Shown: piece by piece, positions 1 through 19,860 of the stretch
Layout: the number at the start of each line of letters is the position of its first letter
Position numbering within the stretch: the stretch's first letter is position 1
IMG/VR virus record: IMGVR_UViG_2778261687_000001
Coordinates: 1-19,860 of that record
Direction: 5' to 3' (one strand)
DNA from: a virus
Taxonomy: Duplodnaviria > Heunggongvirae > Uroviricota > Caudoviricetes
Length of the DNA stretch: 19,860 nt
The notes under the pieces: generated by a model
Told to the model about the DNA's origin: nothing
Database searches by the model: none
Seen by the model: the letters and a program-made list of their open reading frames with translations, nothing else
Translations under genes and position numbers: made by a program

Positions 1-356
1 ACCATGACAGCGTTCTGTACTTCAGGGGCCAGCTTGTCAAAAGTGACGTTCATCGGATCGGATTCAGTCTCAACCGGTACAAAGGAAGCAGACTCCTCAT
101 CCCAGCGGTTTTCCTGCATATATTCAGCATCCCAGGAATCGAGGGCAGGGCGGGGTATACCGGGTTTATCCTCGCAAACAAGAAATTTATAAGCGCAGTC
201 CTGAGCAGCCGGATAATGTTCCAGGAATTGCCAGTGAAATTTTGCGCGGGCGCGACGTTCATCACCGGCTTCAATGGCAGTGGCTACAGCGACTGCACCT
301 TCTTCCTTTATTGCCTGTTCGTCCGGAATGGCGGCGCAAATAAAGACTTTACTCAT
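1..356 (-). CDS. Hypothetical early-left protein, N-terminal 118 aa only (gene runs past the window start); YdfE-like by position
   Basis: Minus-strand ATG at 356-354 with GAGGT Shine-Dalgarno 8 nt upstream; open frame to window edge, translation MSKVFICAAIPDEQAIKEEG... Identity is by synteny only (downstream of the YdfD-like and DicB-like genes). Confidence 0.5.
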   Translation of the reverse strand, partial: MSKVFICAAIPDEQAIKEEGAVAVATAIEAGDERRARAKFHWQFLEHYPAAQDCAYKFLVCEDKPGIPRPALDSWDAEYMQENRWDEESASFVPVETESDPMNVTFDKLAPEVQNAVM

Positions 357-448
357 TTTGTTTTACCTCATTACAGATTTAAGGGTGAACAAATCCCTGC
401 CATTGCTGGCATATAAAAATGAAACCGGATATTTATTACGGTGCTGGT

Positions 449-640
449 TTAAAGCCCTGCCGGGACTTCGTTATTATCCATGCGAATAACTTTATCGACC
501 GGATAACAGTTACCGGGAATTTTCTGTTCCGCTGCGGCAGCCATGCATTCTTTCATTGAGCCGTATACGCCAGTAACCATGTCAACCGGTTCACCGGAAA
601 CAAGAAAAACCGTCAGAACAAGTGCAAATGTGGTATTCAT
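449..640 (-). CDS. ydfD: YdfD-like small membrane (lysis-associated) protein, 63 aa
   Basis: Internal ATG of track ORF 449..694 with AGGA upstream; translation MNTTFALVLTVFLVSGEPVD... has an N-terminal hydrophobic helix; start overlaps the upstream gene stop (ATGA); matches my recollection of Qin YdfD in length and sequence. Confidence 0.6.
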   Translation of the reverse strand: MNTTFALVLTVFLVSGEPVDMVTGVYGSMKECMAAAAEQKIPGNCYPVDKVIRMDNNEVPAGL

Positions 641-825
641 TGCCAGTATCCTTTTTGAGTCGGACGTAAACGGGCCAGCATAGAAAGAATGCAAATTTGA
701 TTTAATAACTCCCGTTCGTGTTTTCTCTTATTAATGGCATCTTCAGTAAATACAGGGTTACTGATTCTGACACCAATTTCAAAACAACCTTCAGACGTAT
801 TAACGTTTGGTAATAACGTTTCCAT
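637..825 (-). CDS. dicB: Cell-division inhibitor DicB-like protein, 62 aa
   Basis: Track ORF translation METLLPNVNTSEGCFEIGVRISNPVFTEDAINKRKHERELLNQICILSMLARLRPTQKGYWQ closely resembles DicB as I recall it (62 aa); sits just downstream of a DicF-like terminator hairpin, as in the Qin dicB operon. Confidence 0.7.
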   Translation of the reverse strand: METLLPNVNTSEGCFEIGVRISNPVFTEDAINKRKHERELLNQICILSMLARLRPTQKGYWQ

Positions 826-1002
826 TATCGCGTCCTCAACAATGAATTTTGTGATGCGGTGCCTGGTGCCTCCAGGTGACGTTAACCAGTTAACAATTAA
901 CGCCGGATACAGGGAAACCCATAAACACCCGATACGGGGGAACTAATCGCTTTTTAACTGTTCCGCGTGCGCTCAGCCGCATTCACCGCATCACAAAATT
1001 CA

Positions 1003-1066
1003 CTTTAAAAAGGGCGGACATCAGCCAGCAATGAAACTGATGCCGCCAAAGGTACAAATCAACATG
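1003..1066 (-). ncRNA. dicF: DicF-like small RNA (3' intrinsic terminator plus upstream UUUGGCGG...AUCAGUUU core)
   Basis: Minus-strand RNA reads ...UUGAUUUGUACCUUUGGCGGCAUCAGUUUCAUUGCUGGCUGAUGUCCGCCCUUUUU; stem GGCGGCAUCAG/CUGAUG-CCGCC followed by U5. It shares the UUUGGCGG, AUCAGUUU and GCCGCCCUUUUU-type blocks with E. coli DicF as I recall it and sits immediately upstream of dicB. Ends are approximate. Confidence 0.4.
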
Positions 1067-1361
1067 GAGTGTTGTAGCGGGGTTGTCACTCAGGCGTATG
1101 GTCAACCTGACAACCCGGTGCTACCAGTGGGGGTAAGGATAACCCCGCCATACTTACCGCCGCGCCATTTCGCGGAGTGCCACAACCGGAAGCGCACGGT
1201 CGAAGATACCGGCGACACGCAACAGAGGGAGAAATGACTTCGCCGTGCGCTTTCGTGTTGTGTGCCTGCTTTTAACCACGTCAGGCGAGGTGGTTCCTGT
1301 CATTCCCCAACGACAAGAAATCTGTATAATCTGGATATCCCCAACGATCCAAGGAAATCAT

Positions 1362-1508
1362 ATGACAGAGCAAAGAGCACAAGCAGGTGGTGGCAATTCG
1401 ACACATAAAACAGTCTGGGATCACATACCAGAGAAAAACATTCGACCAAAACCATCTCCAGCTCCTTCGGAGGAGAGGGGGAACAGCAACAACCAAACAA
1501 GCAGGTGA
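1362..1508 (+). CDS. Possible small leader ORF (48 aa, hydrophilic, low complexity)
   Basis: ATG at 1362 with AAGGAAA Shine-Dalgarno; extended -10 TGTATAAT at about 1322-1331. Composition (MTEQRAQAGGGNSTHK...) is not convincingly protein-like, so this may be an untranslated leader. Confidence 0.25.
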   Translation: MTEQRAQAGGGNSTHKTVWDHIPEKNIRPKPSPAPSEERGNSNNQTSR

Positions 1509-1514
1509 TGATGT

Positions 1515-1961
1515 ATGGACCGGGATGATATTCTTGACAGAATTTTATATGGCTATTTTCTTGAGCAACTATTTTCTGTAGCGACTGGTCGTCTCGATAA
1601 ACTTCTCTCAGTGGTGAGTATTATCCTCGGTTCATCTGTCATTGGCGGATTCATTCCGGAAATTTCTGGCGTTTTTATTGTTGTGATCGCAACCGTCCAA
1701 ACGATTTATGGATTCGGACAAAAGTCAGGTAACGCCATGAGAAAATCCGCAGAATATTTGCAGCTTTTTGATGATGCAGAAAAATATTCTGATTCTGAAT
1801 TGAAAATGCAGTTAAAAATTCTGGAAAAAACGGATGATCATATTTGGTCATCACTTAAAGATATTGCGATCTTAAAAACACAGATCAAAATAGGCGTTTC
1901 CATCGAACAACAAGAGAAGCTGCCCACAAAATCTAAATTGATGCGATTTCTTTGTGGTTAG
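1515..1961 (+). CDS. Two-TM inner-membrane protein, 148 aa; candidate superinfection-exclusion (SieB-like topology) protein
   Basis: Track ORF with AGGTGA Shine-Dalgarno 7 nt upstream; two adjacent hydrophobic helices (about residues 30-67) then an 80-aa charged C-terminal region; opposite strand to the surrounding early-left genes, at the position where Rac carries sieB. Family assignment is topology and synteny only. Confidence 0.55.
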   Translation: MDRDDILDRILYGYFLEQLFSVATGRLDKLLSVVSIILGSSVIGGFIPEISGVFIVVIATVQTIYGFGQKSGNAMRKSAEYLQLFDDAEKYSDSELKMQLKILEKTDDHIWSSLKDIAILKTQIKIGVSIEQQEKLPTKSKLMRFLCG

Positions 1962-2039
1962 GAATATCCAGAATGTTAAAGAGCATGCCGGAGATTTATC
2001 CGTGTCCGGCGCATGTTCTCCACCTCACCCGTGGAGAAC

Positions 2040-2426
2040 TTAATGATTAATTGATATTTTATAGTTGGCTTCAACTTTCCCATCTGAAGTGGGATGCTTT
2101 AAATCACAGGAATTAATGTTGCACTCAGTAAAATGGTTTTTAAGGGGTTCTATTCGAATCCCTTTCTTTTCCATCAACAAACCAAACCCCTTGTTAATGA
2201 TATCCATTAATTCCAGGAAGTATTTTTCAGAGGAATCATGCTTATCAGAGTGCTGCTTCTCTTCGTACAACCCGATAAAGGCACGGCGCACGTTACCGGA
2301 TATATTATCTATGGTTTCTTTTTCTACGGTACTCAGGTCAAGAGTCGCCAATTGAGAACGAACTATATTCGCTGCCATTTCCTGGAAAGGTGTTGGTAAA
2401 TCTTTAAATTCCATCGTTAATCTCAT
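2040..2426 (-). CDS. Hypothetical protein, 128 aa, AT-rich
   Basis: Track ORF; start ATG overlaps the stop of the upstream YdfA-like gene (TGATG); convergent with 1515..1961 and separated from it by two hairpins (1988-2011 and 2014-2035). No family recognised. Confidence 0.55.
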   Translation of the reverse strand: MRLTMEFKDLPTPFQEMAANIVRSQLATLDLSTVEKETIDNISGNVRRAFIGLYEEKQHSDKHDSSEKYFLELMDIINKGFGLLMEKKGIRIEPLKNHFTECNINSCDLKHPTSDGKVEANYKISINH

Positions 2427-2578
2427 CAGTCAGTATTTCTGGATAACCAGCGACGCGCGCCAGCTTCGGTTTTAAACGTTTTGCTTTTGGTATACGTCAT
2501 CGCGGTGAACGTACCGTCCTGGTTGGGAAACACGCCACATACCAGAGATTCGCTGTTGCCAAGATCGATAGTATCCAT
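2426..2578 (-). CDS. Small YdfA/YdaF-like (DUF1391-type) protein, 50 aa
   Basis: Internal ATG at 2578-2576 with GAGGT 4 nt upstream; translation MDTIDLGNSESLVCGVFPNQDGTFTAMTYTKSKTFKTEAGARRWLSRNTD; first gene of the leftward operon next to an operator-like repeat region. Confidence 0.5.
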   Translation of the reverse strand: MDTIDLGNSESLVCGVFPNQDGTFTAMTYTKSKTFKTEAGARRWLSRNTD

Positions 2579-2754
2579 GTTGACCTCATTTCCCCTTAAC
2601 GCCGGGGTAGCGGAACAAAAACCTGCTGCATAGTTAAAGTTGAACCCTGCCGTCATGTTCTTACGCCTCGGGCTGGCTACTTAACCCCTGACCACTGCCT
2701 GGTAACTCGAAGTATTGCCCGGCGTTCTGTGGGGCGGGGTGGGTTGGTAAAACA

Positions 2755-2805
2755 AAGGATGCACTTTAAAAGTTATTATGTCAACACTTATAAAGTTAGT
2801 TTTAT
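2755..2805 (-). promoter_or_regulatory. OL-like operator/promoter region for the leftward early operon
   Basis: Minus strand reads ...TATAAGTGTTGACATAATAACTTTTAAAGTG...: a consensus TTGACA plus AAGTGTTGA and TTTAAAGTG motifs that recur in the repressor-cro intergenic region. No good -10 was identified, so promoter placement is tentative. Confidence 0.3.
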
Positions 2806-2859
2806 GTGTTCAAAAAACGCCTTGATGTGAAGCGGTTCTGCGAAAAGAAGGGGGAGGTA

Positions 2860-3141
2860 TTATCTGGGAAACTGACGTCTGGCGTGTACGATACTTACAA
2901 TTTCAATACTTGAAGCGGCCACACGGTAAAGAATTATATAATTAGGGTGGGCCACAATCTCACGCAAGCCAGGCACTCTGTCGCTTGGTGGATATAAATA
3001 CGGATGCTCAGATAACGGCAGTACGCAAGCTCTTAAGCGCTTCCACAAACGTTCTGCCGCATCTATGTCGAAACGTGCAATATAACTAGTTATATCATCT
3101 AGGTCGGCATCTGCGCTTTCAAGCCATAACACGGGTAACAT
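2860..3141 (-). CDS. RelE/ParE-family type II toxin, 93 aa
   Basis: Track ORF MLPVLWLESADADLDDITSYIARFDIDAAERLW...HARRQFPR; typical size and residue pattern of the ParE/RelE superfamily; lies 3 bp downstream of a small antitoxin-sized gene. Confidence 0.65.
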   Translation of the reverse strand: MLPVLWLESADADLDDITSYIARFDIDAAERLWKRLRACVLPLSEHPYLYPPSDRVPGLREIVAHPNYIILYRVAASSIEIVSIVHARRQFPR

Positions 3142-3144
3142 TTA

Positions 3145-3333
3145 CTACTTGCTCCGTTCCTTGCGTATTTTAGCAAAGCGTTCTGCCATTCTGCGCTCAA
3201 CCTCGTCATGGGGAATTGCTGGGCGCGGATCTGCAAGGCTTGCTGCTACTTTCGCACGCAGCCATTCGTTGTAACTGTTTTCTTGTTCAATGGTTTCAAA
3301 CTCAGAAACCATTGGTGAAAGGGCTGTATTCAT
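3145..3333 (-). CDS. Putative type II antitoxin, 62 aa
   Basis: Internal ATG at 3333-3331 with GAGGT 7 nt upstream; small charged protein (MNTALSPMVSEFETIEQENSYNEWLRAKVAASLADPRPAIPHDEVERRMAERFAKIRKERSK) immediately upstream of the ParE-like toxin and immediately downstream of the repressor gene. Confidence 0.5.
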   Translation of the reverse strand: MNTALSPMVSEFETIEQENSYNEWLRAKVAASLADPRPAIPHDEVERRMAERFAKIRKERSK

Positions 3334-3362
3334 TACATACCTCATCTTATGGATGATATAGA

Positions 3363-3770
3363 TTATGCTCGATGCCCTTTCTGGGCTGCGAGCCACCGTG
3401 CGACAGTGCGATCCATTGACTCTTTTTTGTCTTTCATATCTTTTAACATTTGTTCTTGATCTTCCTCTGGAAATGCTCCGAAAGTTTGAAGCAATTCTCT
3501 TTGTCTGGGACCTATTTTCATTGTATCAGGCACTACGACTTGCTCTTCTTCGCTTGGCGGTAACATAAACCAATACGGAGGAAAGCCCGTCACTTCGGAA
3601 AGCTTATCGAGATTAGCCGTTGATGGGCTTGTGATGCCATGAACCCACTTTTGGACCGATTGTTGGGCAACACCAATCCTGCGGGCTAGTTCTGCCTGCT
3701 TAAGTCCTGTTTTTTCCAGCACCAATTTTATTCGGTACGTGGTTATTTCAAGGGTAGTCATTCGCTTCAT
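3363..3770 (-). CDS. Prophage repressor, DicA/RacR-like HTH-XRE, 135 aa
   Basis: N-terminal HTH (LKQAELARRIGVAQQSVQKWVHG) and a C-terminal region resembling DicA as I recall it (RELLQTFGAFPEEDQEQ...); divergent from the Cro-like gene across operator repeats. Confidence 0.8.
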   Translation of the reverse strand: MKRMTTLEITTYRIKLVLEKTGLKQAELARRIGVAQQSVQKWVHGITSPSTANLDKLSEVTGFPPYWFMLPPSEEEQVVVPDTMKIGPRQRELLQTFGAFPEEDQEQMLKDMKDKKESMDRTVARWLAAQKGHRA

Positions 3771-3877
3771 GCATTCATTTTACATAAAAAAAGTGTAACT
3801 AGTACAAACAGCTTTAAAGTGTTGATTGTGTAACTTTAAAAGTGTATAAATCATGGCAATTCATTGGAGTTAACGAT
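3771..3877. promoter_or_regulatory. OR-like divergent promoter/operator region between repressor and cro-like gene
   Basis: Rightward promoter TTGATT (3822-3827), 17-bp spacer, TATAAA (3845-3850); repeated GTGTAAC and AAGTGT motifs (3791-3799, 3816-3835, 3839-3850); a TAAAAT -10 on the minus strand about 6 nt before the repressor ATG. Confidence 0.5.
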
Positions 3878-4156
3878 ATGCATGAATGTTTAAAAAATAA
3901 AATTCATCAAAAAGGGTTATCCCAAGCAGGTATTGCTCGTTTGATTGGATTACCGCAGCAGGTTGTGTCCCGATGGGCTAATGGGCATCAGATTCCTGCA
4001 TCAAGGGTTTTGCAACTATGCGAGATTATGGAGTGGACGGTTACCCCCCACGAACTTCGTCCTGACATTTACCCCAACCCAACAGACGGGCTGCCTTGTG
4101 GAAATAAGTGTATGGCGAATGAATCACTGGCGGTGAACAATGAAAATCACCCCTGA
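3878..4156 (+). CDS. Cro/YdaS-like HTH regulator, 92 aa
   Basis: ATG at 3878 with GGAG 8 nt upstream; HTH (LSQAGIARLIGLPQQVVSRWANG) and the TPHELRPDIYP motif typical of YdaS-family Cro-like proteins. Confidence 0.7.
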   Translation: MHECLKNKIHQKGLSQAGIARLIGLPQQVVSRWANGHQIPASRVLQLCEIMEWTVTPHELRPDIYPNPTDGLPCGNKCMANESLAVNNENHP

Positions 4157-4661
4157 ACAGGTTTGTGAGGCTCTGGATGCCTGGGTATGCCGACCAGGAA
4201 TGACACAGGAGCAGGCGACGATATTAATCACGGAAGCATTCTGGGCTCTGAAAGAACGCCCGAACATCGATGTTCAACGCGTCACGTTTGATGATGGCGC
4301 GGTTGATCAACGGGCGCTGGGCGTTAACCGGGTGAAGATTTTCGAACGCTGGAAAACTATCGACACCAGGGATAAGCGTGAAAAATTCACGGCGCTGATT
4401 CCGGCAATTATGGAGGCTATCCGGATCAGTGATTTCAGGTTGTATTGTGAAATTACTGACGGAAAAAGCATTACGTACATGATCGCCGGGTTAAACAAAG
4501 AATATGGCGAAGTGGTGGAGTCCGGGCTGCTTTTTGCGGATCCAGCCATTGTGGAGCGTGAAGCTGACGAGCTAATAGAAAAAGCCATAGCTTTCAAGCG
4601 TGCGTATCGTCAGCAATATCAACAAAAAGCCGGATGGAATTATGAGTCTCCTTTTTGCTGA
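4140..4661 (+). CDS. YdaT-family protein (CII-position regulator/toxin-like), 173 aa
   Basis: Track ORF overlapping the cro-like stop; position and size match ydaT-type genes that follow ydaS in Rac-like prophages. Confidence 0.6.
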   Translation: MKITPEQVCEALDAWVCRPGMTQEQATILITEAFWALKERPNIDVQRVTFDDGAVDQRALGVNRVKIFERWKTIDTRDKREKFTALIPAIMEAIRISDFRLYCEITDGKSITYMIAGLNKEYGEVVESGLLFADPAIVEREADELIEKAIAFKRAYRQQYQQKAGWNYESPFC

Positions 4662-5607
4662 ACGCCCGCTGGTTATAAACACGCAGCTGGCGATGAAAAT
4701 TGGTCTGAACGAAGCCATCGTGTTGCAGCAGCTGCATTACTGGTTGAGAGATACCAGTTCCGGCATGGAATGTGATGGTGTTCGCTGGATTTATAACACA
4801 ACTGAACAATGGCTGGAACAGTTCCCGTTCTGGTCAGAGTCAACGTTAAAACGCGCATTTGCAAGTCTGAAAACGCTGGGGCTTTTGCGTTGCGAAAAGC
4901 TCAATAAATCAAAGCGCGATATGACTAATTTCTACACGATCAATTACGAGAGCAAGCTTTTAGATGATGGCAAATTGAGCGAATCCATCAGGTCAAAATG
5001 CGCCGCTCCATCAGGTCAAAATGACACGATGGAAGAGGCCAAAATGACACACCCCATTGGTTCAAAACGACCCAATGTCATCGGGTCAAAATGGCCCGAT
5101 GATCCTACAGAGATTACTACAGAGATTACTACAGAGAATAAAAACACTTCTTGTCCGGAAGCTTCGCAACCGGACGAGGAGACGGCTGAACAGGATTTTT
5201 TAACCCGACATCCTGACGCGGTTGTGTTCAGTGCGAAAAAACGCCAGTGGGGCAGCCAGGAAGATTTGACGTGTGCGCAGTGGATCTGGGGGCGAATCGT
5301 GAGTCTTTACGAACAGGCTGCCAGCGATGATGGCGAGATCACGCGACCGAAAGAACCCAACTGGACCGCATGGGCCAATGACGTGCGCACAATGCGGATG
5401 CTGGATGGCAGAACTCACAGGCAAATTTGCGAAATGTTCAGTCGGGTACAACGGGATCCATTCTGGGTAAAAAACGTCATGAGCCCGTCAAAGCTTCGCG
5501 AAAAATGGGATGAGCTGGTTATTCGTCTGGGACGTTCGCCTGTACAGCGTTGTGTGAATCACATTTCTGAACCGGACACCGAAATTCCGCCGGGATTCAG
5601 GGGGTAA
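4642..5607 (+). CDS. Replication initiator (lambda O-like replisome organiser), about 321 aa
   Basis: N-terminal winged-helix-like region (ERPLVINTQLAMKIGLNEAIVLQQLHYWL); direct DNA repeats (iterons) inside the coding sequence; followed by the DnaC-like loader. Start may instead be GTG at 4600. Confidence 0.75.
   Translation: MSLLFAERPLVINTQLAMKIGLNEAIVLQQLHYWLRDTSSGMECDGVRWIYNTTEQWLEQFPFWSESTLKRAFASLKTLGLLRCEKLNKSKRDMTNFYTINYESKLLDDGKLSESIRSKCAAPSGQNDTMEEAKMTHPIGSKRPNVIGSKWPDDPTEITTEITTENKNTSCPEASQPDEETAEQDFLTRHPDAVVFSAKKRQWGSQEDLTCAQWIWGRIVSLYEQAASDDGEITRPKEPNWTAWANDVRTMRMLDGRTHRQICEMFSRVQRDPFWVKNVMSPSKLREKWDELVIRLGRSPVQRCVNHISEPDTEIPPGFRG
4986..5136. repeat. Origin-like iteron array (CATCAGGTCAAAATG-type repeats, about 22-bp period) followed by tandem 12-bp ACAGAGATTACT repeats
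   Basis: Exact CATCAGGTCAAAATG at 4986-5000 and 5008-5022, variant CATCGGGTCAAAATG at 5078-5092 and degenerate copies between; ACAGAGATTACT tandem at 5107-5136; all inside the O-like gene, as for lambda ori. Confidence 0.55.
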
Positions 5608-5613
5608 CGGGTT

Positions 5614-6360
5614 ATGAAAAATATTGCTGCAGGTGGTGTTCTTGAACGCATCCGTAAGCTGGCCCCGCAGCATGTAACCGCACCGTACCGGACAGTGGAC
5701 GAGTGGAGAGAGTGGCAGCTTGCAGAAGGGCGAAAGCGTAGTGAGGAAATTAACCGCCAGAATCGCCAGATCCGGGTGGAGAAAATTATGAAGCGTTCCG
5801 GTATCCAACTGTTGCACCAGAAGTGTTCGTTTGCGAATTACCTGGTGAAGAACGATGGCCAACGCCACGCGCTGAGCCAGGCAAAATCCATCGCGGAAGA
5901 AATGATGACCGGATGCACAAATTTCGTGTTCAGCGGTAAGCCGGGTACCGGAAAGAATCATCTGGCAGCAGCCATTGGCAACCATCTTCTGGCGAAAGGT
6001 CGCAGCGTGATTGTGGTGACGGTGGCGGATGTGATGCTGGCGTTACACGGCAACTACGACAACAAAAACTCGGGCGAAAAGTTTTTACAGGGGTTGTGTG
6101 AAGTTGACCTGCTTGTCCTGGATGAAATTGGTATGCAGCGGGATACGCGTAACGAACAGGTCACACTGAACCAGATAGTCGATCGCAGAACGGCCTCGAT
6201 GCACAGCGTCGGGATGCTGACGAACCTGAACCATACGGCAATGAATACGCTGCTTGGTGAGCGCGTGATGGACCGCATGACCATGAACGGTGGTCGCTGG
6301 GTGAATTTTAACTGGGAGAGCTGGCGTTCAAATGTCAGTCATTTAAGGGTTGTGAAGTAA
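5614..6360 (+). CDS. DnaC-like helicase loader (IstB-type AAA+ ATPase; lambda P functional analogue)
   Basis: Walker A GKPGTGKNHLAAAIG and Walker B DLLVLDEIG; immediately follows the initiator gene. Confidence 0.85.
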   Translation: MKNIAAGGVLERIRKLAPQHVTAPYRTVDEWREWQLAEGRKRSEEINRQNRQIRVEKIMKRSGIQLLHQKCSFANYLVKNDGQRHALSQAKSIAEEMMTGCTNFVFSGKPGTGKNHLAAAIGNHLLAKGRSVIVVTVADVMLALHGNYDNKNSGEKFLQGLCEVDLLVLDEIGMQRDTRNEQVTLNQIVDRRTASMHSVGMLTNLNHTAMNTLLGERVMDRMTMNGGRWVNFNWESWRSNVSHLRVVK

Positions 6361-6374
6361 TTTCAGGAGGACTC

Positions 6375-6767
6375 ATGGCAAGCGTTTTTACACCTGAACA
6401 GCGGGAAGAACTGAAGGCACGAATTATCGGGCTGGTACACAGGAACAAACGCATGACGATGTCGCAACTGGAGAGTGCAACGGGGGCTGGCTGGCATACG
6501 GTCAGACGTTGTCTTGTGGATGTGGTTGCTTGTGGTGATTTGTACATATCCGGTAAATACGGTGTTTTTGTATCAGAACAGGCGTATCAGGCGTGGTGTA
6601 AAACTCCGAAGAAAGCTGACCCGGCACTGGTCCGGAAGTTACCTGATGGTGAAATCCGTCGCTACGACAGAGACATGAACATAATTTGCCGGGAATGCCG
6701 TAACAGCGAATCAATGCAACGTGTACTGGCGTTCTATCGGGGTAATTTTCAGGAGGTGATGGAGTGA
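6375..6767 (+). CDS. Hypothetical nin-region protein, 130 aa
   Basis: Track ORF with AGGAGG Shine-Dalgarno; no family recognised. Confidence 0.6.
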   Translation: MASVFTPEQREELKARIIGLVHRNKRMTMSQLESATGAGWHTVRRCLVDVVACGDLYISGKYGVFVSEQAYQAWCKTPKKADPALVRKLPDGEIRRYDRDMNIICRECRNSESMQRVLAFYRGNFQEVME

Positions 6768-7060
6768 GGGTGAGGGTTTATATCGCCGGTCCGATGACCG
6801 GGTATAAAAATTTCAACCGTGAGGCGTTCCACAAGGCAGAAGAGGAACTGAAACGGGAGGGGCATACAGTCTTAAATCCGGCAGTACTTCCGGACGGACT
6901 GACTCAGTTGCAGTACATGGATATCTGCATGGCGATGATACGTTGCGTGGATGCGATTTACATGCTGAATGGCTGGCAGCGGTCGGCGGGTGCCAGGGCA
7001 GAACTGGCACTGGCGGAGAAGCTGGGGCATGCGGTTATTTTACAGAAGGCGATGCAGTGA
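6764..7060 (+). CDS. DUF4406-like (nucleoside 2-deoxyribosyltransferase-like fold) protein, 98 aa
   Basis: Translation VRVYIAGPMTGYKNFNREAF...VLNP...YMLNGWQRSAGARAELALA fits the DUF4406 pattern as I know it; GTG start with GGAGG upstream. Confidence 0.6.
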   Translation: MRVRVYIAGPMTGYKNFNREAFHKAEEELKREGHTVLNPAVLPDGLTQLQYMDICMAMIRCVDAIYMLNGWQRSAGARAELALAEKLGHAVILQKAMQ

Positions 7061-7062
7061 AT

Positions 7063-7239
7063 ATGTTCTGGATAATCAAAATTGAGCTGTTTGTTATTGT
7101 ATTCCTGATCAGTGCATTTCTGGCAGCGGCTTTTATTATCTGGGAAAATCCTTTTCGACATATCAGTCCACTGTTTGCAATCAGGGTGTTAATAGCATCG
7201 GTTGTAGTGGTGTGGTTAATGTGTTTTGCATTATTTTAA
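7063..7239 (+). CDS. Small hydrophobic protein, 58 aa (two predicted TM helices)
   Basis: ATG at 7063 just after the upstream stop; strongly hydrophobic translation MFWIIKIELFVIVFLISAFLAAAFIIW...; weak Shine-Dalgarno. Confidence 0.35.
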   Translation: MFWIIKIELFVIVFLISAFLAAAFIIWENPFRHISPLFAIRVLIASVVVVWLMCFALF

Positions 7240-7252
7240 TGGAGTTAATGTT

Positions 7253-15390: not shown

Positions 15391-15405
15391 ACAGGAGAAA
15401 AACGT

Positions 15406-15795
15406 ATGTCTGAACCCTTGTCCGGTTCCGGCACGGCTGCGGCGCTCGGCGGGGCGACGGTATTCGGGCTGTTTACCGGGACGGATTTCGGGATTGTGTT
15501 TGGCGCGTTTGCCGGGGCGTTGTTTGTGGCCACGATGCCACAGGTGATTTCTGTCTGGCGTGTGGCGGCGCATTTTCTGGTGTCGTTCATTGTTGGCGTG
15601 CTGGGGGCGGATGTCCTTGCGTCCTGGCTGGTCGAAAAATTGAATCTCCACAGCACATCTCTCGACGCGCTTTGTGCGGTACTGGTATCGGTGGTGTCGG
15701 TGAAGATTCTCTCATTCATCCACCAGCAGGATATCGCATCGCTGGTATCCGGGCTGTTCTCCCGTCTGCGGGGTGGAGGCGGTAATGTTAAGTAA
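15406..15795 (+). CDS. Putative holin (three predicted TM helices), 129 aa
   Basis: AGGAG 9 nt upstream; three hydrophobic helices; first gene of a cassette ending in the endolysin. Confidence 0.55.
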   Translation: MSEPLSGSGTAAALGGATVFGLFTGTDFGIVFGAFAGALFVATMPQVISVWRVAAHFLVSFIVGVLGADVLASWLVEKLNLHSTSLDALCAVLVSVVSVKILSFIHQQDIASLVSGLFSRLRGGGGNVK

Positions 15796-16063
15796 CCTTC
15801 CCGGATTACTGAATGTGGTGTTAAGCTCGGTTATCGTGCTGACGCTCTTTTTTTATCGTCGCGGTGAGTCGAGATATAAACCGCTGATGTCGTGGCTGGC
15901 CTGGCTGTTGATGCTGCTTTATGCTTTTGCACCGCTTTGTTATCTGTGTGGTCGCTTCCCACCAGGTAACTGGCTGGTTGTCCTGATTAACTTGGTGTTC
16001 TGCGTGCTGGTGATACGAGCACGCGGGAACGTATCAAAAATCCTTGTATTACGAAGGCGCTGA
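15785..16063 (+). CDS. Second lysis-cassette membrane protein (three predicted TM helices), 92 aa
   Basis: ATG at 15785 with GGAGG 5 nt upstream, overlapping the holin 3' end by 11 nt; stop lies 2 nt before the endolysin start. Confidence 0.5.
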   Translation: MLSNLPGLLNVVLSSVIVLTLFFYRRGESRYKPLMSWLAWLLMLLYAFAPLCYLCGRFPPGNWLVVLINLVFCVLVIRARGNVSKILVLRRR

Positions 16064-16064
16064 T

Positions 16065-16610
16065 ATGAAGTCGAAAGATGAAATTTTTGACGAAATTCTG
16101 GGAAAAGAGGGCGGTTACATCAATCATCCGGATGATAAAGGTGGACCGACCAGATGGGGCATTACTGAAAAAGTTGCCCGCGCACACGGTTATCATGGCG
16201 ATATGCGTGACCTGACGCGTGAGCAGGCGCTGGAAATACTCGAGGCGGACTACTGGTACGGACCACGATTCGACCTGGTTGCGAACCTGTCTCCGGATAT
16301 TGCCTCAGAGTTGTGCGATACGGGCGTGAACATGGGGCCAACTGTGGCGTCCAGAATGCTTCAACGCTGGCTGAACGTTTTCAACCTGCGCGGGAAACTC
16401 TATCCGGATATGGATGCTGATGGACGCATCGGGCCGCGTACTCTTAATGCATTACGGGCATATCTGAAAAATCGCAGCAGGGATGGTGAACTGGTACTGG
16501 TGAAAGCCCTGAACTGTACGCAGGGCGAGCGTTATCTGGAGCTGGCAGAGAAACGCGAGGCCAATGAGTCGTTTGTCTATGGCTGGATGAAAGAGCGCGT
16601 GGCTGTGTGA
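16065..16610 (+). CDS. Endolysin, GH108-type N-terminal domain with C-terminal peptidoglycan-binding domain, 181 aa
   Basis: Hallmark EGGYINHPDDKGGPTRWGIT motif of the GH108 family; follows two small membrane proteins. Confidence 0.8.
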   Translation: MKSKDEIFDEILGKEGGYINHPDDKGGPTRWGITEKVARAHGYHGDMRDLTREQALEILEADYWYGPRFDLVANLSPDIASELCDTGVNMGPTVASRMLQRWLNVFNLRGKLYPDMDADGRIGPRTLNALRAYLKNRSRDGELVLVKALNCTQGERYLELAEKREANESFVYGWMKERVAV

Positions 16611-16699
16611 TAGCATTTAAAAATGATCATTATCAATGAGTTAAGTGTATGTTGCGTTTAATTTCTCCTGGGCGTACGCAACCAAAAGGAGAAATACGT

Positions 16700-16906
16700 A
16701 TGAAGTACTATGTTCACACTCTTACAGATAATCAGAACGATCATGAGGTTCATACAGAAACATGTTTTCGACTTCCTGATGCAAACAATCGTAAAGAGCT
16801 TGGAGAGTTTAGCTCATGTGAGCCGGCAGTGAAGGCCGCAAAAAATCTGGGTTACACGAGGGTGAATGGATGTTACTGGTGCTGCAGAGATTGCCATACA
16901 TCCTGA
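16700..16906 (+). CDS. Small Cys-rich protein, 68 aa
   Basis: AAGGAG 8 nt upstream; C-terminal GCYWCCRDCH cluster; followed by a strong terminator. Confidence 0.5.
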   Translation: MKYYVHTLTDNQNDHEVHTETCFRLPDANNRKELGEFSSCEPAVKAAKNLGYTRVNGCYWCCRDCHTS

Positions 16907-16930
16907 CATAAGGTGTGAATAATTCTGACA

Positions 16931-16958
16931 AAGGTCGCTTCGGCGGCCTTTTTTATTA
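16931..16958 (+). terminator. Intrinsic terminator (UUCG tetraloop hairpin plus T-run)
   Basis: AAGGTCGC-TTCG-GCGGCCTT then TTTTTATT. Confidence 0.6.
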
Positions 16959-16985
16959 CTCAAAAACGAAAGAACGGAGGTACGT

Positions 16986-17267
16986 ATGTACGCACTCAAG
17001 AAAATCACGGTAACAGAAGACGGTCGTCATGTTGAGGAAGTGCATGTCCTGGGGGATATGTACCGCCTGGAGTTCTATCCGCGTAACACTCATCTTGCAG
17101 CGAAGATTGAGTATTGCCGGGACGGGAATATTCCGTGCATTCCTGTAGAAAAAGAGGATGAAGCCTACATCATCACACTGAACGGTGACACGGCGCGTTG
17201 TATCTGTCGTGGCGACAGTGAAGCCCGGAATGAAATAGCAAGATGTCGCGCCCATACAGATAAATAA
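16986..17267 (+). CDS. Hypothetical protein, 93 aa
   Basis: GGAGGT Shine-Dalgarno; soluble, Cys-containing; followed by a terminator-like hairpin. Confidence 0.55.
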   Translation: MYALKKITVTEDGRHVEEVHVLGDMYRLEFYPRNTHLAAKIEYCRDGNIPCIPVEKEDEAYIITLNGDTARCICRGDSEARNEIARCRAHTDK

Positions 17268-17273
17268 AAAGCA

Positions 17274-17312
17274 AAAACCCCGGCTGCGGGAACAGTTCGG
17301 GGTTTTCTGTTT
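17274..17312 (+). terminator. Terminator-like hairpin with T-rich tail
   Basis: AAAACCCCG ... CGGGGTTTT followed by CTGTTTC. Confidence 0.45.
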
Positions 17313-17338
17313 CTGACCTTGAGTAAGCAAGGGAGAAC

Positions 17339-17521
17339 ATGGAGAAGTATAAACGAATTCTGTTTAGGTTGACTATGAAAAACGGCCTTGAATTGAAAGC
17401 GCCTGTAACTGATGACATCAGCAGAGCGGTGGCTTTTGCCATTAAGTGGGTGGCTGTCGGTATCGCTGTGTCTCCGATTCTGTATGGGATGGCAAAATTG
17501 ATCATTGCTGTGAAATCGTAA
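17339..17521 (+). CDS. Small protein with C-terminal TM helix, 60 aa
   Basis: GGGAG upstream; hydrophobic C-terminal segment AFAIKWVAVGIAVSPILYGMAKLIIAV. Confidence 0.4.
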   Translation: MEKYKRILFRLTMKNGLELKAPVTDDISRAVAFAIKWVAVGIAVSPILYGMAKLIIAVKS

Positions 17522-17538
17522 GTGGGGCAGGGGTAAAT

Positions 17539-17673
17539 ATGTCAGATAGCATTATAAAACTGGCGCGAATTCTCTGTGTGGCTGTTGGCCTTTCATTTTC
17601 AGCAATGTTGGTTGCCATTTTCATTTCCACCGCCTGGCGAGTATTGAGCTTATCCGGATTGATTGGTGGATAG
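17539..17673 (+). CDS. Small TM peptide, 44 aa
   Basis: ATG at 17539, 17 nt after the previous stop; single hydrophobic helix. Confidence 0.3.
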   Translation: MSDSIIKLARILCVAVGLSFSAMLVAIFISTAWRVLSLSGLIGG

Positions 17674-17677
17674 TGAG

Positions 17678-17860
17678 ATGAAGCGAAAACACTGGACACA
17701 CAGAATGCCGCGAACGGCGGCGAAATGGGCACTGGTAGCGATACTGGTGCCTTTTTTCCTGGTGGGATGCGTCAGCCTGGATAAGGCGCGCCAGCTTTTC
17801 GATACGGCTTCTCAGGTCTGCGAAATTGTCGACGGTGTTCGACAGTGTCTGCAGAGCTGA
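17678..17860 (+). CDS. Small predicted lipoprotein, 60 aa (lipobox LVGC)
   Basis: Basic N-region, hydrophobic core WALVAILVPFFLV, lipobox LVG-C; short Cys-containing mature part. Confidence 0.45.
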   Translation: MKRKHWTHRMPRTAAKWALVAILVPFFLVGCVSLDKARQLFDTASQVCEIVDGVRQCLQS

Positions 17861-18033
17861 TCGCCCGTAAGAGCAGAATATTTCGCTGAAAAATGAAGGA
17901 TGCGCCAGCGTCCAGAAAGCATGAAATTCTGCTGTGTGTGCCAATTTGTCTTATACATTCTGAATCTTGCCGCATCAGGATGAACTTTGAACAACAGCCC
18001 GGGCGGCAAGGGGCATTTTTATCCGGAGGGGAT

Positions 18034-18258
18034 ATGAAGAGATTACTGGTAACCGTAAAGCCCTTTAACGGAACGATTCCATTCAGGGTTTTGCAGCGTG
18101 GACGTGTTCTGGTTAAGGATATCTTCAGTGGTAAATGCACGGAATGTTATTCCCGGACATATGAAGTGGATGCCACGGATGAAGAAATTTCTGTTGAATG
18201 TGATCTTAACGCGAATATGGCGGAGATTGTAACAGCCACGTTGTTACCTGTTTCATGA
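18034..18258 (+). CDS. Hypothetical small protein, 74 aa
   Basis: Internal ATG with GGAGGGG upstream inside track ORF 17893..18258. Confidence 0.4.
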   Translation: MKRLLVTVKPFNGTIPFRVLQRGRVLVKDIFSGKCTECYSRTYEVDATDEEISVECDLNANMAEIVTATLLPVS

Positions 18259-18298
18259 ATGACATAGAATGTCTCCGGGTACCCAAAAGGAGAAAACT

Positions 18299-18514
18299 AT
18301 GTTTGTAGAAAATAACCTGAAGGCCGATCCTGATAATCAGGGATGGGTTCTGGGTTGGGCTGTAGTACGTGACAAACCCTGGCATCTGGTCGGTATTTAT
18401 GCAACGGAGGATGGCGCAAAGTCTAAACGCTCTGAATTGAATGGGGAGTATGAAGTTCGTTATGGTTCCCATCGTTTAGGTAGTGATGATTTTATGTCTG
18501 TCGGACTTAGCTAA
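18299..18514 (+). CDS. Hypothetical small protein, 71 aa
   Basis: AAAAGGAG Shine-Dalgarno; followed by a strong terminator. Confidence 0.5.
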   Translation: MFVENNLKADPDNQGWVLGWAVVRDKPWHLVGIYATEDGAKSKRSELNGEYEVRYGSHRLGSDDFMSVGLS

Positions 18515-18526
18515 CTGGCTGTGATG

Positions 18527-18555
18527 CCTGTTTGTAGCCCCGCAAATGCGGGGCT
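18527..18555 (+). terminator. Intrinsic terminator
   Basis: AGCCCCGC-aaat-GCGGGGCT then TTTTTTAT. Confidence 0.65.
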
Positions 18556-18570
18556 TTTTTATATCTGGAG

Positions 18571-18969
18571 ATGATGATGGAAAAAACAGAAAACAAACCT
18601 GTTGCAATTGGTGCTGATGCTGCTCCGTTTAAGTTTGAGTTGTCTCAACTGGTGGAGATGCGCATCAGTGATGAATGGGGTGAGGTTAAAGCCCGCGCGC
18701 AGTATGCGGATGGCGAAAACCAGTACTTGATCCACTACAAGGCTGCAGATGGTCGCGCCACGACGCAGTGGTTTGGTGAGTCAATGCTGGAAGCAACAGA
18801 AGATGATCGCCATCCGGGCTGTCCGGTATTTGCCGGTATGAAATTACCGGAAGGGGCAGTTGAACTGCAGCCGGGTGAGGTGTTCGTAATGTCAGAAGTC
18901 ATTGATGGTAAACCGCAGTATTCGCGTATTGAAATGAATAGTAAGAGTGCTCGCCTGATTCGTGAGTAA
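18571..18969 (+). CDS. Hypothetical protein, 132 aa
   Basis: GGAG upstream of a triple ATG; soluble acidic protein; a 13-bp stem-loop follows the stop. Confidence 0.6.
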   Translation: MMMEKTENKPVAIGADAAPFKFELSQLVEMRISDEWGEVKARAQYADGENQYLIHYKAADGRATTQWFGESMLEATEDDRHPGCPVFAGMKLPEGAVELQPGEVFVMSEVIDGKPQYSRIEMNSKSARLIRE

Positions 18970-19016
18970 CAGGCATTACAGCAGCCCTTCACTCTAAGGG
19001 GCTGCTGTAATGTGAG

Positions 19017-19054
19017 AAATAAAAAACCGGTCCAGCTACACAGAACCGGCCGGC
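19017..19054 (-). terminator. Minus-strand intrinsic terminator
   Basis: Minus strand reads CCGGTTCTGTGTAGCTGGACCGG then TTTTTTATTTC. Confidence 0.45.
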
Positions 19055-19140
19055 GAAGACCGCCAATACCACCCATGCATTGATGCAACATACTAATGAC
19101 AATAGCCGCTATTGATGTAAATGCAATGTTATGCATCGAC

Positions 19141-19184
19141 GAAAATAAAAAACCGGCAGGGGAAATCCATTGAAGACTTGCCGG
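19141..19184 (-). terminator. Minus-strand intrinsic terminator (second copy of the AAATAAAAAACCGG-flanked hairpin)
   Basis: Minus strand reads CCGGCAAG...CTGCCGG then TTTTTTATTTTC. Confidence 0.45.
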
Positions 19185-19329
19185 TGGCAAAAGTTGCCAA
19201 TGCTTTTATAACCGTAGTCACAGAGTTACGAAGTGCAACACCGAATGCTGCTGGTATATGGATGAATGGCGTTTCAATGATTTTCATCAATTTATTCATC
19301 AGCAATGGTGATAATCACTCTCATTTGTG

Positions 19330-19545
19330 CGGGTCCTTCCGGTGGGGGGGCCTGCCACGGGGCGGCAGCGTCGCGGAAAACGGCTAGTTTTTGCATTTTC
19401 ATGGTGGCGGCAGCATGTGATGTAATTTATTGATAATTAAAAGCTATTTCCATTTTCACCTGTACAATATTTTTTTCTCCCTGTCATTAGACCAGTTTGC
19501 AATTCATTGAAATATATAAATAAACCTGATTTTCACCTGCCAGAT
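19330..19545. other. Lambda-like cos region: cosN-like core (about 19356-19376) and two ATTTTCACCTG direct repeats (19452-19462, 19529-19539) as candidate terS-binding sites
   Basis: GGGTCCTTCCGGTG ... ACGGGGCGGCAGCGTCGCGG resembles the lambda right end and cohesive-end region (ACGGGTCCTTTCCGGTG ... GGGCGGCGACCTCGCGGG) as I recall it; it lies about 200 bp upstream of the terS start, as cosN does relative to Nu1. Confidence 0.5.
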
Positions 19546-19555
19546 GGAGTTGCTT

Positions 19556-19860
19556 ATGTCAAATGTGAGCGGGATCGGTGATGCTTATTACTGGAGTGTT
19601 TTTAAAATCGCCGAGGCCTTTGGGCTTCACCGGGACACAGTAAAAAAACGGCTCCTCGCGGCCAACACTCCTGTGGCTGCGACTGTCAGGGGGAACCCCG
19701 TTTACGCCCTGCAGCATGTCGGGCCTGCCCTGTTTAGTGTGAAGCATGAGGCAGCAGACTCTGTTCATGATCCATCCCGTATGGGTAAGCGGCTCACCAG
19801 AACCGTATTGATATTTACTGAGAGCTCAGATCAACTTTCCAGGGCAACAGATCGCGTACC
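19556..19860 (+). CDS. Terminase small subunit (Nu1-like), N-terminal 101 aa; gene runs past the window end
   Basis: GGAG 7 nt upstream; open to the window edge; N-terminal HTH-like segment (YYWSVFKIAEAFGLHRDTVKKRL) and GNPVYAL motif parallel lambda Nu1; sits just downstream of the cos-like sequence. Confidence 0.5.
   Translation, partial: MSNVSGIGDAYYWSVFKIAEAFGLHRDTVKKRLLAANTPVAATVRGNPVYALQHVGPALFSVKHEAADSVHDPSRMGKRLTRTVLIFTESSDQLSRATDRV

Follow-up and report, generated by a model that had tools for sequence, protein, structure and literature searches.

The window analysed here, the whole stretch of 19,860 nucleotides, is an E. coli prophage of lambdoid type with a mosaic composition. The largest part of it covered by any complete genome is 78%, and strains NS-NP030 and RM8082, in which the prophage is complete from integrase to terminase, contain an 801-nt core of it at 100% identity. 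The early region shows the gene layout of the Qin prophage (dicC/dicA/ydfA...dicF/dicB): a divergent gene for a Cro/YdaS-like HTH protein is accompanied by genes for a repressor HTH protein, a DUF1391 (ydfA-like) protein, a small RNA, DicB and a DUF1482 protein. The dicB gene is annotated as such in the identical RefSeq loci, and just upstream of it, on the minus strand, lies a positional homologue of dicF (Table 1). Like dicF, this element is located in a dicB operon, downstream of ydfA/B/C-like genes and between the ydfA/C-like genes and dicB. Its extent is given as in the preliminary description of this DNA, with the 3' end at the last U of the tail and a 5' end that is a prediction.

Table 1. 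Features of the dicF-dicB region in the window, with the evidence for each
Feature	Position	Strand	Evidence or remark
DicF/KilS-family sRNA gene (candidate)	1007..1066	-	Rfam DicF match; alignment to K-12 dicF and kilS
Predicted single-stranded 5' tail CCAUGUUGAUUUGUACCUUU	1048..1066	-	Unpaired in MFE and centroid folds
Terminator hairpin	1013..1047	-	MFE fold, terminator scan, covariation across hairpin types
Hairpin lower 5' arm GGCGG	1047-1043	-	
Hairpin upper 5' arm CAUCAGUU	1042-1035	-	
Hairpin loop UCAUUGCU	1034-1027	-	8 nt
Hairpin upper 3' arm GGCUGAUG	1026-1019	-	
Bulged U	1018	-	
Hairpin lower 3' arm CCGCC	1017-1013	-	
U5 tail, intrinsic terminator	1007..1011	-	Sequence; invariant in all alleles
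Upstream part of inferred ~190-nt precursor	1067..1195	-	Near-identity to K-12 (L001:~3246-3375); boundary 1195 approximate
Structured dicF-dicB spacer	842..1003	-	~21-bp closing stem (1003-984 with 861-842), fold z -6.3
dicB, cell-division inhibitor, downstream operon gene	637..825	-	Pfam DicB PF05358, E 3.9e-36, full length
DUF1391 (ydfA-like) gene	2426-2656	same as dicB	Pfam

DicF is the textbook example of a prophage small RNA that controls host cell division and sugar metabolism, and in EHEC it has been reported to promote the expression of LEE virulence genes by activating the translation of pchA. Read along the minus strand from 1066 to 1007, the element in the window has the sequence CCAUGUUGAUUUGUACC UUUGGCGG C AUCAGUUU CAUUGCUGGCUGAUGU CCGCCCUUUUU, in which the last segment consists of CCGCCC and then UUUUU, and K-12 dicF of the Qin prophage (b1574; NC_000913 1649382-1649434) has the sequence UUUCUGGUGACG UUUGGCGG U AUCAGUUU UACUCCGUGACUGCUCUG CCGCCC. 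The UUUGGCGG-AUCAGUUU 5' arm, the CCGCCC of the lower stem and the U-tail are common to both. On either side of these sequences the likeness is even closer, as ~140 nt upstream, corresponding to the precursor, and ~180 nt downstream, corresponding to the structured spacer, are nearly identical to the flanks of K-12 dicF. The element is thereby placed between a DicF-type precursor of ~190 nt and the conserved spacer with dicB. These flanks, the DicB gene and the Rfam match described below confirm the proposal of the preliminary description, namely that a DicF relative is encoded on the minus strand upstream of a DicB-like gene. It had further noted, from a K-12 reference sequence that proved correct against NC_000913, that the 12 nt before the shared block differ from K-12, and indeed UUGAUUUGUACC at 1062-1051 takes the place of UUUCUGGUGACG. 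Its view that the 3' two-thirds form a conserved terminator core holds for GGCGG, AUCAGUUU, CCGCCC and the U-run, but breaks down in the loop and 3' arm, where the window has CAUUGCUGGCUGAUGU and DicF has UACUCCGUGACUGCUCUG.

The Rfam DicF model (RF00039) matches the element over its full length at 1012-1060 (-) with 38.7 bits (E 5.5e-7 in a 501-nt search). The match has statistical significance although the gathering score, 48 bits, is not reached, and the lack of a significant match, at which the preliminary description would have given up its proposal, is therefore not clearly the case. Its score being below 48, it is missing from an Rfam scan of the whole window at gathering thresholds, which reported a tRNA only and no DicF. 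For comparison, K-12 DicF scores 76.7 bits and the 3' part of K-12 KilS, a small RNA of the Rac prophage, 39.1 bits. Two alleles that combine a foreign 5' module with a DicF loop (L011 and L087) reach 61-63 bits, above the threshold of the model, and therefore it is the hairpin, and not the 5' tail, that puts the window element outside the curated family. The resemblance to DicF is not due to chance, and homology is settled by synteny, given the near-identical flanks and the DicB gene downstream.

In the predicted fold, a 13-bp hairpin carrying a single bulged U closes an 8-nt loop and leads into the U5. It has an MFE of -21 kcal/mol (z -4.0 against shuffled sequences) on a perfect 13-bp stem, whereas the irregular stem of K-12 DicF has -15.9 kcal/mol, and a consensus terminator scan also calls the hairpin. 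The element thus retains the rho-independent terminator hairpin with a U-tail that forms the 3' end of DicF. When 18 hairpin types were compared, 90% of the stem cells were paired and 3 pairs showed two-sided changes, which indicates that the hairpin is a conserved structure maintained on a varying sequence. By analogy with DicF and KilS (PMC5069750, PMC8175672), the U5 would double as the 3' Hfq-binding tail if the RNA is an Hfq-type sRNA. The 5' tail CCAUGUUGAUUUGUACCUUU, which is unpaired in the predicted folds, stands where DicF has its 5' seed UUUCUGGUGACGUUU and is a candidate target-pairing module. Within this tail, GA/UUU (1060-1059 before the stroke and 1058 the first U after it) by eye fits RN/WUU, the cleavage motif of RNase E, and the position aligns with the 5' end of K-12 DicF.

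No sRNA is annotated at the locus in RefSeq, where there is instead an antisense 'hypothetical protein' of 68 aa at 1031-1237 (+), predicted by PGAP in strain NS-NP030 (WP_157898028.1) and lying opposite the sRNA and its precursor. Both this ORF and a 40-aa sense ORF (983-1105, -) occur in the mechanical ORF list, and a protein-coding region would be an alternative account of the locus. We consider it extremely improbable, however, as neither ORF has a Pfam match, 41 of 108 unique homologous loci have an interrupted antisense ORF over the hairpin, 81 of the same 108 lack any sense ORF of 30 aa or more, only an RNA is annotated at this position in K-12, and conservation follows the RNA stems and not codons. 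The coding interpretation was rejected on these grounds, and, with no Pfam match and so many broken copies of its ORF, WP_157898028.1 is probably an annotation artefact.

A survey of the alleles found at this position led to a common allele whose place in K-12 is the Rac prophage, with sieB and kilR on its two sides. The MG1655 annotation places KilS there, an sRNA of 98 nt (b4833, 1418405-1418502). KilS was proposed on the basis of Hfq RIL-seq data and then verified on northern blots; it has yncL as a partner and apparently a separate start of transcription (Bar et al. 2021, PMC8175672). DicF is never mentioned in that paper, and no Rfam family of its own was found among the matches of KilS. 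A three-way alignment shows that K-12 dicF (L001:3383-3435) and kilS (L136:1906-2003) are homologous: both loci have the GGCGG...CCGCCCUUUUU scaffold, the downstream spacer and a slot upstream of a division inhibitor, and alignment of the kilS locus to the dicF locus brings out a common GGCGGCAUCAG...CUGAUGUCCGCCCUUUUU stem together with the spacer. By these alignments, the DicF/KilS family comprises small RNAs whose genes directly precede that of a prophage division inhibitor, dicB or kilR. In 1994 Faubladier and Bouché reportedly described dicF-hybridising sequences in other prophages, and their work may already hold part of the relation between Rac and DicF.

The window element is identical to KilS at 52/70 positions and to DicF at 47/67. 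It shares with KilS the entire stem (GGCGGCAUCAG...GGCUGAUGU-CCGCCCUUUUU), with GGCGGCAUCAG facing CUGAUGU-CCGCC and the conserved spacer following; the spacer is itself identical, the 5' segments are recognisably related (CAUUGCUGUGUGUAGUCC in KilS, CAUGUUGAUUUGUACC in the window), and the two RNAs stand at an equal distance from the DicF model. Hence the supposition that the terminator core had been conserved as a block of DicF does not survive, since loop and 3' arm have been replaced and the match is to KilS and not to DicF. The element is nonetheless distinct from KilS: its loop is UUUCAUUGCUGG, whereas that of KilS is UUUUUUUCUUGAAGUUCGG, and it has neither the CUUGAAGU loop motif nor the UGCUGUGUGUAGU 5' segment of KilS, its own 5' segment being related but different. 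It is followed by dicB and not by kilR, and so does not occupy the 5' UTR of kilR in a Rac-type prophage; it possesses the long DicF-type precursor that Rac is without; and a consensus-match scan showed no promoter-like site for it, while an independent start of transcription is reported for KilS (PMC8175672). We therefore describe it as a third type with a DicF-type precursor and dicB context, a KilS-type stem, a loop of its own, UUUCAUUGCUGG, and a tail of its own, GAUUUGUACC. DicF and KilS would accordingly be two faces of one modular locus and the window element a third. As KilS has been verified as an Hfq-associated sRNA, a member of the family with such a stem can be a genuine sRNA. A pairing scan against yncL gave weak predicted energies for KilS, DicF and the window allele alike.

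The replacement of modules bears directly on the targets of the RNA. Mutational and compensatory analysis has shown that DicF pairs with ftsZ through its 3' region and with xylR and pykA through its 5' end (PMC5069750); manX also pairs with the 3' region (PMC5861419). In the window element the 5' seed has been replaced, with UUGAUUUGUACCUUU in its tail in place of the seed GGUGACGUUU that pairs with xylR and pykA. The anti-SD CUCCG and CUGCUCUGCC, which pair with the ftsZ ribosome-binding site and with manX at +35..+53, are likewise gone, and the 3' region reads CAUUGCUGGCUGAUGU. We scanned four mRNAs, ftsZ, manX, xylR and pykA, by windowed duplex energies combined with opening energies derived from ViennaRNA unpaired probabilities, a home-made approximation of IntaRNA. 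Plain hybridisation in the manner of RNAduplex had been discarded, as it produced long loop-ridden duplexes and ignores intramolecular structure. For K-12 DicF the scan recovered all four known target sites: ftsZ at -28..-7 (DicF nt 32-53), manX at +35..+53 (nt 35-54), xylR at +9..+20 (nt 6-15) and pykA at +29..+38 and -18..+1 (5' end and loop). For the window allele it recovered none of the four.

The element is thus an unannotated relative of DicF and KilS, and both of the segments known to pair with targets are new in it. A change of targets would most likely follow from this; the element probably controls host genes other than those of DicF. The preliminary description had arrived at altered targets from the changed 5' region, as something that might release ftsZ and manX. 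Altered targets do remain the most likely outcome, but the route is a different one: since DicF pairs with ftsZ and manX by its 3' region, the loss of pairing with them would stem from the change in the loop and 3' arm and not from the change at the 5' end. With both pairing modules replaced, and not one, the conclusion is stronger than it was. If natural alleles do exchange both pairing surfaces, then copies of dicF identified by homology overstate functional redundancy, and the locus is a natural experiment in the evolution of sRNA seeds on a fixed scaffold. In practice, the window allele lends itself to testing on which module each DicF phenotype (filamentation, toxicity, effects on xylose or mannose) depends. 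Two further kinds of target were considered and set aside. Pairing with the translation-initiation region of the element's own dicB, suggested by the MFE fold of the full spacer, is equalled by 73/150, 76/150 and 59/150 shuffled sequences and is thus a chance result, and in the prophage window itself there are four non-self complementarities of at least 10 nt, against ~2 expected by our estimate, which is at chance level.

It is also conceivable, if improbable, that ftsZ is still repressed by way of a new seed, with the 5' tail UUGAUUUGUACCUU, with or without the upstream CUCC, pairing with the ftsZ leader at -23..-9 (or -7). The site overlaps the Shine-Dalgarno sequence and lies in the same leader segment as that of DicF, so that control of division would have survived a shift of the pairing surface out of the 3' region and into the 5' tail. 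The predicted duplex of 12 bp with one mismatch has a hybridisation energy of -12.0 and a total of -8.6 kcal/mol, equalled by 4/200 shuffled tails; with CUCC included the total is -10.9, equalled by 7/200 shuffles, and the best predicted energy for the ftsZ translation-initiation region among 42 alleles is that of the window allele. These figures correspond, however, to a nominal p of ~0.02-0.035, uncorrected for four targets and three assumed 5' ends, and the signal disappears (108/200 shuffles) if RNase E cuts at GA/UUU, the position homologous to the 5' end of K-12 DicF. The complementarity is, moreover, not conserved, as the closest sister alleles lose it (GAUUGGUACC, total -5.6; GAUUACC, -2.1). 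The predicted match of the 5' tail to the ftsZ leader is therefore marginal, and we treat it as a lead only.

The frequency of the allele types was determined in 5426 complete E. coli genomes. The DicF type occurs at 6694 places in 3969 genomes and the KilS type at 1431 places in 1428 genomes, whereas the window hairpin type, with a nearly invariant hairpin, occurs at 115 places in 92 genomes. Rfam-based annotation thus misses ~19% of the occupied slots, that is, the 1431 of KilS type and the 115 of window type as against the 6694 of DicF type. A 69-nt query has its best match at 99% identity or more in 16 records; strains with exactly the window allele include NS-NP030, RM8082, C5 and VG35A2, and one genome, Z1323CEC0014, has both the window-type and the canonical DicF allele. 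No INPHARED phage with the window allele was found, its sequence had no match in the literature searched, and a search of this literature for natural DicF variants yielded engineered alleles only. In a comparison of one genome per species, based on the shared downstream flank, the slot was present only in Escherichia and Shigella, besides two metagenome-assembled bins. The two, assigned to Proteobacteria and Candidatus Nanosynbacter, have the KilS allele and in our reading probably reflect contamination.

Among 120 IMG/VR prophage contigs and the additional loci that were fetched, we found 42 distinct alleles, which were grouped by 5' module (A, B1, B2, C and D) and by loop module (types 1-5), with at least five of each. 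Most of these occur in fixed pairs, and some are reassorted (among loci L010-L150, e.g. L011, L017, L087, L118 and L143). Reassorted forms include a KilS tail with a DicF loop, which passes the Rfam DicF model, a DicF tail with a third loop and hairpin in E. albertii, and a B2 tail joined to either of two hairpins. Crossing over could take place in the conserved UUGGCGG-AUCAG segment. Among the loci sampled, kilR accompanies the KilS loop in 26/28 cases and dicB the window loop in 7/10. The 5' tail varies even among sister alleles (GAUUUGUACC, GAUUGGUACC and GAUUACC). It is tempting to view the slot as a whole as a modular, recombining cassette for host-targeting sRNAs, with DicF and KilS as two of at least five classes that have interchangeable tails and loops on the GGCGG...CCGCCCUUUUU scaffold, and the window element as a third class with its own regulon; we hold this broader interpretation to be possible, at somewhat less than even chances. 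Were it to be correct, co-resident prophages would give a single cell several different DicF-like regulators, most of them invisible to current annotation. The present analysis in any case ties KilS to DicF.

The surrounding operon offers several indications of how the RNA might be produced. In K-12, RNase III generates a species of 190 nt and RNase E one of 53 nt, and some transcripts end at dicF, for example a ydfABC-dicF species of 1,146 nt (PMC10448788). The upstream segment 1067..1195 of the window is the homologue of the K-12 stretch that reaches from the RNase III cut to the 53-nt DicF. A consensus-match scan of 800-1600 found no sigma-70-like promoter, which fits processing from an operon transcript. 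The spacer between the element and dicB is nearly invariant across 103 unique loci, being more conserved than either the sRNA or dicB. At 793-1014 (-) it gives a full-length match to the Rfam STnc100 model (RF02076) with 37 bits, below the gathering score of 47, and the K-12 dicF-dicB spacer matches this model too. It has the same long closing stem as STnc100, but the match is sub-threshold, and the spacer adjoins the 3' end of the sRNA as a separate element. The dicF-dicB spacer could serve as an RNase III substrate.

The element clearly represents a known kind of element, namely a prophage sRNA with its terminator upstream of a division inhibitor. We consider it somewhat more probable than its opposite that it is the dicF homologue of the early-left (dicB) operon and gives rise to an Hfq-type sRNA of the DicF/KilS family, processed as in K-12 and with changed targets. 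By analogy with K-12, the operon transcript would begin at a repressor-controlled promoter once the repressor is relieved, RNase III would cut the conserved upstream structure at about 1195, and RNase E would then cut just 5' of the hairpin, while the 3' end would lie at the strong intrinsic terminator of the element itself, at 1007. The product would be an Hfq-type sRNA of ~50-60 nt, along with a long form of ~190 nt, consisting of a single-stranded tail of 11-19 nt, the 13-bp hairpin and the U-tail. A tail, a closed hairpin and a U-tail make up the usual shape of an Hfq sRNA. Such an RNA would not be expected to repress the four validated targets of DicF through the known sites, and if it acts in trans, it would reach a different target set by its own 5' tail. 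Since the KilS-type stem sequesters the former 3' pairing surface, any activity in trans must come from the tail or from the 8-nt loop. What supports this proposal directly is the homology, the synteny, the structure, the lost known complementarities and the frequency in the population; expression, processing, Hfq dependence and any activity in trans are inferred. Counting against it are the Rfam score under the curated threshold and the perfect stem, which buries the pairing surface of DicF and leaves a tail of about 11-19 nt, and the variation of that tail among sister alleles could mean that it is under no pairing constraint.

The same features allow the element to be seen as mainly cis-acting, that is, as a strong intrinsic terminator, serving in processing too, by which read-through of the early-left operon into the toxic dicB is kept low, with the tail as an unconstrained spacer and no targets in trans. 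The hairpin is stronger and more regular than that of DicF and nearly invariant, while the tail drifts, and conservation in the region is highest in the structured spacer downstream; the K-12 transcripts that stop at dicF agree with such a role. Furthermore, in natural deletion derivatives such as that of E. coli FDAARGOS_943 (L008:336-444; also H58-H60), a truncated ydfC runs directly into a 100% identical window-type hairpin. These derivatives have lost the 5' tail and the ~190-nt precursor, with a Rha-family regulator gene and not dicB downstream, and their retention of exactly the hairpin points to the terminator as the part under selection. Against this, both characterised relatives in the slot, DicF and KilS, are genuine Hfq-associated, trans-acting sRNAs that use the same terminator, and the loop UUUCAUUGCUGG is kept across different 5' modules, for which a pure terminator has no need. 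As the roles of terminator and sRNA 3' end are compatible, the two readings are not exclusive, and we regard a mainly cis-acting element as unlikely, while giving it appreciable weight beside the trans-acting sRNA with changed targets that we favour.

Several other features of the prophage deserve mention. The place of K-12 ydfB/ydfC is occupied by an ORF of 148 aa on the opposite strand (1515-1961, +), lying inside the early-left operon and immediately upstream of the precursor of the sRNA; Pfam gives no match for it, and RefSeq calls it 'hypothetical'. At 2860-3396 (-), an inserted ParE toxin (PF05016) with a PaaA2-type antitoxin (PF21217) separates the repressor gene of the prophage from the DUF1391 gene of the early-left operon. 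The tRNA mentioned above is a tRNA-Gly (anticodon tcc) at 14856-14928 (+), identified by both Rfam and ARAGORN, and in a related prophage (L002) a tRNA-Gly lies between a DNA-methyltransferase gene and the holin/lysis genes.

Follow-up and report, generated by a model that had tools for sequence, protein, structure and literature searches.

The toxin-antitoxin (TA) pair that follows the prophage repressor in the 19,860-nucleotide stretch of DNA analyzed here (IMG/VR record IMGVR_UViG_2778261687_000001, positions 1 to 19,860; hereafter the window) belongs, on the grounds of sequence comparison, to a variant member of the published paaR-paaA-parE module of E. coli lambdoid prophages, a module whose layout is already known. 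Such a three-component paaR-paaA-parE system was reportedly published by Hallez et al. in 2010 (Mol Microbiol 76:719). We consider it very probable that the locus is a paaR-paaA-parE TA system in a lambdoid immunity region, heteroimmune and co-transcribed with its repressor, and that it most likely serves as an addiction module. The best described relative is the paaR2-paaA2-parE2 locus of CP-933P (Sp12) in E. coli O157:H7, for which a lambda-like regulation was reported in mBio (Jurenas et al., 2021; PMC8630535).

The three genes lie in the same orientation on the minus strand, as read from the list of open reading frames and the raw sequence: the repressor at 3770..3363, the antitoxin at 3333..3145 and the toxin at 3141..2860. 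The initial annotation had placed a RelE/ParE-type pair directly downstream of, and co-oriented with, a prophage repressor, and this arrangement is seen in the window, with the span given for it (2860-3770) coinciding exactly with the ends of the three genes; the 3-bp gap between antitoxin and toxin is likewise as described, while the gap between repressor and antitoxin measures 29 nt rather than 30 bp. The promoter and terminator scan detected neither a sigma-70-like promoter nor a terminator-like hairpin in either gap, and the 29-nt spacer (3334..3362, minus strand) carries a GAGG Shine-Dalgarno sequence at 3343..3340. Both TA reading frames are full length, and dN/dS against three other alleles is 0.03–0.19 with dS up to 0.8 (0.04–0.09 for parE), indicating purifying selection. 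Family matches, identities to PDB entries and low dN/dS together establish that the three genes are real and rule out chance open reading frames.

The toxin gene, parE (2860..3141, minus strand; 93 amino acids; GGAG about 10 nt before the ATG), matches the ParE_toxin family PF05016 at 5.8e-17 (62.5 bits against a cutoff of 23), with residues 4-91 aligned to model positions 1-89 of 89. Over 92 amino acids the toxin shares 89% identity with the crystallized ParE2 of E. coli O157:H7 (5CW7_B, 5CZF_C; E=4e-55), in agreement with the RelE/ParE fold supposed at the outset; weak PDB matches were 3KXE, 6X0A and 5CEG. Judged by its family scores, the toxin belongs to the ParE side of the superfamily and not to the RelE side. 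The identity of a RelE/StbE mRNA interferase was ruled out by the TIGR02385 score of 22.1 bits, under the cutoff of 27.9. Structures involving PaaA2 and ParE2 of CP-933P are available as 3ZBE, 5CW7, 5CZE and 5CZF. For ParE2, toxicity by SOS induction or DNA damage and neutralization by the cognate antitoxin have been published (PMC8630535), and ParE2 was reported neither to bind GyrA59 nor to inhibit gyrase (PMC10886550).

The antitoxin family, which had been left open, is PaaA2 by its match to PF21217 (1.1e-20; 73.8 bits against a cutoff of 27) and NF050103 (85.7 bits against a cutoff of 50), so that the family searches place both members of the pair, the toxin through PF05016 and the antitoxin through PF21217/NF050103. 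The gene (3145..3333, minus strand) encodes 62 amino acids, has GAGG 6 nt before its ATG and ends in TAG at 3147..3145; its product is 95% identical to PaaA2 of PDB 3ZBE_A (also present in 5CW7). No HTH, RHH or AbrB match was obtained for it in family HMM searches, and hence no DNA-binding domain. The RelB label that databases attach to this protein is incorrect. ClpAP and ClpXP degrade PaaA2, which binds ParE in a tight complex (PMC8630535).

A perfect stem of 10 bp closing a 7-nt loop (inverted repeat I21) lies inside paaA at +20 to +46 (3288..3314, minus strand), with a folding energy of −13.5 kcal/mol (z = −3.45). The stem is kept in the E. coli alleles and partly kept in 71 distant homologs, where 6.6 of 10 positions pair in register, compared with about 3.4 of 10 in slid registers, and the pairing is backed by a synonymous-site association (Fisher p = 0.009). 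It is possible, and we suggest this tentatively, that this conserved hairpin with its synonymous-site covariation may exert a post-transcriptional control, undescribed so far, over the antitoxin:toxin ratio.

The repressor gene (3363..3770, minus strand; stop TAA at 3365..3363) encodes a CI analog of the DicA/PaaR family with 135 amino acids; for the same gene in a near-identical genome, RefSeq starts at ATG 3761 and gives 132 amino acids. Its HTH_3 domain covers residues 14-68 (50.5 bits against a cutoff of 23; 2.2e-13), and residues 81-135 form a PaaR2/DicA-like C-terminal domain. These last 55 residues share 51% identity with PaaR2 (E=2e-17), whereas the N-terminal DNA-binding part is unrelated to PaaR2 in sequence; a third repressor type (locus L088) likewise joins the conserved C-terminus to a differing N-terminus. 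The protein matches phrog_5736, a family that also contains PaaR2, at 3.6e-18. It aligns over its full length to the DicA model NF007257, but with 57.8 bits, below the cutoff of 101, and therefore is not a DicA ortholog. The PDB search recovered only the 434 repressor HTH and thus offered no solved structure of a PaaR protein, and the PADLOC matches were to generic HTH only. Family HMM searches found no S24 peptidase domain in the 135-residue protein, which rules out the LexA/CI class of SOS-cleavable repressors.

The repressor gene occupies the position of cI, divergent from a cro-like gene (3878..4156, plus strand) whose 92-residue product matches YdaS (PF15943, 5.3e-10), HTH_3 and phrog_35 and would be the Cro analog. 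It is followed by a putative CII analog of 173 amino acids (4140..4661, plus strand) with matches to the YdaT family PF06254 and to phrog_163, 'CII-like transcriptional activator' (1.9e-40). Identity to the CP-933P counterparts is 29% for YdaS and, over the N-terminus, 35% for YdaT. Database names of the type 'YdaS/YdaT toxin' denote Cro-like and CII-like regulators, and in CP-933P the two proteins function as analogs of Cro and CII (PMC8630535). Further to the right of the module are O/P-like replication genes, and to its left DUF1391, dicB, an exonuclease gene, xis and int.

Between the repressor and the cro-like gene lies an OR-like operator region (3785..3850), in which 3809-3821 and 3832-3844 are palindromes and 3789-3797 a half-site, and beyond parE an OL-like region (2756..2798) with two near-palindromes of the CACTTTAAAAGTT type, at 2762-2774 and 2785-2797, 23 bp apart. 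A 31-nt inverted copy (repeat I1, in addition to repeats D4 and I11) pairs 2759-2789 with 3817-3847 and thus flanks the module. With up to three mismatches allowed, the operator motif has 15 matches in the window, compared with 6.6 expected, and four sites show two or fewer mismatches on both strands, every one of them at OL or OR. The CACTTTAAAAGTG-type palindromes on either side of the module are predicted to be the operators of this very repressor. The OL-like region is kept in two loci with the same repressor type (L083 and L085) and replaced in L084, in which a PaaR2-type repressor takes the place of cI; likewise, the OR-like region is conserved in the alignment with L083 and L085, while PaaR2-type loci differ. 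Operators hence vary together with the repressor type across the compared loci.

Candidate promoters are placed accordingly within these regions. For PRM, TAAAAT at 3777..3782 (minus strand) is read from the sequence as a −10 element 6 nt upstream of ATG 3770, with a poor −35 (GTACTA/TTGTAC), a geometry that can be compared with GATAAT-6 nt-ATG in CP-933P, and by this analogy the repressor mRNA is predicted to be leaderless and to start from a PRM-like promoter. The candidate rightward PR combines TTGATT (3822-3827), a 17-nt spacer and TATAAA (3845-3850), and the candidate leftward PL combines TTGACA (2784..2779), a 17-nt spacer and CATCCT (2761..2756), overlapped by the OL palindromes. All three were read by hand and none was called by the consensus promoter scan, since the PR −10 lacks the required final T, the PRM −35 is poor and the PL −10 is poor. 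The terminator scan gave a terminator-like hairpin with a T-run (2808..2834, minus strand) 26 nt after the parE stop, in the position of lambda t_imm. Its stability in the window is low (−6.9 kcal/mol, z = −1.3); in L083, L084 and L085 a hairpin with a U-tract occurs at the same position with different sequences and energies of −12.7 to −19.4 kcal/mol. The YdaT operator of CP-933P, TTGATT-N6-AATCAA, is absent from the immunity region, and its sole match in the window, at 12289, is at chance level; this absence is uninformative because of the low identity between the two YdaT proteins. At the Rfam gathering thresholds a tRNA was the sole match, with no DicF or other regulatory RNA.

The paaR2-paaA2-parE2 genes of CP-933P are reported to form an operon in which PaaR2, which also lacks an S24 autocleavage domain, acts like CI; transcription of paaR2 starts at the A of its ATG, giving a leaderless mRNA from PRM933P, and the regulation is bistable (PMC8630535). 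The functional part of the initial annotation, with the pair transcribed from the repressor maintenance promoter, made in the lysogen and acting in addiction, corresponds to what experiments have established for this close homolog. The window shares with CP-933P the gene order with short gaps, the ParE and PaaA proteins at the identities given above, the placing of the module with OL/PL on one side and OR on the other, in divergent orientation to ydaS-ydaT and beside O/P, the homologous repressor C-terminus within a common PHROG and without S24 in either protein, and the spacing of −10, 6 nt and ATG. It differs in having a canonical HTH_3 at the N-terminus of its repressor and operators of the CACTTTAAAAGTG type where CP-933P has the GTTTAGTAA type; in addition, the Cro- and CII-like partners have diverged, and the spacer between repressor and paaA is 29 nt instead of 20 nt. 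At the DNA level, and apart from flanking sequence beyond the immunity core, homology to CP-933P is confined to a TA island at 2866-3333, the island ending 6 nt inside the 3′ end of parE on one side and exactly at the paaA start codon (3333) on the other. Therefore, no conserved cassette promoter travelled along with the island. We read the locus as heteroimmune relative to CP-933P, i.e., as having a different immunity specificity, and because the repressor's DNA-binding domain, the operator sequences and the Cro/CII partners all differ, regulatory details may not transfer from one locus to the other.

The likeness to lambda rexAB that had been proposed holds for position but not for homology. 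As in lambda cI-rexA-rexB, the accessory genes come right downstream of the repressor on what is here a predicted PRM transcript, a terminator separates them from OL/PL, and a leaderless repressor mRNA and expression in the lysogen would be common to both. However, the pair has no sequence or family relation to RexA or RexB, which constitute a sensor and membrane-channel exclusion system and not a type II TA pair, and Pfam Rex returned no match; lambda CI, unlike the repressor here, has a LexA-like cleavage domain. With the DicA-DicC immunity region of Qin in E. coli K-12, the window shares the full-length alignment of its repressor to the DicA model. The leftward neighbors on the K-12 Qin map are of the same content (ydfA/DUF1391, ydfB, ydfC and dicB), and no TA pair is known to lie between dicA and ydfA there. 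Compared with canonical parDE systems (RK2, Vibrio cholerae parDE2, Caulobacter parDE1), the ParE fold, PF05016 and an upstream antitoxin gene are shared, whereas the antitoxin here has no RHH domain, is not ParD and leaves regulation to a separate repressor, and O157 ParE2, as noted, is reported not to inhibit gyrase (PMC10886550).

The closest genome, RM11911, carries TA genes that are 100% identical within a 1.2-kb locus that is 99.8% identical, in a prophage adjoining ompW that contains int, xis, replication, lysis, terminase and portal genes. Of 5426 complete E. coli genomes, 632 contain the cassette, and it also occurs in the deposited genome of phage Evi. In E. coli prophages it stands behind at least three types of DicA/PaaR-family repressor, and in two loci (L084 and L087) it is preceded by two repressor genes in tandem, an arrangement suggestive of an intermediate stage of immunity replacement. 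In a search for PaaR1/PaaA1/ParE1 of CP-933M, the divergent TA type of L083 was absent from the listed O157:H7 genomes. In the L083/L088 type, the C-terminus of PaaA and the N-terminus of ParE are swapped. Among 80 loci from other Proteobacteria, a PaaA-like antitoxin lies directly upstream of 69 of 71 ParE homologs, none of the 80 has a PaaR-like or HTH regulator upstream of paaA-parE, and the open reading frames beside the cassette are unrelated (e.g., MutS, IGPS, DksA). Thus, the cassette can exist without the third gene.

For the allele in the window we infer transcription and function, carrying over from CP-933P the operon, the leaderless start, repression, toxicity, Clp lability and stabilization. 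The repressor is predicted to bind the CACTTTAAAAGTG-type palindromes at OR (3785-3850) and OL (2756-2798), which would shut both the rightward promoter of the YdaS- and YdaT-like genes and the leftward early promoter. The TA pair is probably transcribed together with the repressor gene; a weak, leaderless PRM-like promoter would give a single repressor-paaA-parE mRNA ending at the hairpin after parE, and PaaA co-produced with ParE in the lysogen would sequester it in a tight complex. If the immunity region were lost or replaced, the labile PaaA (a substrate of ClpAP and ClpXP in the homolog) would disappear and the longer-lived ParE would be freed, leading to nucleoid damage, SOS induction and cell death or arrest. 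The pair would in this way be an addiction module that favors the persistence of the prophage and, in particular, of the immunity region.

Several type II TA systems act in phage defense, and a module of this kind might serve as a lysogen-expressed abortive-infection system like rexAB, in which infection frees ParE or depletes PaaA and the cell dies before progeny are made. Such a role is compatible with addiction, and the pair fits it by position, since like rexAB it lies after the repressor gene and before OL/PL within the predicted repressor transcript; the persistence of the cassette in combination with three or more repressor types would likewise suit a moron that benefits the host. Nevertheless, we regard it as unlikely, given that the TA proteins have no RexA/RexB homology, that neither toxin nor antitoxin matched any of 5027 PADLOC defense models, that our literature search on the paaR-paaA-parE system found no anti-phage phenotype, and that the phenotype published for CP-933P, where the locus is addictive and stabilizes a mini-F plasmid, is post-segregational killing (PMC8630535).

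The absence of a sigma-70-like promoter from the 29-nt gap bears on another reading, namely that paaA-parE is an autonomous two-gene cassette with its own promoter and autoregulation that came to neighbor the repressor and is expressed independently of PRM and the repressor. The loci from other Proteobacteria without the third gene would agree with this, as would the partial promoter repression exerted by the PaaA-ParE complex alone, although PaaR is required for full repression (PMC4803016), and the finding that TA transcription occurs in both immunity states of CP-933P (PMC8630535). But in addition to the empty gap, the CP-933P homology stops at the paaA start codon with no promoter carried, PaaA is devoid of a DNA-binding domain, and the homologous genes are reported as an operon with paaR2, so that we think this reading quite improbable. 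It is scarcely credible that the pair has lost its function and is decaying within a cryptic prophage. CP-933P is a cryptic prophage, and in single cells no activity of ParE2 was seen in either of the two transcriptional states at steady state, the authors leaving its role open (PMC8630535); against decay stand the full-length reading frames and the low dN/dS at dS up to 0.8, the occurrence in 632 E. coli genomes and phage Evi, and the gene complement, given above, of the RM11911 host prophage. An addiction module co-transcribed with the repressor is accordingly the reading that we prefer.

The finding itself is of small weight, as both the architecture and the lambda-like regulation were already published in 2010 and 2021, and it corrects database labels (PaaA instead of RelB, and regulators in place of YdaS/YdaT 'toxins'). 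It makes a modest addition in that one PaaA-ParE cassette stands behind several repressors of differing immunity specificity that have the C-terminal domain alone in common, while outside enterobacterial prophages the cassette lacks such a regulator. In a published hypothesis, the TA pair has a policing role over recombination within the immunity region, with death of those recombinants from which the pair is lost (Jurenas et al., 2021; PMC8630535). Because of the edges of the homology island, the three or more repressor types and the tandem repressors in L084 and L087, paaA-parE may be read as a separate unit that is retained while immunity is exchanged around it, which would provide natural-history evidence for the policing hypothesis, separately from any role of the paaA hairpin, although we hold this reading only as a tentative one. 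The pattern is what would be expected if selection keeps the cassette in the immunity region through recombination, and natural alleles, some with swapped interaction surfaces, are available for testing the policing hypothesis.

On the minus strand, a helix-turn-helix repressor gene (3770..3363, 135 aa) is followed by an antitoxin ORF (3333..3145, 62 aa) and a toxin ORF (3141..2860, 93 aa), as read from the ORF list and the raw sequence. The spacers are 29 nt between repressor and antitoxin and 3 nt between antitoxin and toxin, so that the tight same-strand packing proposed in the initial annotation holds, with gaps essentially as it gave. Both downstream genes have a Shine-Dalgarno sequence (GAGG for the antitoxin, GGAG for the toxin), and a consensus scan detected nothing resembling a promoter or terminator in either gap. 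The same annotation placed a RelE/ParE-type pair behind the repressor, and this is borne out by family matches. The toxin scores 62.5 bits against Pfam ParE_toxin (PF05016; cutoff 23), falls under the cutoff of the RelE/StbE subfamily model, and is 89% identical across 92 residues to ParE2 of E. coli O157:H7, for which crystal structures are available (5CW7, 5CZE, and 5CZF). The antitoxin, whose family could not previously be placed, matches PaaA2 (PF21217 and NCBIfam NF050103) and is 95% identical to PaaA2 (PDB 3ZBE); family searches found no DNA-binding domain in it. Both toxin-antitoxin (TA) genes have dN/dS values of 0.03–0.19 relative to three other alleles, indicating strong purifying selection, and these values rule out a decayed pair.

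The pair therefore belongs to the three-component paaR-paaA-parE system, which was first reported from O157:H7 (Hallez et al., 2010). In the cryptic lambdoid prophage CP-933P, paaR2-paaA2-parE2 sits inside the immunity region, where PaaR2 is a functional analog of CI and competes with the Cro-like YdaS for operators between divergent promoters, as well as at a PL-like promoter beyond the far end of the TA genes, while YdaT behaves as a CII analog (Jurenas et al., 2021; PMC8630535). The paaR2 transcript begins at the A of its ATG and is therefore leaderless, as is that of cI. The region is bistable, and the locus stabilizes a mini-F plasmid via post-segregational killing. PaaA2 is proteolyzed by ClpAP and ClpXP, and overexpressed ParE2 induces SOS (PMC8630535).

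The surroundings of the window module share the architecture of CP-933P. Divergent from the repressor are YdaS-like (3878-4156, plus strand) and YdaT-like (4140-4661, plus strand) genes, identified by Pfam and PHROG matches, with O/P-like replication genes further rightward, and DUF1391, dicB, and an exonuclease to the left of the module. The regulators themselves are diverged, with YdaS and YdaT of CP-933P being only 29 and 35% identical to the window proteins. Homology between PaaR2 and the window repressor is limited to the C-terminal 55 residues (51% identity, E = 2e-17), the window N-terminus being a canonical HTH_3 domain. Both proteins fall in phrog_5736 and match the DicA model over its C-terminal portion. 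Neither carries an S24 peptidase domain. Based on these comparisons, the predicted immunity specificity of the module is unlike that of CP-933P. Database names still call the genes at 3878-4661 toxins (PF15943 "YdaS_toxin," PF06254 "YdaT_toxin," and RefSeq "toxin YdaT family protein"), whereas both Jurenas et al. (2021; PMC8630535) and the paper on the structure of YdaT argued for a Cro-like and a CII-like regulator rather than a TA pair; the PHROGs label for the YdaT family is already CII-like activator.

Past the end of parE, a 31-nt stretch (2759-2789) repeats, in inverted orientation, a stretch of the repressor-ydaS interval (3817-3847). Near-palindromes (CACTTTAAAAGTG type), 23 bp apart, occur on the parE side (2762-2774 and 2785-2797) and in the repressor-ydaS interval (3809-3821 and 3832-3844); in the whole window, exactly these four sites match on both strands with no more than two mismatches. 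These candidate operators are kept at the two comparison loci with a window-type repressor (L083 and L085), whereas CP-933P and prophage L084, with a PaaR2-type repressor in the cI position, have GTTTAG-type sequences instead. The predicted operators thus co-vary with repressor type across loci. Reading by hand, we found a candidate PR (3822-3850; TTGATT, 17 nt, TATAAA), a candidate PL (2784..2756; TTGACA, 17 nt, CATCCT), and a candidate PRM whose -10 hexamer, TAAAAT, ends 6 nt ahead of the ATG at 3770; a consensus promoter scan called none of the three. The same PRM geometry is seen in CP-933P (GATAAT, 6 nt, ATG), where the start site was mapped experimentally (PMC8630535). RefSeq starts the equivalent repressor gene of a near-identical genome at the ATG at 3761 (132 aa), while the ATG at 3770 (MKRM...) is kept in L083 and L085. 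Since the window shares its geometry with the experimentally leaderless paaR2, 3770 is suggested as the true start, if that geometry holds. A weak hairpin with a T-run (2834..2808, minus strand; -6.9 kcal/mol) lies 26 nt past the parE stop, where lambda has t_imm; three other alleles have stronger hairpins of different sequence at this position.

Taken together, the best-supported mechanism is the one published for CP-933P, transferred by analogy to a heteroimmune member. The repressor would keep PR and PL shut, while a PRM-like promoter would yield repressor, PaaA, and ParE together; if the region were lost or replaced, stable ParE would remain without labile PaaA, and the cell would be killed or arrested. 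Expression of the TA genes from an autonomous promoter is unlikely, because the repressor-paaA gap is merely 29 nt and homology to CP-933P stops at the paaA ATG. The position behind the repressor might also suit a Rex-like anti-phage role; however, the TA proteins lack homology to Rex, PADLOC gives no match for them, and an anti-phage phenotype was not found in published work on the system, making such a role improbable. The transferred CP-933P mechanism agrees with the initial proposal of PRM co-transcription, lysogen expression, addiction, and a cI-rexAB analogy, which is supported and amounts in effect to a rediscovery of the work of Jurenas et al. The module represents a different immunity type within a system already characterized by experiment, and is not new in kind.

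Elsewhere in the window, the interval from the PL-side genes to dicB contains an oppositely oriented 148-aa ORF (1515-1961, plus strand). Its translation has a long hydrophobic stretch and it may be a membrane protein; it matches phrog_6315 (function unknown) and, weakly, a SLATT-like PADLOC model (RTasSLATT, E = 0.002), with no match in a Pfam search. It could be a lysogen-expressed moron. A tRNA-Gly gene (anticodon UCC; 14856-14928, plus strand) is in the prophage late region, upstream of the lysis genes.

Positions +20 to +46 of the paaA reading frame (3288-3314, minus strand) can form a hairpin whose 10-bp stem is perfect and whose loop is 7 nt, with a folding energy of -13.5 kcal/mol (z = -3.45). 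Across 59 distinct distant-homolog sequences, 6.6 of the 10 positions pair in register; in slid registers the figure is about 3.4. The paired Val and Glu codons show a synonymous-site association between their third positions (Fisher p = 0.009) that control Glu codons lack, but these sequences are not phylogenetically independent, and GC drift may contribute. The conserved hairpin is one of two modest leads.

The closest genome, E. coli RM11911, has TA genes 100% identical to those of the window and a 1.2-kb locus 99.8% identical, in a prophage adjoining ompW with int, xis, lysis, terminase, and portal genes. Identity is 98% over 365-7694 and 94% over 13113-18860, but 7695-13112 matches only in short or 85%-identical pieces, and therefore the window derives from a related but distinct prophage. 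DNA homology to CP-933P forms an island (2866-3333) from 6 nt inside the parE 3' end to exactly the paaA start codon, with non-homologous flanks (OL/terminator on one side; repressor, OR, ydaS, and ydaT on the other). Of 5426 complete E. coli genomes, 632 contain the TA DNA, usually at ~90.5% identity (the O157:H7 value); the full-length window repressor allele occurs in about 36 genomes. PaaR2-type repressors occur at locus L089 and in Escherichia phage Evi, window-type repressors in L083 and L085, and a third type (166 aa), with the conserved C-terminus in common, in O104:H4 (L088). The phage Evi record (LR597642.1; L086:3167-3445) has paaA and a regulator gene of PaaR2 size (372 nt), with no gene annotated in the stretch beside paaA. 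Similarity to window parE at the DNA level runs on through that stretch, so that parE appears to have been missed.

Two E. coli prophages (L084:2419-3282 and L087:1936-2788) carry tandem regulators before paaA-parE. The first is PaaR2-type (123 aa, 74% identical to PaaR2) and adjoins a PaaR2-type ydaS, and the second is a window-type HTH gene (153 aa, 66–69% identical to the window repressor); the OL region of L084 is of the PaaR2 type. To judge from sequence, this tandem resembles a stage in immunity replacement at which the TA cassette was retained. In a TA variant (L083:1997-2469 and L088:1428-1909), PaaA residues 1-44 are kept with an unrelated C-terminus, and the N-terminal ~40 residues of ParE (about a third) have diverged while the remainder is conserved, which looks like a block swap across the antitoxin 3' end and toxin 5' end. 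This type was found in 77 of the 5426 genomes, O157:H7 being absent among the matches listed.

ParE2-like toxins (48–76% identity) are encoded at 80 further loci in Alpha-, Beta-, and Gammaproteobacteria. The ORF upstream of ParE is PaaA-like in 69 of 71 cases (62-64 aa, without a DNA-binding domain), and none of these 80 loci has a PaaR-like or other regulator gene upstream of paaA-parE, the next genes upstream being unrelated (MutS, IGPS, DksA, and others). Therefore, paaA-parE is a widespread two-gene cassette, which in enterobacterial lambdoid prophages sits on the predicted repressor transcript. Its persistence through immunity swaps is the second modest lead, and bears on the recombination-policing hypothesis of Jurenas et al.

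Follow-up and report, generated by a model that had tools for sequence, protein, structure and literature searches.

A probable lambda-type replication origin within the initiator gene of an E. coli prophage carries a 12-bp tandem repeat shared by phages across bacterial phyla

Results

An initiator gene related to lambda O precedes a DnaC-type loader gene

In a 19.9-kb stretch of phage DNA, analyzed as a whole and called the window below, a cro-like gene, a cII/YdaT-like gene, a replication initiator gene and a gene for a DnaC-like helicase loader form one neighborhood (Table 1). The initiator gene is found in 1749 of 5426 complete E. coli genomes at a coverage of at least 80%. Its product matches phrog_391, "replication initiation O-like" (E 8.6e-98), and also phrog_6493 (1e-37), 9773, 428 and 678; a Pfam search returned no family at E<=0.01, neither Phage_rep_O nor RepA_N (PF06970). 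By BLASTP, residues 147-294 align with lambda O (36% identity over 148 aa, E 3e-29), and no alignment was obtained between the two N-domains.

The protein runs from a winged-helix N-domain through a disordered linker encoded by the repeats to a lambda-O-like C-domain and a DnaT-like tail. For the fold search we used an AlphaFold2 (AF2) model with a mean pLDDT of 56, in which the N-domain (pLDDT 67-86) shows the topology H-H-b-b-H-H-b-b. The top Foldseek matches of this domain were the iteron-binding RepA_N N-terminal domains 4pql, 5kbj and 4pt7, at a weak E of 0.04-0.2 and a TM score of ~0.5 by target; because the search gave only such weak winged-helix matches, we claim no family membership from structure. 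The N-domain is presumed to be the iteron-binding module. The tail was matched by phmmer to the PDB entries 2ru8, 6aep and 9zbt (E 4e-4 to 1e-3) and by NCBIfam DnaT at profile positions 160-179, the aligned DnaT sequence being VNTVSEPDSQIPPGFRG; a search of a 2026 preprimosome paper by selected terms gave no statement on the binding partner of this tail.

The adjoining gene matches NF009043 (1.3e-146), the DnaC equivalog (8e-93), Pfam IstB_IS21 and phrog_50 ("DnaC-like helicase loader"), and its product is the presumed partner of the initiator. Next to a 73%-identical initiator homologue (L166), the corresponding gene is of the Phage_lambda_P type, not the DnaC type.

Table 1. Features of the initiator locus (window coordinates)
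Feature	Position	Strand	Sequence	Remarks
Replication initiator gene	4642..5607	+		321 aa; E. coli RM11911 prophage
N-terminal winged-helix domain, coding region	4669..4956	+		residues ~10-105
Iteron R0	4963..4985	+	GATGATGGCAAATTGAGCGAATC	weak; in 23-bp register with R1
Iteron R1	4986..5008	+	CATCAGGTCAAAATGCGCCGCTC	repeat finders, core matches
Iteron R2	5009..5031	+	CATCAGGTCAAAATGACACGATG	dyad symmetric 16/23
Iteron R3	5032..5054	+	GAAGAGGCCAAAATGACACACCC	repeat finders, core matches
Iteron R4	5055..5077	+	CATTGGTTCAAAACGACCCAATG	dyad symmetric 16/23
Iteron R5	5079..5101	+	CATCGGGTCAAAATGGCCCGATG	dyad symmetric 18/23; inverted repeat I6
12-mer tandem	5107..5142	+	ACAGAGATTACT, ACAGAGATTACT, ACAGAGAATAAA	2.8 copies; proposed DNA-unwinding, helicase-loading element
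Palindrome	5150..5178	+	CTTGTCCGG(11)CCGGACGAG	core GTCCGG...CCGGAC at 5153-5175
Helical C-terminal domain, coding region	5248..5526	+		residues 203-295; lambda O C-domain homologue
C-terminal tail	5554..5604	+	VNHISEPDTEIPPGFRG	mimics extreme C-terminus of E. coli DnaT
DnaC-type helicase loader gene (YdaV-like)	5614..6360	+		directly after initiator gene

Iterons, a low-stability tandem and a palindrome follow one another in the gene

Repeat finders recovered five 23-bp units (R1 to R5) spaced by 23, 23, 23 and 24 bp, with the core GGTCAAAATG or GGYCAAAAYG, followed by tandem repeats matching at 100%, as a preliminary description of iterons at about two helical turns had proposed. The period-23 array called by TRF begins at 4972, and six iterons at 23-bp spacing span 4963-5101 when the weak R0 is included; homologues carry GAAGTCAAAGTG at the R0 position, where the sixth iteron is clearer than in the window. 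With at most one mismatch, the 10-mer core has six matches in the window against 2.3 expected, four of the six being phased within 103 bp. As a single strand the iteron region folds with a z of -4.75, because the iterons are dyad symmetric, as are the lambda iterons that bind O dimers. The iteron sequence varies with the family of the N-terminal domain: other families have other iterons in the same place. Such covariation is expected if, as had been suggested, the iteron is the determinant of replicon specificity, and comparison of the sequences thus favors that role.

TRF reports the tandem as 2.8 copies of CTACAGAGATTA at 5105-5137, and a short A-run separates it from the palindrome. No 40-bp stretch of the gene is less stable than 5105-5144 (z 3.25), which lies at the 98.8th percentile in the window. 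As single-stranded DNA, the tandem is unstructured on both strands and the palindrome forms a 9-bp hairpin (z -2.2). The tract is ~65-70% AT, less AT-rich than classical unwinding elements. It aligns opposite the AT-rich ori tract of lambda, a placement anchored by the homology of the C-domain to lambda O, and the palindrome sits at the position equivalent to that of the lambda ori palindrome.

A search for DnaA boxes found none within 2 kb of the origin, and DnaA boxes were rejected as a component. A promoter inside the tandem was likewise rejected on a simple scan of 3300-6400 that returned no site; by eye there is a weak -35/-10 resemblance and no IHF consensus.

The repeats are conserved as DNA

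Across ten homologues, identity at third codon positions is 0.83-0.94 over the iterons, tandem and palindrome, and 0.53 in the N-domain and 0.54 in the C-domain; we read the value in the N-domain as ordinary protein-level constraint. Where the amino acid is the same, codon identity is 0.89-0.99 in the ori segment, the palindrome included, against 0.55-0.57 in the domains, and suppressed synonymous change is limited to the ori segment of the gene. This segment encodes residues ~108-179, between the folded domains, and the AF2 model predicts a disordered peptide (pLDDT ~25). R1 to R5 lie in codon phases 3, 2, 1, 3 and 3 and yield the unrelated peptides SIRSKCAAP, PSGQNDTM, EEAKMTHP, PIGSKRPNV and VIGSKWPDD. 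We thus read the repeats as DNA features rather than protein repeats, since they occupy three codon phases, show suppressed synonymous change and encode a predicted disordered peptide. The preliminary description had seen a repetitive linker under dual constraint. IGSKR, IGSKW and TEITTEITTE are indeed present, but their repetitiveness is incidental, the likeness of IGSKR to IGSKW arising from the coincidence that R4 and R5 are in one codon phase; of the two constraints, that on the DNA stands, and that on the peptide gives way to a predicted disordered linker. The repeats are kept in every homologue examined, down to 69-77% identity (Citrobacter, Klebsiella, Trabulsiella), the comparison on which that description had staked its claim. 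Mosaic recombination is frequent in the initiator gene and could be one reason why the ori segment diverges so little.

The 12-mer tandem recurs in phages and plasmids of distant hosts

The conservation of the 12-mer extends far beyond this phage, which the preliminary description had missed. The ACAGAGAWTACW tandem follows the iterons of its own lineage in ~60 unrelated contexts, with the same codons wherever the frame is TEIT; these contexts range in GC from 0.22 to 0.62 and come from Gamma- and Betaproteobacteria, Bacilli, Clostridia, a cyanophage and others. The window itself carries, at 5079-5142, the arrangement by which we propose to recognize the family: at least two ACAGAGAWTACW units a few bases past iterons with a 22-23-bp period. 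Cultured phages with the identical 12-mer infect E. coli, Klebsiella, Acinetobacter, Burkholderia, Xanthomonas, Staphylococcus, Bacillus, Geobacillus and Synechococcus. The exact 23-mer was counted in 34 species genomes, where ~0.03 would be expected, and 142 records of cultured phages contain it, almost always within an initiator gene. Ten diverse tandem-bearing initiators also match the overlapping PHROGs 6493, 9773, 428 and 678, and a Y-W motif is visible in the N-domain sequences of the proposed superfamily. From the clusters we excluded exact-motif matches in a giant virus, a Nostocales genome and an archaeal MAG, which are unrelated RDY/DYY-repeat proteins, as well as a match in Bacillus sp. 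(L136), a possible remnant that falls within a short ORF.

Matches to a codon-degenerate pattern were spelled ACA GAG ATT AC(T/A) in 112 of 119 cases, and five with unrelated codon spellings were without iterons. Within the arrays, GAG, ATT and ACA/ACT make up 1.00, 0.97 and 0.99 of their codons, against 0.41, 0.43 and 0.55 outside the arrays in the same ORFs. Variation in the tandem is greatest at the non-synonymous position 8, with the synonymous positions 3, 6 and 9 invariant, a pattern subject to seed bias that the codon-usage counts support free of it. In a Thermoanaerobacter prophage the same DNA is read in another frame, as DYYRDYYRDY, and in L020, L091 and the plasmid pBSG3 the tandem is non-coding, each time beside iterons. 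Apart from a T at position -1, its flanks are not conserved (at most 0.4 bit). Altogether, these comparisons show constraint on the tandem at the DNA level across bacterial phyla, from which we infer that its sequence is specifically recognized and that more than AT-richness counts.

The tandem is not common to all related initiators: the O157 CP-933-type genes L004 and L005 have another A/T-rich stretch in its place. A megablast of the tandem region against PLSDB, which needs an exact 28-nt word, returned only Bacillus plasmids and E. coli records, and pSK41-type plasmids were not among these matches. A synthetic four-unit query gave no match among plasmids, probably through low-complexity masking, and the native sequence found the plasmid copies. 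Literature searches with the 12-mer and its peptide returned only four unrelated primer matches, and the phage-origin literature searched does not describe the tandem.

The palindrome is less general. In 17 of 63 independent clusters, Staphylococcus phages included, the tandem is followed by the GTCNGG..CCNGAC motif, and we therefore rejected the palindrome as a universal component; a stem of at least 6 bp follows the tandem in 30 of the 63, against 7 of 63 controls.

Alternative explanations

Conceivably the segment only encodes a low-complexity linker, with IGSKR, IGSKW and TEITTEITTE as features of the protein and no function in the DNA. The region does fall between two folded domains, and TEIT is the reading frame in 57 of the 63 clusters; yet the iterons are spread over three codon phases, with peptides that are unrelated, conservation is flat over codon positions with synonymous change suppressed, and the tandem is also found in another frame and in non-coding DNA. 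Codon phase, synonymous sites and the alternative frame led us to reject the protein-repeat explanation, and a purely protein feature appears extremely improbable. Another possibility is a constraint acting on the mRNA, as a structure, pausing or recoding signal that controls initiator translation; RNA elements too have synonymous-site conservation as their signature, and a single strand of the iteron region folds well. Against it, dyad symmetry alone explains that fold, the tandem itself is unstructured, and iterons with a tandem are also seen outside coding sequence, both on a plasmid and upstream of genes. Rfam gave no covariance-model match at E<=1 over 4500-5700 on both strands, on which a known RNA family was rejected, and we hold an mRNA signal to be highly improbable.

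The iterons might instead be regulatory operators, for autoregulation of the initiator or copy control, with replication starting elsewhere. Initiator binding sites often serve control too, as in the handcuffing and autorepression of iteron plasmids. However, the sites here lie inside a coding region, ~320 bp past its start codon, no promoter-like site turned up near them in the simple scan, there are no other iteron copies in the window, and the layout of iterons, low-stability tract and palindrome equals that of ori-lambda, position for position, in a homologous gene, so that we judge such operators very unlikely. The tandem could also be kept mainly as a recombination joint, at which modules of N-domain plus iterons are swapped against C-domain modules because the chimeras are viable. 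Partial matches in phages and E. coli genomes do break at the tandem (N-module, query 58-517; C-module, 500-966), Stx-phage matches to the L009 type begin exactly there, the N-domain of L162 is L003-like and its ori and C-domain are L002-like, and the natural plasmid chimera pPR9 was swapped at its origin (PMC5703833). But recombination alone cannot hold 23 nt identical among phages of Staphylococcus, Acinetobacter, Synechococcus and E. coli with flanks that cannot be aligned and a GC that runs from 0.22 to 0.62, and it leaves unexplained why the tandem always comes directly after iterons, even in non-coding DNA where no protein chimera is involved. We consider a joint unlikely as the main role; as a role it is compatible with origin function, of which it is possibly a by-product.

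The locus resembles ori-lambda

In order and position the elements match ori-lambda, as the comparison with lambdoid origins that had been called for bears out. Both origins lie mid-gene, between a DNA-binding N-domain and a loader-recruiting C-domain. Ori-lambda and the six-iteron origins of the Stx phages 933W and P27, whose layout we used for comparison (PMC7466680), likewise have four to six dyad-symmetric iterons about two helical turns apart. The lambda iteron ATCCCTCAAAACGAGGGA and R5 share a similar TCAAAA(C/T)G core, and in both phages the iterons give way to a low-stability tract, after which comes a palindrome. The C-domains are homologous, whereas the N-domain of lambda O is unalignable with that of the prophage, which lacks a Phage_rep_O match. 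The iteron unit is 23 bp long in the prophage and 18-19 bp in lambda, the position of lambda's A-rich tract is taken by tandem copies of a sequence-conserved 12-mer, the DnaC-type loader stands in place of lambda P (the L166 homologue does have a P-type gene), and the prophage initiator has an added DnaT-like tail relative to lambda O.

A second model is the Rep protein of pSK41, whose origin lies inside the rep gene, whose winged-helix N-terminal domain binds the repeats, whose ori-encoded central linker is dispensable and whose C-terminal domain contacts host replication proteins (PMC5703833). Shared with such RepA_N replicons are the origin within the initiator gene and the linker that it encodes, and their N-terminal domains are the best, though weak, structural matches of the N-domain; the difference is that these are plasmid and not phage replicons and that the prophage initiator has no Pfam RepA_N match.

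A proposed mechanism of initiation

Altogether, ~4963-5178 is very probably the lambda-style replication origin of this prophage, set in the linker-coding part of its initiator gene. That an origin is embedded in this gene had been proposed from the repeats, and the identity of the gene, its homology to lambda O and the DnaC-type loader next door support it. The core of the element, first drawn at 4986-5136, holds; its extent does not, because the weak iteron at 4963-4985 and the conserved palindrome at 5150-5178 belong to it. As a whole, with opening and loading modeled by analogy on ori-lambda and pSK41, we put the probability of a lambda-type origin here at about 0.78.

By this analogy, dimers of the winged-helix N-domain would bind the six dyad-symmetric iterons, phased every 23 bp, and form a wrapped nucleoprotein complex. 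Stress from this complex would melt the adjacent low-stability ACAGAGATTACT tandem with its A-run, and the melted segment would remain as unstructured single strands, bounded by the hairpin-forming palindrome. The C-domain and the DnaT-like tail would then recruit the complex of host DnaB and phage DnaC-type loader onto the opened strands. Replicon specificity would be set by the iteron sequence, which co-varies with the N-domain. O proteins are known to bind A/T-rich single-stranded DNA (PMC7466680).

Our best reading of the comparisons is a lambda-type origin whose unwinding and helicase-loading element would itself be sequence-specific. More tentatively, at somewhat less than even odds, we propose that the ACAGAGAWTACW tandem is an unrecognized sequence-specific core origin element of a large superfamily of phage and some plasmid replicons across bacterial phyla, kept invariant through a universal reader. 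Such a reader would be a conserved surface of the initiator superfamily or a universal host replication protein; we call it hypothetical because the N- and C-domains that flank the tandem vary. Candidates could be a winged-helix initiator surface acting on one melted strand, or the host DnaB-family helicase or primase.

Discussion

The analysis places a putative origin and specificity determinant for a replicon type that roughly one in three complete E. coli genomes carries and whose initiator Pfam does not recognize. The usual description of an origin unwinding element is of an AT-rich tract whose sequence matters little except among close relatives. In these phages, a 12-bp unit that is identical down to synonymous positions always comes directly after lineage-specific iterons, and its invariance across hosts therefore implies a sequence-specific initiation step common to those hosts. 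Short tandems next to initiator sites that melt first and have one strand read sequence-specifically are known from RK2 oriV, where TrfA binds the 13-mers as single-stranded DNA, and from oriC with its 13-mers and DnaA-trios. The prophage tandem likewise adjoins presumed initiator binding sites. To our knowledge such unwinding repeats are conserved only within narrow groups, whereas the 12-mer stays the same from phylum to phylum as the iterons and both protein domains diverge; unlike oriC, the prophage origin has no DnaA box in or near it.

As a simple signature, the tandem can serve the annotation of phage origins. Should it be a core element, the signature would be portable and allow origin prediction in thousands of phages, and it would provide a defined substrate for studying helicase delivery at non-DnaA origins. 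The tandem also marks a natural junction for swapping initiator domains, and it may explain orphan plasmid origins, which could hitch-hike on phage initiators or titrate them.

In-gene origins with a required A/T-rich segment are also reported for SPP1 oriL in gene 38 and P1 oriL in repL (PMC9948254, PMC5737612); the principle is the same, and the initiator families and repeat architectures differ.

An iteron array and a 12-mer tandem lie inside the initiator gene

The window has a 100% match in an E. coli RM11911 prophage, and its initiator gene is present (at least 80% of length, ~90% identity or higher) in 1,749 of 5,426 complete E. coli genomes. Pfam assigned the 321-aa protein to no family at E ≤ 0.01. 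In the AlphaFold prediction, a winged-helix N-domain (residues ~10-105, pLDDT 67-86) is followed by a helical C-domain (residues 203-295). The best structural matches of the N-domain, weak ones (E 0.04-0.2), are iteron-binding N-terminal domains of staphylococcal RepA_N plasmid initiators.

Coordinates of features in the window and in comparison loci
Feature	Position	Strand	Description
Repressor	3363-3770	minus	
Cro/YdaS-like gene	3842-4156		
CII/YdaT-like gene	4140-4661		
Initiator gene	4642-5607	plus	phrog_391 "replication initiation O-like", 8.6e-98
Sixth iteron unit	4963-4985		weaker
Five iterons	4986, 5009, 5032, 5055, 5079		23-bp units, core GGTCAAAATG
12-mer tandem	5105-5137		2.8 perfect copies
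Palindrome	5150-5178		GTCCGG...CCGGAC
Initiator tail	5554-5604		residues 305-321, VNHISEPDTEIPPGFRG
DnaC-type helicase loader	5614-6360		
L004/L005 (E. coli STEC383, O157:H7 F8798)	2340-2520		iterons, palindrome
L020 (low-GC phage)	1-130		iterons, tandem
L091 (low-GC phage)	300-480		iterons, tandem
L147 (Thermoanaerobacter thermocopriae prophage)	~2430-2880		iterons, tandem
L161 (plasmid pBSG3, NC_014104.1)	~715-870		iterons, tandem, palindrome

Repeat finders bore out the preliminary description of at least four or five iteron copies followed by a 12-mer tandem, and counted five copies. The boundaries it proposed, 4986-5136, proved too narrow: aligning homologues revealed a sixth unit and a conserved palindrome, and the element therefore extends over ~4963-5178 (the ori segment). 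With at most one mismatch, the window contains six copies of the iteron core where 2.3 would be expected; four of the six are phased inside 103 bp, and three of the iterons show dyad symmetry at 16-18 of 23 positions. As single-stranded DNA, neither strand of the tandem is structured, the palindrome gives a hairpin of 9 bp (z -2.2) and the iteron array folds via its own dyads (z -4.75). The tandem is also the least stable 40-mer of the initiator gene (z 3.25; 98.8th percentile of the window). Neither a DnaA box nor an Rfam match was found in or near the ori segment. A consensus scan of 3300-6400 returned no sigma-70-like promoter (3.5 expected), even in the divergent repressor/cro intergenic region (3771-3841), the expected place of early promoters.

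Constraint acts on the DNA

A 23-bp period does not preserve the reading frame, so the five iterons fall in differing codon phases (3, 2, 1, 3 and 3), and their encoded peptides are unrelated. The IGSKR/IGSKW resemblance, initially read as a repetitive linker, is present only because the last two units share a phase by chance. In a codon alignment of ten homologues (69-98% protein identity; E. coli, Citrobacter, Klebsiella phage, Trabulsiella), identity along the iterons was flat across codon positions 1-3. The whole peptide encoded by the ori segment has a pLDDT of ~25. These codon phases, alignment identities and pLDDT values lead us to conclude that constraint on the ori segment acts on DNA and that the encoded peptide is a tolerated linker. 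Of the dual constraint first proposed, the DNA side is thus retained, with synonymous positions kept, and the peptide side is dropped. Among close homologues, some of the resemblance in the ori segment may stem from recombination.

Codon conservation among the ten homologues
Region	Third-position identity	Same-amino-acid pairs with same codon
N-domain	0.53	0.55-0.56
Iterons	0.83-0.84	0.90-0.91
Tandem	0.89-0.94	0.95-0.96
Palindrome	0.84-0.93	0.89-0.99
C-domain	0.54	0.57

The spelling of the 12-mer is conserved across distant replicons

The tandem on its own gave 98-100% matches in Klebsiella and Staphylococcus phage initiator genes. A codon-degenerate IMG/VR scan for T-E-I-T-T-E-I-T, allowing 2,304 spellings, returned at least 119 loci. 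Among the 119 matches listed, 103 read exactly ACAGAGATTACTACAGAGATTAC, nine had ACA instead of ACT and two, both with iterons, used ATC; the five with other codons lacked iterons and encoded unrelated proteins. Together with a one-genome-per-species scan, the listed matches formed at least 63 clusters of distinct upstream sequence (locus GC 0.22 to 0.62), nearly all with their own dyad iterons of 22-23-bp period ending a few bases from the tandem. Arrays use GAG for Glu (100%), ATT for Ile (97%) and ACA/ACT for Thr (99%), against 41%, 43% and 55% in the remainder of the same ORFs; given own-codon usage, the observed spelling has a median probability of 5e-4 per cluster. Synonymous positions 3, 6 and 9 of the unit are invariant and non-synonymous position 8 is the most variable (T 82, A 19, C 6, G 4), a count biased because the search fixed seed units; unbiased support for a DNA spelling comes from the degenerate scan and the comparison of array with ORF codon usage. 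Arrays comprise 2-5 units, most commonly three, with unconserved flanks (≤0.4 bit).

An initiator-like ORF of 416 aa in L147 contains about nine GGACAAAATGAC-type iterons and also the tandem, which is translated there in another frame (DYYRDYYRDY). In L020, L091 and the Bacillus rolling-circle plasmid pBSG3, iterons and tandem occupy DNA closed in all frames. In the two phages they are located between genes: a stop codon immediately precedes the tandem, a small ORF and a gene whose appearance suggests RecT follow downstream, and no initiator gene is visible in the stretches examined. Plasmid pBSG3 carries, entirely in non-coding DNA, three iterons at 23-bp spacing (CCTACAGGGAAA), three ACAGAGATTACT units without a mismatch and a palindrome. 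No cognate winged-helix initiator is encoded in the 3.3 kb examined; the plasmid element may be an orphan phage-type origin, hitch-hiking on or titrating a phage initiator. Such repeat sets are carried by small rolling-circle Bacillus plasmids. The 12-mer repeats of a giant-virus MAG (L012), Nostocales (L128) and an archaeal MAG (L135) encode NRDY/RDY/DYY low-complexity proteins without iterons and were left out as unrelated.

The exact 23-mer of the tandem occurs in 34 of 185,579 species genomes, with ~0.03 estimated by chance in 596 Gb. Isolates include Yersinia, Serratia, Xenorhabdus, Pantoea, Bacillus, Lysinibacillus, Macrococcus, S. aureus, Clostridium, Butyrivibrio, Natroniella and Thermoanaerobacter; MAGs were assigned to Chloroflexota, Planctomycetota and Cyanobacteria. 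Some distant taxa depend on MAG binning; cultured phages span Gamma- and Betaproteobacteria, Bacilli and one cyanophage. Among cultured phages, 142 records carry the 23-mer (among them Acinetobacter 35, Bacillus 18, Staphylococcus 17, Klebsiella 15, Stx phages 18; also Pseudomonas AF, Burkholderia DC1 and BcepIL02, Xanthomonas SU1, Erwinia PEp14, Geobacillus and Synechococcus Ssp-JY37), nearly all under genes annotated as replication initiator. We found no earlier description of the tandem in open-access texts; an older account in a subscription journal is possible.

Ten diverse tandem-bearing ORFs all belong to PHROG replication-initiator families, and Pfam recognized almost none of them. Because their N-domains have overlapping PHROG matches (6493, 9773, 428, 678, 270) and a common Y-W motif, these domains probably form a single, diverged winged-helix superfamily. 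Among the C-domains, no fewer than three or four families are represented (lambda-O-like, Phg_2220_C, phrog_26426, others). Mosaic breakpoints are located at the tandem, which is therefore also a module junction; in our view this role follows from its conservation and does not explain it.

Iterons change with the N-terminal module

The proposal that iterons set replicon specificity agrees with the pattern among relatives, in which a different N-terminal module comes with different iterons at the same position: TTGACCCGTCAA in O157 CP-933-type genes (L004, L005), GGGGAAAGTCCATTCCGGGAAAT in Klebsiella phage Kp4882-1, TTAACAATGGAWAGT in Staphylococcus phage 37, and GGGCAAATTGC and GGACAATTTGTCC in closer relatives. 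Trabulsiella (L149), with an N-domain close to that of the window, has an identical iteron, ATCAGGTCAAAATG. L004 and L005 combine the window-type C-module and palindrome with GATCCGTCAG repeats and an A/T-rich spacer in place of the 12-mer tandem, which is therefore not obligatory for this C-module. Homologue L162 has an N-domain resembling the Klebsiella-phage type (L003) and is identical to mEp460 (L002) from the third iteron (R2, counting from R0) on, a recombination junction within the array.

A putative lambda-type origin with a distinct tandem

Residues 135-270 of lambda O align with residues 147-294 of the window initiator (36% identity, E 3e-29, BLASTP); the N-domains do not align. DTKDTITKEKRK, the peptide of the AT-rich lambda ori tract, stands opposite TEITTEITTE, the lambda ori palindrome has the same place as that of the window, and lambda iterons (ATCCCTCAAAACGAGGGA) share a TCAAAA(C/T)G centre with those of the window. 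In lambda, unwinding needs at minimum the AT tract and two iterons, and A/T-rich ssDNA is bound by O proteins (PMC7466680). RepA_N plasmids offer experimental precedent for an origin inside an initiator gene: in pSK41, Rep boxes are central in rep and the peptide they encode is a dispensable linker, and a natural chimera has its swap point at the origin (PMC5703833).

On these comparisons, the ori segment would be the origin of prophage replication, as first proposed, with a probability of about 0.78. It would be of the lambda type, its N-domain and iteron set both differing from those of lambda, and would be set apart from the known type by the conserved 12-mer tandem, the part deserving follow-up. 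N-domain dimers bound to the phased iterons would wrap the DNA, the neighbouring tandem would melt, and the C-domain and tail would bring in DnaB and a DnaC-type loader. Cross-phylum invariance of the 12-mer points to more than a compositional requirement, and we infer a sequence-specific reader. It could be either a surface conserved across the initiator superfamily, working on one melted strand, or a universal host replication protein. TrfA and RepE act on one melted strand at plasmid unwinding elements.

E. coli primosomal protein DnaT ends in VNTVSEPDSQIPPGFRG, to which the initiator tail VNHISEPDTEIPPGFRG is almost identical. In a comparison of the window with homologues L003, L006, L149 and L163-L166, (I/V)P.GFR(G/S) tails occur with a DnaC-type gene next or without a following loader gene; L166 instead has a lambda-O-like tail (DWNSADGWEDVL; lambda O, DWIYGVDL) and a lambda P-type gene next. 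Because tail type seems to track the loader, this comparison suggests that the tail is a short motif choosing the helicase-loading route.

Follow-up and report, generated by a model that had tools for sequence, protein, structure and literature searches.

What does a protein of 98 residues, resembling a pared-down nucleoside deoxyribosyltransferase (NDT), do in the early region of a lambdoid prophage? The question is raised by the gene at 6764-7060 in a stretch of DNA of 19,860 nucleotides (the window, by which we mean the whole stretch that was analysed), which represents a lambdoid E. coli prophage of the Rac-like kind. The gene is already known, as an ordinary, catalogued member of a large phage family. 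Near-identical E. coli copies carry the RefSeq label 'DUF4406 domain-containing protein' and PHROGs files the family under nucleotide metabolism, so that the sequence feature in itself adds nothing new. What we provide here is a map of residues (Tyr6, Cys55, Glu80, Ser74 and Pro39, with the usual lid stripped away) that turns a 'DUF' into a specific and cheaply testable hypothesis about its function.

A catalogued gene in the early-right operon

The features of the window that bear on the gene are the following.

3363-3770, minus strand: repressor
5614-6360: DnaC-like loader
6375-6767: DUF977/Ren-like gene
6751-6756, plus strand: AGGAGG, Shine-Dalgarno-like, 7 nt before the GTG at 6764, read from the sequence
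6764-7060, plus strand: DUF4406 coding sequence, 98 codons plus stop (ORF list, Pfam, PHROG, dN/dS and RefSeq labels)
6770, plus strand: alternative in-frame GTG start, yielding a 96-aa protein
7063-7239: 58-aa ORF, strongly hydrophobic, with two segments
11431-12102: antiterminator Q
13592-14638: N6/N4 methyltransferase of the prophage

According to Pfam and PHROG, the early genes run in the order repressor, cro/YdaS-like gene, YdaT, replication initiator, DnaC-like loader, DUF977 and DUF4406, after which come the 58-aa hydrophobic ORF, a PHROG-1372 protein, DUF4014, a DUF551 protein, DUF968/HNH, RusA and Q. Within the early-right operon DUF4406 comes after the replication genes and before Q, in the counterpart of the lambda nin region. 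The original prediction had located it in the nin region among small uncharacterised genes, one of them for a probable membrane peptide, and this description holds, the hydrophobic ORF immediately downstream being the peptide in question. None of lambda's own nin genes adjoins DUF4406, and 'nin' is used here as a positional term.

Is DUF4406 expressed together with its neighbours or on its own? The surrounding genes are co-directional, with stops and starts that overlap or abut, and promoter-like and terminator-like sites around DUF4406 are no more frequent than in shuffled sequence. Independent expression of the kind seen in morons was rejected because there is no excess of such sites, and the simplest reading is that the gene would be expressed on the early-right transcript in lytic growth. 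Its GTG start shares the GTGA at 6764-6767 with the TGA stop of the upstream DUF977 gene, an overlap that suggests translational coupling from DUF977 to DUF4406. On the other side of the gene, the median gap to the downstream gene on the same strand is -4 nt across 186 related loci. The exact start carries an uncertainty of two codons (6764 versus 6770), and the 96-aa form that begins at the GTG at 6770 starts as most homologues do.

The DUF4406 ORF is a genuine gene under strong purifying selection and no chance frame, because its product matches the Pfam model DUF4406 (PF14359) over the full length (E=2e-37, 127.9 bits against a cut-off of 22, with residues 4-92 covering positions 2-90 of the 91 in the profile) and because dN/dS has a median of 0.08 (dS 0.36) among 53 distinct alleles from the E. 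coli lineage. The product scores just under the Pfam cut-off for DUF1937, and Rfam and tRNA scans found nothing that overlaps the gene.

How widespread is the family? An exhaustive HMMER search of 1.84 billion representatives recovered 12,006 clusters (50% identity) at E<=0.001, and by tblastn 629 of the 50,697 phage records in GenBank contain a homologue, chiefly those of phages of Arthrobacter, Vibrio, Gordonia, Mycobacterium and Pseudomonas. Counted by itself, the gene occurs in one complete E. coli genome in five (1,077 of 5,426), with up to 4 copies per genome. In our literature search the family was mentioned and no functional study or enzyme assay on DUF4406 was found; the corresponding search on DUF1937 returned no mention.

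Predicted fold and active-site residues

An AlphaFold2 model of the protein, built with a 75-sequence alignment (pLDDT 94.4, pTM 0.87), has the topology strand-helix-strand-helix-strand-helix-strand, and the protein is predicted to adopt a three-layer alpha/beta Rossmann-like fold with a parallel sheet, as a member of the NDT/DrHyd superfamily. Foldseek comparison of the model with the PDB gave top matches exclusively from the NDT superfamily (the NDTs of T. brucei, C. thermalis and Leishmania, MilB, BcmB and human DNPH1), with a TM of about 0.75 on the query, and in both fold searches enzymes of this superfamily stood alone at the top. Searches of PDB sequences with the single protein or with a profile of its close homologues gave no match, and a profile of diverse DUF4406 members reached the T. 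brucei NDT by sequence alone (E=7.7e-4). Because of the Foldseek matches and this profile match, the objection that DUF4406 might have no NDT-like fold falls, and the original description of the gene as an NDT-like DUF4406 member is borne out by the Pfam match and by structure prediction.

The resemblance extends in part to the active site, for which the residues of interest are encoded as follows.

6779-6781, plus strand: Tyr6, in 'VYIAGPMTG' on strand 1; equivalent to DNPH1 Tyr24, CtNDT Tyr7 and DmtZ Tyr6
6878-6880, plus strand: Pro39, in the conserved loop 'VLNPAxLPDGL' that follows strand 2; its counterpart in the alignment is the Pro of 'LIPTDN' in T. brucei NDT
6926-6928, plus strand: Cys55, on helix 2 at the position of the general-acid Asp (CtNDT Asp62, DNPH1 Asp80); Asn in T. 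brucei NDT and DmtZ
6983-6985, plus strand: Ser74, six residues ahead of Glu80; counterpart of DNPH1 Ser98 and MilB Ser97, with D82 in CtNDT
7001-7003, plus strand: Glu80, on helix 3, predicted nucleophile; equivalent to DNPH1 Glu104, CtNDT Glu88 and DmtZ Glu103

These equivalences are derived from alignments and not from superposition. The reference enzyme is DNPH1, in which catalysis depends on Tyr24, Asp80 and Glu104 and a covalent deoxyribose-phosphate-Glu104 intermediate has been trapped crystallographically (PMC10603095); its 5'-phosphate is held by Ser98 together with Ser128' of the partner subunit, and the base is sandwiched by Ile29 and Ile76 (PMC10603095, PMC10483697). The DNPH1 sequence was checked against the PDB and then aligned to the DUF4406 profile with hhalign. 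This alignment is weak (E=0.037), and its register, which pairs Tyr6 with Tyr24, Gly9 with Gly27, Met11 with Ile29, Ser74 with Ser98 and Glu80 with Glu104, agrees with that of a separate HMMER alignment to the T. brucei NDT.

Conservation was counted over 75 diverse members of the family. Position 6, which aligns with the Tyr of 'KIYIAGP' in the T. brucei NDT, is Tyr in 66 members and Phe in the other 9; in the known enzymes the strand-1 Tyr hydrogen-bonds the nucleophile, positions it and disfavours ribo-substrates (PMC10603095, PMC12884076). The nucleophile motif [D/S]-x-G-x-x-x-E is present as S74-A-G-A-R-A-E80, with Ser74 found in every member, Gly76 near-invariant and Glu80 lacking in a single one (74/75); Gly9 is likewise found in all 75. 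In the 5' pocket of the superfamily, Asp or Asn holds the 5'-OH in NDTs and small uncharged residues are found in the enzymes that bind a 5'-phosphate (PMC12884076). Ser74 is predicted to be a residue of the phosphate type, a putative 5'-phosphate ligand as in DNPH1 and MilB. In all known transferases strand 2 is followed by a conserved Pro (PMC12884076), and Pro39 (73/75) would be the equivalent of DmtZ Pro57, transferase-type and water-excluding.

The third position of the triad is where DUF4406 parts from the canonical pattern. Asp62 of CtNDT was located by comparing the D62N mutant in the PDB with the wild type ('VAQA(D/N)LQD'), and with the T. brucei NDT as a bridge this Asp corresponds to the T. 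brucei Asn and to Cys55 of DUF4406; the same bridge equates CtNDT Asp82 with Ser74 and CtNDT Glu88 with Glu80. As aligned, Cys55 replaces the general-acid Asp and the canonical triad is incomplete. Position 55 is Cys in 59 members, Asp in 7, Gly in 4 and Thr in 3, and the triad Asp is known to be replaceable by Asn in active enzymes (PMC12884076). Asp53 was considered as the catalytic Asp and rejected, being conserved in 41 of the 75 members and lying off the Asp position in the alignment. An NDT-like active site is present in part: the fold, the Glu nucleophile, the Tyr and the [S]xGxxxE motif were found, but the Asp is a Cys and the C-terminal extension with which, in the known homodimers, one subunit completes the active site of the other is missing, the modelled chain ending 5 residues after strand 4. 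The family has invariant residues of its own (Phe22 and Tyr51), along with the near-invariant Asn18, Arg/Lys19 and Trp71. At the position of MilB Arg23 and DNPH1 Arg30, as placed by the weak hhalign alignment, it carries Thr/Ser12 (74/75), with the conserved Arg/Lys19 nearby in sequence.

Possible substrates and the genomic neighbourhood

What would such a protein act on? Tentatively, we favour a minimal (deoxy)nucleoside-5'-monophosphate N-glycosidase or phosphodeoxyribosyl-transferase that would edit nucleotide pools in phage replication. A stand-alone, four-strand, 98-residue NDT/'DrHyd' member would be made from the early-right operon in lytic growth, and its likely ligand would be a 2'-deoxynucleoside 5'-monophosphate (dNMP). 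The phosphate would be held by Ser74 and the backbone of the Gly9-Gly13 loop, the deoxyribose selected by Tyr6 and the base sandwiched between Met11 and Tyr51. Attack of Glu80 on C1' would release the free base and leave a covalent deoxyribose-5-phosphate-enzyme intermediate, to be resolved either by water, as in a hydrolase, or by another base, as in phosphodeoxyribosyl transfer. The outcome would be a dNMP pool edited or sanitised as the phage replicates. In this scenario we infer which class of substrate is bound, that the mechanism is covalent, what Met11 and Tyr51 do, when the gene is expressed and what it does for the phage; shown are a real gene under constraint, its fold, the conservation and alignment of Tyr6, Pro39, Cys55, Ser74 and Glu80, its place in the operon and the lack of an obligate partner. 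Several observations run against a dNMP enzyme: Cys55 stands in for the Asp, an extension of the Ser128' or Trp124 type is absent, as are Glu55 and His56, and the match to DNPH1 is weak. The family also offers no informative fusion, and no dNTP pyrophosphohydrolase was detected among the window ORFs scanned.

The names in the databases would favour a different activity, that of a classical nucleoside 2'-deoxyribosyltransferase (EC 2.4.2.6), swapping bases between deoxynucleosides for salvage. The product matches PHROG 355, 'nucleoside 2-deoxyribosyltransferase', with E=1.7e-46, many phage homologues are so named in GenBank, NDTs are the top Foldseek matches, and Pro39 aligns with the Pro conserved in transferases (PMC12884076). 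We nevertheless regard this activity as quite unlikely. The match to the classical family (PF05014, Nuc_deoxyrib_tr) stops at 16.1 bits, with the gathering cut-off at 28.8; DUF4406 has an invariant Ser in place of the Asp by which NDTs hold the 5'-OH; the chain lacks the C-terminal residues needed to complete an NDT active site; and the names on the phage DUF4406 records have been propagated by homology.

Could the pocket serve for binding only? A protein that retains the fold but, instead of catalysing a reaction, binds nucleotides or regulates would fit the minimal architecture, with neither lid nor extension, and the loss of the Asp, and the TIR-DrHyd-SLOG clade does include inactive sensor versions. 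Against this stands the near-invariance of Glu80, Ser74, Gly76 and Tyr/Phe6 in a family of about 12,000 clusters, as expected of a catalytic site, together with the low dN/dS, and we hold a purely binding role to be very unlikely.

The neighbourhood of the gene was examined in 248 related loci, in which genes were called locally and the DUF4406 proteins sorted into 34 lineages. No neighbour cluster recurs at +/-2 in more than two of the 34 lineages, and DUF4406 is without an obligate partner gene. The membrane peptide was rejected as a partner, being found at +1 in 1 of the 248 loci. When the 111 distinct neighbour clusters at +/-1 were classified with Pfam, methyltransferases proved to be the commonest recognisable class (9/111, about 8%), of which six are C5, two N6/N4 and one MT-A70. 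DNA methyltransferase-like genes, sought by motif and by Pfam, occupy +/-1 in 4.5% of the dereplicated contexts versus 1.7% at other offsets, and overlap with the DUF4406 gene is seen in Pseudomonas, enterobacterial, Gordonia and Brachyspira phages, Gordonia phage Chop being a further example of a methyltransferase neighbour. As the association is found in 4 of the 34 lineages only, the methyltransferase was rejected as an obligate partner and kept as a lead; the link is a modest enrichment that may reflect shared residence in accessory early regions.

A further reading is that DUF4406 removes modified dNMPs (N6-methyl-dAMP, 5-methyl-dCMP) released from methylated DNA degraded in infection, which would keep them from phage DNA or else destroy danger signals, as a counter-defence against modified-nucleotide sensors. 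It is suggested by the methyltransferases of three unrelated families among the neighbours, by the N6/N4 methyltransferase of the prophage itself, by the finding that m6-dAMP is a bacterial danger signal that triggers the PUA-Calcineurin-HAD filament (bioRxiv 10.64898/2026.01.15.699771), and by analogy with DNPH1, which sanitises 5-hydroxymethyl-dUMP from epigenetically modified DNA. We see in it no more than a slim chance. The original proposal had been that the protein could act on nucleotides or modified bases, and it is for nucleotides that the residue logic and a phage precedent, DmtZ, described in a 2026 study (PMC12884076), speak.

Do domain fusions point to a pathway? Fusions to MazG, to dCMP deaminase and to a 'hydrolase', as PHROG and GenBank names would have it, were rejected, since each of the six cases checked proved to be DUF4406 standing alone (110-178 aa) under a name taken from elsewhere; phage homologues labelled 'deoxycytidylate (dCMP) deaminase', 'MazG-like pyrophosphatase' or 'hydrolase' are wrongly annotated. 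Among 50 long family members no informative extra Pfam domain was found. The sole verified fusion, of DUF4406 followed by DUF6378, occurs in two lineages, and DUF6378 gave no PDB match by sequence or profile, nor did hhalign connect it with a MazG-like protein. Actinophages very commonly encode DUF6378, next to genes for primase and NrdH, and the only labels on its records are dubious ones of 'phosphofructokinase'. In mycobacteriophage Ariel, DUF4406 (gp162) is grouped with a MazG-like gp164 and with DUF5664 (gp166), a family that hydrolyses dATP and dGTP in Arthrobacter phage Wayne, and one neighbour cluster of the census is a dATP/dGTP pyrophosphohydrolase. These genes are weak hints of a cascade from dNTP to dNMP to base.

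The original prediction had also raised, as speculation, an action on nucleotide-based immune signals. DUF4406 would in that case cleave or sequester NAD+, NMN, ADP-ribose-derived or other nucleotide signals as a counter-defence, which the similarity to TIR, ThsB and SLOG proteins and the loss of the general acid would allow. However, the idea gained no positive support. PADLOC gave no significant match (the best being HEC-01B, E=0.011, 12.9 bits), none of the neighbouring families persists from lineage to lineage, and genes for defence or anti-defence did not recur beside DUF4406 in the neighbour tests. Furthermore, the sequence profiles of DUF4406 reach NDT, BlsM and BcmB but not TIR or SLOG, the Tyr at position 6 is the state associated with deoxyribose, whereas a 2'-OH is present in NAD, NMN and ADPR, and Aravind's virus survey left DUF4406 out of the NAD/ADPr network. 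We consider a role of this kind rather unlikely. The probability left over goes to substrates beyond those listed.

Comparison with characterised enzymes of the superfamily

How does DUF4406 compare with the enzymes whose chemistry has been established? The classical NDTs of PF05014 (L. leichmannii, C. thermalis, T. brucei) have the fold in common with it, as well as the 'YIAGP' motif of strand 1, the Pro that follows strand 2 and the nucleophile motif xGxxxE. They differ in having Asp at the position of Ser74 and Asp, or Asn in T. brucei, at that of Cys55, and they are 50-60 residues longer. DNPH1/Rcl (4P5E, 8QHR, 2KHZ) has Asp80, a helical element with Glu55 and His56, a shielding loop and the C-terminal extension that provides Ser128', whereas DUF4406 is without all four, and the relationship between the two exists at the profile level only. 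The CMP N-glycosidases MilB and BcmB (4JEM, 4OHR, 4JEN) are proteins of about 160 aa from antibiotic biosynthesis clusters. MilB retains the Ser and has Phe instead of Tyr, by which ribose is accepted (PMC10603095, PMC10483697); this residue, Phe17, favours ribose, whereas most DUF4406 members have Tyr, and where MilB uses Arg23 as a phosphate ligand DUF4406 has Thr/Ser12. DUF1937, represented by the structural-genomics protein APC5043 (1T1J), is a Pfam family separate from DUF4406.

The closest likeness is to DmtZ, which is also a phage-encoded small NDT-fold enzyme with a strand-1 Tyr, a Glu nucleophile, a third triad position other than Asp, a small uncharged residue instead of Asp/Asn in its 5' pocket and, following strand 2, a Pro of the transferase type. 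DmtZ acts on a dNMP. DmtZ is not a DUF4406 member, since no Pfam model covers it and its authors built an HMM of their own (PMC12884076); the two are separate families within the superfamily. They also differ in architecture, DmtZ having about 145 aa, a five-stranded sheet and a lid formed by Trp124 of the partner subunit, whereas DUF4406 has 98 aa, four strands and no lid. DmtZ has Asn77 where DUF4406 has Cys55, and it is linked to PurZ0/DutZ and to 2-aminoadenine genomes, while none of the Z-genome genes (adenylosuccinate synthetase, dUTPase, MazG) was found among the window ORFs scanned with Pfam.

Judged from its aligned residues and modelled chain, DUF4406 departs from every characterised member twice, in having Cys for Asp/Asn and in ending right after strand 4. 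Because the C-terminal extension that supplies Ser128' in DNPH1 or the Trp124 lid in DmtZ is absent, substrate binding must differ from that of either enzyme. If the favoured reading as a dNMP enzyme is right, names such as 'dCMP deaminase', 'MazG-like pyrophosphatase' and 'hydrolase' that are now propagating in phage genomes would be corrected, and an activity known from DmtZ in Z-genome phages would prove widespread in ordinary temperate phages. By the residue criteria above, DUF4406 looks like an enzyme for deoxynucleoside 5'-monophosphates that carries a transferase-like Pro, the same combination as in DmtZ.

The DUF4406 gene and the small genes downstream

For the DUF4406 gene, two GTG codons in the reading frame could serve as the start, one at 6764 and one at 6770 (within 6764-6772). 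The start of most homologues ('MK/R-V/I-Y-I-A-G-P') corresponds to the GTG at 6770, so the annotated protein of 98 aa may carry two extra residues at its N-terminus. Only 2 nt past its stop codon begins a small gene:

7063-7239, +, hydrophobic ORF of 58 aa with two strongly hydrophobic segments

Pfam and PHROG searches with this ORF gave no match. We considered it as a conserved partner of DUF4406 and rejected this idea, since just one of the 248 related loci has a homologue of it at +1. The replication genes and DUF4406 have a GC content of about 0.50, but over the next small genes (7100-7850), namely the hydrophobic ORF, a PHROG-1372 protein and DUF4014, it is down to 0.39-0.44. This drop suggests a mosaic junction directly downstream of DUF4406.

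Toxin-like pairs, methyltransferase and tRNA of the prophage

Elsewhere in the window we found the following features:

2860-3141, -, ParE/RelE-family toxin ORF (PF05016, E=5.6e-17)
3145-3396, -, small ORF upstream of this toxin
9044-9343, -, ParE/RelE-family toxin ORF (PF05016, E=4.3e-10)
9349-9669, -, small ORF upstream of this toxin
13592-14638, +, DNA N6/N4 methyltransferase (PF01555, E=4e-45)
14856-14928, +, tRNA-Gly(TCC)

Each small ORF lies on the same strand as its toxin and could be the respective antitoxin; one of the two pairs is directly beside the prophage repressor. The methyltransferase is located downstream of the antiterminator Q and is followed by the tRNA, the only RNA family match within the window.

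Names and domains of the phage homologues

Stand-alone DUF4406 homologues are named 'deoxycytidylate deaminase', 'MazG-like pyrophosphatase' or 'hydrolase' in GenBank phage records (coordinates local to each related locus):

L082:2477-2845; L083:2477-2857; L084:2501-3037
L249:1501-1833; L250:1504-1872; L251:1501-1887

A Pfam scan of the Kepler, Ariel and LESphi3 homologues identified DUF4406 alone, and the remaining three, of 110-128 aa, have no room for a second domain. These names appear to be propagated errors. A true fusion carries a C-terminal DUF6378 domain after DUF4406 (L239:4998-5657; L208:2363-3256; L201:17-625). DUF6378 alone is present in 1,463 GenBank phage records, 1,321 of them from Mycobacterium phages, beside primase and NrdH-like genes. 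Some records label it 'phosphofructokinase'.

Methyltransferases and nucleotide genes beside DUF4406 in other phages

In Pseudomonas, enterobacterial and Gordonia phages, DNA methyltransferase genes overlap DUF4406 at its start or its stop; in a Brachyspira prophage such a gene adjoins it (L084:1509-3037; L086:5001-5935; L251:1501-2597; census A4). These methyltransferases belong to three unrelated families (C5, N6/N4 and MT-A70), account for 9 of the 111 distinct ±1 neighbour clusters in the Pfam census and accompany only 4 of the 34 DUF4406 lineages. In Mycobacterium phage Ariel (L083:2477-4476, gp162-gp166), DUF4406 (gp162) is clustered with a MazG-like protein (gp164) and DUF5664 (gp166). 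Other work has shown that members of the MazG-like and DUF5664 families hydrolyse dATP and dGTP, yielding dNMPs, and the Ariel layout is as would be expected for a cascade leading from dNTP to dNMP to base.

Follow-up and report, generated by a model that had tools for sequence, protein, structure and literature searches.

Gene content of the lysis region

The DNA analyzed here (hereafter the window, 19,860 nt) matches four E. coli chromosomes at 100% identity. The region described below belongs to an E. coli lambdoid prophage and is a lysis module of the phiP27 type, with two holin-family genes and a GH108 muramidase in the gene order of phiP27 L28-L30. The cassette type is known and not new; it is widespread and is already annotated in the Stx2e phage phiP27. 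All features given below lie on the + strand. Far upstream, the late antiterminator Q (11431..12102; PF06323 Phage_antiter_Q, 302.7 bits) would act on the late operon that includes the lysis genes, from a Q-dependent late promoter. A terminator scan placed three terminator-like hairpins in the leader 5′ of the first holin gene (15214..15380), a slot that is occupied by stx2e in relatives with the phiP27 layout. All three cassette genes, which we refer to as A, B, and C, were confirmed at the positions given in the original prediction.

Gene A (15406..15795) encodes a 129-aa holin that matches PF16931 Phage_holin_8 over model positions 1-121 of 121 (79.2 bits, cut-off 26.4) and PHROG 198, annotated as 'holin' (E = 1e-41). 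Its context is likewise that of a holin, since the protein is small, has three or four hydrophobic spans, and is encoded 270 nt 5′ of the endolysin gene. Three of the spans are clear (residues about 25-44, 50-76, and 86-106), and an N-terminal Gly/Ala-rich hydrophobic stretch at residues 11-24 is a candidate fourth. Gene B (15785..16063) encodes a 92-aa protein with three TM segments that matches PF05449 Phage_holin_3_7 (74.2 bits, cut-off 25.4) and PHROG 217, also annotated as 'holin'. The Pfam and PHROG matches agree with the proposal that the lysis cassette contains two holin-family membrane proteins in a row. That both are three-helix proteins holds for B, with its three clean spans; for A, it is likely but uncertain, because the stretch at 11-24 could form a fourth TM segment.

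The best start of gene B is the ATG at 15785, with a GGAGG Shine-Dalgarno sequence at 15775-15779, 5 nt 5′ of the start codon. As gene A ends at 15795, the two genes overlap by 11 nt, which bears out the predicted overlap, and B is translationally coupled to A. Loop 1 of B is basic and its C-terminus strongly basic, a pattern that fits a predicted N-out/C-in topology, the layout of a class I holin. The A+B pair is kept in four divergent lineages, one of them a betaproteobacterium. A profile search of genome contigs with the B alignment returned only two loci, one of which is from Castellaniella.

Gene C (16065..16610) encodes a soluble 181-aa GH108 N-acetylmuramidase with a PG_binding_3 domain (88.9 bits to PF05838 Glyco_hydro_108; 93.5 bits to PF09374 PG_binding_3). 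Its best start is the ATG at 16065 and not the TTG at 16044, and the EGGY motif is found as 'GKEGGY' at residues 13-18. No hydrophobic window indicative of a SAR or signal sequence was detected in the protein, whose N-terminus reads MKSKDEIFDEILGKEGGY. Because it has no hydrophobic segment, C is neither a SAR nor a signal-peptide endolysin, and together with the two domain matches this upholds the assignment as a GH108-type, non-SAR endolysin. C is approximately 84% identical over 179 residues (E = 3e-105) to Sen1395 (PDB 6V3Z), for which peptidoglycan-hydrolase activity has been demonstrated (PMC6996933). Sen1395, TtsA (6V40), and N4 gp61 have the same two-domain layout of GH108 and PG_binding_3 as C and the same EGGY motif. 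TtsA differs from C in being dedicated to the export of typhoid toxin, a task for which it is specialized (PMC6996933). The N4 endolysin is termed a SAR endolysin in the title of a preprint (bioRxiv 10.1101/2025.11.12.688109) and, going by that title, differs from C, which is without an N-terminal hydrophobic segment.

The closest lysis cassettes include those of phiP27, SerU-LTIIb, and phiSTEC1575-Stx2k. The phiP27 homologs of A and B share 88% and 78% protein identity, respectively, with the proteins of the window and have the same order, the same overlap, and the same place downstream of Q, a methylase, and tRNAs. phiP27 differs in that its endolysin is an M15 peptidase and not a GH108 enzyme and in that stx2e lies upstream, whereas the window has no toxin gene. 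SerU-LTIIb (holin1/holin2/endolysin) has the same cassette with the same GH108 endolysin as the window.

Roles of the two holin-family proteins

The original prediction named two possible roles for B, antiholin and second holin component, and pointed to holin HMM searches as a check. When we ran these searches (Pfam, PHROGs, and NCBIfam), B matched only holin families and no antiholin family, and no described antiholin family was matched by A either.

For gene A, genetic data exist on a close homolog. Enrofloxacin-induced release of Stx2e requires a 130-aa homolog of A whose first 20 nt are the same; a plasmid copy of this homolog restored SOS-induced Stx2e release in deletion mutants and, on its own, also conferred Stx2e release on non-responsive strains (PMC12571312). 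Judged from the primer sequences, the deletion made in that study also removed the start codon of B. Based on the deletion and complementation of toxin release, we infer that at least A is probably a hole-former. B would then be either a co-holin or an antiholin, two options that appear about equally likely.

A strict division of labor, in which B is the real hole-forming holin and A an antiholin or regulator, or the reverse, in which A is the holin and B the antiholin, is possible but rather unlikely. The textbook class I layout of B, with three TMDs, N-out/C-in topology, and a strongly basic C-terminus, speaks for B as the holin, and a unit of holin plus regulator fits the observation that a single lambda-S-family holin stands in for the whole A+B pair in loci L172 and L247. 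However, A as a regulator does not sit well with the plasmid experiments, in which the A homolog alone restored or conferred toxin release, although the deletion itself also hit the start of B. Moreover, the lack of a match to described antiholin families for A as well as for B argues against either version of the split. A dual-start motif in B (GTG 15773 / ATG 15785) is also unlikely, because the upstream in-frame GTG has no ribosome-binding site. Two membrane-protein functions are likewise found at the head of the cassette as separate genes in P2 (Y/LysA) and P1 (LydA/LydB) and as a dual start in lambda (S105/S107), but the antiholins of these systems have no homology to A or B.

A small lipoprotein gene in the spanin slot

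The original prediction ended the cassette at 16610 and thereby missed a further gene that belongs to it. This gene, H (17678..17860), encodes a 60-aa prolipoprotein and occupies the spanin slot of the cassette, as judged from its lipobox, its linkage to the endolysin, and its allelism with Rz/Rz1. The same H gene, 95% identical, is present in phiP27 without RefSeq annotation. Elsewhere, too, H is unannotated or labeled 'hypothetical', and the phiP27 reference record calls the wrong frame.

In the window, unlike in phiP27, a four-gene insertion (D-G) lies between the endolysin and H, such that H starts 1.07 kb from the endolysin stop. The insertion comprises D (16700..16906; a small Cys-rich protein of 68 aa, PHROG 4298), E (16986..17267; a soluble protein of 93 aa, PHROG 33497), and the accessory genes F (17339..17521; 60 aa, basic at the N-terminus and with a TM segment at the C-terminus, PHROG 1115) and G (17539..17673; 44 aa with a single N-terminal TM segment, PHROG 4906). 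An intrinsic-terminator-like hairpin is also located between the endolysin and H, and this hairpin and the 1.07-kb distance imply that co-expression of H with the endolysin relies on Q antitermination. A late transcript that reaches H would pass through hairpins at about 16930-16951 and 17270-17310. Homologs of F are found between R and Rz in Stx-type phages; G lies directly 5′ of a genuine Rz with its own TMD in PhiR12_3 and in loci L129, L130, and L132; and both genes are absent from the compact cassettes (n = 69).

The lipobox of H is L-V-G-C, with the lipidated residue predicted at Cys31, and is invariant across the H family. Because the residue at +2 is Val, and not Asp, sorting to the outer membrane is predicted. 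H has a long, conserved, basic n-region, and Cys31, Cys48, and Cys57 are invariant. The mature part is 30 residues long, helical, and proline-free, with three basic and four acidic residues (net charge -1); there is no hydrophobic segment after residue 37 and thus no C-terminal TMD. An AlphaFold2 model consists of a single long helix at low confidence (pLDDT 67, pTM 0.29), which we read as helical propensity only. Members of the family are lipoproteins of about 55-70 aa, and across 75 unique alleles the gene is under purifying selection (pN/pS 0.23 overall, 0.19 for the mature part). H showed no homology to known families in Pfam (E <= 0.1), NCBIfam, or the annotated PHROGs, including the membrane-disrupting and lysis families of these collections. 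A profile search of 1.84 billion representatives returned only 23 clusters, which are mostly small lipoproteins with the same Cys pattern; among complete E. coli genomes, 354 of 5426 carry H. No experimental study of B or H emerged from literature searches on the Pfam names, on orphan o-spanins, and on spanin-less systems.

Search for spanins

To look for spanins, we combined HMM searches with a rule-based scan of positions 16000-19860, which as a positive control recovered the textbook embedded Rz/Rz1 pair of locus L148. The scan detected exactly one lipobox ORF in the window, H itself, and no protein of at least 70 aa with an N-terminal TMD on the + strand of 16000-19860. None of the embedded or overlapping ORFs in A, B, or C or around H has a lipobox or an N-terminal TMD, and no i-spanin was found in 16000-19860, in the compact cassettes, or in the whole phiP27 genome. 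A unimolecular spanin does not follow the cassette either, as H has a lipobox but no C-terminal TMD. The prediction that no Rz/Rz1-like pair follows, embedded or otherwise, is therefore borne out. The broader statement that the cassette has no recognizable spanins is correct for an Rz/Rz1 pair and for a unimolecular spanin but is overstated, because an outer-membrane lipoprotein fills the spanin slot and its phiP27 homolog has been listed as an o-spanin.

This listing comes from the supplement of the 2018 census by Kongari et al., where phiP27 is classed as 'sep' and is credited with a 64-aa i-spanin and a 51-aa o-spanin, the latter being the H homolog (PMC6139136). It raises the possibility that H serves as o-spanin in a two-component spanin of the conventional 'separated' type, in which its partner would be either the 64-aa phiP27 ORF (20348-20542) or gene G. 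H itself has the hallmarks of an o-spanin, namely a lipobox, no Asp at +2, and a location in a lysis cassette, and G, which ends 5 nt 5′ of H, carries its TM segment at the N-terminus. Nevertheless, we consider a separated spanin very improbable. The 64-aa ORF starts with TTG, runs antisense to a 90-aa ORF with a conserved protein sequence, and occurs in only 3 of 80 H-bearing loci, all of them phiP27 or identical copies; the i-spanin paired with H in the census thus looks spurious. With only about 12 residues past the TM segment, G is too short for an i-spanin; none of the 69 compact cassettes contains it, and it is also found 5′ of genuine Rz. F was rejected as a partner as well, given its C-terminal TM segment, its absence from the same compact cassettes, and its occurrence 5′ of genuine Rz. 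Finally, by spanin geometry (PMC6139136), G and a mature H of 30 residues cannot span the periplasm, a judgment made from length only, and H has no other partner.

Linkage of H to the cassette and allelism with Rz/Rz1

We examined related loci, which are mostly from close relatives (Enterobacterales prophages) and partly redundant. Genes A and B and an endolysin are located 5′ of H in all 80 H-anchored IMG/VR loci with upstream sequence. In 69 of 137 unique related loci, H begins no more than 14 nt after the endolysin stop, and L070 has the H ATG overlapping that stop. H is found behind two endolysin types (GH108 and M15) and two holin types (PF16931 with PF05449, or the single lambda-S-family holin).

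Among 79 B-anchored loci, H is present in 65 and Rz/Rz1 instead in 5, and none has both. A comparison of L012, which carries H, with L148, which carries Rz/Rz1, illustrates the exchange: the two are homologous through A-B-M15 and for ~9 nt into H or Rz, then contain 329 and 464 bp, respectively, of unrelated sequence, after which homology resumes in the next gene. The distant A-B-endolysin cassette of Castellaniella has an embedded Rz/Rz1-like pair in the same position. Two Rz-bearing Stx phages, GER2 and FDAARGOS_403, were considered as possible cases of coexistence; both retain only a decayed H remnant with broken frames, which in GER2 contains three in-frame stops. By sequence comparison, H and Rz/Rz1 thus behave as alleles that replace each other between identical flanks, and in no case are both intact. 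The linkage, the allelism, and the purifying selection are evidence that H belongs to the cassette and is predicted to be its fourth member.

Small outer-membrane lipoproteins of phages also serve other roles, such as receptor masking and serum resistance. It is therefore conceivable, though we think it unlikely, that the cassette has no outer-membrane component at all and that H is an unrelated late or moron lipoprotein that functions in receptor masking or superinfection exclusion (cf. T5 Llp, Cor), with the outer membrane breaking passively or via another factor. H has no homology to known lysis proteins, and morons are known to cluster 3′ of the lysis genes in lambdoid phages, as with the bor-like gene located there in L128. 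In the window, four genes and the terminator-like hairpin separate H from the endolysin. In addition, both H and Rz are missing from L090, L128, L142, and the LT-II prophages, from which it follows that the outer-membrane step may be dispensable and that H could be accessory. Against a moron stand the close spacing or overlap with the endolysin in half of the loci, the allelism with Rz/Rz1, and the retention of the same position behind different holins and endolysins; a lysogen-expressed moron would also be a poor fit for a translationally coupled, late-only gene.

Proposed mechanism and implications

We favor a reading, to which we assign a probability of roughly 55%, in which this is a phiP27-type module whose A/B holes free C, and H is a stand-alone outer-membrane lysis factor that replaces Rz/Rz1. 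A and B would be made together via the 11-nt overlap, with Gly codons of A supplying the ribosome-binding site of B. Both would build up in the inner membrane, where at least A would act as a hole-former and B as a second subunit or a timing regulator. Because C has no export signal, it would need the A/B holes to reach the murein, where it would cleave the glycan strands. H would acquire its lipid anchor at Cys31 and be sent to the outer membrane as a mature helical peptide with two invariant cysteines and would be the functional equivalent of Rz/Rz1, carrying out the outer-membrane step without a spanin. Because 30 residues cannot bridge the periplasm, H would not act by spanning. Instead, it would more likely weaken or permeabilize the outer membrane from the inner leaflet, possibly as a disulfide-linked oligomer, such that the outer membrane fails once the murein is gone. 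The role of H as a stand-alone lysis factor is proposed entirely on the basis of gene position and comparative genomics. The net charge of -1 of the mature peptide, the lack of homology to membrane-disrupting families, and the low confidence of the AlphaFold2 model count against this role.

Several known systems resemble H in part. T1 gp11, a unimolecular spanin, is likewise a single lysis-cassette gene with an N-terminal lipoprotein signal, but H differs in lacking a TM domain at the C-terminus, and its length falls far short of what is needed to contact the inner membrane. Colicin lysis or bacteriocin release proteins are small, envelope-permeabilizing lipoproteins with a mature part of roughly 30 residues. 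They (Lysis_col) are similar to H in size and different in genetic context, and H has no match to Lysis_col in Pfam (E <= 0.1). Like the lambda Rz/Rz1 locus, H is an outer-membrane lipoprotein gene in the same cassette position, interchangeable between the same flanks, and both Rz1 and H have conserved periplasmic cysteines (PMC6139136). In contrast to Rz1, which has 10 prolines in 40 residues (PMC6139136), the mature part of H is proline-free and cannot span the periplasm, and H has neither an i-spanin partner nor similarity to Rz1. The phiKT disruptin gp28 is the only non-spanin outer-membrane disruptor described for a tailed phage (bioRxiv 10.1101/515445) and the only spanin alternative described so far. 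Like H, gp28 is a small single protein from the spanin-less cassette of an E. coli phage, and a direct attack on the outer membrane is proposed for it. However, gp28 is cationic, non-lipidated, and antimicrobial-like, whereas mature H carries a net charge of -1, is predicted to be lipid-anchored, and contains cysteines, and it does not qualify as a disruptin.

We tentatively suggest, at somewhat less than even odds, that the H family represents a new class of lysis factor, one that has replaced Rz/Rz1 in phiP27-type and related Enterobacterales cassettes and that breaches the outer membrane from the inner leaflet as a single, non-spanning component with no inner-membrane partner. In the 2018 census, no spanin could be identified for about 13% of the phages that infect Gram-negative hosts (PMC6139136). 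If a lone 30-residue outer-membrane lipoprotein does replace Rz/Rz1, the outer-membrane step would take place without membrane fusion across the periplasm, and H would provide a third route of outer-membrane disruption besides spanins and the cationic disruptin. The cassette also bears on toxin release: it adjoins stx2e in phiP27 and the LT-II genes in SerU-LTIIb, and its first holin controls antibiotic-induced Stx2e release in porcine STEC (PMC12571312).

The prophage and its lysis cassette

The window comes from an E. coli lambdoid prophage and runs from its early into its late region, with an HTH repressor-like gene, a DnaC/IstB-like loader, DUF968, RusA, antiterminator Q (11431-12102), a DNA methylase (13592-14638) and tRNA-Gly(UCC) (14856-14928). 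Four complete E. coli chromosomes (R1, RM11911, RM13745 and RM13752) match positions 15200-18000 at 100% identity, and parts of this interval are found in 926 of 5426 complete genomes. The RefSeq annotation has the same genes as we called, with a small terminase subunit just downstream. There is good support for a late, Q-dependent lysis cassette here. The leader between the tRNA and the first holin gene (15214-15380) carries three terminator-like hairpins, 22 such sites being seen across the whole region where 8 are expected; it corresponds to the slot of stx2e in phiP27, and the window has no toxin gene.

The original prediction placed two consecutive three-helix membrane proteins and a GH108 endolysin at 15406-16610, and profile matches and hydropathy bore out both the description and the coordinates. 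Gene A (15406-15795, 129 aa) matches PF16931 Phage_holin_8 and PHROG 198, gene B (ATG 15785-16063, 92 aa) matches PF05449 Phage_holin_3_7 and PHROG 217, and gene C (ATG 16065-16610, 181 aa) matches GH108 and PG_binding_3, all with scores far over the curated cut-offs. By hydropathy, A has three clear TM spans and an N-terminal Gly/Ala-rich hydrophobic stretch, and B has three clean spans; both its first loop and its tail are basic, consistent with an N-out/C-in arrangement. C has no TM span, as befits a soluble, holin-dependent endolysin, and is ~84% identical to Sen1395 (PDB 6V3Z) over 179 residues, counted from the alignment. Purified Sen1395, a phage-type homologue of the typhoid-toxin muramidase TtsA, hydrolyses peptidoglycan (PMC6996933), and it is well supported that the C-type enzyme is a muramidase without an export signal, hence needing a holin.

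A and B overlap by 11 nt. Codons of the conserved Gly run at the A C-terminus, GGTGGAGGCGGT, give GGAGG 5 nt 5′ of the B ATG and thus also serve as the B Shine-Dalgarno (15771-15787); this double use may be why the tail is conserved.

Roles of the two holin-family genes

Replacement of a 130-aa "putative holin" downstream of stx2e abolished enrofloxacin-induced extracellular Stx2e, and the plasmid-borne gene restored release and conferred it on non-responsive strains (PLoS Pathogens 2025, PMC12571312). The cloning primer from that study, ATGTCTGAACCCTTGTCCGG, is identical to the first 20 nt of A. Judged from the primer arms, the deletion also takes the B start codon, so the experiment does not separate A from B. 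There is good support for a role of A-type protein in promoting the release of cellular or periplasmic content after SOS induction.

B is shaped like a classic class I holin, and the experimental support is for A only. No antiholin family was hit by either protein, and a dual start in B is not convincing. In two loci, L172 and L247, one gene of the lambda-S type stands in place of the pair. The lambda S gene itself encodes both holin and antiholin. The pair is probably a holin-plus-regulator unit or a two-subunit holin, and the replacement fits either.

A single lipoprotein gene and no i-spanin

We scanned 16000-19860 (+ strand) from every possible start codon for a lipobox after a charged n-region and a hydrophobic h-region, or for 70-220 aa with an N-terminal TMD. 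In L148, a related locus used as a control, the same criteria detected the textbook embedded Rz/Rz1 pair. In the window they returned nothing resembling an i-spanin and a single lipoprotein ORF, H (17678-17860). The claim that the cassette lacks recognizable spanins therefore holds for the i-spanin but not in full, as H lies in the Rz/Rz1 position and is homologous to an o-spanin listed in a published census.

The H protein reads MKRKHWTHRMPRTAAKWALVAILVPFFLVG followed by CVSLDKARQLFDTASQVCEIVDGVRQCLQS. Val at +2 predicts outer-membrane sorting, and the mature part, 30 residues with net charge -1, contains neither proline nor a C-terminal TMD. In a set of 75 unique alleles, pN/pS comes to 0.23 (0.19 for the mature part) and C31, C48 and C57 are invariant. 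The signal-peptide n-region (17678-17728) is unusually long, at ~17 residues with six Lys/Arg and two His, and is nearly invariant across the family (R3 K4 H5 W6 T7 H8 R9 P11), with no overlapping gene. H matched no family in Pfam, NCBIfam or annotated PHROGs (PHROG 7528 is labelled "unknown function"), and structure or interaction prediction yielded nothing of value. A profile search of 1.84 billion representatives returned only 23 clusters; the dozen we read are mostly small lipoproteins of ~55-70 aa, the full-length members having the lipobox Cys, ~16 residues, Cys, 8-9 residues and Cys. Of 5426 complete E. coli genomes, 354 have H, labelled "hypothetical" or left unannotated in every case.

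The census (Kongari et al. 2018, supplement) places PhiP27 among the "separated" two-component spanins and gives it a 64-aa i-spanin (20348-20542) and an o-spanin (20706-20861). Its o-spanin is H read from an internal Met (51 aa, mature part 30 residues, 83% helical), so H has been noticed before, as an o-spanin. The census i-spanin has a TTG start, lies antisense to a 90-aa ORF whose protein sequence is conserved, and occurs only in phiP27 and identical copies (3/80 H loci). We regard it as a probable false call, which would leave H without a partner. A whole-genome scan of phiP27 found no credible i-spanin, and we consider a tiny hidden one very improbable. In the phiP27 RefSeq record, H (L002 5612-5800; NC_003356 20673-20861) is unannotated, and L32 (20630-20785) is called in another frame of the same DNA.

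H is linked to the cassette and alternates with Rz/Rz1

Among phages, tblastn found H only in phiP27, vB_Apl-pPE4 and phiSTEC1575-Stx2k and, in divergent form, in GER2. In 80 H-anchored IMG/VR loci, a set biased by construction and, like our other sets, mostly of close-kin Enterobacterales prophages, A-B-endolysin (GH108 or M15) lies 5′ of H wherever upstream sequence suffices, most commonly as A(-1052) B(-670) M15(-392) H(0). Among 150 de-duplicated endolysin-anchored loci, 137 have H, and in 69 of these 137 the endolysin stop and the H start are ≤14 nt apart; in L070 the start codon of H (ATG) overlaps the stop of the GH108 gene. More divergent members of the family (44-65% identity) likewise follow the endolysin directly, in cassettes headed by a divergent PF16931+PF05449 pair (L170, L176) or a single lambda-S-family holin (PF05106; L172, L247). 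The gene 3′ of H varies between loci, and H does not appear to be tied to a particular partner.

The 79 B-anchored loci are not biased towards H. H is present in 65, Rz/Rz1 instead in five (L127, L129, L130, L132 and L148) and both together in none; four loci are too short to tell and five have neither. The H-type locus L012 and the Rz/Rz1-type locus L148 align at 88% over a stretch that begins with A, includes the M15 endolysin and ends ~9 nt into H/Rz; they are then unrelated over 329 versus 464 bp, with alignment resuming in the next gene, which indicates a clean allelic replacement. Given this placement, we consider it unlikely that H is an unrelated late lipoprotein. GER2 (S-R-Rz) was considered as an exception with both H and Rz, but three in-frame stops mark its H-like sequence as a pseudogene.

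The window layout, with four genes inserted and a gap of 1067 nt, occurs in three endolysin-anchored loci and is a rare derived form. The first inserted gene (16700-16906) is Cys-rich and the second (16986-17267) soluble, each with a terminator-like hairpin 3′. The former has seven cysteines, including a CYWCCRDC cluster, and a strong ribosome-binding site 5′, and belongs to PHROG 4298 (function unknown); many related loci carry a paralogue-like gene, 55% identical to it, downstream of H. The other two (17339-17673; PHROG 1115 and 4906, function unknown) encode small membrane proteins. Stx-type phages (PhiR12_3 and relatives; L003 3579-3871) have homologues in the interval from lysozyme R to Rz, and in L129, L130 and L132 such homologues lie immediately 5′ of Rz. 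They seem to behave as a mobile module targeting the endolysin-spanin interval, and may be lysis modulators.

Proposed action of H

We put the probability that H is a lysis factor at roughly 0.55. H would be lipidated, sent to the outer membrane and act at the last lysis step. Thirty residues are too short to bridge the periplasm, so H would not be a spanin in the mechanistic sense; that it acts alone is a tentative proposal. In our preferred model, H accumulates in the outer-membrane inner leaflet, possibly as an oligomer disulfide-linked via C48 and C57, and lowers mechanical integrity, such that the weakened membrane would fail on murein removal. Colicin lysis proteins are small and lipid-anchored and act through OMPLA, and the size and lipid anchor of H suggest a similar action, an alternative of the same kind as our preferred model, although we found no homology.

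Relatives and history of the cassette

Judged by gene content, the cassette type is already known. In the Stx2e phage phiP27 the lysis genes begin with the same A-B pair (L28, L29); the endolysin there, L30, is an M15 peptidase whereas that of the window is GH108. The lysis genes also begin with this pair in phiSTEC1575-Stx2k and "Actinobacillus" phage vB_Apl-pPE4. The LT-II prophage SerU-LTIIb has the pair with the same GH108 enzyme, annotated holin1, holin2 and endolysin. The PF16931+PF05449 pair, with order and overlap kept, recurs in the betaproteobacterium Castellaniella and in the L070 and L170 lineages, the latter two only ~30% identical, pointing to an old two-gene unit.

Decayed H-like remnants with in-frame stops or frame breaks lie downstream of Rz, before the terminase genes, in GER2 (L006 3989-4171) and E. 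coli FDAARGOS_403 (L248 2501-2686), the same remnant in both. In such S-R-Rz Stx-type phages they suggest past exchange of H-type and Rz-type cassettes. In a Castellaniella defragrans MAG prophage (L089 4100-5779), the place of H, after the holin pair and an endolysin with no Pfam match, is taken by a gene for a 170-190-aa protein that starts with a TMD and contains an embedded proline-rich lipoprotein ORF (lipobox LSAC), a pair that is Rz/Rz1-like by features, not by homology. The holin pair would thus predate the split between H-type and Rz-type cassettes.

The five cassettes with neither H nor Rz, at least some of them in degraded or toxin-carrying prophages, indicate that the outer-membrane step can be lost. 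SerU-LTIIb, L143 and L150 are LT-II enterotoxin prophages with A-B-GH108, neither H nor Rz, and toxin genes after the endolysin, and their endolysin family also includes TtsA, the typhoid-toxin export muramidase; the cassette type is thus repeatedly tied to AB5 toxin genes.

Follow-up and report, generated by a model that had tools for sequence, protein, structure and literature searches.

Gene content of the region between the endolysin and cos

The window (the whole stretch of DNA analysed here, 19,860 nucleotides in length) carries eight small plus-strand genes, encoding 44 to 130 residues, between a GH108 endolysin gene (16065-16610) and the cos site at ca. 19360. This region is the distal end of the Q-dependent late operon of a mosaic lambdoid prophage in E. 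coli. Cos was placed at position 19360 because the deposited genomes of phages Tritos and cdtI start there (GGGCGGCAGCGTCG). The features are as follows:

15406-15795, plus strand: hol1, holin, 129 aa, Phage_holin_8 (Pfam PF16931, E = 3.5e-22; PHROG 198, holin)
15785-16063, plus strand: hol2, three-TM holin, 92 aa, Phage_holin_3_7 (Pfam PF05449, E = 8.5e-21)
16065-16610, plus strand: endolysin, 181 aa (Pfam Glyco_hydro_108, E = 3e-25; PG_binding_3, E = 9e-27)
16700-16906, plus strand: orfA, 68 aa, six Cys, C-terminal GCYWCCRDCH (GCYWCCRDCHTS); Shine-Dalgarno AAGGAG (PHROG 4298, E = 8e-25)
16930-16957, plus strand: intrinsic terminator after orfA, 9-bp GC-rich stem and U6
16986-17267, plus strand: orfB, 93 aa, cargo; pN/pS 0.19 (PHROG 33497, E = 3e-49)
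17276-17312, plus strand: intrinsic terminator after orfB, hairpin followed by UUUUCUGUUU
17339-17521, plus strand: orfC, 60 aa (PHROG 1115, E = 1e-40)
17539-17673, plus strand: orfD, 44-aa single-TM peptide (PHROG 4906, E = 4e-19)
17678-17860, plus strand: orfE, 60-aa prolipoprotein, lipobox L28-V29-G30-C31
17727-17758, plus strand: terminator-like hairpin and U-run within orfE (codons 17-27)
18034-18258, plus strand: orfF, 74 aa, cargo (PHROG 2571, E = 2e-28)
18299-18514, plus strand: orfG, 71 aa, cargo (PHROG 4280, E = 4e-41)
18536-18561, plus strand: intrinsic terminator after orfG, 8-bp stem with seven GC pairs and U6
18577-18969, plus strand: orfH, 130 aa (132 from an upstream ATG), cargo (PHROG 1935, E = 2e-67)
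18973-19011, plus strand: hairpin of 17 bp following orfH; lacks a plus-strand U-run
19129-19287, minus strand: convergent 52-aa gene adjoining cos, annotated by RefSeq
19360-19375, no strand assigned: cos cleavage region, GGGCGGCAGCGTCG...

The start of hol2 overlaps the end of hol1, and no signal or SAR sequence was found in the endolysin. Together with orfE, these three genes form the core lysis cassette.

A sequence-only reading of this DNA had described at least eight small ORFs following the endolysin, and all eight were recovered at or near the positions it gave. Their short length, the lack of a Pfam or NCBIfam family for any of them, and the absence of orfA from the RefSeq annotation of a 99.7% identical E. 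coli prophage (in which the other seven are annotated) could suggest chance frames in a non-coding spacer. There is next to no likelihood of this, and the notion was rejected: all eight match PHROG families without known function (E = 1e-19 to 1e-67), and pN/pS across related loci ranges from 0.00 to 0.40 in the eight genes, indicating purifying selection. Homologs were also found in several genera, and every one of the eight is preceded, at a distance of 5-10 nt, by a purine-rich Shine-Dalgarno sequence.

This last observation bears out one half of an earlier proposal, that several of the genes each carry their own Shine-Dalgarno sequence and terminator; the other half holds for orfA, orfB and orfG. 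A scan of positions 15000-19860 yielded 18 terminator-like sites, compared to 4.6 ± 2.2 in shuffled sequences. No terminator follows orfC, orfD, orfE or orfF. The minimum free energies were -14.7 kcal/mol for the orfA terminator (59-nt stretch folded, z = -2.7), -20.7 kcal/mol for that of orfB (55 nt, z = -2.7), -21.7 kcal/mol for that of orfG (56 nt, z = -3.2) and -29.2 kcal/mol for the hairpin 3' of orfH (63 nt, z = -6.7). The terminators bracketing several of the cargo genes would be read through by Q-modified RNA polymerase. A promoter-like sequence, TTGTTA-18-TAGAAT, lies at 18241-18270, upstream of orfG.

The proposal that the region is a moron slot was supported, as LT-II enterotoxin genes occupy the same position in sister prophages and genes A to D and F to H vary between loci. 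The Cys-rich 68-residue protein was likewise confirmed as orfA, which is found 3' of orfE in other loci; orfB is present or absent depending on the locus, and orfF follows Rz/Rz1 in one related locus (L148) and orfE in another (L062) as well as in the window. The orfH product is a homolog of phiP27 L33 and has 77 homolog clusters, all hypothetical; its AF2 model was of too poor quality for use. orfA, orfB, orfF, orfG and orfH are thus interchangeable mobile cargo. The 52-aa minus-strand gene next to cos, for which no family match was found, recurs in many related loci.

orfE encodes a conserved small lipoprotein

The 60-residue lipoprotein claimed in the earlier reading was confirmed. Residues 1-30 of the orfE product constitute a signal peptide that ends in the lipobox, and the mature peptide is 30 residues long; the lipobox, C31, and the two further cysteines C48 and C57 are invariant across the family. 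All 73 distinct alleles are intact, and pN/pS is 0.23. Conservation is higher in the n-region (residues 1-16) than in the mature part, which in the family as a whole spans 29-33 residues, contains no proline and ranges from -4 to +3 in net charge; the residue at position +2 is V, A or T and never D. The protein ends three residues after C57, with no second hydrophobic segment, and its AF2 model (pLDDT 67, low confidence) predicts a helical or hairpin structure.

The hairpin within the gene has a folding energy of -15.6 kcal/mol for its 26 nt alone and of -18.4 kcal/mol for the 46-nt stretch 17720-17765 (z = -2.9). Synonymous sites in this stretch are nearly invariant among the 73 alleles, and two distant relatives, L173 and L176, retain the hairpin.

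orfE is coupled to the endolysin and excludes Rz/Rz1

To place orfE in context, related loci were collected; each scan gave 251-299 matches, of which the best 80 were kept and form the basis of the counts. Among the best 80 loci from the orfE search, orfE was always 3' of hol1, hol2 and the endolysin where the contig reaches upstream. In 27 compact loci it starts 21 nt past the last aligned residue of an M15 endolysin, with no intervening gene; in L069 the orfE start and the GH108 stop codon share the sequence ATGA, and the family members in L173 and L174 overlap the end of the endolysin gene and start 4 nt past it, respectively. With the genes this close together there is no space for a separate promoter, and orfE should therefore be co-expressed with the late lysis genes. 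Since the family follows three endolysin classes (GH108, Peptidase_M15_4 and CHAP) and accompanies two holin systems (the Phage_holin_8 and Phage_holin_3_7 pair, or a single Phage_holin_3_1), a regulator specific to one enzyme is not expected.

As claimed earlier, no Rz/Rz1 pair follows the endolysin in the window: no spanin was detected with Pfam, NCBIfam or PHROGs, nor is one present in the prophage annotation. Among the best 80 loci from a hol2 search, 66 carry orfE without Rz, five carry Rz with an embedded Rz1 and no orfE, and none carries both; the rest comprise five with neither (deleted, or occupied by toxin cargo) and four truncated loci. Over all sets, the orfE family was found in 142 distinct contexts with an Rz/Rz1 match in none, as judged by tblastn searches in which three Rz sequences and a single Rz1 served as references, an approach that very divergent spanins may escape outside the two fully scanned genomes. 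Most of these loci belong to E. coli prophages, and because they lack phylogenetic independence the figures overstate the number of independent events. Identical hol2 proteins occur beside orfE and beside Rz, and L148 and L062 are homologous through hol1, hol2 and the M15 endolysin until 8 nt into Rz or orfE; there Rz/Rz1 (464 nt) in the one is replaced by orfE and a spacer (329 nt) in the other, and homology returns at orfF. The orfE homolog of the Stx phage GER2, which does have Rz, contains three in-frame stop codons, a decay where the gene is redundant with Rz.

Rz is present in 277 of 279 Stx phages, and no cluster other than C, made up of two Stx2e phages, combines a canonical metallopeptidase endolysin with a classical holin (PMC8136144). 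The two phages lacking Rz are probably those of cluster C, since the counts fit. phiP27, the Stx2e phage of a German isolate of human origin, has no Rz.

A different explanation is that orfE encodes a conversion or exclusion lipoprotein of the Bor, Cor or Llp type, a timing regulator or a protective factor, with the phage having no outer-membrane step at all. Bor, Cor and T5 Llp are examples of small phage lipoproteins that play such parts, the slot carries cargo that includes LT-II toxins, no spanin is identifiable in ca. 13% of phages infecting Gram-negative bacteria, and the hairpin inside orfE resembles a terminator. Moreover, spanins are dispensable in shaken laboratory cultures, and this lineage could therefore lack an outer-membrane step and orfE could act otherwise. 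We nevertheless consider this explanation unlikely. The start codon abuts or overlaps the endolysin stop, with no space for a separate promoter; orfE is constant where true cargo genes are variable; and it strictly excludes Rz/Rz1 although cargo piles up freely in the same stretch. The gene is independent of endolysin chemistry and of tail type, being found in the lysis cassettes of both the myovirus-tailed phiP27 and a lambda-like siphovirus, which makes a receptor-blocking role tied to one tail unlikely. A role as a Bor, Cor or exclusion lipoprotein or as a toxin also found no support in family searches, with no Pfam match for orfE, to Bor, Cor or any other family, and no PADLOC family for any of nine small proteins.

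orfC and orfD assort independently of orfE

The sequence-only reading had grouped orfC, orfD and orfE as a trio of possible spanin equivalents or toxins. They are separated by 17 nt and 4 nt, lack internal terminators, lie downstream of the orfB terminator, and would combine two inner-membrane peptides with one outer-membrane lipoprotein. A joint function as a three-part spanin equivalent or toxin set is nonetheless very improbable, because the three genes assort independently. orfE stands alone in at least 27 loci, the compact cassettes in which it directly follows the endolysin without orfC and orfD; a second orfC subtype together with orfE but no orfD was also found, as were orfC and orfD together with Rz and no orfE. 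orfD homologs lie between ant and Rz in BP-4795 and Stx2-86, the two Stx phages inspected, and orfD-like sequences occur in 276 phage records, nearly all of them Stx phages. In PhiR12-type phages, lysozyme R and Rz flank the orfC homologs, and the second subtype is directly 5' of Rz in GER2. The trio is thus not a functional unit, orfE alone being constant, and the spanin-equivalent proposal survives, plausibly, for orfE only.

The N-terminal 29 residues of the orfC product carry a net charge of +3 and are predicted to be cytoplasmic, with a hydrophobic C-terminal segment; in orfD (pN/pS 0.10) the TM segment is followed by a tail of ~13 residues. The two are distinct small proteins of the inner membrane, accessory to cassettes of both the spanin type and the orfE type, and a role in lysis timing or another accessory function is possible.

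Search for an inner-membrane partner

orfE is 95% identical to a phiP27 ORF at 20706-20861 that has been catalogued, on bioinformatic grounds, as a putative o-spanin (Kongari et al. 2018, PMC6139136, supplementary file 5). The phiP27 entry is listed as a separated two-component spanin and, with 62 periplasmic residues, the shortest of the set (Kongari et al. 2018, PMC6139136). orfE could accordingly be an ordinary o-spanin with an unrecognised partner, be it orfD, orfC, a holin or a host envelope-spanning protein. In addition to the catalogue entry, its lipobox, post-endolysin position and periplasmic cysteines fit this description, orfD ends 4 nt before orfE starts in the window, and a distant family member displays a weak match to PHROG 1275, 'Rz-like spanin' (E = 0.008).

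Several observations render this quite unlikely. The published phiP27 i-spanin ORF is present in only four of the best 80 loci, has a TTG start and no PHROG family, and is antisense to a member of PHROG 36812 (E = 5e-20); it looks spurious. The alignment of orfE to a catalogued putative spanin thus stands for the o-spanin half of the entry, whereas the i-spanin half is contradicted here. The PHROG 1275 match is confined to the signal peptide and lipobox. Neither orfC nor orfD is a suitable candidate, as both are missing from the compact cassettes and also occur beside Rz/Rz1, and no holin type is common to all cassettes. The 13-residue tail of orfD and the 30 mature residues of orfE together fall far below the width of the periplasm. 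A scan of the whole prophage revealed no lipobox ORF other than orfE and no i-spanin-like ORF, and its late region contained no ORF in which an N-terminal TM segment precedes a long periplasmic tail. No i-spanin-like ORF was found near the lysis genes of phiP27, where L05, encoding a 275-residue lipoprotein in the early region, is the sole further credible lipobox gene, and no i-spanin partner was visible in the compact loci inspected.

A proposed role for orfE and comparison with known systems

Taken together, these results lead us to infer, with slightly better than even confidence, that orfE is a lysis gene of the outer-membrane step that acts without an i-spanin, the other genes being mobile cargo. 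Its product would pass through Sec, receive its lipid at C31 and, given the residues seen at +2, reach the outer membrane via Lol, and may be stapled or cross-linked via C48 and C57. Once holin and endolysin have acted, it would destabilise the outer membrane by perturbing its inner leaflet, perhaps through activation of outer-membrane phospholipase A, as colicin-release lipoproteins do. With no inner-membrane i-spanin, orfE cannot bridge and fuse the two membranes in the manner of Rz-Rz1, and because 30 mature residues cannot span the periplasm, the known spanin mechanism is inapplicable and the one proposed here is conjecture. Lipoproteins of the orfE type may offer phages a third means of opening the outer membrane.

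orfE shares with lambda Rz1 and the phiP27 o-spanin a small prolipoprotein with a canonical lipobox, outer-membrane sorting, a post-endolysin position and conserved periplasmic cysteines, and it fills the same slot as Rz/Rz1 in homologous cassettes (L148 and L062). It differs from two-component spanins in having no conserved i-spanin partner. Unlike Rz1, it is neither embedded in nor overlapping another spanin gene, its mature part (29-33 residues) has no proline compared to ten in Rz1, it is predicted to be helical or hairpin-like rather than unstructured, and it cannot join a bridge across the periplasm. T1 gp11, a unimolecular spanin, likewise takes the place of Rz/Rz1 as one gene encoding a lipoprotein signal. 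In the T1 protein, a periplasmic domain of ~100 residues is combined with a TM segment that lies in the inner membrane at the C-terminus, whereas orfE stops three residues past C57.

Colicin release lipoproteins (Pfam Lysis_col), with a mature part of ~28-35 residues from a 45-60-residue precursor and an unusually conserved signal peptide, are similar to orfE in size and in the conserved signal region (residues 1-16 in orfE). They also act alone on the outer membrane, as proposed for orfE, and are made late in an induced lethal programme. A Pfam search showed no sequence similarity between the two, and orfE differs in residing in a phage lysis cassette rather than a colicin operon and in its two extra invariant cysteines. 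Another small protein that replaces spanins in outer-membrane disruption, as orfE is proposed to do, is gp28 of phage phiKT, which is not known to carry a lipid anchor. orfE is a lipoprotein and, because of its mature net charge, not a cationic membrane-active peptide like phiKT gp28, the disruptin, which is described as a cationic antimicrobial peptide (bioRxiv 10.1101/515445).

Bor, Cor and T5 Llp are also small phage-encoded outer-membrane lipoproteins, with no homology to orfE. Bor adjoins Rz in Stx phages and is presumably expressed from its own promoter, as it lies on the opposite strand, and Cor and Llp are linked to tail or receptor modules; orfE, in contrast, is endolysin-coupled and independent of tail type. 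With regard to orfC and orfD, a precedent for tiny membrane proteins with real roles in lysis cassettes is Lcc6 of Shewanella phage LambdaSo, a 65-residue single-TM protein needed for lysis at the holin step (bioRxiv 10.1101/2024.01.23.576932). The likeness is one of description, and orfC and orfD differ from Lcc6 in being dispensable for the cassette in many relatives.

Late region and small genes downstream of the endolysin

The window belongs to a lambdoid prophage of E. coli; between positions 15400 and 19784 it displayed 99.7% identity to strain RM13752 (NZ_CP044311.1), and over 3,978 nt it was 100% identical to strain R1. Its late region was found to contain the following features:

11431-12102: Q antiterminator, intact, 223 aa (Phage_antiter_Q, E = 2e-90)
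between Q and tRNA-Gly: DNA methylase
14856-14928: tRNA-Gly, before the lysis cassette
after tRNA-Gly: phiP27-type lysis cassette (holin genes hol1 and hol2, GH108 endolysin), then the small-gene stretch
16700-16906, plus strand: orfA, Cys-rich, 68 aa
17678-17860, plus strand: orfE, putative lipoprotein, 60 aa
after the small-gene stretch: cos and the DUF1441 small terminase
19129-19287, minus strand: 52-aa gene, convergent, adjoining cos

The site of cos was placed at 19360, since the phage records Tritos and cdtI start at this position. In the RM13752 prophage, which is otherwise near-identical, the annotation presents Q (L006 11838-12101) as a pseudogene truncated at its N-terminus; upstream of approximately 12 kb the two sequences differ. 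An Rfam search returned the tRNA-Gly and a sub-threshold GcvB match on the orfG terminator, and nothing else.

The small ORFs noted after the endolysin in the sequence-only reading were confirmed as eight plus-strand ORFs (orfA to orfH) of 44-130 aa, located between the endolysin stop at 16610 and cos and each preceded by a Shine-Dalgarno sequence. Values of pN/pS, obtained from alleles of related loci, were between 0.00 and 0.40 for every gene, indicating that all eight are real coding genes. All belong to PHROG families of unknown function (E-values of 1e-19 to 1e-67), and no family was found for any of them in Pfam, NCBIfam or PADLOC, the defence-protein models of the latter yielding 0 matches among nine small proteins. 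In the RefSeq annotation of RM13752 seven of the eight are hypothetical proteins and the Cys-rich orfA is unannotated. This gene, which had also been singled out earlier, encodes six Cys and three His residues with a C-terminal CYWCCRDCH, follows the strong Shine-Dalgarno sequence AAGGAG and belongs to PHROG 4298; the product may bind metal. The product of orfH corresponds to L33 of phiP27, and its AF2 model (pLDDT 48) was unusable for a fold search.

Folding predictions supported the view that several of these genes carry a terminator of their own: intrinsic terminators were predicted after orfA, orfB and orfG, a strong hairpin follows orfH, and none was predicted downstream of orfC, orfD, orfE or orfF. 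Terminator-like sites were enriched, with 18 such sites compared to 4.6 +/- 2.2 in shuffled sequences. Promoter-like sites were fewer than expected from shuffles, the only sigma-70-like site on the plus strand being located upstream of orfG. As Q is intact, Q-modified polymerase should read through the terminators of orfA, orfB and orfG. Near cos, two tandem minus-strand motifs of a hairpin and a T-run, facing the late operon, were seen by eye at approximately 19190-19140 and 19055-19020; the terminator scan placed weaker minus-strand sites at 19062-19047 and 19049-19032.

Variable cargo in a fixed slot

Related loci were collected from IMG/VR in three scans, with orfE, hol2 and a remote relative of orfE as the respective anchors; the best 80 of 251-299 matches were taken per scan, and every locus was typed by tblastn. 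In these loci the genes between endolysin and cos form a shuffled set. The proposal that this stretch is a moron slot was supported: orfA, orfB, orfF, orfG and orfH are present or absent among relatives at a fixed position, in widely varying architectures, and are mobile cargo genes. The gene orfA is found on either side of orfE, depending on the locus, and orfF follows Rz/Rz1 in one of them (L148). The terminators after orfA, orfB and orfG fit the moron pattern; promoter evidence is thin. In LT-II prophages the slot after the endolysin is occupied by an enterotoxin operon, with LT-II-type A and B genes at L087 5798-6938, L088 5219-6368 and, in L143 and L150, approximately 4950-6170. These sister prophages have kept the hol1-hol2-GH108 cassette and possess neither orfE nor Rz; the L143 endolysin is frameshifted.

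orfE and Rz/Rz1 occupy the same position

The lack of recognizable Rz/Rz1 genes after the endolysin, noted earlier for the window, holds for the rest of the prophage as well. No ORF with an N-terminal TM segment and a long tail was found in the late region, and orfE is the only credible lipobox ORF in the 45 kb of the prophage. The distribution of the two gene types was assessed in the hol2-anchored sample, which does not presuppose orfE.

Lysis genes of the hol2-anchored loci (best 80 matches)
Gene content after the endolysin: number of loci
orfE without Rz: 66
Rz with Rz1 embedded in it, without orfE: 5
both orfE and Rz: 0
incomplete contig: 4
neither orfE nor Rz: 5

Two of the five loci with neither gene carry LT-II-like toxin genes (one with the frameshifted endolysin), one retains the 5' end of orfE as the remnant of a deletion, and two are otherwise rearranged. 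Once duplicate contexts were removed, the hol2 set had 63 loci carrying orfE alone and 4 carrying Rz alone, and 0 loci combined the two. Over all sets the orfE family was present in 142 distinct 1.8-kb contexts and Rz/Rz1 in 0 of these, counts that are inflated by the shared ancestry of the loci. Cargo genes accumulate freely in this stretch, whereas orfE and Rz/Rz1 never occur together.

Identical hol2 proteins were found with either orfE or Rz/Rz1, and the exchange can be seen directly in a pair of loci with an M15 endolysin, one followed by Rz/Rz1 and orfF (L148) and the other by orfE and orfF (L062). Their alignment is continuous until 8 nt into Rz/orfE, is interrupted only over the Rz/Rz1 or orfE segment, and resumes at orfF. 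The Stx phage GER2, which has Rz, carries an orfE homolog with three in-frame stops (L005 3501-3668) downstream of Rz and of an Ais-like phosphatase gene.

Pinto et al. reported Rz in 277 of 279 Stx phages, and their cluster C, consisting of two Stx2e phages, was the sole cluster with a canonical metallopeptidase endolysin and a classical holin (PMC8136144). We infer that the two phages without Rz are those of cluster C. No Rz was found in phiP27.

orfE as a modular component of the lysis cassette

Wherever an orfE-anchored locus (best 80 of 251-299 matches) reached far enough upstream, orfE was found after hol1, hol2 and the endolysin, making it the cassette's invariable fourth member. The spacing is tight: in 27 loci orfE starts 21 nt past the last aligned residue of an M15 endolysin, and in L069 its ATG overlaps the GH108 stop. 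A 56%-identical relative in Lelliottia (L173) overlaps the end of a GH108 endolysin with a single Phage_holin_3_1 upstream, a more distant member (L174) lies 4 nt after a Peptidase_M15_4 endolysin with Q and Phage_holin_3_1 upstream, and another variant follows a CHAP endolysin (L181, L183). Judged from these junctions, orfE often appears to be translationally coupled to the hydrolase. A scan of genome contigs for orfE yielded only three loci.

The family is thus associated with peptidoglycan hydrolases of three unrelated types, with two holin systems and with two tail types, that of a myovirus (phiP27) and that of a lambda-like siphovirus (the window). Such a distribution is that of a modular lysis gene; a regulator of one particular enzyme, or an exclusion factor tied to a receptor, does not behave in this way. 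This bears on the alternative that orfE has a non-lysis role, which its location in a stretch rich in cargo genes would allow and which we consider unlikely.

Properties of the orfE product

In 22-24 diverse members the lipobox L-[VA]-G-C31 does not vary, and a signal peptidase II signal is predicted; residue +2 is V, A, T, S, G or E and never D, and sorting to the outer membrane is predicted. Also invariant are M1, the h-region LVAILVP, C48 and C57, and G53 is nearly so. Conservation is higher in the n-region of the signal peptide (MKRKHWTHRxPR) than in the mature part, a peptide of 29-33 aa which is amphipathic (muH 0.5-0.64), contains no proline and has a net charge of -4 to +3. A low-confidence AF2 model (pLDDT 67) suggested a helix to residue 44 and a hairpin that places C48 close to C57, and was too weak and small for a fold search; a PDB sequence search with the orfE profile gave only noise and no relative.

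At 90% identity the small family falls into 144 clusters, and at 50% it is covered by 23 representatives. All named sources are Enterobacteriaceae (Escherichia, Salmonella, Citrobacter, Cronobacter and Yersinia, with Lelliottia from the genome scan). An exhaustive profile search of 1.84 billion representatives returned 23 matches, all equally tiny lipoproteins, and connected orfE neither with any larger family nor with the known o-spanins. The gene was found in 312 of 5,426 complete E. coli genomes, in up to 7 copies each and with 484 chromosomal copies in E. coli, and is labeled hypothetical wherever annotated. In one record described as "Actinobacillus phage vB_Apl-pPE4" (PP818812.1), orfE (93% identity) lies in an E. 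coli-type lysis cassette, and the host assignment of the record looks doubtful.

The 5' coding part of orfE contains two hairpins (codons 10-27; 17707-17758), the second of which (17727-17752, -15.6 kcal/mol) is followed by a U-run in the manner of an intrinsic terminator. Among 73 alleles the synonymous sites of codons 16-26 are almost invariant and codons 27-28 vary freely; most hairpin variants keep the pairing, and the distant L173 and L176 keep both hairpin and U-run. This element may be an attenuator and restrain the read-through expression of orfE in lysogens.

Two further ideas were rejected. Dual-start isoforms from M1 and M10 are not supported, as M10 is not conserved across the family. 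A disulfide between orfE and the periplasmic CxxC loop of hol2 is contradicted by the lack of conservation of the second Cys, by the absence of the CxxC motif from the divergent L069 hol2 and from the cassettes with a single Phage_holin_3_1, and by the service of identical hol2 proteins in Rz cassettes.

The published phiP27 pair and comparison with known lysis proteins

Kongari et al. (2018) listed phiP27 as a "separated" two-component spanin, consisting of an i-spanin (20348-20542, 64 aa, 32 periplasmic residues) and an o-spanin (20706-20861, 51 aa, 30 mature residues, predicted to be 83% helical); both are singleton families, and their 30 + 32 = 62 residues are the shortest of 528 systems (PMC6139136). 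The o-spanin entry proved to be the orfE ortholog, 95% identical, read from Met10. The earlier question of whether the trio belongs to a known o-spanin, Bor or Cor family is thus answered in two ways: the orfE ortholog has been catalogued as a putative o-spanin, but no match to Bor, Cor, Rz1 or entericidin families was obtained in Pfam-A or NCBIfam, and the gene belongs to PHROG 7528, of unknown function.

The listed i-spanin ORF has a TTG start and no PHROG family, is present in only 4 of 80 loci, and lies antisense to a 90-aa member of PHROG 36812 (E = 5e-20); it is probably spurious. The opposing ORF is itself unannotated (phiP27 20332-20604, minus strand; L002 4183-4455). In both RefSeq and GenBank, phiP27 L32 (20630-20785) is in the wrong frame and overlaps the real lipoprotein gene at 20679-20861, which is unannotated (region L002 4481-4712); in the window a stop immediately upstream closes the L32 frame, whose first start codon is 19 codons before the frame end.

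As with the o-spanin of a two-component system, orfE belongs to the lysis cassette, where it immediately follows the endolysin. Unlike such an o-spanin, it has no i-spanin gene adjacent to it, overlapping it or embedding it, whether in the window and the prophage as a whole, in phiP27 or in the compact loci, in which orfE directly follows the endolysin; no cognate i-spanin, which would be a type II protein of the inner membrane with a coiled-coil in the periplasm, is conserved; and its mature part of 29-33 aa is insufficient for a bridge between the inner and outer membranes. The two-component reading of the 2018 entry is contradicted by the present data. The unimolecular spanin T1 gp11 differs in having a C-terminal TM, which orfE lacks, its lipobox notwithstanding, the signal peptide being its sole hydrophobic stretch. 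Neither was orfE assigned to the colicin lysis/bacteriocin release proteins (Lysis_col), as no Pfam family was matched at E <= 1.

Proposed role of orfE

Spanins are the accepted solution for the last lysis step in Gram-negative hosts, and to our knowledge disruptin is the only experimentally shown alternative. By its sequence and position, orfE is a predicted outer-membrane-sorted lipoprotein, presumably co-expressed with the endolysin, in the spanin slot and with no conserved partner. We lean towards its being a lysis gene for the outer-membrane step, in which it would weaken the outer membrane from the periplasm and so complete lysis. It could be described as an o-spanin-like lysis lipoprotein without an i-spanin, partly anticipated by the 2018 catalogue entry. 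That it acts without any inner-membrane partner is a separate and more doubtful claim, albeit a real possibility. An unrecognized partner of this type would restore a two-component arrangement, which the position of orfE after the endolysin resembles; given the lack of any conserved candidate, we regard its existence as quite improbable.

The 30 mature residues physically exclude a bridge-and-fuse mechanism, and the charge range of the family makes a cationic, LPS-displacing mechanism like that of disruptin unlikely. Colicin release lipoproteins act alone, through outer-membrane phospholipase A. They provide the nearest functional analogy, being of the same size class; with no sequence similarity to orfE, the likeness would concern a possible mechanism and not membership. 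We tentatively suggest, at rather less than even confidence, that orfE represents a third class of phage outer-membrane disruptors after spanins and disruptin, a stand-alone outer-membrane lipopeptide of about 30 residues that would complete lysis partnerless, either through host phospholipase A, in the manner of colicin release proteins, or by direct perturbation of the inner leaflet; the conserved hairpin in its signal-peptide coding region might limit read-through expression in lysogens.

No experimental work on the orfE cassette was found in the literature, and a 2025 Stx2e paper treats only the holin. In E. coli phages, among them Stx2e and Stx2k toxin phages, this small and conserved lipoprotein takes the place of Rz/Rz1 cassette for cassette. 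It is a candidate for a different mechanism that can be tested directly in the best available genetic system. The mode of outer-membrane opening also affects toxin release by lysogens of Stx2e, Stx2k and LT-II phages.

orfC and orfD

The suggestion that orfC, orfD and orfE might be spanin equivalents, exclusion lipoproteins or toxins is supported for orfE alone, as a plausible spanin equivalent. As a unit the trio did not hold, because orfC and orfD are also found with classical spanins and are both missing from many orfE cassettes. Two subtypes of orfC were distinguished. In PhiR12-type phages it lies between the lysozyme gene R and Rz, and in GER2 its stop abuts the Rz start. Its 29 N-terminal residues have a net charge of +3, so that the soluble part should be cytoplasmic; this prediction and the co-occurrence with Rz led to the rejection of orfC as a type I i-spanin. 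Megablast homology between the window and PhiR12_3 ends at approximately the orfD/orfE boundary, near the Rz start of PhiR12_3.

Homologs of orfD, ORFs of 44-48 aa with a single TM, were found in 276 phage records, nearly all of Stx-converting phages. Many of the matches listed lie outside annotated features or in records that carry no annotation, so that this 44-aa gene upstream of Rz is missing from the annotation of many of the Stx phages listed. In both records inspected the homolog is located between ant and Rz:

L169 2486-2632: orfD homolog, ORF50 of BP-4795
L170 2501-2629: orfD homolog, unannotated, in Stx2-86

The tiny TM protein Lcc6 of LambdaSo is essential for lysis (bioRxiv 10.1101/2024.01.23.576932), and by analogy orfC and orfD should not be dismissed as possible lysis players.

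Several unrelated small proteins with a C-terminal TM, encoded immediately upstream of Rz or orfE (L126 5084-5221; L004 2826-2999; L005 2130-2282), have RWW as their last residues; their stop codons lie at the next start or slightly ahead of it. The shared ending probably reflects a common junction or ribosome-binding sequence (TGGTGGTGA).

Follow-up and report, generated by a model that had tools for sequence, protein, structure and literature searches.

The right end of this chromosome raises the question of what a leftward-pointing unit with terminator-like hairpins is doing beside the cohesive-end site. Specifically, the interval at 18972-19290 might encode a small protein, specify a small RNA, halt transcription or act as a DNA element. 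The window, meaning the whole stretch of 19,860 nucleotides that was analyzed, comes from the late region of a lambdoid phage or prophage of E. coli. Two rightward ORFs of unknown function precede the interval on the plus strand, at 18269-18514 (phrog_4280) and 18571-18969 (phrog_1935), and the gene for the small terminase subunit (DUF1441/phrog_141) starts past it, at 19556. The sequence GGGTCCT at 19331-19337 on the plus strand aligns with the lambda right end and with DLP12 and is cosQ-like, the name and role being those of the lambda site. The cosN cohesive end GGGCGGCAGCGT is found at 19360-19371 on the same strand, the virion chromosome ending at 19359 and starting at 19360. This junction is located by two phage records, as that of cdtI stops at 19359 and that of Tritos opens at 19360. 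An IHF consensus site (19423-19435) is present to the right of cosN, where cosB is expected. The initial annotation had placed the interval near the genome end. The window does not stop at that end, as both cosQ and the 19359/19360 junction are inside the window, which continues past cos. Based on the placement of cosQ and cosN, the interval takes up the final ~390 bp of the chromosome on its right side, with the leftward unit at a distance of ~70 nt from cosQ/cosN.

Some features farther to the left are of interest in their own right. ORF 18269-18514 looks like a self-contained moron, with a promoter-like site at 18241-18270 and a terminator of its own. A weak GcvB-like covariance-model match on the plus strand at 18427-18562 (25.4 bits against a gathering score of 42, E 0.0035) covers the 3' end of this ORF, a GU-rich stretch GUGAUGAUUUUAUGU and the strong plus-strand terminator at 18536-18562. 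Additionally, a tRNA gene (51.6 bits) is present on the plus strand at 14856-14927, inside the phage late or regulatory region.

The interval itself begins with a 17-bp perfect hairpin (18974-19012), an inverted repeat positioned directly 3' of the stop codon of ORF 18571-18969. This hairpin was absent from the initial annotation. It folds at -29.2 kcal/mol with a z of -6.1 on the plus strand and at -25.7 kcal/mol on the minus strand, and a U-tract is absent on both strands. Relatives keep the hairpin behind at least four different upstream sequences, and compensatory double changes are found in the L025 and L074 types.

Two further hairpins, T1 and T2, are formed on the minus strand, and each consists of a GC-rich stem-loop with an adjoining 3' U-tract, as in intrinsic terminators. 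T1 (19017-19050; stem 19026-19050, tail 19017-19026) was found by both folding and a simple terminator scan, has a folding energy of -12.6 kcal/mol and ends in the tail UUUUUUAUUU (U6AU3). T2 (19142-19185; stem 19152-19185) was found by folding and is a bulged hairpin of -13.2 kcal/mol, its 12-bp stem being made up of 7 + 5 bp with a 5-nt bulge and its tail being UUUUUUAUUUU (U6AU4), with the U-tract at 19142-19152. The scan missed T2 because its loop is longer than the 8-nt limit of the scan. Terminator-like sites are abundant in this part of the window, with 9 in 17500-19860 compared to 2.0 ± 1.3 expected.

The minus-strand stems and U-tracts agree with the earlier description of terminator-like hairpins that point leftward, opposing the late operon. 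The same description had the two terminators sharing a flank. The shared flank proved to be an exact 14-nt direct repeat, AAATAAAAAACCGG, each copy of which, when read on the minus strand, forms the hairpin 3' arm and the U-tract; the second copy is at 19143-19156, but the first is at 19017-19030 and not at 19021-19035, a displacement of a few bases. The further suggestion of a simple terminator duplication did not hold up, as the two units align weakly outside the 14-mer (score 66, compared to 50 ± 6 for shuffled sequences, with a maximum of 73). T1 was likewise rejected as a diverged copy of the T2 unit, given that this score is just 2.6 sd over the shuffles and under the best of them.

T1 is carried on an optional segment of 126 bp (19031-19156), which is bounded by the AAATAAAAAACCGG copies at 19017-19030 and 19143-19156. 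The segment is missing from phages cdtI and phi458 and from 65 of the 143 sampled loci, and in loci of this kind the large hairpin is joined straight to T2. Among complete E. coli genomes, 126 of 5426 possess it. Most relatives have either a T1 loop longer by 8 nt or a mutation in one arm, and their hairpin is weaker (-14 to -16 kcal/mol); relative to most of them, the T1 loop in the window carries an 8-nt deletion. A mobile element was considered and rejected, since all 73 IMG/VR copies of the segment adjoin T2 where the contig reaches (one contig ends inside the repeat) and terminal inverted repeats were not seen at the segment ends. The simplest reading is that the T1 segment may have been gained or lost via recombination or slippage between the identical terminator tails.

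Variation at the locus was assessed in ~140 loci gathered from IMG/VR with three independent exact patterns, namely a T2 24-mer, an anchor on the cosQ side and a T1 22-mer. The diversity sampled is limited, because exact-match patterns were used to find most loci, nearly all of them in E. coli prophages. T2 diversity was calculated from the loci recovered with the anchor on the cosQ side, in which T2 was free to vary (123 loci, 42 distinct haplotypes). At 19143-19190, which corresponds to T2, 6 of 48 positions are polymorphic and the mean diversity is 0.016, compared to 36 of 77 positions and 0.127 in the adjoining stretch at 19191-19267 (Fisher p = 8e-5 for the polymorphic sites). The stretch from the conserved block described below to cosQ (19282-19325) is polymorphic at 30 of 44 positions, with a mean diversity of 0.24, and the cosQ-cosN spacer with the cohesive end (19337-19372) at 29 of 36, with a mean diversity of 0.22. 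The rare substitutions within T2 are either located in the apical loop (CAA to UAC, U to G and a 1-nt deletion) or change a G-U pair to A-U, so that pairing is kept. On the 5' side of the unit, a conserved block, AUCAUUGAAACGCCAUUCA on the minus strand (19263-19281), is present beside the hypervariable 19282-19325. This block is invariant in all eight BLAST-derived sequences and is present in 63 of the 71 distinct T2-anchored sequences.

Overall, the locus is a mosaic of an invariant T2, three "middle" alleles, the conserved block, three to four "upstream" alleles of equal length, cosQ and several cosN/cosB/terminase types. The block comprising the large hairpin, T1 where present, T2 and cosQ was found in 25 combinations of upstream and downstream sequence clusters, the former numbering at least 12 and the latter (cosB/terminase) at least 9. 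Phages phiSTEC1575-Stx2k, phi458 and cdtI also carry the interval. Of 5426 complete E. coli genomes, 289 have matches to 18960-19420, most frequently to its T2-to-cos part, and 115 of the 289 cover at least 80% of it. A scan of GTDB genomes with the T2 24-mer gave a sole match, within a 733-aa helicase-like ORF of a Dadabacteria MAG (L127 1681-1704, residues ...YRQGKSIEEIA...), an unrelated MAG, and it was judged to be due to chance. A metagenome scan in which the loop was left free recovered just the known T2 loop variants and unrelated terminators. Neither scan turned up anything beyond the present sequence context. T2 is the conserved core and T1 is optional.

One explanation for a conserved leftward unit would be a gene. 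The initial annotation proposed a possible 52-aa minus-strand ORF, and the frame (19129-19287) is present as described, beginning MKIIETPF... at the ATG at 19287 and ending at the stop codon at 19129-19131. Its product would be a real small protein of 52 aa, or an allele-specific one of 52-111 aa, expressed leftward in lysogens. This is consistent with the first ~25 codons being free of indels, with the in-frame ATG located 6 or 9 nt before the conserved block in four of four otherwise divergent upstream alleles and with the calling of the ORF by PGAP in one of the four related genomes inspected (strain RM13752, WP_157777103.1). However, among the relatives, indels of 2 nt (near 19205-19210) and 1 nt (near 19190) put the C-terminal half of the ORF in three frames (...IKALATFATGKSSMDFPCRFFIFVDA; ...KNMALFCHRQIFNGFPLPVFYF...; ...ESMAIFLPPANLQWISPAGFLF...), and in one haplotype a stop codon is in frame within the ORF. 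The DNA beneath the shifting frames is T2, which is almost invariant. A search for the peptide in related prophages had been suggested as a check, and what it returns is a frame that is not conserved. In the indel-free 5' part, 21 haplotypes show 39 variable sites, which are distributed evenly over the first, second and third codon positions (12/14/13), and the pN/pS of 0.61 is no different from the values of 0.58-0.80 in the wrong frames and on the other strand.

The signals expected around a translated gene also argue against this protein. A weak Shine-Dalgarno had been reported for the ORF, but when 19288-19305 was read directly, no purine-rich sequence was present upstream of 19287. Moreover, the stop codon sits at least 13 nt past the end of the T2 U-tract, and an RNA terminated at T2 would therefore be a non-stop message. 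The ORF has no match among the Pfam and PHROG families. A search of 5.8 billion protein clusters yielded nine matching clusters of inconsistent lengths (53-90 aa), and the six with a source name are all from E. coli. Taken together, the frame that is not kept, the flat distribution over codon positions, the missing Shine-Dalgarno, the stop codon beyond the U-tract and the lack of a Pfam or PHROG family speak against the lysogenic-conversion peptide that had been envisaged. A real small protein is thus very improbable, and the ORF was judged spurious. The earlier caution that it may be non-coding is strengthened by the comparative data, from which the ORF is almost certainly non-coding, probably a chance reading frame over an RNA or DNA element.

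An 88-aa ORF on the plus strand (19121-19387) was also rejected as a gene, as it spans cosQ and cosN and its relatives are frameshifted. Matches to phrog_17397 and phrog_35601 are confined to its C-terminal part, over translated cos DNA only, and these two families themselves seem to derive from such translations rather than from a real protein. Similar plus-strand ORFs are annotated in phiSTEC1575-Stx2k.

The reading toward which we lean, with a little less than even confidence, is that the interval forms, at the right end of the lambdoid chromosome, a non-coding module that would terminate leftward transcription or insulate against it. A strong hairpin marks the end of the rightward late-region ORF 18571-18969 and would be faced by the leftward T2 and, optionally, by T1. 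In this arrangement, T2 would stop leftward transcripts that start in or cross the ~200 bp between T2 and cos, and because T2 is proposed to halt them, such transcripts would be kept from extending antisense through the late accessory and lysis genes. T1, carried on the 126-bp segment that is gained and lost, would provide a second, weaker stop. We infer both that leftward transcription exists at the interval and that the T1 and T2 hairpins terminate it in fact. This reading is favored by the terminator anatomy of both hairpins, the conservation of T2, the recurrence of the block in many sequence contexts, the evidence against coding, and the convergence of T1 and T2 with the plus-strand hairpin and its compensatory changes. 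It is also favored by a search of the minus strand for sigma-70-like promoters in 19100-19700, which, down to 8/12 matches, found none except three weak sites in cosB. The need for an insulator is nevertheless an assumption. Several forms of conservation also count against a plain terminator. The T2 loop and bulge are almost invariant, although terminators need no invariant loop; a second conserved block, 19263-19281, is present ~110 nt upstream of T2; and the in-frame ATG is kept in all four divergent upstream alleles.

The invariant T2 loop and the conserved 5' block would both be accounted for by a leftward sRNA gene of ~135-145 nt, its 5' end falling in or close to the block at 19263-19281, which would be the seed, with 19191-19262 as the body and T2 as an Hfq-type terminator. 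Such an RNA could work in trans, or in cis on the late transcript crossing cos, like the prophage anti-sRNAs whose genes converge with late transcripts. We consider this gene possible but doubtful. Both ends of the unit are conserved and its middle is variable, and the hypervariable stretch gives way abruptly to the conserved block at ~19282. Of the features by which Hfq-dependent sRNAs are recognized, a long U-tail after the terminator hairpin is present, the U6AU4 tail following a small hairpin and an A/U-rich stretch, and the conserved 19-nt block is a candidate seed. There is also a precedent in the short sRNAs of lambdoid prophages that are convergent with late transcripts, which have conserved 3' regions of ~42 nt and variable 5' ends (PMC4104026). 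In contrast, none of the four upstream alleles has an acceptable sigma-70 promoter: no site matches at 9/12 or better, a TT(A/G)TCA motif is accompanied by poor -10 candidates, and a consistent -10 element common to the four was not found. Consensus folding of 16 haplotypes with RNAalifold gave no covariation outside T2, and compensatory changes were seen in 0 of 24 pairs. A 13-nt inverted repeat between the two most conserved parts of the unit, the T2 apex (19162-19174) and the 5' block (19273-19285), is 85% complementary and has a 7-bp perfect core; a 7-bp match has, by our own estimate, a chance expectation of ~0.03. Long-range pairing of the block with the T2 apex was rejected, however, as this complementarity is uncompensated in the L146/L147 loop variants, which also counts against the sRNA. 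Rfam searches at gathering thresholds on the whole window and at E ≤ 10 on 18400-19860 left the minus strand empty, 18972-19290 included; Rfam 15 is expected to include the AsxR and AgvB families. Finally, a literature search with the T2 and block sequences returned no matching paper. That T2 and the block at 19263-19281 constitute an undescribed leftward non-coding RNA within ~220 nt of the right cohesive end is put forward as an improbable proposal. The fixed geometry of the locus could instead reflect a DNA element that is not a transcription signal, such as an accessory site for cos recognition or packaging termination, or a recombination boundary of lambdoid modules. Consistent with this, the T2-cosQ spacing is fixed at 150-152 nt and the linkage is constant in all loci, small allelic segments form a mosaic between the invariant blocks T2, 19263-19281 and cosQ, and the 126-bp indel is exactly between identical 14-mers. 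An element of this type is nonetheless unlikely. Lambda, DLP12 and Qin share cosQ-cosN and are without T2, indicating that T2 is dispensable for cos function generally. Furthermore, T2 is found beside several unrelated cosB/terminase types, an IHF consensus site was not found in the unit, and a U-run directly after a hairpin is what typifies terminators.

Comparison with known systems provides further context for the proposed leftward terminator or insulator module at this position. The initial annotation drew an analogy with lambda bor, which is also a leftward gene inside the lambdoid late region. The analogy is positionally wrong, as bor is at 46459-46752 in lambda, ~1.7 kb from the right end. 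In addition, bor encodes a 97-aa lipoprotein, while the 52-aa ORF matches no Pfam or PHROG family and is unconserved as a protein. Instead, the positional analogue in lambda is a leftward ylcI-like ORF beside cos. The minus strand of lambda at 48109-48303 (L150 2710-2904) contains a 64-aa ORF with DUF3950 that is identical to K-12 YlcI; it is the last before the right cohesive end and is unannotated in NC_001416. DLP12 ylcI and Qin ynfO have the same place and orientation, abutting cos. Because lambda, DLP12 and Qin share this arrangement, a leftward unit beside cos is a recurrent lambdoid feature. Like the ylcI/ynfO-type ORFs, the unit here is leftward, is the last feature before cosQ and points away from cos. 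However, the DUF3950 ORFs are conserved proteins, while the unit here possesses neither a DUF3950 match nor a coding signal, and outside cosQ-cosN its DNA resembles none of DLP12, Qin and lambda. The leftward cos-adjacent unit of this phage is sequence-unrelated to the ylcI type and non-coding.

The unit also shares properties with intrinsic terminators at convergent gene ends and with morons, an architecture characteristic of lambdoid late regions (Juhala et al., 2000, cited in PMC4104026). It combines a GC-rich hairpin and a U-run with an opposing neighbor gene that has its own hairpin, and it occupies the accessory-gene zone that separates the lysis genes from cos. It differs in that it has no attached gene or promoter and in that the loop and bulge are conserved beyond the needs of a terminator. 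Among prophage RNAs, AsxR and AgvB (EcOnc01-03) of the EHEC lambdoid prophages are similar in being leftward and convergent with the late transcript and in having a conserved 3' terminator portion of ~40-48 nt with variable upstream sequence (PMC4104026). These RNAs are encoded just downstream of PR' or stx, are 51-60 nt long, have mapped start sites and bind Hfq (PMC4104026). In contrast, the unit here is cos-adjacent, has a predicted length of ~140 nt and is without a detectable promoter or Rfam match. More generally, the prophage sRNAs in PMC4104026 and in the 2026 Pas-sRNA preprint are near Q/holin genes or among structural genes, not beside cos. A different stretch is found upstream of cosQ in phage PhiR5_1 (L151), where ~180 bp at 1627-1806 are GC-rich and unannotated and have no Rfam match. 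This stretch recurs at 75-94% identity in ~400 phage records, among them phage 434 and many Stx phages. A diverged T2-like sequence that directly precedes this stretch and abuts the Rz stop codon of PhiR5_1 was considered and rejected because it does not fold as a terminator.

In conclusion, the cos junction is now fixed inside the window, and a false small-protein candidate is removed from consideration. WP_157777103.1 is then an artefact of conserved non-coding DNA, as are the plus-strand ORFs called across cos in some phage records. What is left is a 48-nt terminator-like element that is near-invariant while its surroundings shuffle among E. coli prophages. Should T2 give rise to no discrete RNA, it would be an ordinary terminator or insulator. 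Should such an RNA be made, a cos-proximal member would join the repertoire of prophage sRNAs, and the invariant T2 loop would be the interaction surface of that RNA. In lambda, packaging finishes with the right cohesive end and injection begins with it. For this reason, a leftward RNA encoded there, if it exists, could be the earliest phage transcript, or else a riboregulator expressed in the lysogen.

Follow-up and report, generated by a model that had tools for sequence, protein, structure and literature searches.

A lambda-family cos site of known type, with the Gifsy-1 12-mer and a cdtI/Tritos-type packaging module, in a lambdoid prophage of Escherichia coli

The heptamer GGGTCCT of phage lambda, which we take to be cosQ, the packaging-termination signal, was reportedly assigned as such by Wieczorek and Feiss in 2001, and a dedicated survey of the natural history of cosN is said to have been provided by Vahanian et al. 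in 2017. Among lambda-like phages the 7-bp cosQ is highly conserved, as are the cohesive end's left half and the flanking CG dinucleotides, and differences at base pairs 7 to 12 of the cohesive end are common and tolerated, these bases not being under selection (Feiss et al. 2015, PMC4669245). The deviations from lambda are at positions 9 and 12 in N15 and phiD326 and at positions 8, 9, and 11 in Gifsy-1, and packaging specificity resides in cosB and TerS (PMC4669245). The 16-bp cosN of lambda has 10 symmetric positions (PMC9026076), and an AT-rich I2 segment is located at about bp 18 to 50 in lambda-like phages (PMC4856287). The R3 sequence extends from bp 50 to 65 in lambda and from bp 48 to 60 in N15. 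Among the phages relevant to this study, Tritos is a siphovirus from E. coli LF82 that is active and forms plaques (PMC9928086), and the cos site of mEp213/LLS has been called putative (PMC12315714).

We analyzed a DNA stretch of 19,860 nucleotides (IMG/VR record IMGVR_UViG_2778261687_000001, positions 1 to 19,860), referred to here as the window, whose 3′ part corresponds to a lambdoid-prophage late region with holins, a GH108 endolysin, small ORFs, the cos site, and terS. An earlier note on this DNA had proposed a lambda-like cos site between 19330 and 19545. The sequences it quoted were found at their places in the window and could be aligned base for base with cosQ and cosN of lambda, and cosQ, cosN, and cosB are followed by terS, the site marking the position of a virion end by homology. 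In its layout, which resembles that of lambda, cosQ (GGGTCCT) and cosN are separated by a 22-nt spacer, and cosN is followed by an I2-like segment containing A and T tracts, an IHF site, cosB repeats, and terS. The locus is a lambda-family cos site of a known type in an E. coli lambdoid prophage, and judging from its homologies, the region from 19331 to 19540 very probably represents the cos site of a cdtI/Tritos-group prophage. Assignment to a PICI or another satellite was rejected, as terS follows the site, an rpp-like gene is lacking, and the site is contiguous with the phage lysis genes.

Window 19331-19376 is composed of GGGTCCT, TCCGGTGGGGGGGCCTGCCACG, GGGCGGCAGCGT, and CGCGG. The cosQ-like heptamer (19331-19337, plus strand) is the same as lambda's and occupies the same place in the alignment; the nick would lie 22 nt past it, compared to 23 nt in lambda. 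By alignment to the lambda ends, cosN, formed by CG, 12 bp, and CG, was assigned to 19358-19373, from which we infer a top-strand nick at 19359/19360 and a bottom-strand nick at 19371/19372. A check against the joined ends of lambda showed identity in GGGTCCT, in GGGCGG, and in the flanking CG on both sides; in the sequence ACG/GGGCGGCAGCGT/CGCGG at 19357-19376, ACG, the left half GGGCGG of the overhang, and CGCGG are all as in lambda. Two-fold symmetry extends over 10 of the 16 bp of cosN, the same count as in lambda, although at partly different positions. Polymorphism was counted over 55 unique haplotypes of the window's cos type. None of the seven cosQ columns was variable, and in cosN variation was confined to two of 16 columns, corresponding to overhang positions 7 and 12. 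The cosQ-cosN spacer (19338-19357, plus strand) is hypervariable, with 14 of 20 columns variable, and is one base shorter than its lambda counterpart and otherwise dissimilar to it. When the window is viewed together with loci L293 to L372, the spacer appears as a hypervariable stretch between an invariant cosQ and an invariant cosN.

The segment from cos to terS was 96 to 97% identical to the corresponding segments of phages HannyBb, Tritos, and cdtI. In GenBank, the entries for cdtI (AB285204) and Tritos (OV696610) start exactly at the equivalent of window 19360, with GGGCGGGAGCGT, and end in ...CCTGCCACG, indicating that the depositors placed the genome ends at the lambda-equivalent nicks. 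The Tritos paper (PMC9928086) uses the term "cos" once and mentions neither cohesive ends nor PhageTerm. Tritos and cdtI share the cosB/terS module of the window at 96 to 97% identity, but terS is intact there and their overhang has a G at position 7 instead of the C present in the window. In E. coli RM13752, an intact relative, cosQ, cosN, and the 12-mer are as in the window and are followed by the gene for a 175-amino-acid TerS with a DUF1441 domain, the gene for a 699-amino-acid large terminase (GpA_ATPase, E = 5e-81; GpA_nuclease, E = 1.8e-86), and a portal gene. The window itself ends inside an insertion sequence, so that terL lies outside it and the gpA-type terL is known from RM13752. 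A TerL of this type is common to lambda and the relatives of the window, and the enzyme expected to cut a window-type cos site is thus of the lambda gpA type. The virion-derived assembly mEp460_4F5 was unusable as evidence for the genome ends, as it breaks not at the nick but 5 nt upstream of it and, compared to its relatives, shows a gap of 2 nt. In phage mEp460_ev081 (LR597641.1), the last ~300 nt contain the cosB stretch starting with GGCTAGTTTTTGAAATTTCATCCG twice in tandem; either cosB is truly duplicated there or the genome ends were misassembled.

The predicted 12-nt 5′ cohesive end GGGCGGCAGCGT (19360-19371, plus strand), assigned by alignment to lambda, is identical to the lambda sequence GGGCGGCGACCT in nine of 12 bases and differs at positions 8, 9, and 11, in agreement with the previous observation that the overhang deviates from that of lambda. 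This variant is already known, since the 12-mer is that of the Salmonella phage Gifsy-1, and variation of this sort has been documented. Direct reading of the Gifsy-1 sequence gave ...TTACG/GGGCGGCAGCGT/CGCAGG, and Gifsy-1 also shares the cosQ sequence GGGTCCT with the window; its right flank is CGCAGG rather than CGCGG, and unlike the window it has a lambda-like cosB with an R sequence of the CCGTTCTTCTT type and a Nu1-family TerS 58% identical to that of lambda. The mEp213/LLS phages agree with the window in the cosQ-cosN framework, in a GGCTAGTTTTT block after cosN, and in a DUF1441-family TerS (~41% identical), but their inferred overhang GGGCGGCGCGCT is unlike that of the window in its right half, their cosB repeats are CATCATCAT-like rather than TCACCTG-like, and their terS starts at about +118 to +130, counted from window 19360 as +1.

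Overhang variants were tabulated by scanning IMG/VR for ACGGGGCGG-N6-CGCGG. The lambda 12-mer was found 51 times, GGGCGGGAGCGT 12 times, GGGCGGCGCGCT eight times, and GGGCGGCAGCGG six times, and more than a dozen other right-half variants were present in a clear cos context. A literal search of papers for the variant 12-mers yielded only a mention for mEp213/LLS. Matches to the 18-mer ACGGGGCGGCAGCGTCGC in a scan of genome contigs came mostly from unrelated taxa, largely of high GC content, and were uninformative on its distribution; after filtering for an upstream cosQ-like motif, one Citrobacter locus with a clear lambda-type cos context was retained.

The reading that the phage packages its DNA by a headful (pac) mechanism, the cos-like sequence being fortuitous, is opposed by a zero chance expectation for the composite pattern GGGTCCT-N17-21-ACGGGGCGG-N6-CGCGG. 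This pattern matched the window once, at 19331-19376 on the plus strand, and occurred in none of 200 dinucleotide-preserving shuffles. The gpA-type TerL of the intact relatives and the invariance of cosQ and cosN over many prophages with variable flanks also argue against a pac mechanism, for which no support was found, and we consider it extremely improbable. A different question is whether the changed central bases of the overhang by themselves define a new packaging or annealing specificity, as the earlier note had suggested with regard to packaging. Ends with three mismatches in 12 bases would anneal poorly to lambda ends, and an approximately four-fold loss of yield was measured for a 2-base mismatch (Feiss 2015, PMC4669245). 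However, lambda TerL is equally good on the cosN sites of lambda and N15, because the cut is positioned by cosB-bound TerS, and the absence of selection on bases 7 to 12 likewise speaks against this reading (PMC4669245).

The distribution of the 12-mer also speaks against this reading, as the 12-mer is joined to at least four cosB/terS types. GGGCGGCAGCGT occurs with a Gifsy-1-type cosB and a Nu1-family TerS in about 50 IMG/VR contigs, with an N15-like cosB in loci L181 and L189, with a phage-21-like cosB and TerS in E. coli strain R1, and with the DUF1441/cdtI-type module in the window and in E. coli RM13752. Conversely, of 80 IMG/VR loci encoding a TerS with at least 99% identity to the TerS family of the window, 78 carried GGGCGGGAGCGT and one carried GGGCGGCAGCGG, and the 12-mer of the window was found in none of the 80. 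As one TerS type is combined with several overhangs and one overhang with several TerS types, specificity cannot be deduced from the overhang, and we regard a specificity encoded in its central bases as very unlikely. The packaging specificity of this prophage nevertheless probably differs from that of lambda, because cosB and the DUF1441-type TerS are different.

The terS gene was assigned an ATG start at 19556 (+197), preceded by GGAG at 19546-19549; this is the RefSeq start of the intact relative. In lambda, terS starts at +191. The cdtI record uses an alternative upstream start, an in-frame ATG at 19544, and the region limit of 19545 in the earlier note falls inside the terS leader or this alternative start. 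A 5′-terminal terS fragment of 76 codons (19556-19784, plus strand) is present in the window, where homology to intact terS ends at 19784. Pfam DUF1441 (PF07278) was matched by this fragment with E = 9.6e-9 and by the intact 175-amino-acid protein of RM13752 with E = 1.6e-44. In the Pfam search DUF1441 was the only family found for both proteins, and neither matched Phage_Nu1 (PF07471), the family of lambda TerS. A BLASTP comparison of the TerS with Nu1 was not significant (E = 4.6). When a profile of DUF1441-type TerS proteins adjoining lambda-type cos sites was compared with a Nu1-family profile by hhalign, the two aligned over 141 columns with a probability of 85% and E = 6.5e-6, with the N-terminal helix-turn-helix and wing in register. 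This profile alignment suggests that DUF1441 TerS is a remote full-length homologue of lambda Nu1, and the window-type TerS probably works like Nu1 even though it lies outside that Pfam family.

The remaining part of the window (19785-19860), starting with GTAAGCGG, constitutes the terminal 76 bp of an IS66-family (ISCro1-like) element, the junction being defined by alignment to RM13752. More than 6000 matches to this stretch were obtained in 1793 genomes of E. coli, both chromosomal and plasmid-borne, and among the matches listed it sits at IS66-family/ISCro1 transposase (tnpC) features. In E. coli CFSAN018748, the match lies at the end of an IS66-family element. A separate ISCro1 insertion is present in that strain in another, Nu1-type terS. 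By this comparison the terS gene of the window is insertionally split after codon 76, at the junction 19784/19785. With its terS split by an IS66-family element, the prophage is probably unable to package itself; its cos site looks intact and could therefore be used in trans.

The cosB sequence of the window is unrelated to that of lambda. In both phages, cosN is followed by a stretch containing A and T tracts, and an IHF site stands ahead of the repeats. The I2-like segment (19377-19409, +18 to +50, plus strand) lies between cosN and cosB. Its GGCTAGTTTTT or ATTTyCAT block is found downstream of many lambda-type cosN sites with differing cosB. An IHF consensus site, TATCAATAAATTA, is located on the minus strand at 19423-19435 (+64 to +76) and would be the equivalent of I1. 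It is a perfect match to WATCAANNNNTTR, of which only three matches were found on both strands of the whole window, and none of its 13 columns was variable in the 55 haplotypes. In locus L072, a relative whose TerS is 58% identical, an IHF consensus match with different bases, AATCAAATGGTTA, is present at the same coordinate, +64. The position of the predicted IHF site, between the first and second TerS sites, would fit a complex cosB of the lambda/21/Monarch type.

Two direct copies of ATTTTCACCTG precede terS, as the earlier note had described. The distal copy is located at 19452-19462 (+93 to +103, plus strand), in an R2-like position, and the proximal copy at 19529-19539 (+170 to +180, plus strand), in an R1-like position just 5′ of the terS ribosome-binding site; in our own reading of the lambda sequence, R2 and R1 are found at about +109 and +155. 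Since these clear repeats are direct and do not form an inverted R3/R2 pair, the arrangement of cosB is unlike that of lambda. Compared to the three related R sequences of a lambda-type set, in which R2 has the opposite orientation to R3 and R1, only the two exact copies at +93 and +170 are present, the third being represented by a partial copy or by an inverted candidate with four mismatches. The partial copy, TTTGCATTTTCA, was recovered in a repeat search (family D2) in direct orientation at 19390-19401 (+31 to +42), within the I2-like segment. From the positions of R3 in lambda and N15, an equivalent TerS anchor would be expected at about 19400-19422 (+41 to +63, plus strand), an assignment that is uncertain. 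An inverted R3 at +54 to +63 (GCATGTGATG) had been suggested by L072, in which the sequence from +55 to +64 is CAGGTGAGAT and matches the inverted repeat with two mismatches, compared to four mismatches in the window equivalent. This candidate was demoted, because no other part of cosB is as polymorphic among phages with nearly identical TerS, five of the 10 columns from +54 to +63 being variable.

The earlier note had interpreted the two repeats as TerS-binding sites, which we consider plausible and partly supported by the conservation pattern. The proximal copy was almost invariant, with one of its 11 columns variable in a single one of the 55 haplotypes, and TTTTCACCTG is found exactly at +170 in L072, within one base of its coordinate in the window (+171), despite diverged flanks; degenerate copies of the repeat are also present in L072 at +55 (inverted), +98, and +121. 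The distal copy, in contrast, was variable in five of 11 columns, with variants including TTTTCAGCTG and TTTTTACCTG, among phages that share a TerS of at least 99% identity. This variability would fit a different reading, in which the repeats are not TerS sites, the proximal copy being conserved as part of the terS leader for translation initiation, the distal copy being incidental, and the anchor being provided by the block from +35 to +53. The terS leader beside the proximal copy (+181 to +199) is likewise invariant (0 of 19 columns), the conserved block (two of 19 columns variable) overlaps the R3 positions of lambda and N15, and the repeats are direct whereas R3 and R2 of lambda are inverted around I1 (PMC4669245). 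Against this reading stands the fact that an exact 11-mer occurs twice within 190 bp, at a distance of 77 bp, and nowhere else in 19.86 kb, and the copies in L072 also speak against it. In addition, mutations in R2 and R1 of lambda are milder than the same change in R3 (PMC9026076). We regard the repeats as candidate TerS sites and consider the alternative somewhat less likely than not. In our reading, the IHF site, the block from +35 to +53, and the proximal repeat appear to be under constraint, the distal repeat not strongly so. As both the distal repeat and the stretch from +54 to +63 are polymorphic, the R-site assignments are weak, and the sequence alone would not allow assignment of the R3-equivalent anchor.

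It had also been claimed that the site fixes the end of the virion genome within the window. The location of cos holds by homology, but the claim was overstated in view of the split terS, as this copy probably makes no virions alone; a fair wording would be that the site would be the virion end in a functional relative. A stronger version of this view takes the locus for a stranded relic whose cos never becomes a virion end in the source strain. This is compatible with our preferred explanation and rivals only the claim of a fixed genome end. The end of intact-terS homology at 19784, followed directly by the IS66-family end, speaks for it, as does the fact that the 76-codon fragment is without most of the Nu1-aligned region (residues 12 to 161 of the intact protein) and presumably lacks the C-terminal functions. 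On the other hand, intact relatives have a matching cosQ, cosN, IHF site, and proximal repeat, so that a co-resident phage with a cdtI-type terminase could still cut the site in trans, and the remainder of the prophage lies beyond the window. Weighing these points, we give the relic interpretation a little less than an even chance.

In a functional relative of this cdtI/Tritos-type prophage, the DUF1441 TerS would bind cosB with the help of bending by IHF and would position the gpA-type large terminase to nick the two strands of cosN 12 bp apart. The staggered nicks would generate the 5′ overhangs GGGCGGCAGCGT, and cosQ would end packaging at the next cos. The deviations within the overhang's right half (positions 8, 9, and 11) represent a tolerated natural variant, specificity being provided by cosB and TerS. 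For the copy in the window, packaging would at most be possible through a co-resident phage whose TerS has the same specificity.

Compared to RM13752, cdtI, and Tritos, about 11 substitutions cluster at window 19380-19452 (+21 to +93), whereas the flanking DNA is nearly identical. A megablast search with a 140-nt cos segment in complete E. coli genomes gave no full-length match of at least 99% identity, the best being 95%, which indicates that the exact cosB allele of the window is absent from that set of genomes. A cosB identical to that of the window was present in one IMG/VR locus, the one among the 80 above that carries the overhang GGGCGGCAGCGG.

A mosaic structure was observed in E. coli strain R1 (locus L374, 21-type), which matches window 15000-19377 with 100% identity, a stretch that runs from the lysis genes over cosQ and cosN to +18. 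From about +19 onward the two sequences diverge completely, a phage-21-like cosB and a Nu1-family terS replacing the DUF1441 module. The joint between strain R1 and the window at 19377/19378 (+18/+19) is sharp and lies just past cosN. The comparison shows that overhang and packaging module assort independently. As identical cosQ-cosN-overhang sequences are joined to unrelated cosB/terS modules only a few bases from cosN, cos itself may be a preferred recombination joint, and a possible route to such a joint is the mismatch-tolerant annealing of heterologous cohesive ends.

Several other features of the window were recorded. Five tandem copies of a ~23-bp repeat (core GGTCAAAATG) are located at 4986-5101 inside an ORF of 335 amino acids (4600-5607), which precedes an ORF for a DnaC/IstB-like ATPase (5614-6360); these repeats look like lambda-style origin iterons within an O-like initiator gene. 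They are followed at 5105-5140 by three tandem 12-bp copies of CTACAGAGATTA. On the minus strand, two of the origin-like repeats (4989-5022) carry ATTTTGACCTG, which is one mismatch away from the cosB repeat ATTTTCACCTG. This resemblance is probably a coincidence, since two adjacent repeats count as one event. A 14-nt direct repeat, AAATAAAAAACCGG, at 19017 and 19143 (region 19017-19156, spacing 126 bp) flanks a segment missing from cdtI. A minus-strand terminator-like hairpin coincides with at least its first copy, and its second copy is overlapped by a small minus-strand ORF (19129-19287), which in the RefSeq annotation of relatives has 52 amino acids and is labelled hypothetical. A tRNA-Gly gene with the anticodon TCC (14856-14928) is located between a DNA methyltransferase gene (13592-14638) and the holins; Rfam and ARAGORN gave no other hit in the window.

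The significance of the locus is mostly one of annotation, as the cos site gives the conventional zero point of the prophage genome and places the prophage, with its packaging module of the cdtI/Tritos type, among the lambda-like cos packagers. The overhang is to be annotated as the Gifsy-1 12-mer and not as a specificity determinant, and specificity should be read from cosB and TerS. In the literature searched, no characterization of the TerS-binding sites of DUF1441-type terminases was found. The IHF site, the block from +35 to +53, and the proximal repeat provide candidate TerS-recognition elements for terminases of this type. At the most speculative level, the window may reflect a third cosB architecture for lambda-like terminases and, separately, the use of cos as a preferred recombination joint, a combination that we rate as rather unlikely. 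In such a cdtI/Tritos-type cosB, the DUF1441 TerS may recognize TCACCTG-type direct repeats that lie downstream of a conserved IHF bend, which may contrast with the inverted R3/R2 pair of lambda and the single R3 of N15.
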